From positions 12,834,223 to 12,898,000 of the forward strand of contig CM106586.1 in NCBI GenBank assembly GCA_048013815.1: a DNA stretch of 63,778 nt, given 5' to 3'. This DNA comes from Setoptus koraiensis (Eukaryota; Animalia; Arthropoda). The notes under the pieces were generated by a model, which had not been told where the DNA came from, made no database searches, and saw nothing but the letters and a program-made list of their open reading frames with translations. The translations under genes were made by a program, and so were the position numbers. Shown one piece after another: positions 1-63,778 of this stretch (the stretch's first letter is position 1; the number at the start of each line of letters is the position of its first letter).

Positions 1-1307
1 AAGCCCATTCACCTGATAGTTTGTGGTACCGTCATCTGGTATTATACATTGTAATGATGAAATAAAAAAGGCGAATGCGCTTGCCCGTATCGTATGTCTT
101 ACATGATTGGGGCGACACAATTGTGGATTGGATTAACTTTTCAAAAGAGGTATGTGGATCATTAGTGTGACTATAGGATTCGGAATAAATGAGAATGTAT
201 ACGGAAAAAAATTAAAAGATAAAAACAGACGAATTGTAGCCCTGTTGCAGCGATCGAGGAAACAAAAGCTGCGGTCACTTTTCCGAGTGATCCTAGGATG
301 GTTCGACAAAATCGTGTTCACGAGATATGCACCATTTACCACATACCATGGCTTAGCATCAAACATGTCAATAGTAACTCATTAATAACGACAGATGTGA
401 GCTCTATAGCTACTAAATTGATTGTCCTATCCGAGCTGGGCAAGACGAGCTATATCCAAAACGTGCACAATGATTGGCACACCCAAATGGCGTACAAGTG
501 GATCCTTGATATTTCAAACCTTTGGTAAATTTCTCAAATTTACTTATAGAGGAACAATATGAACCTGTTACAAATGACAATTAATTCGGCGAATCATTAA
601 TAAAAATCTGACAGCAGAGAAATCACCAGTGATTAGAATACTACTAACATTGCGTTCCACTGGCATTTATCTAGTCACGTTAGTGGGGATTTCAGATGGG
701 GAATATTGCATGATCCAGCTGAGTTCCTCGCCAACTTTAGGTGCAAATGAAATAACTGAATCAGCTTTTTCAACGCAGGCCGAGACTGAATGATTTCAAA
801 ATGGAGCTTTGCGAATAAAATCGACAGCATTCTCTGATATCCTTTTCTTGGTATTGGCGATTGCGTGACTTTACGCTCTTTAGTATGCACGTATGCCACA
901 GTGCGAGATTGTTATGAATGTGATGAATCGATCGACAAATAGAAGTCAATCCAGCAGACTGTTTCGCGCCAAGTGAACATCCAGTTTTTCAATGCCTAAT
1001 TCGTGCCTGAAAACAAGGTTAGACGAGATTTTGCGTCAATTTAAACTAACACATTAAATTGACGCGACTGTGACGGCCCAGAAATTTGATTTGAGCGTTT
1101 CGGGCACGAAATAACGATGCGATATCCGTGACCGACATTGGTTACCTTGCATAGGGAAAGGCCGAGAGTAATTATTTGAGCAAGTTCTAATATATCTCAG
1201 ACCGACTCTGATGCGCCTGGTCACGTTGCTCGATATCCAAGGCAAAGAGAAAATCTCCAATTAGTGAGTATTCTAGACCCATCTTTGTGGAACACAATCG
1301 AAACAAA

Positions 1308-2891
1308 ATGTCAGTCATGGAAAGGAGAAAATTTTCAAATTATGGTCACCACGATACTAGACCGCCAGTCTTCTCAAATTTGGAAGAGAAAAAAGTGAGC
1401 AATTTGAGAGATCGTATCTACTGGATTGAGCTCACATTTAAGCTCGCTGGTTCCATCAAATTAACTAACTCGTTAACAATCAACATAGTCCAAAGAATAA
1501 TAATAAGTACAATTGTCTTTTATAGCATTTCTCTAACAGTAGTGAAAAGGACAAAAAATACCATGGTCTCGTCGGGACCTAGAGACTCGATTGATGAAGC
1601 AAAATATTACCTCGTCGTTATCCTTCCAAACTTTTTTAGTATTATAGTTTACTTGGCGACATTTGTTCCGGGGGTCTTGAATTATCACTATTTTGAATTG
1701 ATTTTAAACAAGAGTGAGACTGACGGGGGAAATTGTAACAAACGAAAACCTCAGATGAATAGTTCAGATAGAATAAGTGTTCTTGGAGGAGTTGGCAGAA
1801 CATTGAAGAAATTCTCGAGGGATAATGGATTTTTTATATATATTTGGTGTAGCACAATATTCGCGGCATCCTTAATGGTGTACGATGGCAAAGAAAATTT
1901 ATTTTACACGATTCTGTTCAATATACCCGATCATCATATAGCAGTCTGTAATTATATGTCCATCTATTATATAATCTATAGAATAACACTATCTATGGCA
2001 GACAGAATAATTATTTTAATAGAAAGAAGAAATGTCCTACCAGCGACAGTTGTTTTTAATACAATGGTACATGTTCGAGATGCATTGCTATTAATCAGAC
2101 GAGAAATAAGCTTATGTTACCTGCTAAATTTTACGCTGGCTGTATCACTGATGGCAAGACGCTTTTATATAGCAGTTGATGCAGTAAGAGTTGGAAGATA
2201 TATTGTTGCCTTGGGGGCAATCCTAAGCTATTCTAGTATACTCTGTCTCATATGGATGGTATCTAACGGATACGTTATAATACATAAGAATTCTCGTTTA
2301 TTGTTGCATCTTATTGAATGCAACCATTATCTTTTGCTAGAGGATAACTGTTTGGAGCAAGCTGACAAAACTTTGCAACAACAAATACTGAATGATAGAT
2401 ACAGGAAAGGAAAAGAAGACATATTTCTACAAGCCAACAGTGACAAATCGACAAGAAACACAAAACAACAAAAAATTCAAAAGAAGTCGTCTGTCGAAAG
2501 CAAGGCCGAGGGACATTGTACTTACGGGGCTGGTAATCCTAGCGACTGCAACATTTATGGCACAAATAAGAATGTTTTTCTCCACACCAGCGAACATGGG
2601 CAATTTAAGGGGCATCATCAGCATTTAATGGCAAGCAATACCACACGGGACGATCAACTGAACGAAATAGTCTCATTAGTAAGGAAGAGCGATGTTCTCT
2701 TATTGAGGCGCCTCGTTGAGGAGATCTGTAACTTTTGGCCAACAGATTGGCTCAGGCCTGATGTAAATAGCCTGATTAAGATTAATGTATTAATAATAAC
2801 AATTGTTACCTCTCTCGTCCAGTCTTCAGCCTATGTCGAGAGATGGATCAAAAAAAATAATTCACCAATTGAGAGTAGTCTGGTGGCCTAA
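1308..2891 (+). CDS. Multi-pass membrane protein, probable divergent gustatory-receptor-like (7TM chemoreceptor) with a long hydrophilic insert; single exon
   Basis: Intronless ORF (ORF track starts at GTG 1287; first ATG 1308) with about 7 hydrophobic segments. C-terminal 'INVLIITIVTSLVQS' resembles the GR TM7 T-x-hhhh-Q motif. Family call is by pattern only. Confidence 0.5.
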   Translation: MSVMERRKFSNYGHHDTRPPVFSNLEEKKVSNLRDRIYWIELTFKLAGSIKLTNSLTINIVQRIIISTIVFYSISLTVVKRTKNTMVSSGPRDSIDEAKYYLVVILPNFFSIIVYLATFVPGVLNYHYFELILNKSETDGGNCNKRKPQMNSSDRISVLGGVGRTLKKFSRDNGFFIYIWCSTIFAASLMVYDGKENLFYTILFNIPDHHIAVCNYMSIYYIIYRITLSMADRIIILIERRNVLPATVVFNTMVHVRDALLLIRREISLCYLLNFTLAVSLMARRFYIAVDAVRVGRYIVALGAILSYSSILCLIWMVSNGYVIIHKNSRLLLHLIECNHYLLLEDNCLEQADKTLQQQILNDRYRKGKEDIFLQANSDKSTRNTKQQKIQKKSSVESKAEGHCTYGAGNPSDCNIYGTNKNVFLHTSEHGQFKGHHQHLMASNTTRDDQLNEIVSLVRKSDVLLLRRLVEEICNFWPTDWLRPDVNSLIKINVLIITIVTSLVQSSAYVERWIKKNNSPIESSLVA

Positions 2892-3735
2892 ATGGTTTGT
2901 ACCCATGGCATTTACTATAAAGAATCAAAACAACTGAGCCCGAACGGACCTAAAGTGGCCTTCATCCTCAATAAAGGCCAATTGAAGAAAAATGCAACCA
3001 ATGATCAAATATTCGATGTCACATCTAGTGTAATATAGATTGAGTTTATACTTCTGGTCTCATTTTGGGCCTCAATCTTAGGGTCTAATAATTTTTGGTT
3101 TAACTCACCAGATAGCTCGGGTCGAGACGAATAAAATGGTGCGTCAGTTTCAAGAAAAAAATAGGCGGCAAGGGCGAAAAAGGCGATTAAGAGGGGAAAA
3201 CCGACGAAAAACTTAGATAATCAATGTCTTTCATTCGGCAGGCCTCTATTCAAACACCTGACACACCCAATCGGTTGCGTAAGCTCAAATAATAACTTTG
3301 AATTTTTTTCACTCATATGGAACACCTCCTTTTCTAGATTCACAAGTTCCAAGGGTAAAGGAGAAAAATTGCAATAGTGCATTGGAACAATATTCAGCGA
3401 ATATGTGACAAGAGATGGAACGTTGTTGCATTGGAATTTATATATCGCTTTCTAGATTGTTCTTTGAAAAACTTGTGGAGTAAGTCACCTATTGTAGCCA
3501 CAGTAGTTGGATTTGCCCAAAATAGCGCTTCGGAATTTGGTCTCGGAGGCTACTGGTATAGAATTGGCTCAAAATGGATCTTGGATTGCTATTTTGGTCG
3601 CCTGTTTAGAAATGTTCTCAACTCTTTCACAAAAGTTTTCCATAAAAACCAGTTTCGTTTGGAAAAAAGCAGTATATCGAATAATTATAAGATAAAAAAT
3701 CAACCAATTGATTCGTTAAATTTTAATATTAAATA

Positions 3736-4494
3736 ATGAACTCGATCAATATTGTTAGTATCGCTGCTGTTGCAGTTATATTAGTTGTAAGTCATTCCTC
3801 CGTAGTGATGAGTGATGAAACAAAATTTCTGGAACAGATAAAAGTGATCAATGATGAAATCGAAGTATGGTACCAGGAAGAGGAGACCATCGGGTCACAT
3901 GTCAAGCATGCTATTCAACCAGAAAATGAAGTTCGGCGTCAGTGTAAGAAACATCATTGGCCCAGACTATTGGTGAACGTGCTGCAGGTGGCTTCTGGAG
4001 TTCCTCTATCACACGAAATTAACAGAACGAATGTGCACCGTATTATTGCCGGTGTAAAAAATAAGAGAGAGAGAGAATATGAGAATATGAAAGAAGAATT
4101 CGTGAGTAATCTTGAAAAATATCTGGCAACAAAATACAGTTCGAAAGATCAGAGCGCCGAACGAAAGAGAAATGTTTTCATTAATGAACGGCATAGATTG
4201 TGTGAGCCGAACAGGCCCAAAGTTAAGGGGCATTTCGATTACAAAGAAGCTATCGATAAAGTCCTCGATCTGAAGCGGAAGGAAGAGATCGATGATGAGG
4301 AATTCTTCAAACATGTCGTTTACACAGAGAAACCGATAGCGCAGCTATATTCTGCTGCATTGCTCTGTCAAATATATTTTGACGGTATCAAAATCAAAGA
4401 GGATGGATCTAACGTCACGTTCAATGTAGATATATCTGATACTGAAGTTGACAAATGGCCCTTCCCGAGCTGGCGCATTTGGACTAAAATCTAA
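3736..4494 (+). CDS. Orphan secreted protein, 252 aa, charged and helical, 3 Cys
   Basis: ATG-initiated intronless ORF with clear signal peptide MNSINIVSIAAVAVILVVSHSSVVMS; no known domain recognised. Confidence 0.75.
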   Translation: MNSINIVSIAAVAVILVVSHSSVVMSDETKFLEQIKVINDEIEVWYQEEETIGSHVKHAIQPENEVRRQCKKHHWPRLLVNVLQVASGVPLSHEINRTNVHRIIAGVKNKREREYENMKEEFVSNLEKYLATKYSSKDQSAERKRNVFINERHRLCEPNRPKVKGHFDYKEAIDKVLDLKRKEEIDDEEFFKHVVYTEKPIAQLYSAALLCQIYFDGIKIKEDGSNVTFNVDISDTEVDKWPFPSWRIWTKI

Positions 4495-5264
4495 TTCCAG
4501 CATCACCATTAGAGTACCTTCCGGTACATCGGCTATCGAAAGAGCAGAAAAGCGATTCGTTCACCTGGCGACAAGTCGTTTGTGATGTCAAGAGATAAAA
4601 TAAATTATCCATTTTCATTCAGAGAATTGTATCATGTTGCAAGACGATTTTTCTTCATTCTGGTTCAGTTATTCTGGTTTAGACATCTGGCTACTTTGAA
4701 GATTAGATTGAAAATGCGTATTCCCTTTGCTCTACATCTCAACGGTGTTGTAGTTCAGCTAGTTACTAGTGTGAAATATAAGTCGGGATGATGTTTAATT
4801 TGTTCTCATCATCATGACAAATGTAGATATGTAAGCACTGTTTATGGTTTTTCAATCAAAAAAAGAAGTCGTAAGCATAACTAGTCCGTGACTAGTATAT
4901 ATGTTACAGGAATACAAGGATATCTTTCTAATGAATGCAATCAAGGAATACAATTGAGCCTGTGGGCTCATCTGCTCTAAATGGTGGTTCGACTCATACT
5001 CAGGTTCTATGAATCTCGTTCTCAGTATTTGGGTGTCGAAATACTGAAATATCGATATGTTCTTTACGATAAAGATTTGTTACATGAGGTCGAACGTAGA
5101 GACGAAATCGCTCGCAAAAGGATTAGACAAGAAGAGAAGATTAACTGATCGATATAGCTAACCAAATCGATTATTGACAGAAAATTTTTGGCTTGTGGCA
5201 AGAACTGCTTTTGGTTAAAGTTTCTCTGTATAGTTTTTGAAACAGAAGAGAAAAATTTTTGCAT

Positions 5265-5624
5265 TTATTCAAACATTCTCAACTTTTCCAATTCCTTCCT
5301 TTCCTTCAATAATTGCGTATATTTGAGCGCAGGTAGATGAAATTTTTTTTTGCTCAGGATTGCCTCTCGTCTTAACTTTTCCAATTGGATATTCTGTCGC
5401 AGGTACTGTGTATAAGTTAGCTCGGTGAATTTATTTTTTTCTCGATCTACGTCTTTTCTTATTCTAGCCAATTCATTTTTGTCTCGCAACATTTTCTCCT
5501 TTGTTATGGGTGACGGTCGAACGAGAGCAACAGGTCGCGGCCCGGCACTTTTGTCTTGATTTACAGTATCCTTGTTGGCAAATACAACAATGACAATAAT
5601 GGCAATGATAATGATTGTAATCAT
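5265..5624 (-). CDS. Small single-TM/signal-anchor protein with basic coiled-coil and an internal YTQxL...LEKLR repeat; possibly part of a longer stop-interrupted frame
   Basis: 119-aa ATG ORF with hydrophobic ITIIIIAIIVIVVFA, then TYTQYLRQNIQLEKLR / KYTQLLKERKELEKLR. Confidence 0.5.
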   Translation of the reverse strand: MITIIIIAIIVIVVFANKDTVNQDKSAGPRPVALVRPSPITKEKMLRDKNELARIRKDVDREKNKFTELTYTQYLRQNIQLEKLRREAILSKKKFHLPALKYTQLLKERKELEKLRMFE

Positions 5625-6413
5625 GCCGACGGTTTGAATATTACGCTGATTGATGTTCTCGGTGATTGTATATATCCAGTGATTGAAGTAGTTGAATTAG
5701 TGGTCATAATTGGAGGTTTTCTCCGACAAACCAACTGATGATGCAGATGCAGTTGAAGGGACTCTTCTATCGGGCGTGTTTCCTATGAGTAGGCTGTTGC
5801 ATCTGGTGTTCGGGGATAAAAACAAAATGAATGAGTTGATTAGTCGCTGTTTTAATCACTGTTGTTCATCCGTTCTTTCCATGGCTTTGGTGCCCTTTAT
5901 AGTTGGTGTGTTTCCACACAAAAAGTCAACAGGTCAACAGCGATTTCATCATCGGAAAACCGCTGACGGCCGGTCAGCGCAACCTAGAGACGGTGCCCAC
6001 AACTGAAAAGTTGAGCGCTAAGTTTTGAAAAAAGCAAAAAAGAAGAAAAAAAGTTTGTCGATGTTACCCTGGTCGATATTTGAAAACTCGATGTTATGAG
6101 TTTCAGTACACCGAAAGCCGTTGAATTGGCGCACTGCGGACGCTGTGTCGTGTGTCGGTGATGTCAACTTTCGCTTAAGTAATGCGTCGTCGAATCAAGT
6201 TCTTGTTGCTTTGCGTGCCACCAGTTTTGCCCCTGTTTTGCACAAACAATTGAACTTTAACGGTAAGTTTACACGTGTAGTCGCACGCACCAACAAATAA
6301 ATATCGATCGAGTCGGCCGGACTTGTCATAATTATCAAATCCGCAATCAATCATCATTATTTATTATTATAATTATTACTATTTATTGTTGTTTGTAACA
6401 ACCAGACGGTCAC

Positions 6414-7322
6414 ATGTCAACGCCCTTGATTGATACGCCAGGCGACGGCTCAGAGGCCGAAGATCAAACCACTGCTACGGAACAACAATACGACGATGGA
6501 CAGGTGAGACACACCAGAACGGGCAAAAAATTCTCTTTAGCCGATTTTGAGATAGGCAGACCGCTGGGCAAGGGCAAATTCGGTAACGTTTATTTGGCCA
6601 GGGAAAAGGAGAGCCGATATATTGTTGCATTGAAGGTGCTGTCAAAGAAGCAGCTCATTAGGAACAATGTTCAGCATCAATTGCGACGCGAAATAGAGAT
6701 ACAGTCACATTTGGAACATGAGAACATACTGAAGATGTTCGGCTATTTCTACGACGACACACGCATTTATCTCATATTAGAATATGCACCGCGTGGCGAA
6801 TTGTACAAGAAATTGCGCGACAGCAGACGCTTCGACGAACCACTGGCAGCAACATATGTAACCCAGTGTATTGAGGCGCTTATTGTTTGCCATAACAAAG
6901 ATGTCATCCATCGTGATATCAAACCGGAGAATATTCTGCTGGGATTCCGTGGCGAAATTAAAATAGCCGATTTTGGCTGGTCAGTTCATGCGCCGTCGTC
7001 GCGCCGGACAACCATGTGCGGAACAATAGATTATTTGCCACCCGAAATGGTACAAAGGAAGGCCTACGACAAAAATGTTGATCTCTGGTGCTTAGGCGTG
7101 CTTACCTATGAGTTTATTGTTGGCGTTCCGCCATTCGAGATGGAAAGAGTCGAGGATACTTACGCAAACATATGCGCCGTTAAATACACCATTCCACCTA
7201 GTGTGTCAGAGTTGGCCAAAGATTTCATTAGTCGTCTGCTCAAAGGGGATCCCAAGCAACGGATGCAGCTAGAGGATGCAAAGCGACACCCCTGGATTGT
7301 GGCAAACCACAAGCCTGACTAG
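6414..7322 (+). CDS. aur: Aurora kinase (short N-terminus; A versus B not resolvable by eye), single exon
   Basis: [57 protein letters not shown] are Aurora signatures. Confidence 0.97.
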
Positions 7323-7612
7323 TTGTGACGCCGTTGTGATGTCTCGGCAATGTTCACCTATCGATTGAATTGTACATCTCAGTTTTTTATGTGGTGTCGT
7401 GTTGTATTTCAGACGCGAGTTACAGTTACAATTCACACTTGACGAACACGATCAATATATGATTAAAGTTTTGGCTCAAGTCACTATCTTGTAATCTGCT
7501 GTTAAAAGGAATACTTTATTTGATGCTTGTCTCTCATATAAAAACTCTTCAAAATAGACTAACAATTTGATTGACTGGACAAACGAGATGCTAAAACTCG
7601 ACGGACAATTAA

Positions 7613-10600
7613 TTAATAATTATTGAGATCCTCGTGCAATATGTGAGCACTTTTTGGCAATACTAGCTTATTTTCCTTGGCGTAAGTTGACCAGCGTCTG
7701 TAATCTGAGTCATCCGTGACCCATCTACGGCCAACTTGCATCTCCAGATCGCATAAGTCACACCAAAGTTGGTAGTCCTGGACAGTTGGTAAAGTTGGGC
7801 GAAAATCAAACATCAACAAAGTCAATTCATTAATTATGATCATTAATTGATTGAGTTATCTCAATTCGTTGACATAGTGATAATAAACGGACTTACCTGT
7901 ACCCATGGATGCATTTGAGCTTTGCTGCAGCTTAAGCGCTGCTCTGATCTCACCTTTAGCAAACTATTGATAAACTCTATTGCTGTTCGCGATATTTTTG
8001 CCCATGGATCATCTGGATACATGAAGCTGGCTCGGGATATTTGATCGTGTATATCCTCTCGTTCCGTGAATGGAAAAGTTCCGCTCAAACTGACGTAAAC
8101 AATTACACCCGTTGACCAAAGATCCAAACTTCTATCGTAGCATTGGCCCTTCACCACCTCAGGCGCTAAATAAGCCGGTGTGCCAACCAACGAGCGTCTA
8201 AACGAATTCTCTTCAATTATTTTTGCAAAACCAAAATCGCACAATTTGATTTGTGGAAATTGTGAATTGCTAGCCAATAATACGTTCTCTGGTTTCAAAT
8301 CACAATGGGCAATGTTTTTTGTGTGCAAATATCTCAGCGCCTCCAATATTTGATAGATTAAAAACTTTGTCACTCTCTCACTTAATTTGCTACCCTCCGA
8401 TGACAGTATCATCTCAAGCATATCACCGCACAACTTTTCCATTATTATATAAATCTTATCTCTTAGGTCATAAACACGATCCAATATGATGACGCCCGGA
8501 TGGTCCAATCGTGACAATATTTCAGCCTCGTTCTTCAGTTGATTTTGTTGCGTAGACTGAAATCGCAACTTGCATATTTCTTTTATGGCGACAGGCACCC
8601 CCGAATATGTGTCATTGTCTACCACTCTGAACTGACCTATGGCGCCATAAACTGAACCAAACTGACCACTGCCTAGAATTTCTTTGCTTTTTCCATTGGC
8701 GTCCTTGGCGATAAGATATTGGCCCTCTATTAAATGATCGGGCACATCGTGCTTGGGAATTTTGATTCTGACAGAGCGCCTATTAGCAAGCCGGCTCTTG
8801 ACCAATTGTTTGCTGAAGCCAGATTGGTGTTGATTTGGGCGACTTTGTTGTCTGAATTGATGCTGGTTGCGCTGGTGACCGCGTGGAGACGTCCTAGCGG
8901 TGGACGCAGTTGATGTTTTGGTTTTAGATATGTCAACCATTTCGGTTATATCCGATCCTTTTCTGGGCGGCTCTGCGTTCGCTTGAATGTCGGCTGCATC
9001 CGTTGTGGAGGATGCAGCCTCTTTTGAGGCCTCCACCAATGGCGATTGTTTGTCGGCTGAATCAGCAGCCGCCTGAGACGAAGAGATCAACTGTTGGCCT
9101 GTTTTGTCTGCCGATTGCTTGCCAACATTTTCACCCTTGTTATTGTTGGTATCTGAGGCCTCGTCGCCGGAAGTGGCGGTTGGCTGTTGCGATTCACTGG
9201 CGAGTTGTTGCTCCTCGTTTTGAACTTGTTCGAAAACTTTCGACAGAGTGTGCTTCCAAAGTTGCGCCGAAGACTGGTCGACAGCCTCAACAAAGTACGT
9301 TGAGCCGGACAATACTTCGAACACAAACGATCTGTTTAAATCTATTTCCTGTTGGGGCAATATACTGTCGCTAGTGAGCAAGTTGGTGTCACTGCGAGCC
9401 GATTCAAGTTGCAAATCCTGTTGCTGACCGCCAGTGCCAGCATTGTTTGCTTTGGTGTTGGTTTCCTCGGTCGAGTCGGCGCTCTTCGGAAGTGACACAT
9501 TAGTGACACTGGAGCTGTAAATCTGAGACAACTTTTCTGTGGCTTCTTTGCCATCGACATTGGTGCCGGTGGCGGCGCTGCTGGCGCCCTTGCTCTTGGG
9601 CACTATGGACAGTGTTGCCGGCGATATGGTGGAGGCGGAAAGAACTCGCTTGATTTTCTTGATGGCTATAGCTTTGAAATAACGCTTTGAGGAGTCGTCC
9701 TTGTACAGTGTGATGTCGGTGTCGTCCAAGCGCCAATAGTGTCGCCTGATACAATTGTTGGACAGGGTCCGGTGAGTGAGCCAGCCCTCGAGAATGGATT
9801 TCGTTGGATCGGGCTTCTTGATGTGCTTGACACTTTGCACCAGACGCTGCAAAGGTATGTTATCGGCATTGCTGGACGAGGAGCCGCCATCGCCGTCGAC
9901 TTGCCGATGATCGGCGCCCTCGAACGCCGAGGCCTCCTTGGCGGGCTGTTGAGAGGCCTCAATGAGGGCCGCTTTTCGCTCCATGTTTGCTGTCCATTCT
10001 TCGCCGGGACAATTCTTCTTGATGCACGACTTGCATCGAGGGTGGACAACGATTTTGCAATCTTTGCACTTGTGGCTTATGGCGCCAAACAAAAGCACTT
10101 GTTCGCAAACAAAACAATGCGTACAATTGTTTGCGACCTCGCTCAACACCAACGTGTGCGGTATCTCAATTTTAAATCTGTTTATTTGCTGATTATTTAA
10201 TTGAGAATCGTCGTTGCCCGCGTCACCTGTATGTTTTGGTATTTTGTTTGACGCTGTTGCTTGCGTTGTTTGGTCGCTCGCCAACGAACCGCCGTCCACC
10301 GCATACAGAAATTCATCTCTCAGATTCTGGCGACTGGTGGAGGCGCTGGCCGAGCCACCGGCATTGCGACTCATGGACTTCAACGATTGATTGGTCACCA
10401 GCAATAGATGCATGTCGTCAGAAACGACCGACTGGCCGCCCGATCGCTTGTTGGTCAAATCGGGCGTTTTGACGTTGTCGTCGGCGCTCATGTCCAACAA
10501 TCTTCGGCCCTCTGAGCTGGCCGGTTTGCTTCCGTTGCAGCTCGTTATAGACACTAGAAGATTTTGTTGCGATATGGACAAGTTGTTAAGTCGATCTAAT

Positions 10601-11565
10601 GGGCCCAGATGCTTGCTTTTGTCGTGCGTTTTATTGGATTGACGCACAAATCCCTTGGACGAGGCCCTGTGGTGGCCGTTGTGATGCGCCGATCTGTGTA
10701 CCAAAGACTCAAACAGGCCCCCGGATAAGCGTGGCGTCTGATGCGAGCTGCCAGTATTGAGCGACGCATGAAAATCTTCGCTAGATGTCAGATTTGAGGC
10801 GGATTTTCTTTTGCCGGATATTTGCGACAACAGTGGCGGCAAGCAACCGTCGCCTTGCAGTTCGTTGTTGGCGCATTTCTTGTGAAAATTCTTATTACAT
10901 TGTTCACATTTTAAACCTTGCCTAAATATACCAAACAACAGTGTCTTACAAATATCGCAGTAGGTGGGTGTCTTATAGGAATGCACCACCAACGAGTGGG
11001 GAACCTTTTGAGGATTGTAGCCATACAAATTGGAGGCACGCTGCAGGAACAGGCTAGACGGCTCCAATTGTTTTTCGCTTTTCTCTATAACTAAATAAGT
11101 GTTTGTTTGTATGTCTGAGACGGCATTGAACGGCGCAAAGGATTCGTCCTCGACATCGAATATTCTCAATATGATGCGCTCCTTGATTTGATCAATATCG
11201 GCCAGCGGGGCCCGTTGATTCTGATACAATTCCTTGAGGTAATTCAGTGCTAACTGCTTAATGGCGCCTAATGTCATTTTATCACGATTTAGGGTAACTT
11301 TTTTAGTAAAAATGCTGGTCTTTAGATAAAATTGCACACTGTTGCTGTCGATTGTTTGGTTATTGTTGCTGCTATTGTTGTTGTTGTTGCTGCTGCTGCT
11401 ACTGTTTCCGGAATTAACACTAGAGGCGCTTGTAGTTAGCTCATTGTCGCACAACAAATGCTGTTGGTCTTCCTGTTGCTGGCGCGTCTGTTGCGCAGAC
11501 TGACAGCCAGACGGCGCCCCCATAGATTCCTGGACATTTTTAGCAGCTGACGAGGGCGACATCAT
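7613..11565 (-). CDS. PKD: Protein kinase D (C1a, C1b, PH, CAMK-type kinase); exons 11565-7897 and 7777-7613
   Basis: HSYKTPTYCDIC C1a; EGWLTHRT...RHYWRLD PH; HCDLKPENVLL; activation loop SFRRSLVGTPAYLAPE. Donor CAG|GTAAGT at 7896 and acceptor CAG| at 7778 join in phase 0 to DYQLWCDLCDLEMQVGRRW, matching the PKD post-kinase segment. Confidence 0.97.
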
Positions 11566-13039
11566 GACGACGACGACGACGGCGGCGGCGGCGGCCTCGC
11601 AATCTCAATGGTGGCAAAATAATTGATTTTATCCCTCTCTGTCTTCAACTGTCTAACTATGTTATTCGGACTATGTTATTCGGACTATGTTATGTAAGCA
11701 CGTGATGACGACAATGCTTGAGAGGGTGATAATGTAAATTAGCCGCTTTGTTTGCGTTGCCGGCGAGTTCTAATGACGCCTTCTGATGTTGCTGTCGTAT
11801 TACGGTGAAAGTACTTGAAATGAGTGTAGATCCGATGTTTATACTGATGTTTATGTGTGAACAAATGGTACAGTGAATTACTGGTCGGCAGTTGTCGCTT
11901 CCTGAGATGCTGCTGCTCGCGCCTCAATTGAAATGTGTTGTTGTCGTTGTTGTGATAATCTCAATCAAGTGAGTTCCTGTTGTCGAGTAGAGGGGAACAG
12001 ATAGAGCAAGAGAGGAGTTGCTTCATTTGATTAGGCACGCTGTGTGGATTTGATAAGATGTTTGGGTGACTCGATGTGATGATTTCTTCTTCTTTTCGGG
12101 AGGCCCCCTTTTGTGGAGGGGAGGCATAATGTGTGAAACGAAAGCTCGCGCGTCTGCCAGAGATAGATAGTGTGTACAACATTGTTGTGGGGCCCAGGAT
12201 ATTGAAAGAAACGTTTGATTGTCTGTCAGGCGTTGTTCAGTGTGAATGTGCGCCAACAAGCAAGACGCCACACACTAGACACTGGCCGATATGGGCCGAT
12301 ATTAAACGACGATATTAAACGACGCTTAATGGCGCCCTCTATGCGCCAGTTGTACGTTTGACAGTGGGCCGGCCCCTCTATTAAACCGACTCACACGGAC
12401 CATAATTGATCCATCTGGATATAACGTTATTGTATAACGTTGTGTACGGCCGCCGCCGCCGCCGCAAGATAGATAACAAGGCCGCCGCCGCCGCTATGAT
12501 TTGTCGCCAACACAACAAACTGGCCAGCATACATTGTTGCCAGTGGCGGCATTAGTTGCGTAATATTATTACTTCTTATCCTTATTTATTTATATTACGC
12601 AACCGGCCCAGCAGCCATTAATCTCGACCTAATGACTAGCGGCACGAGAAAAGACGCGCTGGCTGGCTGGTCGGCTGGCTGACTGGCTGGCTGGTGAAAC
12701 CAGTGGCCCCAGCAGTTAAAGTTGGCTCTGGTCAAGTGTGTCGCGGCTGATGTATCTATAAGTACCGTAAAAACGTGTTTTGGTCATTTTGTGATTATAA
12801 TTGGCTTGGCCGCTCGTCATTTCGCAATATAGCGCGACAATAGGCGCGCTCGGCCAGCGCCCGGCGAACAAAGCAACTATCAAACTAACGGATATACAAT
12901 ATATATATGTATTGCGACTCGAAAATAAAGTGCCTTTAGAGCTCATTGAGATTGGCGAGCGAGTAAATTGTGCCAGTCGGTCGCTGGTGACACTGCGGCT
13001 ACTCGTATAAATAGTTTCACTGAGTGGTCTCATCCGGCA

Positions 13040-13262
13040 GCCCGCTTTGTATCGCGCTTTGTATCGCGCTTTATATCCCCGCTCCACATCTGCCGCTAAA
13101 TATCCGCTATATATCCGCTTTATATCTGGCCGCTTCACATATCCCCGCAGTTTATATATCCGTGCTTGATATATCCGCGCTTGATATATCCCCGCCTGAT
13201 ATATCCGCGCCTGATGTGTCCCCGCCTGATGTGTCCCCCAGTTTGTGTCGCCCAGTTTGTGT
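13040..13262. repeat. Degenerate 12-15-bp minisatellite whose unit drifts along the array
   Basis: cgctttgtatcg x2, then gcttgatatatccgc-type units, then gcctgatgtgtcccc, then cagtttgtgt units. Confidence 0.8.
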
Positions 13263-14725
13263 GTGCCGGCGGTTGTTTGGGGGCCGGGGACACACAAAGC
13301 CCCGACAACAGATATGTGTGTATTTATATATGGCTTTGGAAATAGATCGCATGTAATTAATCATAGAAGCCGCTTGCTAATGTTGCGTAACTTGCGGCCA
13401 CTTGTGCCAGCCGGGCGATCGTGTTCATTAATGGACCGCACACTCTCATACGGATTGTCATCTAGCGTCTATAATCAGAGCCCGCTCTGGCGCAAAAGTG
13501 GCAACGCGATCTCAATCATGCCCGCCAGACAGTTAATGGCATATGCTTACCAAGTGATTTTGTTGGCAAGAGGGGCCCGCCGCCGCCGCCGCGTGTCACG
13601 CGGCTGTGCGAATCAATTGCATTCCGTCATCGTGCGCCGCTCTCGTTATCATCACATTGGCCCATTAAGCTGGCCGGCCGGCTGGCCGTCGAGCCAGTTA
13701 GTTGTCGAGCTAGGTGCGTTGCGTCACTTTTATCGGCGGCGCGCAATACGGTGCCGCTGACGGTGATGAAGGTCGCGGGCACTAGTGCACCCAGCTCGCC
13801 GCCAGTCGCTAATGAATCCGACGATTCAACCGCCAGGGCATGGTATGTGTGTGAGTGTGTCGCTGATTATGGCGAGATTTACAAACAAACACAAAACGCT
13901 CTCGTGTTATATTGTCCAACTAATCGCCGGGACCGGCTGTTTTTCATCAGCACAACCAGCCGTGTTTGTCTTGGCAAACATCCTGGCCAAACACACAAAG
14001 AGTTGATGCCATACGCGACAACTAGACTTTTTTGGCCTCTCTCTCTCTGCACTTGCGAAACGATAATAACAACAATGACTCTGGCAACAGCGACAACAAC
14101 GACAACAACAACAACGACAACATCAACTGTGCACAGGTGACATAGTTGACAATGATCGAGCGCACGATTCCAAAGTGACACACACACACAAAAGTGCGCC
14201 AATAACTGCTGGCTAGGCACCGCTGGCGAGACACCAATGTCGAGGCTGGCAACTAATTCAGCTATCATGACACAACAATGACAAAGGGCGTCATATTAAA
14301 GCCTGTTATCAATAACGCAGTTACGTAATATAGCCGGCAACAGTGCAAGCGTTTGATTGGCGTTTGGCGTTTGGCGCGCGCGCGTTTTATTATTAATATC
14401 ACACCAACGGCAACTACCGAGGGCCTTTGTTGCCTGCTGCATGTAGCTCTAAGCGGAGCTGCTATTGGATAATATTGTTATTATTATATAAATATACGTA
14501 TATATTTGATGTTATAAAGCGACATGCTGGCTCGCTCTGTGTCGGGCCAAACAATATTGCACGCCCAACTACACAACGCACAGGTATCCGGTTGTTGGTG
14601 TATCCATTGATGTTGTTGCTCGCTTGCTTGCTTGCTCGGTGACCAATCAAGTAGAAAGCTCAAATCGACGACGATTAGCATGCTTGATGACAACTCATTA
14701 ATAAACATGACGCAATTATACGCCT

Positions 14726-14764
14726 CAACATCAGCAACGACATCGACATCGACAACAACAACAG

Positions 14765-14817
<53 letters not shown>

Positions 14818-14866
14818 GCAACAGCAGCAACAACAACAGCAGCAACAACAGCGACAACAACAACGA
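14726..14866. repeat. (ACA/GCA)n trinucleotide microsatellite
   Basis: Long acaacaaca run with gca/tca interruptions. Confidence 0.95.
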
Positions 14867-17800
14867 CGGGCGAAAAGGCCCGTCGTTTGACATATTATAT
14901 ATGCTGTTGCGTCACTACAACATCGGGGTGCGTTTTCATCAATTAATAGTAAGCAAATGGGACGACCAATTACTACTGCTGGTACTAATTGATTATCTGT
15001 CTATGTCTGTATAACAAACACACAGCTACCTAGTGCTGTCGTCGCCACTAATGCACTCGATTCTAATAATATCAATCAATTCATTAATACGCACCAAATT
15101 CATTATTAGATAGACAAGTTGCCGATAGAGAGCCGATAATGCATTGGCACCGGCAGTCACTCTCTTTTTTATCCCCTCTCTATGGGCGCTGTCATCTAGC
15201 CAAATGCGTCTAGCCGACTGCTGCACAAGCCAGCAAAGTGCTGTCTGGCCCATGCCGACTGGACAGCAAAAGGACCCAAGACAGCACACAGATTCTTGCT
15301 TGCATCTCTATTTATCTGTTTAGCCTGCCCATTTATGAGCCATTAACCCATTTATCTATTGAGCTGACCGATGGATTGGCTGCTGCTGCATGGGCCCCAT
15401 TTTGCTTTGTTGTGTCCTCGCGGGGCCGCATAAATAATAAACTATGTGGATAAGTGTTTGTGTGTGTGTCGATTTTGCAAACTAATCGAGCTGGCGCCCA
15501 ATCGACCATTAACTACACACAAAGCGCTAGATTGATCGTTTTTGAATGCCATCGGGCCCGGCCCAGCCCAGCCCGACACAAGCGAGCGCCCATGTGTGCC
15601 GATAACTTTGCGTCGGCCCCAACAACGGCGATGGCGATGATGGCGAGCGAGTTATCCGCACGGGCTCAAATGAAAGCAAAATGCTGGCCACACAAAGAGA
15701 TGATCGATGGCCCAAAAACTGTCCACTGTGTGTATATGTGCGGTGTGTCACAACCGGCACTGGCCCCTAACCAACTGGCTGACTCATTGATCAGCTGACC
15801 GCTTGTGGGTGGCCCTACGACCGTCACAAAGGGTTGGTGGCCTCGTCTCGTATCGAGCCGATAAAGAGCTGACGACGGAAGCCGCTTGAGCAACAACTGA
15901 GCGAGCCATCGGACGACAATAATCTAATTATTACGTACTGTGATAGAGAGAAGATTCAACTCACCTTGACTGGATATGTTTGCGTTGGCTGTTTGATAAT
16001 GACAGAGCGTCGTGTGTGTGTGAAATCAATATCAAGTTACGTCGTTTGTCTGCCCGATTAGTGGAGCCGATGGGACTGATAGATGAGGCCGACGGCGATA
16101 ATCGGCTGCTGTCCGTTGAGCTGTGACGCTCGCTACTTGTTGTGGCCAATTTTCAAATTGAATTCTAACCACTTCACTCTACATCGCTGGTGGCCCGTTC
16201 TTCGCCTGATTAATTTGCCCCTCTGATCCGTCTAATCTGGCCGGTGAATACTGTGTCTCGGCGTCTTGTTGACACAATGTCGTCGGCGGTCTTATTAGAA
16301 CTATCTACTCGAGGGCGCTGATTGGATATGGATTGGTATGGTGATGATTGCTGTTATGACGCTGGCCATCGTTGTGTGTGAAATGATAAAACTATAATAA
16401 TGATAAAACCTATTAAAACTGACGCTCGGCCATGATCTAATTGTGACAATAAATTGTGTTGTGTAACTATGGCAATAACTGATTAGCATATGTCGATGGC
16501 ACTTGGTGTGTGTGCGAAACAACAATGACGGATAAAAACAATTGTTGTTTTTGTTGTTGTCGTCGATTGACACTTTGTTGCAAATTGCTGCCAACAACAG
16601 ATTTGTTTGTTGGCCAACAAATGGGTGCGCTCTTTGATCGACAGGCGGCCACTAGTAAATTGTTGTGCTGCGCCCAATAGCAGGTGAAATGATGTTGATC
16701 ATTGAGCGCCACCTACCGATTGAGCGCACGCACAAATATAAATCAACACACATACACACTCGCTCGCACTCCACTCGTGTAGCTAGCGACAAAACCTTGA
16801 AATTATCGCAACAATGTTGGCAACGTTAGTCGTTGGCTTGCTTTTTACAATTTGTTAGTTATTTTTTTCAGTTATTGTGATTCTTCTCTGACCTCGTTTC
16901 GCTTGTTTGCTGGCTTTTGATTGCACTTTTGTGTGTCGTTTTGTAATTTTTCCAGACTAACAACAATGACAATGCTGGCTGTATATTTCATATATTTCAC
17001 TGTAAATGTGTGTGTTCTATAAATATCACCACTGTTTTGACATTGATCCCTCGTGAGTCTTGTCACCAGTGAAGCGTTGAACTGATCATCAAAAAACTCT
17101 GTTCCTGCTGGGCTGGCCAACTAATAAAACAAACCAGCACACAGGCCAACAACAACAGCGACAACAGCGACAACAGCGACACAGCAGCAACAACAACAAC
17201 AACAAAGGTGTGATTGCGTAATGTATCAATGGCGTTTCGTTGGTGTTGTTGTTGTTGATTTGGTTATCTCGGTTTTGTTTTGGTGGCCGCTAGATGGCCA
17301 GTGGTGAACACCATCGGTCCAATGGCATCGGACAAACGAGCGAGCGAGAGGGAGACAGAGAGAGAGGGCAAAATAATAACAGTGTGACAGTTGACAGTTA
17401 ATATCGCTCGACGAGAACGTGGTCGCCTATTTTGTGTTGTTATTATTTTTCTTCTTTTGCTATTTTCGCTTTTAGTCGCTATTTGTTGTTGGATATGGAT
17501 CTGGCGGTTTTGTTCGGCGGCAGTGGCGTTGCGTTGCGTTTTGTGCGTCTGTTGATTGTTATTGGGAGTGATATTTATAACTGCTAGCGGGCTGCTGCTA
17601 TTACTTGCTGGCCAGACCGTTGCCTGTTGGCTGTTGGCTAGACTGTTGGCTGTTGGCTAGACTGTTGGCTAGGTGAGCGCGCCGAGACACGTTAACTGGG
17701 GGCGCTAGCTGGGGCTGTGCGGCAGTGGGGCGACAGGCCAACGATCGATTGGAATCGATTTGACGTGACTTGATAAAATCTACAAACACTGAAACCCAAT

Positions 17801-19194
17801 CTACAGACAATCAGATCACTAACGGTTAGACGTGAATAGCTGGCCGATTGAGCAGCAAAATGTCTTGTTTGTGAGTGTGCGAGTCTCGGGTATCACTGGC
17901 TGCTGGCGCTGCCTGCCGCCTGCAACACCCACGCGGGGCCGCGCCAGCGGGCCCCACAAGCGGGCCCCAGTGGCGCAACAACGGCGCCAGCGTGAGCAGC
18001 AGCAACAACAATGGCGCGGTGCGCATTCTCCGGCGCACGGGCTCCCCGACGCTGCTGGTTCGAGGTGGTTCGAGGGCTGGCTGGCAGTTGGGGGCTGGCT
18101 GGCGGCTCGGGGCTGGCGGCTCGGGGCTGGCGGCTCGGGTCAGACGGTAGGCAGTTTATCTTTGTAGCTTGGCTGCCGTTTGGTTGGCGTCAACGCGAAC
18201 GCGCACTGCAAATAACATTATATAACACTCGAGCCAACGAAGCAAACTAATAGAGACACACTGGCGGCCGGCAGCACAGCGACTTTTTATTTTGTTTTGT
18301 TATTATCCGACAGGATGAGCAGCGGCAGCGGCGTCATCGGCCGCGTTGCCCATGAAACGTTGAACAACGCACAAGATTAAATTGATTGTCTGTGTCTATG
18401 CTCATATTCTCACTTGGGGCCCCGATTGTCGGCGATTGAGGCGAGCCCGGCAGACAATGGGCCGCCGACAGCAGGCGCTGGCAAGCGACTAACGAGTTTA
18501 GTATCAAGTTTTCGGCAGCCGCGCAGCGCCAACTGGCGATGGCTGGCCAATGTTGATCGCTCAAAAAAAAGAACAACAACAAGCGACATAACGGGCGAGG
18601 GGGCTCCGGGCAACTTGAACGTAGCCACCATGCTAATACCGTCGCCGTGCCTGTCTATTTGTCGGCTCTATCCGTCTATTTGGCGCCCGGCTTACGTGTT
18701 TTGTTTCAGCTGACTGCTTGGCTGACTTGGCGCCAGCCGATTGGGCCGACGAGAGGGCCGCTCGCCAATCGACGAAAGGGCGACGCAGCTCGGCTGTGGG
18801 GCCCCGCCAATCCATTCTGGAATGAGCCCGCGCCGCGTTAGGGACGGGCCCAATTTGAGGCGCGCGCGCGCGCTCGCGAATCAATATATAACAGACTAAA
18901 GATTGGCTTGGCTATAAACAGCAGCTTAGCACGTCCGCCTACTAATGAAATCATCTTAGTAAAATGACAGCGCCGGCACAGACTTGTGCCAGACACACCA
19001 ATTATAGACAATCAGGCGTCGCAGCGCCCGAATCGTTATAACCAGCGAGCCCGATTCGCGGCGAGCGCCACTCGCAGCGAGCCCCATTCTGGCTGGCTGG
19101 TTATAACAATGATGATGATGATCATCATCATTGTTATAACCGGCGGCGGCTCAGTTTGCCCATTTGCTGTCGCCGGCCGTAGCCGCTGAGTCGG

Positions 19195-19320
19195 TGGGGC
19201 CCACCAGCCCAATCGGGCCCCACCAGCCCAATCGGGCCCCATCAAGCCCCATCGGCGGGCCCCATCAAGCCCCATCGGCGGGCCCCATCAAGCCGGCGAT
19301 GGCCCCATCAAGCCCCATCT
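19195..19320. repeat. GC-rich tandem repeats built on gggccccatc/aagccccatc
   Basis: Repeated ccccatcaagccccatcggcggg and cccaatcgggcccc units. Confidence 0.8.
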
Positions 19321-19949
19321 TGCCAGAGATCCAAATCACAAATGAATGATATAAAACGTGTTTGCACGTTTATGGTCCACACAAACATCCTTTATGCGAC
19401 ACATCGCTGGTCGCTCGCGAGTGCCAATTTGGCCAATTTGGGGCCAAGTTTGAGCCACCAGCTCCACGATTCACTACACACGATCTCGCTGCAATGATGG
19501 GTCGCGCAAATCGAGTTGCGACTCGCCGCTTGCCCGCCGTTTGTCGCTGCTGGACAGGCCCGAACGGGCCGCCAATTGGCGCGGCCAAACGGAAGCGGAT
19601 GAAGGCGCGCACTCCGGCGCAAACTGTGCGCCCGGCTGAGGCGCATAAAATGGGCATAAAAGGAGCATAAAAGGGCGCGCAGAGGCGAGCAATGATCGCC
19701 AATGGGCCCGTCGGCTCCTTGCCGCGGAAAATATGTCCAGAATAAGAATTAGTTTCGTGTCGTTCGCCCGCTTGCCTGAGTGACTCTGGCAAGTGAACGA
19801 GCCACCAGTCACGCTGGACACACGAGAAACTCTCTTGCTCCCTTTCTCTCTCTCTCTCTCTGTCTTTCTCCCTTTCTCTCGCTCTTTCTCTCCCTTTCCG
19901 CCTTGGCCCCGCTTTATCCCGCTGTCGCGCTCGCGCTCGTTCGGTTCAC

Positions 19950-19993
19950 TCAGCTCGGCTGGATCGGTCAGCTCGGCTGGATCGGTCAGCTCG
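19950..19993. repeat. 18-bp tandem repeat (about 2.4 copies)
   Basis: tcagctcggctggatcgg x2 plus partial copy. Confidence 0.9.
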
Positions 19994-20262
19994 CGCGGCC
20001 CGGTCCGCCTCGGTCGCTGGCGGAATCACTTGAGGGAACTTGCCAATGACAAGTGGCCCGCGACAAGCAACCAGCGCCCGCCACATCAACAACAAATAAG
20101 CACTAGTTTGCCTAGCCAATGGCCTTGCCGCCGACCATTCTATCGGGTCGACTTGATCGCCGACGAGCGGCCCCACTAACGGTCCAGTTATGCCGCTTCC
20201 TGCTTTGTAATAATGCGATGCCCGGATCAATTGCGGGCAACGAGCCAACCGGGCCCCACGAT

Positions 20263-20334
20263 GGCCAGTGCCGCAACGGTGGCCAGTGCCGCAACGGTGG
20301 CTAGTGCCGCAACGGTGGCTAGTGCCGCAACGAT
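20263..20334. repeat. 18-bp tandem repeat, 4 copies
   Basis: ggc(c/t)agtgccgcaacg(g/a)t x4. Confidence 0.95.
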
Positions 20335-22969
20335 GGGCAATGTCACCACGATGGGTCGTATCAAGTGGCCGCCGAGCGGAATTTATCAATGGCGAGCGGC
20401 CCAGCCGCCAGTGATCGCCGACAAATGATGGCGACCGACGACAACTTTGTAATTTGCTTCATTGTTCATTTTCGTCCAATAACTACTCACAATCGTTAAA
20501 GTGAGCACACAGGCTTATTCTTTGCCTTTTTCAATGGCATTTTCAATTGCATCCCGCGGAGTTCTCTCGGTGGGGGCCAGCCTTGGCGGGGGCCAGCTTT
20601 CGTGGGGGCCAGCTTTCGTGGGGGCCGGCGCCTCACAGGAAATAGAACGCCTGACAGCCAGCCTGGCGGCGAGTCTTGGCTCGTGCCAATGTGCGCAGTG
20701 TGATTCGGGCCAAATGGGGCCCCTTTTGGCTTGATTTGATCGCTGGCCGGCGTTTGTTGTGTTTGTCGCTGGCAAGGCTGGTGAGCGGGCAAGCGGCTTG
20801 TCGCGGCCAGAGAGAGGTCTCGATCCACTTCAAACTGGGCTCTCTCTCGACGGCAGCAACGGCAAGATTGATGCTGCTGCGGTCATACTATTACTACTGT
20901 TTACTTGTCCACCTAGCTATAGAGAGATAATAATCGCAATAACAATAATGCCGGATAAGTGCTGTGTGCGTCTAGCCAGCTTCACACATACACCGGCAAA
21001 GGCGCTTATGGGGCTCAGGCGACAGGGATAAGGTCACTGGTTTGTGTCTGGCCCGTCTAATTTGTATTTATTGTGTGTGCGTGTCTAGTCTCGTCCAGTC
21101 AATTGACCACGGGCGAGTGTGTTACATAATAACGACCACGACGACGACACATATCTCTGTGTCTGTCTGGCCGTTGTTTTGGCCGGTCGCAGTTGGTCGG
21201 TGTGAGTTAGTGATAACGGTCACTAACTAAACTGACTGCGCGCCCCACAGCGATATGACTGTCAGCGAACACAACGGCGCGCGATTTACAGGCCGAATGC
21301 GCGATTTAGAGGCCGAATTCGCGGGCCGAATGCGCGGGCCGGAGCGCGCCGAGAGCGATGATCCGCGAGTGAGAATGGCAATTACTATAGCAACATGGGC
21401 ACCGTTATCGCGCCCCTCAAGTGAGTCATATCCACGGTCATATTCATAGTCATGAGACACAAACAGCAAATAGCAAATATCGTCGTAACGTTACGTAACG
21501 CAGATCTCGTGAGAGTGGCACGCGCGAATAATACGTACGTGTATGCGTGGCAGAATATGTAAAACGCGCGCGCAAAGCAATTCGTATTCCGTACAGAATT
21601 TGTGCGGTTTGTCTAGACAGACACAAATAACGGTCACACGCAGCGCGAACAATTTTCGCTTGTTACATAATAGTGTGATGTTTCGCATAATCGGAGAGAA
21701 AAATGAGTTCAAGCAAAGTCGAACTGCCATGGCCAGTATTGCCCGTCGCGCGGGCTACCGATAATTTTTGCGCTCGCGGCCCCTCAACTCAGCGTTTTCA
21801 GTACTCTATTTCTCGAGTAATTTCTCGCTCGCCTTTGTTGGCGCGCTTAGAAAACGGCCACCAATTGCACAAAAGAAACATTGCGCAACACACGAACATT
21901 GCTTTGAAATTTCGGCGTTTCGGCAATGGGCACAACCCATTAGCACAGCGCCAACTACCATGGATAGCTGTGGTCGGCTGTGGCGAAATAGAACGGCGAC
22001 GACGGCGACGACGACGACGACGACTATTCTGGGAATCATTAAGTGAGCGAGCTCGCCACCGAAACAGGAAGTTCGCCCAGCGACGCCAATCGTACTCTTT
22101 GGCCCCGTACACTGGCTGCTGCTGGCCCCAAAACAAAAATTGCGTTTTGAGCCATTGCGCACAAGATACAGCCAGACACAGATTTGGGGCCCCGCTGCCA
22201 CATTTGGCCTTGGTTGGTGCCGGGGCGCGCCATGCCGGAAAAGCGCGCGATCTTTTGGCGCTCGGATCGCGCAAATCGGACGCGCTGCCAGCGAGCAAAA
22301 GAAACACACCTTTGGGAACCCACAGCTGGCCATGGGACCCGCTATGAAAAAGGCCAGCCGACCGGTGGGAATCGACTAGCCATCAAATGTCACCGCATCA
22401 CCAACGGGCCTAGGCAGCGGCTCGTTCGCAGCCAATTCAGCCAATGATTTGGATCGATCGAGGGGCGCCCATCTAGTCTCGCTCCACTAGTCGGCTGGCA
22501 TTTCTCTGGGCGCCGGCCGCAGAGGCCCGTTCCGTCGGAACGGATCGACTCGGCTCGGTTTGAGTCGAGTCGAGTCGAACGGCCCGCTGCAACGAGTGGC
22601 TTGGGGCCACCCACGAATATGACGGCTCGCCCGACTTGGCCGGCCCGATCCAACGGGCCCCAGAGCGTTTTAAGTGCGCTTTATATGTATTCATACACAT
22701 ATCTACTGTATACACAGCCGCTGTATACACAGCCGCTGTATATAGAGCGAGCACGAAAAGATATTCACTCGCTTCGCGCTAGCCGGCGCGCCGGGCCAGA
22801 GCTGGCCATTTAATAAAATTGGCATTAAAACTAAGTAGGCGACTTAGCACCTGATGTTACTGATCGCGCTGACATTCCATTCGCTTTCAATTCATTAAAA
22901 TTCACGGATAGACGATCCGAGCTTGGCCGCGCACACCGCAGCGATCTCCGGGCGCCGTGTGGGCGCCAT

Positions 22970-23090
22970 CGGAGCCGTCGGAGCCGTCGGAGCCGTCGGA
23001 GCCGTCGGAGCCTTCGGATCCTTCGGAGCCGTCGGAGCCGTTCGAGCCGCTGGAGCCGATCGAGCCGCCGGAGCCGATCGAGCTGTTCGA
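22970..23090. repeat. 9-bp tandem repeat (cggagccgt and variants)
   Basis: Several consecutive ggagccgtc units degrading to gagccgatc/gagccgctg. Confidence 0.9.
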
Positions 23091-26000
23091 GTAGAAGGAG
23101 ATTTCTAATCGGATTCTGTCCCGCCAGAGGGGCCTGTTTGATACCTTGCAACTTGCGACGCGCGCGCTCTCGCCACGGCTCGCCGGCCGGCCCCTCGATG
23201 GGGGCCCATTCCGATCCATTAGGCCGCCTCCGGGTATGCGGATTAGCGCCAAGGCAAGCCCGGCCTCCTTGGAGGTGTTTCGGCTCGCTTAATAAAGAGA
23301 TTAATTGTGCTCGCATACATACACTTCCTAGCTTGGGGCCCCCGAGCAAGCGCAAATTGCGCAATAACAACAACACCGACGACAGCCAAAACAACAGCAA
23401 AAACAACGGCGAAACAACAGCAACAGCGACGCCGAAACAACAGCAACAGCGACGCCAAAACAACAGCAACAGCGACGCCAAAAACAACAACAACAACGAC
23501 GTGCGCTATGGTTGTGCCAGGCGAGACTCTCGTTCTTTTGGGGCCAGTTGTTTGGGGCCTGGCACCGCTGTTCGGATTCGTTCCAATCCGAATAGCGGTA
23601 ATTGAATTAACGCTGACACACATACTCGCTGACGGCGCGCACCACACACAACAGTTTGCCGGTTGAATAATTGAGCCACCAGGCAACAATTCAACCAAAA
23701 ACAACAACCAAAATATCCATTTAACAAGCTCATATTTATGGATGCATTTTTTTTCGTCCGATACCATTCCATAACGCACCGTCGCTCCGCCAGACTCCGG
23801 CCTGCCGTTGCTGTCTGCCTGATGGATGGTTCGTCTGTCGGCCCCAACAATGCCCACCGGAGCCACAACGGCCCCCATTTGAGGCCCACAAAAATTTATG
23901 GGCCTGCACGTAAAAATTTGGCCTGTCTGGCTGCCGGCCAATGGCAGCCGACGCGGCACGTTAGCCGCGCCAGTCACTTTGATATCCAGTCTAATATCTA
24001 GCCACTGGCTAGATATCCGGACAATTGAGTTTTTCACTCGCTCACCTTGGGCCCGCTCATTTTCGCTTGCTGATATATAAGACATATCAAGTGAATAGGC
24101 AGAGGTAAATTTATTCACAGTTGCCTCGAGCCTCGGCCGGGCGCGTGCCAACCCGTTGGGGTGACACGGGCGCGCAAAGCTGCCGCAGTGGCCGCGAGAA
24201 AAAATCCATTTGTGGATATTCACCAGGGGCCGATATATGGGGCGATATATGAGGCGATATCAATTAGAACGCGGGGCACACACACACACACACACGCAAT
24301 CAAGGCAATTGTGAATATCGGCATTAGCTGGATAATTTCGACATGGAACGGTCATTACATGCTGCCGATTGACACGGATTGGCACGTGCCTGGTGCCAAT
24401 CATGATCGCAGCGCTTGATCGATGAATGCCAATGACGTAGCCGCAGCGGATCGAAGGGGCCCCGTGGCAGCCTCACGAAGCCACGCAAGGCACTGTGGAA
24501 CGTGAACGAAACGAGGAGCCAGACGAGGAGCGTTTTGAAGGAGAAAAAAAAAGAGCGAGAGAGCACACAATGTAGATGCAAATATTAGATAGGACGCGAC
24601 GCTTACCGGCGTCGCGATTGGTGTCAATGGGGCCCCGGCGCTTAATTGTATGCGATGGCGTCGTTGTACGGTGGCAGTGGCAAGATGCAAGATTCATTGC
24701 TGCCCGCATATCGCCCGGCAGATCGGGCACATTTCAATGGTCAATCGAGTATGATAATGCTGCTGCATCCATACGGGCACCGCCACTGGGGCCCCGTTGA
24801 GCATGGATTGCCTATCGCTGCTAATCATTTGATGCCGAGCTCGTCAACGGCAACCCCATCCTCTCTCCCTTTCTCTCCCATCTTTTTCGCCAGCCAGGGA
24901 GCAGATGGGTCGACGCTCAGATAGACAGTTGCTCATTGTGTGTATGAACGTCTGATAACGCGCGCGCGCCAAGACAGCAAGATAAAATGGCACCAAATGA
25001 GATGAGATGCGATGAGATAAAGCGACAAAGATGCCAGATAAAACTGAACGATGGCTCGTATGTTTGGGTGTGTGGGCCACACAATAAACAACACACAATA
25101 ACTAACAATCTTATGAATATCTGTATCACGTGTATCTGGTCGTGCAAAATGCGACTATTGTTTGGCCGTTATCGACAGTTTGGCTCGTTTGTTTATCGTG
25201 GCATTGGCCAGACAGTGGTGGAGTGGCTCACTCAACTACAAACAATAGTCCATTAAGATCGAATCAATCTGGCCAAAGCGCTTGCTCGATTTCTATTGAA
25301 CAGACGGACCAGAAAATCGTGGAAAGGAGGCCCCAATCGCTTGCATAATGGCGCCACTATTGCGATCCGTTCAATTGAACGAAAAAAAATAAGCCTGCTT
25401 ATACCAACAGGGCGTCCGAGAAACAATTTAAACTGCTTGCGATACTGATCGCAAGCAGTCGCAACGTCGTCGTCGTCGTCAGACAATTTGTCGGTCAACT
25501 TTGCCAGCGGGTCCCAACAGTGACGAAGAGCCCGCATTGTGCACACTGTTGCCAGCAATTTATCGCAAGCCCAGCGGCAAATATCGGGTCAAGATTCCTG
25601 GATATTGTCCGCTCGTCCACTGCCACCATTACTGAGGCCAGATATTACAGGCGAAATGGGGCTACCTAAGCGGCTAATAAAAGGCGATTTTGAGATGTCT
25701 CTCTCTCTCTCTGTTCAGTTCTCTCGCCTGGTTCAGTCCTCCTTTCAAAACTCTCTGGATCAGAGACTCGGATGGGTAGCAGCTTGAGAATTGGATCGCA
25801 TGAGATGAGCGAGCCGTTTATTTCGGCGTTTGGATAACGATCTCTTGAAGCGCCCAGCGGCCTCAGATGTCTGACCAATACCAATTCGATATTATCGGGC
25901 CAGAGTATGGATTAAAAAGGGGGCCCCGTGGAAGTTGCGCCAAGCAAACTTCTTGAGCCGCCAAATAATAGATAGTGCGAGCGATATCGAGAGCTTGCAT

Positions 26001-29000
26001 AACGAGCTCTCATCGTCGTATGAGACTCATTGTGCGGCCATCAGTGGAAATAATAGCCAAACAACTATTTAGATGAGTAAAATCATTGCATTATTCATAA
26101 AAGTGACAGTTACAACGAAAGTGGGCAGAAATATTGAAACGTGCATTATGTGGGGCGCCCACACAAATATACGTGTATGATACGATAATTTGTATAATAC
26201 GAATGCCCGCAACCTTGGGGCCCAGCGGGTAACAATACGCACCAAATGGCTCGCCATTTGGTGCGTATTGTTATCCACTGCCCAACACAACTGGCGAGCC
26301 GATGCCGCAACCAAATCAAATTTTGCTCTCGCCAGCAGTCTGGCCAGTGGCCAGTGGCCAGTAATACTACATATGGCTCTCAGATAATAATGATGTTTCT
26401 GCTCACAACATACAATGTCATCACATAAGTCACCATCAGTTTCTCCGACTCCATTTATCATGTCCATTTAGAATGATCCAGTCACTGGATCCATCCAGTG
26501 GCCAGCTCAGCGGTTTATTATCCCGGTCTGGGCCCCACACAACTACTGTGTGCTGGGGCATGGTGCCAGTGTCGTCGTTGCGGGCACAGTCAACAAATCA
26601 AACAGCAAATGATTACGTGCAACAATGCCCAAATGGAAAGCCGCAGGCTCGAGCTGAGGTTTGGGGCCAATGGGCAACGGACAGTTGCGAGTTGCAACGA
26701 CACAGTGTCTCGATCACGCACACAACAAAAACTCTAATCCCGACAGAGAGTCAGACAGAGAGCCTCTGTCAAAGAGGGACAAAGTCACACAGAAAAGTAA
26801 ACAGTTAACCATTTTCAATTATGGCACACACACACACTCGCTATAAGTAGTATGTGTTTTTGGGGCACCCAACACACAAACTCCATCTTCTATTACGTAA
26901 TTCACTGCTGCTGCTGGCGGACTCCCGGCGGGCCCCAAACAATTTTGATCAACTTCCGCAACTGGCATAATCTCGCTTTTTCGGCTCGATGGCTGGCTGT
27001 GCCATTTCATTTGGGCCAGCTCCTTGTCGATCGCTTGATCTGGCTGCCGCTGATGATGACGACGACGACCCAGTTGGTCCTTTTAACTTGATCACCAACC
27101 GGCCACTTGATCGCATATCGTGCCACCACATCTTGTAGCATCCCATCGTATGGCACCGCATCTCATCTCGTCTCGAAGCCCGGCCTAACCAATTGGTGGC
27201 AAGACGCACACACTCGGGGCCCCGATGATTGGCCTTTTAACGAACCGGTCCCTTCGAGAGTTTCTGGTGAACGAGTGGGCGACTTTGCCCGAAATTGAGC
27301 CCCCTTCAGAGTCTGAACTTCAGACAACGAGCTCATCAGCTTGCAGCCGCCGACAACAACGACGATGAGGGCGGCGGTGGCGGCGGCGGCAATGAGGGCG
27401 AAATACAATTTCGTTTATAAAAGTTCAGCGATCCCGAGAGCCAGAAGTGGCCAAAAGACTCGAGTAAGTGTCGGCTCCTGTAGCCACTCGTAAAGCTCGT
27501 ATCGTTCAGCGGCCCCTGTGTCCATCATTAGGATAATGCCCAAAATAAGAGCAAGGAAATTCCTTGGCGGCGCCCACAGCACCAGCGATGTCTCGTACGT
27601 AACGGAGTATCGGTAATGCCGAGGCGGCGCCTCAACTGTTCAAGAGCTCACCTAATTCGCAGCATTTGGCGCTGCTGCACCAACAGTCTGTAGAGCTGTC
27701 ACTCTGATTAGGTGTGCCAGCTATCTAATTATTGCCAGAGTATCATGGACGTTGTTTATGTCCGGTCGTTGGGATTAATTAACTGGCACAATTTGTAAAC
27801 ACGTAGTGTGCCCAATCAGACAAACAGCGGCCAGAAAGTCAGCCGAGAAGGCAAAGGGGCGCCCTCTTTTTCTTTCAAACTACGCACTCCGTGGTGCAAA
27901 GTCTGTAGACTACAGCGGGCTGGGGACTTAGTGAAGATCGCCATGGAAACTGGTCTACATTAGTGTCACTTGTGCCAGAATTAATTACGGCCCAGCTAAA
28001 AACCCGCTCGCCGCCCCAGTTGAGGCTCGTCAGCGCGCTATTAGAGCTTCTGCAATGAATTTTCCAGTGAGGCCCGCGCGAATGGATGTTTTTTCCTCCT
28101 TTGTAAAGTCCAAGGAAGACCCCCATTCAGACTCTGAATTTCAGAGCCCCAGAATCAGGGGTGAACAAACGTCTGAGACTGGTCGATACACTGACACACA
28201 CAACGACTATTGCTGCATCAGATATGCCTATGTCTGTCACATTCAGCATTATCCTGGGGCGCCCCCGACGCACAAACTGCGCCATAAATCATGCCGTTTC
28301 ACTGGATAAAAGCAATGAAAGGATTGCTTTGTCCGACAATATATGCCTCTGTTCAGCGGGTCCCATCGCGGACAATTGCGCCGAGTTGATTTCATTTGCA
28401 TTGCAGCGCGCGTCAGGTTGCTTCGTATGAGAATGTGCGTGCCTGCGAACGCATAATTGCGTTTTATCTGATCTAGATCTGGCCCCAGTGTGCATTGCAA
28501 ATTTGAATACATATATGCTGCCTGTGTGCACATCATAAAGGAGATACGCAGATGAGTAGCAGCACCTTGGCGATTTACTATTACAACAGGCTAAACAAAC
28601 TAACAATTTTCAAGACACACGAGTGTGCTCTGGCGGGCGCTGACAGAATTGTTCACAAGTGTCATACTGAGGACCTGGCAAACTGAAAGATTTAATCTTA
28701 TCTCTGGCGAGACTGATTATTGATTTGAAGGCTGCATCTGCACACCTACAACAACAGCAGCAACAGCAACCACGGCAACAGCAACAACAACCACGCCAAA
28801 ACCAGCGGCGCCAGCGACAACAGCAACTGTATCAACATAAATGTAAATAGAGGCCCCTCATGCGGGCACCCATCGCTTTTCTATGCTTAATATTATTGTT
28901 ATTATTATGTGACACACCCTCGTTGGCATTGAATTCTTTCACTTTCCATTACTATCTAGTTACATTATACCATAAATCACTGTAATAGCATTATCACCCC

Positions 29001-30330
29001 CAAGTGGCAAACAACCAACGACTGGCTAGCTGTCGGGCCGGCATCCATTCGTGAGCGACCACGCAAAAGGTAGAGGCAAACACCGAAATGTTGCCGGCCT
29101 GTTGGCTGTCGAAATGGATGACGAAAATAACGGACTTTGAAAAAATTCCAGTATGCTCGTAGTTGAGCCGGCAACACAGTCCGAGCCACGCTGTTTGCTG
29201 TTGCTTGGTTCCTCTCGATCATTCGGTGCGAAAGGAACCAAAAACAAAACTAATCTGCTCTGAGTTCTCGAGCCGAAAATGAGCGATCCTGCAAGATAAC
29301 AGCGGATGATCGTCAGAGATAACAGAATTGGTGGTTGAAAGCAAATGTCGGACATCCAAAGGTCGGATTTTTTCTTTCTGTTGCTCTTTGCCAGCCATTC
29401 AGATCATTCAGAAATGGGTCGTTCAGATTATTTTGAAACAGTTTTCGCTTTTTTCCTGGCAATTCATGAAAGCATACCATGTTCTTCGGTTTTCATCACA
29501 CAAAAGATGCAGCTCCGTTGTTTTCGGCAGCAGCAAATTTGGCTTACAAGACGTTTCTAGGTAGGTTTGGTGTAACTACAAATTTCGCGAGTTATCAGTG
29601 AACCAGAAACACATTTCACTTGGCAGCCTCATTCTCTAATGATGATTCCTAATTATCCCCATGAGTGTAATATCTCCTGCAACCAGCTGATATTAGTCTG
29701 AATATTGATTTCGCATTTTGCTATTCGCAACTTTTCCACTAGCTGCCGATCTACTGGGGATTTGCAATGTACACTGTGTCACAGTGACTGTGAGCTGTTG
29801 GTCGGTATTCCTGATAATTTTCATTACCATTAATCAGCGACGAATGGCCTGATTAGCGAGTCTAATTGAAGCGCGAAGTCATCATGAATTATTCTAAACT
29901 CTATGGCGTAACAGTAGCGATCGTTTACGCCACCTAATAACGTTTGAACGAATCAATATTCTATTCAAATGAGCTATATAAATAGTGACATCAGAATAGA
30001 CGTCGCAAACATTGCAGGCTGGTCGGCAGCTAGAAACGCCGCAAACGATGATAAAACTGTGAGCTCCAAGAGACAGTTGACGGTGTTTTATCGTTAGTAG
30101 AAATGCAACGAAAGCGAAGTTATTCCATCGACACAATGAAAAATTTGTTTTTTTTTTGTGTTTTGAGATGGCACAATGGGGCCGGCATTGATTGGGGTAT
30201 GAGATATAGTAAAAAAAAAGACTCTGGGCCTCTCCGCAGACTCGGCCACTAGAGGGCGGAAAATTTTCTAAAGAATTGTCCGTTTTTTATTGTTTGCGGA
30301 ACAAAGGATACCAGTCAAGTCGGTCATGGT

Positions 30331-31358
30331 CTACTTGATTATATGGTGCGCTGCTGGCTGTTGTTGCGCGTTATATAAATTATTGTAGATGCTCAATTCG
30401 GACATTTGTTGTGCCTCGCCGGGATATTTCTCCTGCGCGCCGTAGTGTACTGGACCGTCAGACTCGTAAATCATTGGCTCAAGCTGATGCGGATATTCGC
30501 CAGTTGAGGCCTCGTCTTGTTTCACGGGCGCCGACTGAGGCCCGCGATAATCGTGGTAATGTTGTTTTGTCTGAGTATGAGGAATGTAGTCAACTGAATC
30601 CTCCTGGTATTGTTGCTGTTGCTCCTGCTGGTAGTTAGGAAAAGAAGGGTGAGCCAGACTTTCTTGGTTGTATCGTTGTCTGTTCGCCAGTTCTAGTATG
30701 CTCATAAAATCCTGGGATTGTCCGTTACTTTTGTATGCTGAGTTGTCATGGCCCGAACTGGTCACCGGATATGAGGCGGGCTGATAGCTGCTGGCCAAGT
30801 TAGTTGGTTCATAGTCGGATGTAGCTGTACCACTTTGTTGATAGCCTTCACTGGATTGTGTCTGGTGTTTTACGGTGATTGGATATTGAAAAAAAAAACA
30901 GAAACGAAAGCTCGGTTTTAGTCTGACAAGTTTGACTTATCAATTGATGACGAATTGACGTCGAGCGACAGCGACCTCATTTGCATCCGAGCTACTTACA
31001 GACCATAACAGTGGCAAGTATTGTCGGCCAATCAGCCGATACAGCGACGTTGTTTGTGGCGGCGGATATTGGTGAGACGAAAACAGCGCAGCCGCTCCAA
31101 ATGAGCTTCCGGTGGCCAATAGGACAATTGTGCACAAACACTAGAGCGATGTAGAGACGGCGAATGTTATAAGATTGCCATGTTCAAATTATTGTATCGA
31201 TGTTGTTTTGTGTTCTTGTATTGTAATTAGACAAAATTATTTTTGCATAAATACACTGTATAAACACATTGCATAAACACATTGCATAAATACATTGCAT
31301 AAATACGTTTAATAAATACATTGTTTAAATTACTCACTGATTTGAGATCGAGAAACAT
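30331..31358 (-). CDS. Orphan secreted Q/Y/S/H-rich protein, 230 aa; exons 31358-31338, 31140-31000, 30861-30331
   Basis: MFLDLKS|CLCTIVLLATGSSFG is a signal peptide. Donors GTGAGT (31337) and GTAAGT (30999) and pyrimidine-rich AG acceptors (31141, 30862) are all phase 0, and exon lengths sum to 693 nt. Confidence 0.75.
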
Positions 31359-32094
31359 GATGAAATACAGTTGCTGTGGTCCCTTTTGAACTAGCTCAAT
31401 CAATAGTTATACTGTCTATCAATTGGCCCGATTTTGAAATAACTGAAATGAACGCGACTACTGAGCACCATTGATGAAATCGTTTCCTTTTATACCCCAT
31501 GGCTCGACACAAAATAACGCTCGATTGTAACGGTTTGCGATCATGAGAGTCTGGTTCCGTTTATTAACCATTTACTATGTTTTCATGATAATGATCTAGA
31601 CAGGTAGTGCTGGTTCGACCTGGCCAGCGATCGGCGCAAAAGGCCAGCTACAAAACAGCTCTAGACGCCGATGAAAATGTGGCTAGACATCGCTAATATC
31701 GAATACGAACAAACACTTTCAAGTTCTTTTAAGTAGCAACGATAATGAGCAAAGATTCAAGAAGCGACTAGACAACCTGTGTCGCTTGTCACCTTCGGCA
31801 AGCTACAGCTAATGAGCGACAGCGTACATTCTGTTTCGAGGCTGTTTCCGTTATGAGCAGGCTCCATCGGCGAGCCAATCCTCGATCGGCAACCATGTTT
31901 GCGTATCTATGTTGAACACACAGACACATAAATAAATAACGGTCTTCCCATTGGCGGCATCAAGGCATCGAGCTTGTGTGTTTGGCGAGACTCAAGCGAC
32001 TCATAAACAGCAGACGACTCAATTTGAGCTGACCATTGAGGCAGCGATTGTGTGTGAAATAATACAGTACAACTTGTACATACATTCCCAATAA

Positions 32095-32125
<31 letters not shown>

Positions 32126-33864
32126 AATAATAATTATGATGTCAGATAATTAGGGAAGTCAGCTTTGGATGCACCTGTTGTTAGATACAATCACGCAAAC
32201 AATTATTGCCCATGTAATTATATGCACAATGGCGACCGGTGAGCACACCGACAACTACAACTTCAATTTGTTATGGTCAAGCGACTCAACTGTCACAGAC
32301 AGCTGTCTGGAAGCTGCCTTGCAACTGTTAGCTAACTGTGACTAGAAAATTGATTATGTAATGCTGTTTTTGTGTTGTTTGTTGCCTGTTCCATCATGGA
32401 ACATCTTCGCTAGTGACAACACATACACACACAAACACGACGCCTGTCGGCCAATCAAATGTTGTTGCCGAGACACTGTGAAAACAACATTTGACAGTCG
32501 CAACTTTTGTTGCACCACTTTGTAAATGGCAAATGGCGCGACACAAACATTACCATTGACATCACAATCACAACAACTTGCTGCCGCTTGTCTTATCGAC
32601 ACTGATAAATCTAATCTTTGCCCATCAATGCGAGTGATGACTTTGACGAGGCTCACTCACTCTCTCTCTCCATCTATCTCTTTCTATATCACATTAACAT
32701 TTACATGACCACTCTGCCCGATGTATAATGAGTAAATTGAGAATAAATATCAAGTCAAAAGGATCAATGCACTGGGTATCGATCGGCAACGCGATAACTT
32801 ATCTTGATTGATACAACACACAATTGCTAATCTTTCGGCGTACAATACTAATTACCTTAATACCTCACCGATACATGGAAAAATTTTTAAAAACAAGTTT
32901 GTCTAAATTGTTAATTAGATCCAGCTACTGCATTGGCTACTGTGGATTTATCCAATGTTTGCCATCATCAGGCTATGTGTTTATTCGACCAAAAGAGAGA
33001 GATCTGTTTTCATGAACAATGATAACTAGCGCATCTTCAGCTCAAATTTGAAAATTTTAATCTGTCCACAGCTCAATAAGCCACTCACAAATCAGCAACG
33101 ATTGATGAAGAAGTCTTGCCAACCTTGATCGTCACCAATAATCACGTGGTATATTATCGATAAAAATGTACTCTCCAAGGTCGATCGCCTATCGACCACT
33201 TCGTCCGTAATGGTTCACCTTTCAATACGGATCGTTTATTATGGTCATCATTTGACGTATCACACACGCTCTTGTTGTATTTGACGCCAAAATGAACCAT
33301 CTTTATATCAGGTTATCAGTCTTTCTCTTGTATCGATCGCAATCTAATCATCATAATCGGAGGCAACCTCCAGTTAATGCTGAAGAAGATAAGACAATGT
33401 ATCGATACCCGTCACTTTCTGTAAATTCACACACATTTACACAGTGGGCACAAGATCCAGCACACTCTGTTGAAAATTCAAAAGCCCTTGAAAGAAAATG
33501 TTGATATCAATAAATAATTTACTTGTGCCTCATTACTGTCTATAACTCTGGATATTCGATCATCTAATATACACCATTGATTAATCTCAATCTTAGAATT
33601 TTATATACACATATATAAATTAAATAAATATACAATCACGTCGTTCTGTCTCTATTTTATCTATCATGCTATATCAATGACTATGCAATGTGTTAGCGAA
33701 TGATTATAGTCGTCACAAGACACGCTAATCAATCAAAGGTGCTGTATGGATAGACGGTAGAAAATTGAAAGATTCTATTCAATGTGACTTGAAAGCAACT
33801 ATGGTCATTGGTATCAATAAGATTCCTCCTAATTGATCGATCTTAATCAACGCTCACAAACACC

Positions 33865-35742
33865 ATGTCCTCAAAAGATTCATCAATTTTATCAAGAACC
33901 ATACGCAAGGGAAAAAGTGATACTGACGTTTTTAAGTTCATCATCTATTTTTATATCATTCATGCTCTGACATTACAAAACTTGAGTTTGGCTGACATCA
34001 TATTTGTAAGTACATAACAATCAGTGTCCAAAGAGAAAATTCTTCGCTAAAATACGTTCTCATCGTTCAATACCTTACTTTAATACTCACTTTAATTATA
34101 TTCTATATTATATGGCACAAAATAGATATCGAAGAATAACAAAACGGAAGCCATCTTTGAAAATACAGATTTACCTTTTGGAAAGTTGACCTACGTAGGT
34201 TTGAGGGTATGTGTAATGGAATAGCACCTTGTAATATGTTGATTGAGGCTAATCTTGTATGTCCGTACTAATAGATTGAAAACTGCCCCCACCTATACTC
34301 TACAGGGTAAGATAAAGGTCGCTGAGCCTGACGAATATGCATGTTCACCTATCACGCCACCTCCAATCAAGAATGGTGATCCGTGGCGAAAAGAGAATTG
34401 GATTGCCTTAATTAGAAGATCATCTTGTTCGTTTGAGGTTAAAGTAAGAATGGCCATGATGTCCAACTATCAAGCCGTGATAATTCAAAATCATCAGGAT
34501 TCATCGATGAAGACAACCATTTTAGATATCATAGGAATTCCGTCAGAAGCAGCTAATCGAAATATTGACAATAACTACGGCGATAATGTTCTCAGAAGAA
34601 AAGACACTCAATCAATACCCACTAATCAAAACAATGGTACAAAGACCACATATACAATTGCAGACGCTGATGAGTTTGTGCGCGGGTCTCAAGTGAATAT
34701 ACCGGCGGTTATGGTTACCTATCTAGACGGTTTCCTCATTCGAGAACACTATATCAGTTCTCCCAAGGACTACACAATCATCTTGGCAGCAAGGTAAACA
34801 CATGACGTTCATTGTCAATAATTTACTATCCGCAAATGAACTTTTGAACAAGTAACTCATATACTAATTGCCTGAGAAACTCCATCACTATTGTTGATCC
34901 CTTTAAAACTAATTTAACATATATACAAACTACGATTCTAGTAGCAATGAACTGCCATTAAGTGCCTATTTTTTCCCGTTCACAACGGTGTTTGTAGTCT
35001 GCCTATTCATAGTCGGCACCTTCATCGTAAGTAGAGTATCTTATAATGTTTTGTCACAACAGTACATCACAATCATCATAACTTTGTGCCTCTATTGTGA
35101 CTTTGTCCAGATTATTAAATTTTCAGGCAGCAGCAGGCGTCGAAAGCGGCGTAGGCTCAGCACCAAGGACCTGAAACAATTGAAAACTTTAAGATACTCT
35201 CTAGACATGTCCTGCAAATACGAAACTTGCGCTATTTGCATCGAAGACTATAGAGAAGGCGACCAACTACGAGTATTGCCATGCCACCACGGTGAGTTTC
35301 ATTTTTGCCCAGTTAAATATCGTTTATCAGTGATCACCATAGAGACCAAGTAAACTGATTTGTTTATATCTTGTTTTCAGCATTCCACGCAAAATGCGTC
35401 GATCCTTGGCTCACAGGAAACCGTTGCGTCTGTCCTATTTGTAACGCCAGAGTCAATTATAGTTGCATCAGGACGGACTCAGATTTTTCGGGTCCCGGAC
35501 ACGGCATCAGATTTGGTCAACAGGATCGTAATGTCGAGGGTGTTGATGGTGGCATCAATAGATCAGCTCAAACCACTGGCCATACCAATAATTGCAATAG
35601 AAGCCCTAGTCATCATGAAAACACGCCACTCCTTCAAGGGAGAGCGAATTCTACTTCACTGTCCACCACAATACACAGTAACTCCATATCTCCTTCTCGT
35701 ACTAATCGCTACGTTATGATGCCAAAAGATATACTAGCATAG
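33865..35742 (+). CDS. RNF13: PA-TM-RING E3 ubiquitin ligase, RNF13/RNF167/Godzilla type, 441 aa; exons 33865-34005, 34126-34194, 34306-34793, 34942-35026, 35111-35291, 35381-35742
   Basis: Signal peptide, PA domain (EPDEYACSPITPPP...IALIRRSSCSFEVKVRMA), TM (YFFPFTTVFVVCLFIV), RING-H2 (CAICIEDY...LPCHHAFHAKCVDPWL...CPIC). All five GT-AG introns are phase-compatible. Confidence 0.92.
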
Positions 35743-35817
35743 CTGTTTATTAGAAAATATAGCCGCTGTTATATCTCTTCTTTTTTTAGATTTTCAATTT
35801 TAAATCATCAACCATCA

Positions 35818-36266
35818 TCATTGAAGGCACATTCCCGTCAGCCTAACTATACCCGGACCAACAATAAAGTAGGCAACCTGTTCGCCTGCTTGAATTATAA
35901 AGTCTAATTTCATTTGGGGCGCTTTGCCTTCCTCGAGAACGGCTATGATACTCTCATTGAAATTGTGTTCCACAACTACAACAGTCAATCCATTATGTCG
36001 TTTTTGTTTATCAATATTGTAACTATCACAGGCTCCATGAATTTGTATCTTGGCGTTCGGTTGCAAGCTGGCCAAACTAATCTGATAATTGGCAGTGGCG
36101 GTGTGCGAGTATCTTTTGCCCTCTCTTAGAGTCAAGGCTGTTTAGGTGGTCATGATTATTTAGGTGACAAGATTGATGAGAACGGATGATAAAACAACAG
36201 TTCAGAGAAGCCTTTGATCTAGGCAATTCGAGAGTATCCATAGGGAGGCTACTTACACCAATCCAT
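35818..36266 (-). CDS. Stand-alone nucleoplasmin-like (NPL, FKBP39/HD-tuin type) domain protein, 109 aa; exons 36266-36257 and 36137-35818
   Basis: MDWS-LTLREGKRYSHTATANYQISLASL...Q-MKLDFIIQAGEQVAYFIVGPGIVRLTG follows the NPL pattern. GTAAGT donor and CAG acceptor are both phase 1. Confidence 0.75.
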
Positions 36267-36752
36267 TGTGGGTCGCAAAAATTTCTGTCAGAATGCCGGT
36301 TGGTTGTAAAGAGCCAACGCACGTGATATTCCTACGCAGTAAACTGTGTTCTGAATAATGATTGTAATAAATTTTATCCTTATAAAACAAGTGTGTCTCC
36401 AATAATTGGCCGGTCACAAGGCTAAAGAAAAATGTTATGTAATTTTGGACATGTCGCAACGTGCTCTCAGAGTGATGGTTTATCGGGATACGGTCGAAAC
36501 ATGGATCTTGGCGTGACACCGACACGCCAAAACATCGCCGAGTAAACATCACGAATAACAATAGAGCGCATGCACAGAAATGCGCTTTGAATAGCGCGCC
36601 ATGAACTAAAACTATCTGATGTCACGTGTGTCTTGGCTCGACCACAAACAAGAGATAACTAATCCCATCACTGTCTTTCCAACTATTGGCTATTGGTTAC
36701 CACAATTATAGTAAACACGTAACTAATTGGCCCAGTCGGGCCCCTGCCAAAA

Positions 36753-37376
36753 ATGCTGTACCGCAGCTTGTATAGGACCGTAGCGAAACAATCCAATGGC
36801 ATCAAAAGGATTTGGCTGGACAATTTGCACATGAGAACCTTCATATCACGTCCCGAACCTCGTCACATAGTCCCAAAGAAGGTAATCCAAGAGACGCCCG
36901 AAGGATATGAATTGTTGTACTATGGCTCTTCTGGGCCCTCTGTAGCCAGAACTAACCTTGCACTATACGCTATATCCGCCTTGTTTACCACAGCGCCAAT
37001 AGGCGTGGGCGCGATAGGAGGTATGGACATGATCATGGACTTATTGACAAAATATCCCGATTTACAATATGGTGCAGTCGCTTTAGTGATGCATGCCATT
37101 TTTCTTATAAGATTGTCTGGAAAATATATTCTCAGAATATATCAGCGTGTCGATGATCCTAGCTCATTTAAGTTAATAACTGTGAACACAATGAACCCTT
37201 TTAGCGAGAGGCGGATATTTTTCACAACAAATGATATCAAACTAAGCAATACCATGCTCACATTTGTAGTTGGCACGCAGCTTACCATTAGAAATAGTCA
37301 TTACATAATTAATAGGCGTGAATTTGTTACTATGAGGCATTACACTAAATTCTTCAAAAATACAAATTATACATAA
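36753..37376 (+). CDS. Mitochondrial inner-membrane protein, TMEM70/TMEM186/TMEM223 family (closest to TMEM70 by eye)
   Basis: Arg/Ser-rich presequence, LLYYG...two TM helices...KYILRIY...FTTNDI layout resembles TMEM70. Confidence 0.6.
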   Translation: MLYRSLYRTVAKQSNGIKRIWLDNLHMRTFISRPEPRHIVPKKVIQETPEGYELLYYGSSGPSVARTNLALYAISALFTTAPIGVGAIGGMDMIMDLLTKYPDLQYGAVALVMHAIFLIRLSGKYILRIYQRVDDPSSFKLITVNTMNPFSERRIFFTTNDIKLSNTMLTFVVGTQLTIRNSHYIINRREFVTMRHYTKFFKNTNYT

Positions 37377-37622
37377 TATACAAACTATACTAAATATCAC
37401 GTGATTCGCGGAAAAAACATCATGTGACTTCATATCCGGTTTTTGTCGTCTGATGCGATGCTCGTATCATTGATCGAATAACATGCATGCACGCATAATT
37501 GCTGATGGATTAGCCAATATATCAACTCATCAACTCTCATTGAGTTAATTTTTTAGATACCGACTTCTAAAATTTTCACCGTTGGCCTCAGTCACATTCC
37601 AAGTGTGCTTCTGATTGGCTGG

Positions 37623-38087
37623 ATGGTACCCCCACTACTATTATTAGTTCTGGTCTCCAGCTGGGCTTCTGTTGGTTTTTCCAAGTCGATTGATGTCGTT
37701 ATCAATAATACACTAGTCGCAACTAATGGGCGAATAATAAATACGACACCGATCGAGGATATAACACAATCAGTAACTTCGGCTACATGGGATGCAAAAA
37801 AGGTCTCAGATTGGCATCTGTCACAAGTGGCAACCTTCGATCCTCATAAAATCCCGTGGCCCGAACCACCAGCTTGGATACTCAAGCGTGGACCCCCCAA
37901 AGAAAACGAAGTGATGGCGACATTTCAAACAATAGACCAAAATGATTTAAGGGTTCCTCCGATAGATATATCGGGATCCAACTCCAATATCCTCCCCTCA
38001 CCACTAAGCATATTTGCTATCCAACTCATTATATTTATTTTTACAATAATAGTCGAAACCTCCAGTCACTTTAATATTACACTTTAG
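37623..38087 (+). CDS. Orphan protein with signal peptide and hydrophobic C-terminus (probable GPI anchor)
   Basis: MVPPLLLLVLVSSWASVG signal peptide; C-terminal small-residue stretch GSNS followed by LSIFAIQLIIFIFTIIV. Confidence 0.7.
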   Translation: MVPPLLLLVLVSSWASVGFSKSIDVVINNTLVATNGRIINTTPIEDITQSVTSATWDAKKVSDWHLSQVATFDPHKIPWPEPPAWILKRGPPKENEVMATFQTIDQNDLRVPPIDISGSNSNILPSPLSIFAIQLIIFIFTIIVETSSHFNITL

Positions 38088-38243
38088 GCACACTTATATG
38101 TCAAAAGTAAAGTAAGGAAAGCATCATCTGACTATTATACGTCGGACAAGCGTTGTTCTGAGTGGTCTTTTCCCAACGATCTAAGCACCTTGTTTCTGTC
38201 GATATTTGGGTGTTGGTTTGGAATATTCGCCGCACTTTTCGAT

Positions 38244-38253
38244 TATATAAAAG
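38244..38253 (+). promoter_or_regulatory. TATA-box-like element of secreted-peptide paralog 1 (copy at 39301-39308 for paralog 2)
   Basis: TATATAAAAG / TATAAAAG conserved in both duplicates about 240 bp upstream of the ATG. Confidence 0.5.
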
Positions 38254-38480
38254 CTAAAAATAAGTACAGTCTTTTCGTTGATAATCTGACATTTAATTGT
38301 GGACATCGGTGTGTGACGTTTGTCGATTCGAGTACAAGCGAAAAATTGCTATTCATATCTCGCATTCAACAAGTTAACTATTACCATCAATAGACAAAGC
38401 AGTCCAGGCGATAGTTAATTACGATCGGAATAATTTCATTGATTTGCAATTTAATTTAAACAACAGCAATCATCTCAAAG

Positions 38481-38786
38481 ATGATATCAATTCGTCTTAT
38501 TCTTGTGGCAGCGGCCATAGCGGCTACATGTGCAACTATGTTGTCCGTTGAAGTTGACGCTGGAGTTTTAGGTTCCGGTCAAAAATCGGGCGAGGATAGT
38601 AATGTTAGCAGCAATAAATTAGCAAATTCTGAGGCAGCAGAAGATGAGACCTTCGGCGTGAAATGGGAGTCACAAATCGAGGAATCGGAACAGGGATCAC
38701 AAATGCAATATCCGAGATGGCAGCCGAAGTTGATTCCTATCGATAAAATTATTAAAGACCGAAGACAATTTGGGACTCACAAATGA
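38481..38786 (+). CDS. Orphan small secreted protein, paralog 1 (101 aa)
   Basis: Signal peptide MISIRLILVAAAIAATCATMLSVEVDA; N-terminal half highly similar to 39542-39802. Confidence 0.85.
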   Translation: MISIRLILVAAAIAATCATMLSVEVDAGVLGSGQKSGEDSNVSSNKLANSEAAEDETFGVKWESQIEESEQGSQMQYPRWQPKLIPIDKIIKDRRQFGTHK

Positions 38787-39541
38787 CATTCATAGGTCTC
38801 GAAGCCTATTCCTCGGCGACACTGGCAAAAAACCATCAGCGGCCTACTAGGATTAGTAGTGGTAACAACAAATCATAACCCGATCAATCACAACAGTCAA
38901 CTAGAAATGCAAAAATAATCCAGTTTAATATTAATGATTGGATCAAATTAGAGCGTGATTTCGTAACATCTGAATTTGTTGACAAATCATGTCAACGAAA
39001 CGCTCCTTCGGCAATTACTTGATCAAAAATCCATCAAGGTATTAATAAAGTGAATAATCACGATGCCACGTAATGTGTTTGTTTACTCTTTATTGAAGTG
39101 AATCGACATTTTGACTATTCAATCGAAATCGGTTACAGTTGGTTGTGGCCTCGGATGAAGTATCCAGTCAGTTATATATAGCCTCTGTGTTGGCAATGTT
39201 TGCGATTGTGCCAACATGCCACGAGCACAGATACTGGCGAGACTGGGTACAAACTAGCTATTGGATGTTGATTTGGAATTTTCGCCGCACTTTTCGACGA
39301 TATAAAAGCTAAAAATAAGTACAGTCTTTTCGTTGAAATTGATGATCCGATGTTTATTTATGGACATCGATGTGCGACGTTTGTCGAATCGAGTAGAAGT
39401 GAAACATTCCCATTTGTATCTCGCATACAACACTCAAACTATTACGACCACCACGATTAACAGTTTAAACGATAGTTCATTGCGATCGGAATACTCTCAT
39501 CGATTTGCAATTTAATTAAAACAACAACGATTATTTCAAAG

Positions 39542-39802
39542 ATGACATCATTTCGGCTTATTCTTGTGGCAGCGGCCCTTGCGGCTACATGTGCAATCAT
39601 GTTGTCCGTTGAAGTTGACGCTGGGATTCCAGGTTTCGGTCAAAAATCCGGTGAGGATAGTAATGTCTACGGCAATAAATTGGCAAGCTCTGAGCTATCA
39701 GAAAAAGCGACCTTAGGCGTGAAAGAGGAGACACAAAGATTACGAAGCAAACTTTGGAAGGATCCTGTCTTCGATAATCAAAAATATTTTAGAGTTTATT
39801 AA
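39542..39802 (+). CDS. Orphan small secreted protein, paralog 2 (86 aa)
   Basis: Signal peptide MTSFRLILVAAALAATCAIMLSVEVDA; shares GQKSGEDSNV..NKLA.SE with paralog 1, with a divergent C-terminus. Confidence 0.85.
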   Translation: MTSFRLILVAAALAATCAIMLSVEVDAGIPGFGQKSGEDSNVYGNKLASSELSEKATLGVKEETQRLRSKLWKDPVFDNQKYFRVY

Positions 39803-40277
39803 TTGCCAAAACCGGATGGCTTTCTCTGGTGCTCGAGAACGGCGATCATTGACGAATTTGGCGGCGCACTAGAATTAGAAGTGGCGACGACAGTTCATGA
39901 CGCGATCAATCACAGCAGTCAACTGAAAATGCAACAATCATCCAATTTAATAGTAATGATTAAACTAGAGCGTGAATTCGCAACATCTAAATCTGTTGAC
40001 AAATCATGTCAACGAAACACTTCTTCGGCAATTACTTGATCGAAAATCTATCAAGGTATTAATAAAGTGAATCAGCAAGATGCCACGTAATGGGTTTGTT
40101 TACTCTTTAGGCACACATATCTGTCAAAAGTAAAGCATTATCTCACAATTATATGTCGGACACGCGTTTTATTGACCTCATAACAAGAGCTTATATTTTG
40201 TGTTTTCGTTTATTGTTATTGATTAATTATCGATAATCTTACGATTGCAATCATGGTTGAGTTGTGTGCCAGAATGG

Positions 40278-41522
40278 TCATTCTTGCAAAATCTCGGCCT
40301 TAGTTTTGGCTCTGATTTCATCCGCAGTTGGCACGAAAATGTTTAAATAATCTCCAAGGCGATTCAAGAAAATCTGACTGAACAAACCTTTTCTCACCGA
40401 CCTAAGCACCCTGTTTCTGTCTACATTGAGCTCATTTGAGCACTTCTTCTGGAAGAATAACCTCATGAAGGATCCATTGGAATAGCATGAATTCGACTTG
40501 ACGCTGTCCTTAAATTCTTCACCTGTCACACTTTTTGCTAGCGATTGGTCAAACTCGAACGGTTCAAAAACATCCAATTCGTCATTGGTGTTAGTGAGCC
40601 GGCCGAAAACCAGCTTCATATAGTCGCCATCCTTGTGAACCTTTGCCTCAATTAGCTTGATAACTTCGCACACTTGTGCCACTGCTAATAGAGACACATG
40701 GTCAGCAATGGCGCTGCCATCCGACTGCTGATGGTGATCTCCCGCTGCCGGGGCCACAGTGTAGCCCCTTCTAGCCATTTCGGCTATACCATACAGTATG
40801 TTCTGGTGATATGCAGATATTCGCCGACACGCCGATTGTATTTCGAAGAAAACCGCCAGCGACTCATCGGCTGCTGGCAACAAGAGAGTGTAAGCCTTGT
40901 TTTTTATGTTTGAAACTATTTCGTCGGCATATATCAGATTCTCGACTCTTGGGCCGGCCGGTAATTCGTACAGGGCCTCACTTGCTGAGTAGGAATTCTC
41001 TCCCAGAAAGATGGCTTTAGTTCTGACAATAACATTCAAGATAGTTTGAATAGGGCCAATATAATCGTTATCCGCTTGCACTTTGGCCAATCTCGCATCG
41101 AATACCTCCTTACATTTCGACAACACTTTCTTCGCGTAGAAATCAAACAAGTTTTTCAGATTGTGATCGCGAGCATTAGTGAATCTAGCATCATGATATC
41201 GGGCTAATACCTTGCGAATATAATTATAATCACAAACATCTTCTTCCTTGCCCACATCAATGGCTAATTGTAGAGCTTTCACGTCGTCTATGGGATCGGT
41301 TTGTGTATTCAAGCATTTCATCAATTCTTTTCTGTCAAGAGTCTCCGATAACTTCAAAAATTGCGGCACGAATTCCTCCTCGAACTGTTGCAAAGTGTCT
41401 ATCTTGATGATAGAATTTACACAAGACTTTATTTGTTCATTCGTGAAGAAACCAGACACTGTACTGGCCAAAACCACTGCTACCACGGCAGATAATGTTA
41501 ACAGTTTTTTCGGTGTAGCCAT
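40278..41522 (-). CDS. Orphan secreted Cys-containing helical protein, 414 aa, single exon
   Basis: Signal peptide MATPKKLLTLSAVVAVVLASTVSG; long stop-free ORF; no known domain recognised. Confidence 0.85.
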   Translation of the reverse strand: MATPKKLLTLSAVVAVVLASTVSGFFTNEQIKSCVNSIIKIDTLQQFEEEFVPQFLKLSETLDRKELMKCLNTQTDPIDDVKALQLAIDVGKEEDVCDYNYIRKVLARYHDARFTNARDHNLKNLFDFYAKKVLSKCKEVFDARLAKVQADNDYIGPIQTILNVIVRTKAIFLGENSYSASEALYELPAGPRVENLIYADEIVSNIKNKAYTLLLPAADESLAVFFEIQSACRRISAYHQNILYGIAEMARRGYTVAPAAGDHHQQSDGSAIADHVSLLAVAQVCEVIKLIEAKVHKDGDYMKLVFGRLTNTNDELDVFEPFEFDQSLAKSVTGEEFKDSVKSNSCYSNGSFMRLFFQKKCSNELNVDRNRVLRSVRKGLFSQIFLNRLGDYLNIFVPTADEIRAKTKAEILQE

Positions 41523-42408
41523 TGAATTGATGTAAGGGCACCTAAGTCTTTGCGAAAATTTTTGAGTGAGAAATTCCGTGTAATGGCAAACTTACTAGCA
41601 CAATGAAAATTTTCTGTTCATTGTTGAACAAATCAATCGCGGCCCGCAAGTCGCTAAGCCGCTGTATCGGAGCCTAAAAATAGATTGCTATCATGATGCT
41701 TCGAAGTTGCATAACAGCTAGGTCAGGTGCCTTCATTTTGGATTTGTATCTGGCAATAATGAGTTAGCTGGATACCATACCGTTCTGACGTAGTTTTCAT
41801 GTGGCCGCCATAAAAATGTATACACAGTTTTTTATTCACTAGATAATGCGGCGAGCAAGGATACTTCGGAAACGATGGCAGCTGCCCAATTGCACATCGA
41901 GTCCCGTGTGTCACAAAAATTAAAGATTTAGCATTGCAAAAAAATTATGTTCTTGGCTTGGACGTTTCCTGATATGTGATCGAAAATATTCCTTTCGAAA
42001 ATCTTTCATATTGTAGCGACTGATGAAATCAATTCGTTGGAGTCGTTCGCATGAAATCCTCATTTCACATTTCTCTAGTGACTCTTGTTGGCAAAGTCGG
42101 CAAGATGGTCGTATTCTGAGGCTCATAGTTCAACTATGATAGTCGAGCGTGATATCGATAACTATTTGGAGTATCCGATCTACAGAATACGAACAGGTGA
42201 ATACACGGTGTATTGCATAATTGTAGTGCTGAACACGATGTAATCTAAACCGACGAAATTGATACGCGATGCCTTCATCTTGATGTGCGTGTGTGTCTAA
42301 CTACTGACTTACTATTCACCAGATCGAGTTGAGATAACGTTACTCAATTAGATATGAAACAGTTTCGATCAGTCAATCTAGGAGCTGAAGAGACAGGTTT
42401 CATCTGAC

Positions 42409-44544
42409 ATGAGGTCGCGTTCAGTATTGACGAGGATGATTGCCTTGGGGACGATAAACTATTTATTTTTATTTGTTTGCTTCGCCAATCAAATATGCGG
42501 GGCCAGAAATGGGCCAAATGCGGCCTTTGCCAAGGCGAATAATGACAAGTTGGCCCCAACAACCGAGGGCTATATTGTGCAAAGTTTTGCTCGTTATGCG
42601 AATTGGGACAGCAAAAAGAGTGCAGGAATAATAGAGAATCTGATACACAATGTGTTGTCACTTGAAGCAAATAATGTTAACAATGATAAAAAAATATCTT
42701 CTGACTTCGAAGACGTGAAAGCGATCATTGGACAGGCTCTAGTGGGCGCGTTGCCTGAAATCGATAGCGAATTAGATTTGATAATTGAAGCGAACAACAA
42801 AGAGGCAGAAAAGTCAAGGATTTTGACGCGAGTTCTCCAAGATTTGCATATATTCGTTGAGATAAGTTTGGACGAAACAAGCAGCAGCAACAATATATTG
42901 CTCGAGGCAACTGATACAATAGCGTTTATTCCCATTGCTCTCAGGATAATTCGGCACGTTTTTGAGGAGCTAAAAAGAGACGCTCTGACACAGGCAAACG
43001 CCATTGGCCAGTCGAGATTTATTTGGGGGGCTGTGGCTGGAGTTATCGGGAATGCTGTGGCCAAGGAGGTTGCCAAAACCGCCATCGGTGTCGTCGTTCC
43101 GTCTAAAATTCTTGACAACAACGCCGAGCCCTCAGTGGTCGTAGCGCCTCCCAAAGCCGCAGTCACAACAGCCAGACCCGCGTTTGCGCCTCCCAAAGCC
43201 GCGGTCACGACAACCAAAATTTCACCTGTTGTTAGTGACGATGCAACAACCAGATCTGATGAAATATTGGTAGGGTTGCCTCAACAGATAGCATCGGCAA
43301 ACTTATCGGACGAGTTTTTACATTACTCAAACTATGAAGGTCGCGTGAGTAAGTGTCCCGTTTGTGAGTGTATCGTGCGCAATGAGGCTACAAACAGAGG
43401 GGACAAACAATCAGATGATACAAACAATCAGTATGGTATGAACAACAAAAACAATGATAATGACGCAACAATCGCATATGGGGGAACATGGGACGCCGAG
43501 AGTGTGTCCAATTTGCTTAGTATTTTTGACGAAGGACTCAAAGTGCTCAACGAGTATATTTTGCCCCTGTTCTCTAAGAGAGAAACTAAAACTCAGACGG
43601 GATCTGTCACAGGTAATGACAACATGACAATAATGGTCAAGTGTCCGGCTTGCGTTTGTAATATAACTATTTACAACACAAACAACTATTATGGTTGTGG
43701 TGCAAACAATTCCAGCGCCACCTACCGAAAGAAGCGAGTTGACCGGCGCAAGCCACTGACGATAGGAAGCGATGACGATAATGCTAATAGATTATTCTTG
43801 GCGAGTCACTTCATGAAAGTCACCGTGCCAAAGATATACTCCGAACAGATTATGACCAAATGGCGCGTTGGTCAACTGGACGGCCACAACCAGAGCACCG
43901 GAAACTTGCAAACAGCAACAAACGAAGACAATGTCGGGCGCAATAAATCGGTAGCGACCAGTGGCGACAATCTGGCCGGAGTTTACACTTTCATTCAGAA
44001 TATGATGGCCGAAAGAAAAACCGTTGTGGGCGCAATGTTTCATTGGCGTGCCGCTATTGCCAGTCAATTTGCAGGCAGACAAAATAAGCGTATTTCTTCA
44101 ACGGAATTCGTTCTAATGGAAAAACACTTGTCAACACTGATGCAACATTTAGCAACGGCCTACAGGAGCTTTGGCGAGCCCATTGTGGAGCATGCCCAAG
44201 TGACCAATACAACAAACGAAGCTGGCGATGACAGCGATAAACAAATATATTGGGCGCCATTTGGACAGGAAATTTTGAAGTATTATGAGCAGGTAGTTGA
44301 CATTTACAGACAGAGGTACGTCCGCAACGAAACTGCGACGGGCGAGACAGCGATTGTTTCAAAGATCAACTATATGGCCAAGTTGAAAGACTACACAAAC
44401 AGAGTGAGCACGGCCATTGTGACAGACCGGCGATTTTTGGAAAAAATTCGGGCAGCGCGCGGCAACCAGCCAATCGTGAGTGGCCTGCTGAGGAGACGAT
44501 TGAACGACGAAGAGCTGGCCAACGGGGCCAAAAATCACAGCTGA
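42409..44544 (+). CDS. Orphan secreted modular protein, 711 aa, with two CPxCxC motifs, an APPKAAVTT repeat and basic cleavage sites
   Basis: Signal peptide ending ...FVCFANQICG; CPVCEC at 43354, CPACVC at 43642, RKKR at 43726. Confidence 0.85.
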   Translation: MRSRSVLTRMIALGTINYLFLFVCFANQICGARNGPNAAFAKANNDKLAPTTEGYIVQSFARYANWDSKKSAGIIENLIHNVLSLEANNVNNDKKISSDFEDVKAIIGQALVGALPEIDSELDLIIEANNKEAEKSRILTRVLQDLHIFVEISLDETSSSNNILLEATDTIAFIPIALRIIRHVFEELKRDALTQANAIGQSRFIWGAVAGVIGNAVAKEVAKTAIGVVVPSKILDNNAEPSVVVAPPKAAVTTARPAFAPPKAAVTTTKISPVVSDDATTRSDEILVGLPQQIASANLSDEFLHYSNYEGRVSKCPVCECIVRNEATNRGDKQSDDTNNQYGMNNKNNDNDATIAYGGTWDAESVSNLLSIFDEGLKVLNEYILPLFSKRETKTQTGSVTGNDNMTIMVKCPACVCNITIYNTNNYYGCGANNSSATYRKKRVDRRKPLTIGSDDDNANRLFLASHFMKVTVPKIYSEQIMTKWRVGQLDGHNQSTGNLQTATNEDNVGRNKSVATSGDNLAGVYTFIQNMMAERKTVVGAMFHWRAAIASQFAGRQNKRISSTEFVLMEKHLSTLMQHLATAYRSFGEPIVEHAQVTNTTNEAGDDSDKQIYWAPFGQEILKYYEQVVDIYRQRYVRNETATGETAIVSKINYMAKLKDYTNRVSTAIVTDRRFLEKIRAARGNQPIVSGLLRRRLNDEELANGAKNHS

Positions 44545-47500
44545 CCAAAACTAAATCGCTCACTCATAGACTCGATTTGTTTTGATTTCGGACTTGGATT
44601 GAACGAATTGACAAACAATTCGTTTGTTCGGAACCACGATGTTTGTCGGATTCAGAAAGGCGCCCATCGGTGAGATTGACCCGTTCATCGCTTGCCACCC
44701 ATCATCTGTAATGTTGTTACTGTGCAAATGTTGCTGTTGAGCTTGTCAGCGCCCATACCGATCATTGACATTGTTGCTAGAACATTCCTGGAACAATCGA
44801 TAGAGAGTAACTGTCATTATGTGCGACGACAATAATTATATATTATACAGATTGCAGGGCAACTCGGGCCAAACGACCGACAACGACTCAGCGCTGGCCC
44901 AATTGTTGTCGCTGTTGTTGTCAGATACCTTTATGGCTTCATTTAATTGATTTACGACTCTAGATTGCGCATGCCAAGACAACGCTGGCCAGACAGCGCT
45001 GACTGTGTTAAGTCGTCGTGTAGACGACGAGACACATATTACATCATATAATCGTATTATCATATTAGCCTAATAGTTGGCGGGCTAATTAGTTGGGCCA
45101 GTTGGCGAGCTGTAATTGACACTGCCGACTGGCTCACGTCAAGGGACGAGGAGTCATTGATTGGCTCAGTGATTTAGGCCTTGTGCCGAACCAGCATGCA
45201 AACAACACAATTGAAAGATATTTCCCTCTGTGTAGTGCATATGTCACACAATTCAGGTTTAGTAGTAGAGCAAAGTGCCGTCGACAAACAATTTAGGATC
45301 ATCCACGCTTGAGCTTAATTAGCTATGAATAAACACAAACGATTTCGGTGTGCAAGCAGTGGCGAAAATTGAAAAACGCTGACACAATTATCTCTTGTCT
45401 CCAACAATCGGCAGTGTTTGCAATCAGCGCTGATGCAACACTGCTGTCGTTACACCGGCAGTCGTTACAAATGTCAACTAGTCTTATATAGTTTTAGTAT
45501 ATAGTATTTTATATTTTGCACTTGTCGACGAAAGCGTTGCCTTGTTGCTTGTCTACCTGTTGTTGTTTGTCTACCTGTTGTTGTTTGTTTTGCGCTGCTG
45601 TGTCGTCTGGCCAAGCGGCCAAGTTTGTTTGCCTGTTGACTGACTGAAGCCAGTGGGCGAATCGTGTCGTGTTAATGCTTCGATGCTCGCACCTGATGCT
45701 GCTCGGCTGCAAGCCACTTGAGCCTCTCAACTTGAGACACTCATGTCGAAATTAATAGAATAGTATCAGTGGGTCAGTGCAAATAAGCAAAAAGCGCTTA
45801 TTTGTCGTTGTTGTCGCTGTTGTCGCTGTTGTCGCTGTTGTTGTTGTTGTTGTTGTTGTTTTTGTGTCGCTATTGTTGTCGCAATGATCGAGTAAAGTCA
45901 GCCAGTTGCGTAATGAAGTGGACTTGACCATGACAGCGATACAGCTATCTGTTCTTTCAACGAAACCTATTTATTTACTGCTCATTTAAAACTATTTAAA
46001 CTCACCTGTGTGTGTGTGTGTCAATACAATGACAACGACAACAAGTTGACAACTCATCGGCCATTTGCATTGACCAAGCCGAAACTACCATCTATAACTG
46101 CATTAACGCACCAATAAATAACGCCGATACACGGCTGATGTCGTTGTTGCTGCTGTGGTTGTTGTTGTCGTTGTTGCTGTTGCTGTTGTCGTCGTCGTTG
46201 TTGTTGTCGTTGTTGTTGTCGCCATAGCGCCAATGCCAATGGCAGCAACAAACAATTGTCAAGTACATGCTGGCCCAGCGTTTGTTGTGTTTTATCACTT
46301 GTTTATTGCCCATCTATCGCAACACTGTCACTATCATGTGTGCCACACATGACACTACTCACCTATGCCAGTAAATAGGTGTTACGTAAGTACAGTTACG
46401 TAGCAAATAGTCGCTACATAGGGTTGTAACAGTTAACAAGTGACGCAATGCGATCATGTTACAACGGCCAGTGATGCAACATGATCGTTTGTTATTTGTT
46501 GTTGTTGTTGCTGTTGTTTGTCAGTTGCAAGCAGCTGATCAGTCATCACTAGTGAGTATAGCAAGTCGCAACTGTGTTAGTTTGTCTCGTCATCATTTGT
46601 GCCATTCGCAAACAAGAAACGACTTGTGTTACATAACATAATGATAATAACAATAACAGCAATGGTAATGATAATCTCTCATCATCAATCATCGGGTAAT
46701 TGCCAGCAGACGGCAGCATCACAATTGAGCGCTGATATCGGCAATGTTGACGCTGTTGCCGCTGCTGGTGGAGATGTTGCCGATATTGCTAATATTGCTG
46801 CGGCAAATAATAGCAGCCGATTGCTAACGCAATCGGCTGCTATTATTTGACACAAACGTACACACAAATATGCAAATGTGCAAACGTCGGCCGTCTGTCC
46901 GGCTCGGCCCGACACACTGGCTCGGCACCAAAATAGCGGTTAATGGCCGTCTAGTGCGCATATACGAGCAGCGTTTTATCTATCACAAGATGCTGTCTGA
47001 TAGATGAGACGGCGACGTCGAGCCTGACGTTTGTTGGCCAATAATGACCGCTAGTTGGCGAACAGTCACCTGTTGCATCGGGCGAGGGCGCAGCTTTGGC
47101 CCAGCCAGTGGCAGGCTTATTCAGTTCAATTAGGTGTCAAACGACGGCGAGACACTTGGCCAGACTGCGACTGTGAGCATTGGACGACAGTGTGCGCTTA
47201 TGTAATTGTGTGCATTTGAGTGTCTACATTTACCTGTGCGATGCGAGGCCTGTATTTAGCTGGCTTGGCGGGCTAAATAGATGGCCGGTGGCAGGCTAAA
47301 CACACGGCGAGTCGCGGGTTAAATAGGCTGGCCAACACATGTGAGTGACACACAATAATCAAGAGTTTGACAAGAGTTTATATGTTTGGTTTAAATGAGC
47401 GGCAGTTTATGAGTATGTTAGTGAAATTGCGGGCGATGTTGCAGCGAGGCCGGCTGAACCGCTAAACAGTATCGTCTGACAATTATTCAGCTGAGTGTTT

Positions 47501-47603
47501 TGATTTGAGCTGGCATGAGCGAAAGTCGGCGAGTTAGTGACAAACTTTTGCATTACATAATATTATTATGTTAGTGGCGTTGAGTCTACGATGCGGAGAT
47601 AGC

Positions 47604-47634
<31 letters not shown>

Positions 47635-49581
47635 ACCGGACAGATAAACAGCGCAACAGTGGATGCGAGTGACTGGGCGACTTTAAGTAGTTTGCTCAGC
47701 GCCTGTCAAATCGATAAACTGACTGGCCTGCACCGATGACGCTCATTACAAGCACTCCATTCCGCAAACAACAACAACAACAACAACTGGCACTGATTAG
47801 CTGTCAAGCTGCAAGCTCACCTGTGCTGCCATTGCCTGCATGTTGCTGCTTTATTAACTGGCGCATGTGTCATCTAGTTACGACTGTGTGTTGCGTCATC
47901 GTGGCCGTTGCCGCTGCATTAGTAGCCATCATTAGCCGCTGTCGAGATAGAGCGAGCTCATTTGATGGCATTCATTCAATTGTGTTAATAGCGAGAGTGT
48001 CTCGGTTATTTTATTTTAATCTGCGCCGGTGCTTGTTGAGTGCGTCCTGTTGCGTCCAGTTTGCCAGTCAGTTTGCGGACAGCGTCTAGCGGGCGCCCTA
48101 TCAAACAATAATCCCAATACGGCAACAGTTAGTTCATGACAGTGTTCAGTTTGCAGCCAGTTTGCAACAACTCAGCCAGCAACAATTTAACAATTGTGTG
48201 TACTCACAATCGTCCACAATGAGCGACCATAATTGAAATCATAGCGTTGCGTGCCACAGCTCAATATGAGAGTTGCCCATTTCCTGCCCGACGCACCGGC
48301 CCAAGCAGCGACACACAACGACAAACGCTCCCAAATATAGAGCCAGATATAGAGAGACTCGTAGAGACAAATTCATCGACACAGTGAGAGTTTCCTGTCG
48401 AGCAGTGCATCGATTTCAATCAAAGCCACAACATGTGAGACAGATAATGCGAGAGCTGTCATAAAAGAAAACAGATTATTCATTATTGCATATCGCTAAC
48501 TGGCTCAACAAGTCCGCCGGCCCGACCAGTCAACCGGCCCGCGAGTCAACCGGCCGCAAGTCAACCGGCCCGACGAGTCAACTGGCCCGACAAATCCGCC
48601 GGCCCGACAAGCCAACTGGCCCGGTGAGCCAACTGGCCAGTGCAGGCCGCAGCAAGTCAGTTCAGTGGCAACAGCTCAAGCGGCCGAGTGGCAGAGATAG
48701 AAGCAAATAAATAGAGATGTAGCGCCAGTGAAAAAGAAAATGGATCAGTGTGCAAATTGATTATTTCTCTTATTGTTTGCCAGCGATCGACAATAGCAAC
48801 AAGTTGCAGTTAGCCGGCTATAAATAAGCGCACATGTCGGCATCATCGACAAATGATCAGTTGTATATATAGTTGTTGTAGTTAGTTGTGCACTGTCGTT
48901 GTTGTGCAAAAAAGCGCCTAGCTGCCATTCCATTTGCTGGCATGCAGGCAGCCAGCCAGCGAAAAGAAGCAAAATTCAAATTAATCACAGCGCACACAAC
49001 AAACAGTTACAATGAAGACAGCAAACTGTTTCTATTCATCCGATCACCGGCCACTGATCAATTGCGCTCCTGACCATTATGATACAATAACAACTGACCA
49101 GTCAAAACTTCTCTCAAACTCTCACAAGCCAACAACTGTTACATCAACATTCAATTGAATTCCAAGAATTCAGAGCGACCGTCGGCTGCCAATTAGCGCC
49201 ACTCCGTTATTAGGTGCGGTTGAATCGTCGTCGGCGACGTTGCTGACCACACCAGTCTCACTGGACCATGCCAACCAAAGCAGCCGTTCGGCCCGCCAGC
49301 CAGCCAGCCAGCCAACTAATCTGAATAGTCTGAGAGAACTCTTTTCCACCTAACATCACCACCATCTCAACTTCATATCTGGCAAGTGTCATGATGAACT
49401 GACCGCAAATCATGTGCAAATCAGCAACAACTAAAATCACTCTCAGATGCATAAAATGACAACGCGCCTCGCACTTTACAATCAGCAACAATTAATCACC
49501 GTCACAGAGCACAATCGTCAATAGTGTCAACAATATAATAATGTCATCGCTTATGCAAAAAATTATCATTCATCCAATAGA

Positions 49582-52500
49582 ATGTTATTACAAATAATGG
49601 TGTGCCTAATTATAATGTCATCACCAGGTGAATATATAGCAACAGCAACAAACAAACTGAGATGCCTGTCACACAATTGTCACTATTGTTAATTGTTTTT
49701 ATCCAAATTAACTCAAATTTATCCACAAACCAAACATGCAACACACAGGAATGCCTCTGTCCACTGACCACTGTTACACTGATATTGGCTGCTTTCCGAT
49801 AACGCCAGAATTTTATCATCCACGCTACAGGCCCATTAATGTGAGGCCGTGGCACAGAAGCAGAATAAAGACAACATTCACCCTGTTCAACAACGACCAA
49901 ACAGAGGGTTACGTAATGCGACCATGGAATCACTTGAGTACGTAATCTACTCATACGTGAAAAAATAAATAACGCACTACATCTTCATAGAATTAATTAA
50001 TTAATTCTTCTACTTTCTCCGACCGTCTCTCTCTCTCTCTGCCATTGAAGACTTGCAAGCCTCAAGATTCAATCCACTGCTCGAAACCAAGCTCATAATA
50101 CCCGGCTGGCTTGACAACATGAGTGAGTAATATAGAACACACTAGAAACGGCACTATGTTGTGTCATTTTGATGTAATACAAGATCTTCATTCACGAAGT
50201 TGTTGATATTCACTCTTTTGCACTATGCAACTGGCATATTTTGAACAAATCACGCAAACATATTTTTCTAGTCGATCCAACAGTTGCCTCTGATGAAGAA
50301 GTGTGTGTGTGAGAGTATATATCGACTAGTTTTTCAGATATTCGATTTAGACCTAATCTTCTAGAGTTTATGATTTCAACCAGACCACCATCTCTCAGAG
50401 AAGCTAGAAGCTAGGCCTACCGCATTACATTTTCGCTCAATGAATCCAAGGCCAGCTTTCATCATTTCTGAAGAAATCTTCTGTTGGTCTCGAACTCGAG
50501 CCCCAACTTGATGACGAAGAAGGTGTTGAACCTTCTCTTGAGTCTCTTGCGCTAGACGTCGAGCCACAACACGGCGCCCATAAGCGACTCTTTGAGTGAA
50601 AAATATTCTGAAATCTGGATGAACTAGATTGAATTTCATGAGGCAATTAGAAACTGACTCAATCATCGTGATCAATTCTCGATGACAGAATGTATCGTGT
50701 TGATCGTGTCGGATGGAGCAAAGTCTATATCTGTGACAACGTTAAGCTCTGTAGGTTACGGTCGGAAGGAACCTTTTTCGAAATTGTTGTAAATGAAGTT
50801 AGTTATTTGAGGACATTTGCCAATGAGTTGGCAAAATAAAAGAATGGCTAGAATTGGTTTCTGATTGCACCGACATAATGCTCCCGGTTTTTGGTCGATT
50901 GGTGGCCATTCTGAACAACATTGGAGCTGAGATTTTCATTCGACGAATTGCTGGATTTGGCTAGATGCTATGTTTGTCGACCAATCTGACTCAGAGAGTG
51001 TCCGTTGCTATTGTGAATTAGCATTTTATAGAACGAGCTCCACGCTTGTCCATTGTCCATCTCTAGAGCACGCGCCACTGTGTAATCAATGAGGTCAATA
51101 AACAACTACTTATGATTCATTTATTTTCTACATTTATTATCAACAAATTGGAAATAATCTATTCAATCATGTGACGTGTATCAGAAAGGACGCTATGGGT
51201 CAAGAAGCTCAAGGACTCATTTTTGTGGCTGTGGGAACCGGTCAATATTGTGGTCGTCGAATGGGTCAATTTTACCCCCTACACAATCGCCACCGCCAAC
51301 ACTAGGGTGGTGGGTGCCGAGATAGCAAACATGCTAAAGTTTATCGAGGAAGTTTACGAGTATAAGCGTGCCTACTATCATCTGATCGGACATAGTTTAG
51401 GCGCCCACATAGCCGCCTATTGCGGTAAGTGACGCTGTTGAGCCGTGTATGCGCAAAGAAATACCCTCGCTATCTTTGTTATTATTATTATTTCTAATTT
51501 TAATTATTATCGCGACTACAATAACAATTGCTCTCCATTGCAGGGGACAGATTGCCGGGATTAGGCCGCATTACCGCACTGGATCCGGCGCGGCCCTTCT
51601 TTCAGCACATGCCAAAGAGTATTCGCTTGGACAGAGGCGACGCAAAATTTGTTGATGCCATACATAGCGATTTTACGCCAGAGAATGCCTTTTTGTTATT
51701 TATTACGTCATTCGGCATGAGCACGCCAGTGGGACATGTTGATTTTTTTCCAAACAGACCGTCACTGTTACAACCTGGCTGCTTTCGGGATGCCATGTGG
51801 TCTGTGCCGAGGGGCTTTAATCAGGCCATAAGGCACCAGTCTATGGTGGTCGGTTTCATGGAGGCAATCAGATATTTGGTTGCCTGTGATCATCAGCGTG
51901 CTCACGAATGGTTCATAGAGTCAGTGACCAATCAGGAGTGCATGTTTGTCGGAGTGAGATGTTCCGATTACGACGGAGTGGTCAACGGACGGTGCAGTTG
52001 CGACGACTCAAAAGCCGCCTGTGCCATAATGGGAATACACTCGGATCAAATGTATCTCCACGGCGTGCATAACGACATGCCAGATTATTTGAGAAAATTG
52101 CCATCATCATCTTCGTCACTCGAGTTCAATTCGGCCCCCCATTTGCAGCAGCAGCAGCAGCAAAAGCACTTTTCGGCAGCACTTCACCACCAGTTTCGGC
52201 AGCAACAACAACAGTATCACTATCACAAATCAAAAAGCAACGGTCATTTCGGGCTGGTTGCAACCTCACAAGACGATCATGGTCTAGTGCTGGACTTTGA
52301 CGTGCCTGACAGCGACGACCAGACAAGACGAACATTTGTCGGCAACGGCAAGCTAATGAGCAAGCCGCAACAAGACAAGTGGAACACTATCACGAACAGC
52401 CATCATCACTATGATCGATCATCATCATCATTTTTGAGCAACAATCACGCCAATGTTAGAAATACACAACCGAAACTATTGTCAGAAATCAATCAAGAGA

Positions 52501-53552
52501 TTGAGTCGTGGTACGAAAACAACAATCGCTGGTTCCTCATGACAAACAACAAACGTTTATATTGTGTTCATCAGTATCAAGTGCTAGTGTTTGTTGGCTA
52601 TTTGCCAAATTTCGAATACGTCAAAGCCAATTTAATTATGTCTATTATTGGCAGCGAGGGTCGCCTATTAAATCAGCGCTTCTCGCCCAGAGGCGGCAGA
52701 TTAACATCGGATTCGTTGCAACCGTTTTATGTTGTCTTTGAGAGTGCCTTCTCGTTGGGCACCATACAATCGGTGACGCTTGCATGGGAACCCAAGAATC
52801 GCCAAGACGCCTCGGTCAAGGCCAAAATAGAGATGACAAATCCGACATTGTTGCAACTACAAAGTCATCTAGACACAATAGTGCCCGCTATAAATGTCCA
52901 TATGCCCTACAAATCAAACAAAATTAACGTTCAGTCAACGAGACAACAACATTTGCCAGACAAAAATCACTACATAGGCAACGCGTACAAAAGAATAGAT
53001 TCAGCGCCGGATATACGATCAACAGTCAGTGGAGGGCATCATCATTCGTCTATTCGGAGTGCCGGTGGCTGCAAATCTAATCAGATTGATCATGACAACA
53101 ATTTAGAGGATAGTTTTTGCGAAAGATCAACCGGATCTCACCAACGGCACGCCAACTTACCTAGTCCAACGTCGCCAATTCCATTGCAGCGTCCTCTCGT
53201 CAACCGGCTCGACCAATTTGAGCTCGACGACACATTTGAACTGATTCATCCAGAGTCGGTTCTGCTGCCCGCAGTGCCGACACCGCCAATGGTGCAACAT
53301 CAGTACCAGCAACAAAACAACAACGCAATGCAAACAATTGACTTATTGTTGGCCACTTTTTCCAGGCATCGCGATGACAGAATATTTTTGGTGATAAACC
53401 AAATAAGAATCACACCCGTACAGGCCTACTACGGTAAAAATTATAATGTTAAAATCAGCCGGACCTTTTGTCCGCCACACAAAAATTACCTGATACCTCA
53501 CAAGCAGACTGTTCAATTCAGATCGAGCTCTGGCAGTTGTTTCGCGTCCTGA
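49582..53552 (+). CDS. Secreted pancreatic-lipase-family triacylglycerol lipase with interrupted PLAT-like C-terminus, 851 aa; exons 49582-49627, 49749-49937, 50051-50122, 51185-51424, 51544-53552
   Basis: CYTDIGCF N-terminus, GHSLGAHIA nucleophile elbow, ITALDPARP, VDAIHSD and CDHQRA. All four GT-AG introns are phase 1 and the CDS totals 2556 nt. Confidence 0.9.
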
Positions 53553-54062
53553 TCAACAAGGCAGAATCTCTTTCTCTGTCAACGTCAACTCAAAGCAACC
53601 GAAAACCTCGAGATTGATAGCAATTGGCATAGGAAGTTGCTAGAAAACTCAATCCTATTCCATCTACCTCAACAAGCCAAATATCTGCATGCCAACAACG
53701 AGACAATGCATTTGCTCATATATTATTAGTTGAACAATCGCAACTTGATCAATTAAAAGCAATTGTTAATCAAATTCAAGACGTCTCAAGGAGGCTGGCA
53801 ACCTGACCGGGCAATCTCCTTCAAAAGATTACATTGTAGTGACTATTCAGAGCAACTTGCATTTCTTCTCTTTCGCCGATCGTGAATCTTTTGTATAATT
53901 TGTATAATTTTGGCCGTCTTGCGTGGGCTAGCGCGAGGCTTCCGATACGCAGCAAATAAAGTCCGATAAAGAGATCGCGTGCAATGTGATGCAATATCGT
54001 CTTAAACTAGGCCATCATGTTAGTTATCCTCTAGGTTATTCTTATTTAAAAAATGATACGAT

Positions 54063-55039
54063 ATGTCCAATTTAATAAATTTAAGCGTTTTCGGCACACA
54101 ATGTTTTGTGTTGATTTGTTTGCTCTTATACACAATATATATTTCAATAAGTGACAAGGTCACCAATAATGTTGCAGACAAGCCTGTCAAAGAATTGAGT
54201 ATTAATTTGACAAAAATATTGCAATATGCACGCAGAGATGACAATCTTCAATCAAGCAATTCAACAATAGCTGATGGCAATGTCACAGCAGCAACAACAA
54301 ACAATCAAACGACCAATGGATCCAAACAAATGGACCCGATGATTGGAAAATCCACAGTCGTAGATTTCGAAGACGATGACAGCTTTGTGATTGTTGAACT
54401 CAGTCCAGATTCTATTGCCTGGCTAGAAATGGCCGATTTAGGCGATGGCTCATTGATGGACGATGATAATTACATGTCACTCAGTTCGCAAAGTATTGAT
54501 GCCAGCAACGAGAATATCAATGAGACTTACATCCTGAGATTATTGTTGATTTCGGTTATATTAGCTGCCCAAATCATTGCTCTGATAGGTTGTTGGTCTA
54601 ACAGACGTCTTCTGATTTCGATTCACCACACGATTATCTCATTTAGTACAATATTGATGGTGCTGCTACAATTGTTCATTGTTGCACGTAAGTATCTGTG
54701 GCAAGCATTTGTTTTTTGTTCTGTTCCTCTAATTGTCGCAACTGATCTTATTTGCAATTTTGTATCACTCATACTAATCATGAACAATGTGATTTCGAAA
54801 CAATCCCACCAGAACATCGAGAGGAGAATTCCGGCCTAAATGGCCACAATTATCCAAATCAATACTCGGAAATAATGAAAAATCTGCTACTTCCTACCGT
54901 CAATGCGATGATTTCGATAAAGATGGCCATTGTTTTAATAATTTGCAGTAGTTATGCGCATGGTTTGCACTTGATGTGCCGAATGAAAAGAAGAAAGAGC
55001 TACCGTTCAGCAAGCTCGAATTTTTCCGATTTGGCTTAA
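54063..55039 (+). CDS. Orphan four-TM membrane protein, about 283 aa; exons 54063-54687 and 54813-55039
   Basis: Donor C|GTAAGT at 54688 and acceptor CAG| at 54812 are both phase 1 and join two ORF-track frames. Four hydrophobic segments with a large loop after TM1. Confidence 0.65.
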
Positions 55040-55048
55040 TCGATTGAG

Positions 55049-55325
55049 CTACCTCAATGTATTTGACCACGTGGGCCTGTAGCGTGGATGATAAAATTCT
55101 GGCGTTATCGGAAAGCAGCCAATATCAGTGTAACAGTGGTCAGTGGACAGAGGCATTCCTGTGTGTTGCATGTTTGGTTTGTGAATGAATTTGAGTTAAT
55201 TTGGATAAAAACAATTAACAATAGTGACAATTGTGTGACAGGCATCTCAGTTTGTTTGTTGTTGTAGCTATATATTCACCTGGTGATGACATTATAATTA
55301 GGCACACCATTATTTGTAATAACAT
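55049..55325 (-). pseudogene. Truncated lipase duplicate able to encode a 51-aa secreted peptide (exons 55325-55280 and 55158-55049)
   Basis: ATG and both splice sites intact; translation MLLQIMVCLIIMSSPGMPLSTDHCYTDIGCFPITPEFYHPRYRPTWSNTLR*. Confidence 0.6.
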
Positions 55326-55945
55326 TCTATTGGATGAATGATAATTTTTTGCATAAGCGATGACATTATTATATTGTTGACACTATTGACGATTGTGCTC
55401 TGTGACGCTGATTAATTATGTTGCTGATTGTAAAGTGCGAGGCGCGTTGTCATTTTATGCATTTGAGAATTGAGCATTTTAGCTTGTTGCTGGTATGCAC
55501 ATGATTTGCGGTCAGTTCATTATGACACTTGCCAGATATGTAGTTGAGATAGTGGTGATGTTAGGTGGAAAAGAGTTCTCTCCGGCTATTCAGATTAGTT
55601 GGCTGACTGGCGGGCCGAACGGCTGATTCGGTTGGCATGGTCCAGTGAGACTGGTGTGGTCAGCAACGTCGCCGACGACGATACAACCGCACCTAATAAC
55701 GGAGTGGCGCTAATTGGCAGCCGACGGTCGCTCTGAATTCTTGGAATTCAATTGAATGTTGATGTAACAGTTGTTGGCTTGTGAGAGTTTGAGAGAAGTT
55801 TTGACTGGTCAGTTGTTATTGTATCATAATGGTCAGGAGCGCAATTGATCAGTGGCCGGTGATCGGATGAATAGAAACAGTTTGCTGTCTTCATTGTAAC
55901 TGTTTGTTGTTGCGCCGTGATTAATTTGAATTTTACTTTTTTTCG
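55072..55945 (-). repeat. Inverted duplicate of 48960-49835 (lipase upstream region, exon 1, intron 1 and 5' part of exon 2)
   Basis: Reverse complement aligns by eye. Exon 1 and the exon 2 part are identical; intron 1 has 4 substitutions in 121 nt; the upstream part has substitutions and small indels. Confidence 0.95.
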
Positions 55946-56078
55946 ATGGCCGAAGGGGATGGTGCGCAGTGCGCATGCGCACCAAATAAGTCAACCGTCG
56001 TTGTGCGAATGGGGCCGTTATAACAAAATCAGACGCACGTACCGAACTTCAACTGACAAGTGAGTGAGCGCGCTGCTT

Positions 56079-56578
56079 NNNNNNNNNNNNNNNNNNNNNN
56101 NNNNNNNNNNNNNNNNNNNNNNNNNNNNNNNNNNNNNNNNNNNNNNNNNNNNNNNNNNNNNNNNNNNNNNNNNNNNNNNNNNNNNNNNNNNNNNNNNNNN
56201 NNNNNNNNNNNNNNNNNNNNNNNNNNNNNNNNNNNNNNNNNNNNNNNNNNNNNNNNNNNNNNNNNNNNNNNNNNNNNNNNNNNNNNNNNNNNNNNNNNNN
56301 NNNNNNNNNNNNNNNNNNNNNNNNNNNNNNNNNNNNNNNNNNNNNNNNNNNNNNNNNNNNNNNNNNNNNNNNNNNNNNNNNNNNNNNNNNNNNNNNNNNN
56401 NNNNNNNNNNNNNNNNNNNNNNNNNNNNNNNNNNNNNNNNNNNNNNNNNNNNNNNNNNNNNNNNNNNNNNNNNNNNNNNNNNNNNNNNNNNNNNNNNNNN
56501 NNNNNNNNNNNNNNNNNNNNNNNNNNNNNNNNNNNNNNNNNNNNNNNNNNNNNNNNNNNNNNNNNNNNNNNNNNNNNN
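56079..56578. other. Assembly gap (500 N, probably a placeholder size)
   Basis: Run of exactly 500 N. Confidence 0.99.
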
Positions 56579-58477
56579 GAAGATAACTTCAAGTCACCAG
56601 CAGAGTTGCCTTATTTTGAAGGTGACTTTTGGCCTAATGTCATCGAAAAATCTCTCAAAGAACTTGAAATAGAGAAACTCACTCAACCTTCGGCTATAAC
56701 TGCTGGCACAGAGAATAGTCAAGACGTTGAGATGGCAACTGTCAATGATGAAGAGATAATCGAAACTAATGATTGCGAAGATGGGATTAATTCCACCAAT
56801 GATAAATCCTCAATCGATCAGACTAATCAAACCAAAGAGTGTGATGGCACTAACATGAAACAACAGAAAAAGTCAAGTGCCAATAAAAAGTCCAGTAAAA
56901 AACAGAACCAACGAAAAAATAATGTGCACAATTCCAGAAACAAGGGCAGTGCTAATCAACACCAAGCATTATCTAATCCTGCCAGAGCTTGGGAGGCAGA
57001 ACTGACCAACAAAATATATGCCACCATGGAAAAACACAGGGAGGTATTCTTTGTCATAAGATTACATTCGCTATCAGCTGCACAGAATTTGAAGCCGATT
57101 CAGGACCCTGATGGAACTATTAGCTGTGATCTAATGGACGGAAGAGACGCATTCCTAACCATGGCTAGAGAAAAGCATTATGAATTTTCATCTTTGCGAC
57201 GTGCTAAATTCTCTAGCCTGTGCATGCTCTATGAACTCCATAATAGTTCGAATGATAAGTTTGTCTACACGTGTAATGTTTGCAAGAAACAATTGGTGGA
57301 GTCTCGTTATCATTGTGCAACATGTGATGATTTTGATCTCTGTGGAGCTTGTTACTCACGCGAGAGCCATCAGCATAGAATGGAAAGACTGGAATTTGGC
57401 GATCTTGTTGGTGCAGTACCAGGCGAAGAACGTGGAATGGGAGGATCTTTGGGTGGCTTATCCGGTTTGGGATCGAATGATGGAGAAGGAGGATCGAACC
57501 CGTCTAACTTTGGATCAACAGCGGCATCCCCTGGAGATTCTAGAAGACAATCAATCCAAAGATGTGTCAGCGGGCTTGTGCATGCATGCAATTGTCGTGA
57601 CGCTAATTGTCGGCAGCCAGTTTGCACAAAGATGAAAAAGATTGTTCAGCATTCAAGAATATGTTCCTTGCAAAAAAGAGCACCCAATCAGTGTACTATT
57701 TGCAAACAACTTTTGGCTTTATGTTGTTTCCATGCCAAGACTTGTGATGAGACTAAATGCACGGTACCCTTCTGTGCTGCCATCAAGAATAGGTTGAAGC
57801 AACAACAAATACTTCAAAGAATGCAACAACAACAACTAATGCAACGACGTATAGCATCTATGACTAATGCCGGGTCTACATCCACTGCTGCAATCACTGC
57901 TGCTGCAGCAGCTGCTCATGCTACCCCACCGAGTGTTCCAGCGCCTCAACCCAAGTTACCATCAATAAGTAGCCAGCAATCAGCCCTGAACTCATCAGTA
58001 ATGTCCCCCGGTCCAAAGATCTCTGTGCCTATCACTCTTGGAGGTTTGATAGCCAATAGTCCAGCCATGGGTAAACCAGAATCAAATATGATGAACCATT
58101 CATCCATACCGAACAGTGATAGCCCTTCCCCAATACAAGCAACTCCGAATGGAGGAATACATTATATAAAACAATTGAACTCCGTAGGATCGCCACAACA
58201 GCAAATCGTTAACCAGAATATACAAAGTCTCATACCCAAAGTTCCGACACCTGTTGCCGCTTTAACTCCCCAGCAGCTACAGCCACAACATTCCCCTCAC
58301 TATACTATATCAAGCAGTACAATAACTGTCACTCCGGTTGCCCCTCATTTCACAATCAATCAACAACAACAGCAACAACAGCAACAACAGCAGCAACAAC
58401 AACAGCAACAACAACAGCAACAACAGCAACAACAGCAGCAACAACAACAGCAACAACAGCAGCAGCAGCAACAACAA

Positions 58478-58551
<74 letters not shown>

Positions 58552-60184
58552 GCAACAACAACAGCAGCAGCAACAACAGCAACAACAACAGCAGCAGCAA
58601 CAGCAGCAGCAAAAACAACAACAACAACAACAACAGCAGCAGCAACAACAACAACAACAGCAACAACAGCAGCAGCAACAACAACAACAACAACAACAGC
58701 AGCAACAACAACAGCAACAACAACAACAGCAACAACAACAACAGCAGCAGCAACAACAGCAACAACAACAACAGCAGCAGCAACAACAACAACAGCAACA
58801 ACAACAACAACAACAGCAACAGCAACAACAACAACAGCAACAGCATCAGCAACAACAACTCCAACAGCACCAACAAAAGCAGCAGCATCAACAGCACCAG
58901 CATCATCAACATCACCCGCAACAGCAACATCACCATCAGCCCCAACAGCAGCAGCCTAACATGACATTAAATCACACTCGCCCCAGTGTCATGCAACAAC
59001 AGCAGCACCCTATAACCATATCTCAGCCCAATTCATCTCAACAAGTCCATCAACAGATTGCACCCATGAGACCATCCCTCAATCAACATCAACCCAGACA
59101 GATTATGCCCAGGAATCAGCAACCAAGTCTGCAAGGTAACCAACTTGGCACTATGCAGCATACCTCACAACAATCTGGTCTGTTGCAAGGTCAACCCTCT
59201 CAACCACCACAACCATCTCAATCTCCAATGCACAATCACATGCAACAAACGAGAGTTCAGCAATCCCAGCAGACAATGCTTACACAACAACCACAGCAAA
59301 CTCAACAACCCCAGCAACAGCAAACTACTCAACAATGGTATCCTCAAACTAACAATCAAAACCAACAAGTATTTCAGCATCAACAAGTCCAAAACCACAC
59401 ATCTCCATCTAATCCAATGTTAGGTCCTCAGGTGCAATCTCGACCAGCGACCAATGTTCATTATATAAGCCAGCCTAATATATCCCAGGGCTCCAGCAAC
59501 GGGGGTGCTTCAATCCATCAATATATTGGTCCCCAAAATCAAGTGCCTCAACAGCAGATTGCTCCTCACAGGGGCATGCAACCAACATCAATCTCTCAGC
59601 CACAGAATGCCATCAATGCAGGACAACAAATCACTCACCAGTTACGGCAACCATCAATAATGGCGCAACAACCTATGGGTCAACCGAGGATGATGGTCTT
59701 AAGACAATCTAATCACCAACAAACTATTCAACAAGTTCCACAAATTGCCCCTGCTCAACAAATGCATCATACCATGGGTAATCAAATGCAGCAAGGACCG
59801 GCTCAACAACAGAATGTTAACCAATCACAATGGTTTTCTGGCCCACCAAATAGTGTTGTTCATCCTAATATAACTCAGCAACAGCAGGGCTTCATACCTC
59901 AACAACAACAAACTCAACTAAATCAGCCACACATGGTTGTACCCAGAATGCCCAATAATAGGTTGCCAGGTGGAGGGGTTCGAGGCAATATGATAAGAAC
60001 AGCTATGCCTAGACAGATGATGGGCATGACGAGATTCGCAGGCCCTCACCAGATGGGCCAACCTAGCACAGATCAAGACATGCTTTTGTTTCAAAACCAA
60101 GGAGACTTCCGAAACCACCCCCAGACACATCAACAAGAAATGACTCCACAGGATCAACTGAGCCAATTTGTTGAAAAGTTATAG
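56579..60184 (+). CDS. CBP: CREB-binding protein/p300 (nejire), 3' part: end of HAT, ZZ, TAZ2, Q-rich tail; 5' part lost in the gap
   Basis: ELPYFEGDFWPNVIE, DLMDGRDAFLTMAREKHYEFSSLRRAKFS, ZZ finger YTCNVC...CDDFDLC, TAZ2 HACNCRDANC, terminal DQLSQFVEKL. Confidence 0.97.
58361..58843 (+). repeat. Mixed CAA/CAG repeat encoding Q84-K-Q76 within CBP
   Basis: Counted from frame: Gln 58361-58612, AAA 58613-58615, Gln 58616-58843. Confidence 0.95.
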
Positions 60185-60460
60185 ATATGTGGTTCTATGT
60201 ATTACCCTAAATGCATTTACATATTTCGTAGTTGAGCTCAAACCAAAAACTATTTTTGCCTGACCTTCGATACATTTTAATCTCTGAAGATATTCTAACT
60301 GTTCGAACCCTGACTCTTATCTTGAGTAAGATATTACGTTAATTGAACTGAATAAAATTAAAACCTACTTTGTTACAACAGATGATACTATGACAATCAC
60401 TGTTCGCTATTTACGTTATTGAATATTTACATTTTATTTATAGTTTTTGTGATGAAAAAA

Positions 60461-60892
60461 TCAATTCCTTATCGAGGCGTTAGACTTCTTGGCGATGGTT
60501 TTTTTTGCCCGCCCTTTCGCTTTAGCATTGGAGGACCCTGCGATACAGCCCTCATCTGATGACTGGTCGTCAGTACGAATGGATTCTTTCTCTTCTTCGC
60601 CTAGTGCTCTGATGGCAGCCGCAGAGGTAATGGAAGACTTCGAAAAGAGACGCTCTGCCTCTTTAAATTTGCGATCCCGTTTAGTTGGCATGTTCCTGTT
60701 AATAGCGGTAGAGTATCTATCCCATCCTCTAATTATGTTACCGTATGCTTGTGTTTCTTCCAGATAGCCTCCCTCAAAGTTGTAAATCTGTCTCTCTAAA
60801 CTGGATAGCTGATCAGCCAACTCAGCGCGTTTACGCACCAATTCGATTAGATTCTGGCGTGAATCAGAGAGAGGATCTGATTGCTTCTTCAT
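60461..60892 (-). CDS. MEAF6: Chromatin modification-related protein MEAF6/Eaf6 (NuA4/MOZ HAT subunit), single exon
   Basis: [41 protein letters not shown] and [11 protein letters not shown] are Eaf6 signatures. Confidence 0.95.
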
Positions 60893-61439
60893 AATTGATT
60901 TTATTGTAAATCTAGAATTTTAAAAGTATTTTACTGCGACAACAGAGCTATCGCTTCGAAAACTGTCATGTTCTTCTATAAAAACAAAAACTATCAAATC
61001 AGCTGAAAGAGCGTGATACCAGCAATGCGTTGCGCCTGATTATCAACCGATTAAGCGGGATGTTTGAATTGAAAAAACTTCGTGGTAATGCTCTCTTCCG
61101 AAACGTTTATTTTATTGTTTTCAGTTGTCAATTGTTGGATAAGAAGAGAAGAAATGAATGTGACAATGATGAGTTTTAAAATGAGTCTCACTTGAGGCCA
61201 CGCTGATGGTTTCCATGATGGCCTGCCCATCATTTGTGAAATAACTTATGTATCATACATAATATACGCCAAAGATGGAAACGCGATGTATCGCCATATA
61301 TTTTACTACAGACTATTTGACAAACCTATCAAGATGCCAGTGGTCATTATTCACCGCCATGAAAGTTCTACCGTGAATGACCGTCACTTTTGAAAATTGA
61401 GATTTGATATGAGCATTTTTATTATTAGAAAATTATGGA

Positions 61440-63778: not shown

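Follow-up and report, generated by a model that had tools for sequence, protein, structure and literature searches.

In mouse oocytes, antisense siRNAs are derived from pseudogenes. Hairpin-RNA (hpRNA) loci in Drosophila are described as sources of endo-siRNAs directed against their genes of origin (PMC10317233, PMC10292708). Endo-siRNAs are also described for cis-NATs, where convergent mRNAs overlap at their 3' ends (PMC11840564).

We analyzed a window of 63,778 nt from the genome of Setoptus koraiensis (contig CM106586.1), in which the 5' end of a lipase gene recurs in inverted orientation behind a neighboring gene for a four-TM membrane protein (4-TM gene). Like hpRNA loci, this arrangement duplicates a piece of a protein-coding gene in inverted orientation, with near-perfect complementarity to its source (0 differences in 133 exonic nt), and Dicer and Argonaute genes are present. 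However, an hpRNA keeps both arms in a single dedicated transcript, joined by a short loop, whereas the arms here are 5.2 kb apart and do not sit in one short-loop transcript. As in cis-NATs, the copied lipase promoter faces the 4-TM gene, and the transcripts from the two could overlap. In contrast to cis-NATs, the overlap is suggested here by missing poly(A) signals alone, and a third gene comes in, as the duplex would also match the lipase in trans. A gene-fragment copy in antisense could pair with its parent mRNA as in mouse oocytes, although that case comes from another clade and the fragment here is a 5' end with its intron, not a processed pseudogene. The locus also resembles dead-end partial gene duplicates, being a fragment of a few hundred bp with promoter and first exons, reversed and a few kb from its parent. 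Its truncated reading, patchy identity, and identical coding blocks recall such duplicates when homogenized by gene conversion. It is distinct from other dead-end duplicates in lying directly in the 3' flank of a neighbor with no poly(A) signal ahead of the copy, beside a scaffold gap.

The lipase 5' end recurs inverted and truncated

The features of the repeat, its parent gene and the 4-TM gene are as follows (window coordinates).

48955-49835, + strand: left arm, the parental segment, with lipase upstream DNA (627 bp up to the ATG), exon 1, intron 1, and the initial 87 nt of exon 2
49582-53552, + strand: pancreatic-type lipase gene (PF00151), exons 49582-49627, 49749-49939, ~50050-50121, ~51184-51426, and 51543-53552
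50165-50955, unstranded: repeat-derived insert in the long lipase intron, related to DNA at C2:3.155 Mb
54063-55039, + strand: four-TM orphan membrane-protein gene, exons 54063-54687 and 54813-55039, intron of 125 nt
55040-55071, + strand: 4-TM 3' flank before the junction, 32 nt without a poly(A) signal
55049-55325, - strand: 51-codon truncated reading, exon 1' 55325-55280, intron 55279-55159, exon 2' 55158-55049 including the stop
55072-55950, - strand: right arm, the lipase 5' end copied in inverted orientation and cut short, with the same content as the left arm

The inverted repeat was first seen as five collinear pieces, and its length rules out chance. The recurrence reported in the initial annotation was recovered with slightly wider ends, window positions 48955-49835 matching 55072-55950 in inverted orientation. 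Left (48955-49835) and right (55950-55072) arms aligned over 888 columns with 95.6-95.7% identity. They differ by 27 substitutions and 4 indels over 872 aligned bases, a substitution divergence of 3.1%. Both arms have discrete, sharp ends, and the DNA flanking each is unrelated. Copy-number searches, which covered the two chromosomes, returned exactly two copies of the ~880-bp segment. Between the arms lie 5236 nt, occupied by the body of the lipase gene and the separate 4-TM gene and containing three canonical poly(A) signals. No known RNA families were found in either arm or between the arms. The 264 kb around the locus contain many other local repeats, 0.3-1.2 kb in size.

The lipase gene matched PF00151 with 62.7 and 134.7 bits (cut-off 27) in protein searches that took exons singly. 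The G-x-S-x-G nucleophile elbow reads GHSLG, in the exon at 51223-51429, and the protein carries a long C-terminal extension without a Pfam domain. About 100 nt of the intron insert are related to a repeated array on C1 (22.19-22.22 Mb). The lipase body is single copy on the two chromosomes. The left arm runs on into the remainder of exon 2, like the lipase L026 of a related mite, found on a metagenome contig. Because the parent gene and the related mite's lipase are both continuous across the breakpoint, sequence comparison identifies the left copy as the parent and the right arm as the derived, truncated copy. The L026 locus has the lipase in different surroundings and no inverted copy; because its neighbors differ, it cannot validate the adjacency of the 4-TM and CBP genes.

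The 4-TM gene is genuine and conserved, with one homologue (P0040) at 58% identity in which the donor site is conserved. Its stop ends at 55039 and the right arm starts at 55072, leaving 32 nt between them and bearing out the breakpoint reported close behind the stop. The initial annotation had also seen no AATAAA in the copy on that strand. This was confirmed, and neither AATAAA nor ATTAAA occurs anywhere on the + strand between 54900 and the gap. The neighboring genes have canonical signals within 200 nt (lipase +200, CBP +167).

Divergence between the arms and the open reading in the copy

The exonic parts had been described as identical, and we found 0 differences in the 46 and 87 nt concerned, with all 27 substitutions in the other 739 aligned bases. 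The differences are clustered, with a 227-nt non-coding run free of any (P = 0.003 under uniformity). Identity is patchy, with long identical blocks beside blocks diverged by 8-10%. Once this clustering is kept, exons free of differences have P ~0.04-0.11. The initial annotation had offered constraint or conversion as explanations. Constraint is weakened, since exon identity is not significant with the clustering kept, while conversion gains, since clustering is as expected of conversion tracts. At the sequence level, the patchy divergence fits gene conversion with the parent. Short-read polishing may possibly have blurred the differences between the arms somewhat.

The copy was also said to retain upstream DNA, the ATG, and both splice sites, and these were found in place, with the 51-codon open frame confirmed piecewise. 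Its splice sites are identical to those of the parent lipase. Exon 1' gives 15 residues (55325-55281), followed by a split codon, 35 residues from 55156, and a stop at 55051-55049. The frame thus stops 7 codons past the breakpoint, and those 7 residues are antisense of the 4-TM 3' flank. We regard the micropeptide as a predicted open reading and nothing further. It is scarcely credible that a new gene has arisen here whose secreted product of 51 residues joins the lipase signal peptide to 28 further residues from the lipase and 7 novel ones. The intact ATG, splice sites, and frame and the hydrophobic N-terminus would suit such a gene, but the product comprises just the first strand of the lipase fold, in truncated form, with a C-terminus read from the antisense of a 3' flank. 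Moreover, it has no homologue or exact match on record (exact look-ups of six ORFs at this locus gave no hit, even for the genuine 4-TM ORF), and selection leaves no sign.

Origin of the copy and the scaffold gap

With a probability of roughly 0.6, the copy is real and arose as an inverted partial duplication that is young in evolutionary terms and a dead end. The two copies have discrete ends in unrelated flanks, and one lies in an intact, orthologue-like gene while the other is truncated. In this duplication, a segment running from 627 bp of promoter-proximal DNA through exon 1 and intron 1 to the 87th nt of exon 2 would have been copied and inserted in reverse 5.2 kb downstream, 32 nt past the 4-TM stop and probably in the 4-TM 3' UTR. 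Break repair or replication template switching is the likely route, because there are no target-site duplications, transposon ends, or junction microhomology. At the junction, no convincing microhomology was found, and CCACGTGG there is a chance palindrome. Capture by a transposon was rejected, as target-site duplications and terminal repeats are absent, the tail beyond the copy is single copy, and the segment occurs in two copies only. Since copying, the arms would have diverged by ~3%, with gene conversion from the parent fitting the patchiness. The copy is presumably a neutral or mildly harmful by-product.

The right arm is followed by a short tail and a gap.

55951-56078, unstranded: unique tail between copy and gap, 128 bp, single copy
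56079-56578, unstranded: scaffold gap of the 3D-DNA type, 500 N, the sole gap in the window
56579-60184, + strand: 3' half of the CBP/p300 gene, with the HAT domain end, ZZ, TAZ2, and a giant polyQ, beginning mid-exon at the gap edge

At 56079-56578 the reference assembly lacks sequence: the gap hides several kb, including at least the missing CBP 5' half. According to the accessible text of the genome paper, DNA came from a pool of >100,000 wild mites with a genome-wide heterozygosity of 1.13%. Unamplified HMW DNA was sequenced as PacBio CLR and assembled with Flye 2.6, purge_dups, and 3D-DNA, without RNA-seq. The reads, given there as 30 kb, easily span an 880-bp repeat, an observation on the side of a duplication. 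Public reads are available under SRR32458739-41, with the run for Setoptus koraiensis among them.

The main competitor of a genuine duplication is an assembly artefact, or a structural variant in part of the pooled population, in which 55072-56078 was joined via a chimeric or minority path and the right arm is an allele or unplaced paralogue instead of a copy in cis. Just 128 bp separate the copy from a contig end, and the gap there swallows the CBP 5' half. All of the gaps sampled (3/3) have a local repeat within 2 kb, which links contig ends and repeats in this assembly, whatever the cause. The pooled, heterozygous sample and the assembly pipeline would favor such a join, and identical exons with diverged non-coding DNA are the pattern expected of two alleles of a working gene. 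However, homology ends sharply at 48955/55950 and does not continue to the contig end. The tail shows no homology to the DNA upstream of the lipase, scoring as shuffled sequences do. Fold-back chimeras, a simple inversion allele, and a haplotype overhang are disfavored because all of them predict homology continuing into the tail. In addition, the divergence between the arms, 3.1% in substitutions with four indels besides, is roughly threefold the heterozygosity of the genome as a whole. The two chromosomes carry no second lipase body, and the junction is 1 kb inside the contig. The initial annotation had itself cautioned that a mis-joined haplotype might be involved. Its point about proximity to the gap holds, while the mis-joined haplotype is weakened, not removed, by the non-homologous tail. 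Overall, we judge an artefact or variant unlikely, with an appreciable minority chance.

Several specific sources of a false repeat were considered separately. Fold-back reads from a missed adapter were rejected, as such palindromes lack a spacer and the arms here are 5.2 kb apart. A chimera from amplification (MDA) is also unlikely, as the accessible methods text gives HMW extraction from pooled mites and mentions no amplification. A second full-length lipase paralogue that might own the right arm was not found on the two chromosomes.

Possible antisense transcription and RNA silencing

It is structurally plausible that the 4-TM mRNA carries lipase antisense, because a transcript passing the 4-TM stop would meet no canonical poly(A) signal before the gap. 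In the opposite direction, the minus strand offers its first ATTAAA at 54939, within the last exon of the 4-TM gene. If the 4-TM mRNA enters the copy, or if the copied promoter fires toward the 4-TM gene, lipase-sequence dsRNA could form as a side effect of the duplication. On a bolder reading, inverted duplicates of gene fragments, this copy among many, would feed endogenous RNAi in this genome. Here, convergence of the 4-TM 3' UTR and the copied promoter would yield dsRNA and then siRNAs that couple lipase output to expression of its neighbor, a scenario to which we assign little credence.

A functional antisense or endo-siRNA module would go further than this side effect. In such a module, the 4-TM mRNA would carry lipase exon 1-2 antisense and/or the copied promoter would drive a convergent minus-strand transcript, and the duplex, once diced, would modulate the lipase, the 4-TM gene, or both. 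Besides the missing poly(A) signal and the minus-strand ATTAAA, this proposal draws on perfect complementarity over 87 and 46 nt and a further 82 nt of leader, on the copy having kept its splice sites and the upstream DNA next to the gene, and on the conservation of the 4-TM gene. The genome also encodes at least 3 Dicer-like and ~10 Argonaute/Piwi genes. However, the identity of the exons is not significant with clustering kept, no RdRP gene was detected in the genome (in a search without a positive control), and the related mite's locus has no such copy. We consider a functional module improbable by a wide margin. As it stands, the copy is a structural curiosity with at most a putative role as an antisense regulator.

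If the structure is real, it provides a dated case of local inverted duplication of a gene fragment in an extremely compact arthropod genome (the streamlined gall-mite genome has ~6,000 genes). The likely 3' UTR of one gene would then also contain a perfect antisense of another gene, an arrangement presumed to be the starting point of new RNA-silencing loci. The lipase transcript itself had been suggested to read through into the copy and fold back, but this is unlikely, as a transcript running past the lipase stop would meet three canonical poly(A) signals before reaching the copy.

Extent and origin of the inverted copy

A repeat search of the window returned five collinear inverted pieces. 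Alignment with MAFFT and BLAST merged them into a single 888-column match between 48955-49835 (left arm) and 55950-55072 (right arm), with 95.6-95.7% identity. The initial annotation had paired 48960-49835 with 55072-55945; this pairing was confirmed and slightly extended. The arms are separated by a 5.2-kb spacer. Across 872 aligned bases they show 27 substitutions and 4 indel events, and one of the indels alters the length of a (CCAG)n tract by 8 nt. A whole-assembly search found exactly two copies of the segment. We read this arrangement as a young, dead-end inverted partial duplicate, a real cis duplication that is an inert by-product (probability about 0.6). The features concerned are as follows.

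48955-49835, duplicated segment (left arm): exon 1 (46 nt) and intron 1 (121 nt), preceded by 627 bp of DNA upstream of the ATG and followed by the initial 87 nt of exon 2
49582-53552, + strand, pancreatic-type lipase gene (PF00151, 62.7 and 134.7 bits; GHSLG elbow)
54063-54687 and 54813-55039, + strand, gene for a four-TM (4-TM) protein (one homologue, 58% identity)
From the gap at 56079-56578 to 60184, 3' half of a canonical CBP/p300 gene, beginning mid-exon at the gap edge (HAT positions 214-347, ZZ, TAZ2, giant polyQ)

In L026, a related mite lipase found on a metagenome contig, the reading continues across the breakpoint, which identifies the left copy as the parent and the right one as a truncated derivative. 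The right arm begins at 55072, 32 nt past the 4-TM stop codon (which ends at 55039), and stops 128 bp short of the 500-N gap, the only one in the window; both the breakpoint just behind this stop and a gap about 130 bp away had been described initially. The 4-TM protein matches no Pfam family, and none of its Atlas neighbours was convincing. Its homologue has splice-donor codons in common with it, so we consider the gene real. At its distal end (48955) the duplicated segment borders on a short (CCAG)-like tract, and the DNA upstream of the lipase contains a 17-nt tandem repeat together with microsatellites of the (AGCC)n/(CCAG)n type (47593-47641, 48498-48640 and 49290-49314).

Real duplication or assembly artefact

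The S. koraiensis (Eriophyoidea) assembly is reported as two chromosomes with a scaffold N50 of 24.53 Mb after 3D-DNA scaffolding; the methods describe PacBio CLR reads (30-kb library), Flye 2.6, NextPolish, purge_dups, 3D-DNA and manual Juicebox review, with unamplified DNA from >100,000 pooled wild mites and 1.13% k-mer heterozygosity (PMC11920263). We searched its two scaffolds, C1 and C2 (48.76 Mb in total; 24,533,333 bp for the scaffold of the window), in which each gap seen was 500 N. The KIX domain, the second TAZ domain (TAZ1), the bromodomain and the N-terminal HAT part of CBP were not found on the two chromosomes, and C1 carries the only other HAT_KAT11 gene, a divergent paralogue. 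Given these missing domains and the mid-exon start, the gap must hide at least several kb. At this point half of an essential gene is therefore absent from the reference; it lies either within the gap or on a scaffold that was left unplaced. The C-terminal region of CBP (~58300-59100) carries an extraordinarily long, near-pure polyglutamine stretch, several hundred residues in length.

An artefact or polymorphic variant is rather unlikely. It would fit a copy that stops 128 bp from the edge of a contig, next to a gap that lost half a gene, a sample drawn from a large pool of wild mites, and the local repeats within 2 kb of all three gaps in the 264 kb examined (in which three of five local repeat clusters were near gaps). 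Against it, the tail between the right arm and the gap (55951-56078) is single copy and unrelated to lipase upstream DNA: against the 5 kb preceding the lipase, and against the rest of the window, it aligned no better than shuffled sequence. A search of the two chromosomes also found no second lipase body of which the right arm might form part. Lipase-upstream homology would run past 48955 up to the contig end in a fold-back chimera, in an alternate-haplotype overhang and in a plain inversion allele that was read in reverse; its absence from the tail speaks against all three in their simple forms. A missed-adapter palindrome would have no spacer. An amplification chimera is unlikely because the published methods mention no amplification step (PMC11920263). 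The 880-bp repeat would be easily spanned by the 30-kb read library, which favours a real copy. The initial caveat of a mis-joined alternate haplotype is weakened by the unrelated tail, though an artefact or chimeric path keeps a low probability. Overall, a genuine duplication in cis, whether polymorphic or fixed, is probable, and one with some function improbable.

Other contig ends on C2 also lie beside local repeats. A 747-bp direct repeat (98.9% identity) at L011:2787-3533 and L013:353-1099, two C2 stretches (C2:12,950,787-12,951,533 and 12,968,353-12,969,099, 16.8 kb apart), straddles the next 500-N gap (C2:12,966,074-12,966,573). A cluster of ~1-kb repeats in both orientations (88-96% identity; C2:13,010,920-13,022,758, stretches L017-L018) stops ~1 kb short of another gap, at C2:13,023,736.

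Exon identity and transcription potential of the copy

The arms show no differences in their 133 exonic bases (P = 0.006 if differences were uniform), and a non-coding run of 227 nt (48996-49222) is equally clean (P = 0.003 under uniformity). Exon 1 falls inside a 141-nt difference-free run that is mostly non-coding. Retaining the clustering gives the exon identity P = 0.11 when tested by circular shifts, and 26 of 628 when tested with sliding windows of matching geometry. Exon identity is no evidence for constraint on the copy. It had initially been taken to suggest constraint or conversion; the patchwork of clean blocks beside ~8% blocks fits gene-conversion tracts between the copies, and recombining alleles would equally fit.

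As first described, the right arm retains the ATG, both splice sites and a reading of 51 codons (15 + 1 + 35, exons read piece by piece). Lipase and copy exons were handled one at a time. The last seven codons are antisense of the 4-TM 3' flank, and a micropeptide gene is highly improbable.

No AATAAA, as had been noted for the copy, and no ATTAAA occurs on the + strand from the 4-TM stop to the gap; for the lipase, in contrast, three canonical poly(A) signals lie within 522 nt, and for CBP one lies at +167. Should the structure be genuine, the 4-TM 3' UTR was probably interrupted by the insertion, and the mRNA would carry at least part of lipase exon 2 in antisense unless a weak signal (GATAAA, 55090) is used. 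From the copied promoter, a minus-strand transcript would cross the junction and reach its first ATTAAA at 54939, within the 4-TM last exon, giving a convergent overlap. The proposed fold-back of lipase read-through is unlikely because the three lipase signals intervene. The S. koraiensis gene models come from ab initio and homology prediction, and the paper's text describes no RNA-seq or transcriptome (PMC11920263).

Whole-genome searches of this streamlined ~48-Mb genome gave no RdRP match (PF05183; a search run without a positive control), at least three Dicer-like long open frames (1740-2141 aa; C1:16.29 Mb, C2:23.45 Mb and C2:6.39 Mb) and about ten Argonaute/Piwi genes (Piwi-domain matches at 10 sites). 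Judged from sequence, the antisense and dsRNA features of the locus would amount to capacity only, and a functional antisense module is very unlikely.

Features of the parent lipase

The relatives of the lipase are unnamed Logan proteins (about 70% identity); named matches are mostly from arachnids (35-43%). Its C-terminal extension (52100-53552, ~490 residues) matched no Pfam domain in a profile search, PLAT included. Portions of it share 42-53% identity with the related mite lipase L026. Homologues measure 770-1058 aa, and the extension seems to be a conserved C-terminal region specific to mites. The unusually long lipase intron (~1.06 kb) is mostly a repeat (50165-50955) also present at C2:3.155 Mb (79-87% identity), of which ~100 nt (50470-50571) match >25 closely spaced copies at 22.19-22.22 Mb on C1, most of them ~172 bp apart.
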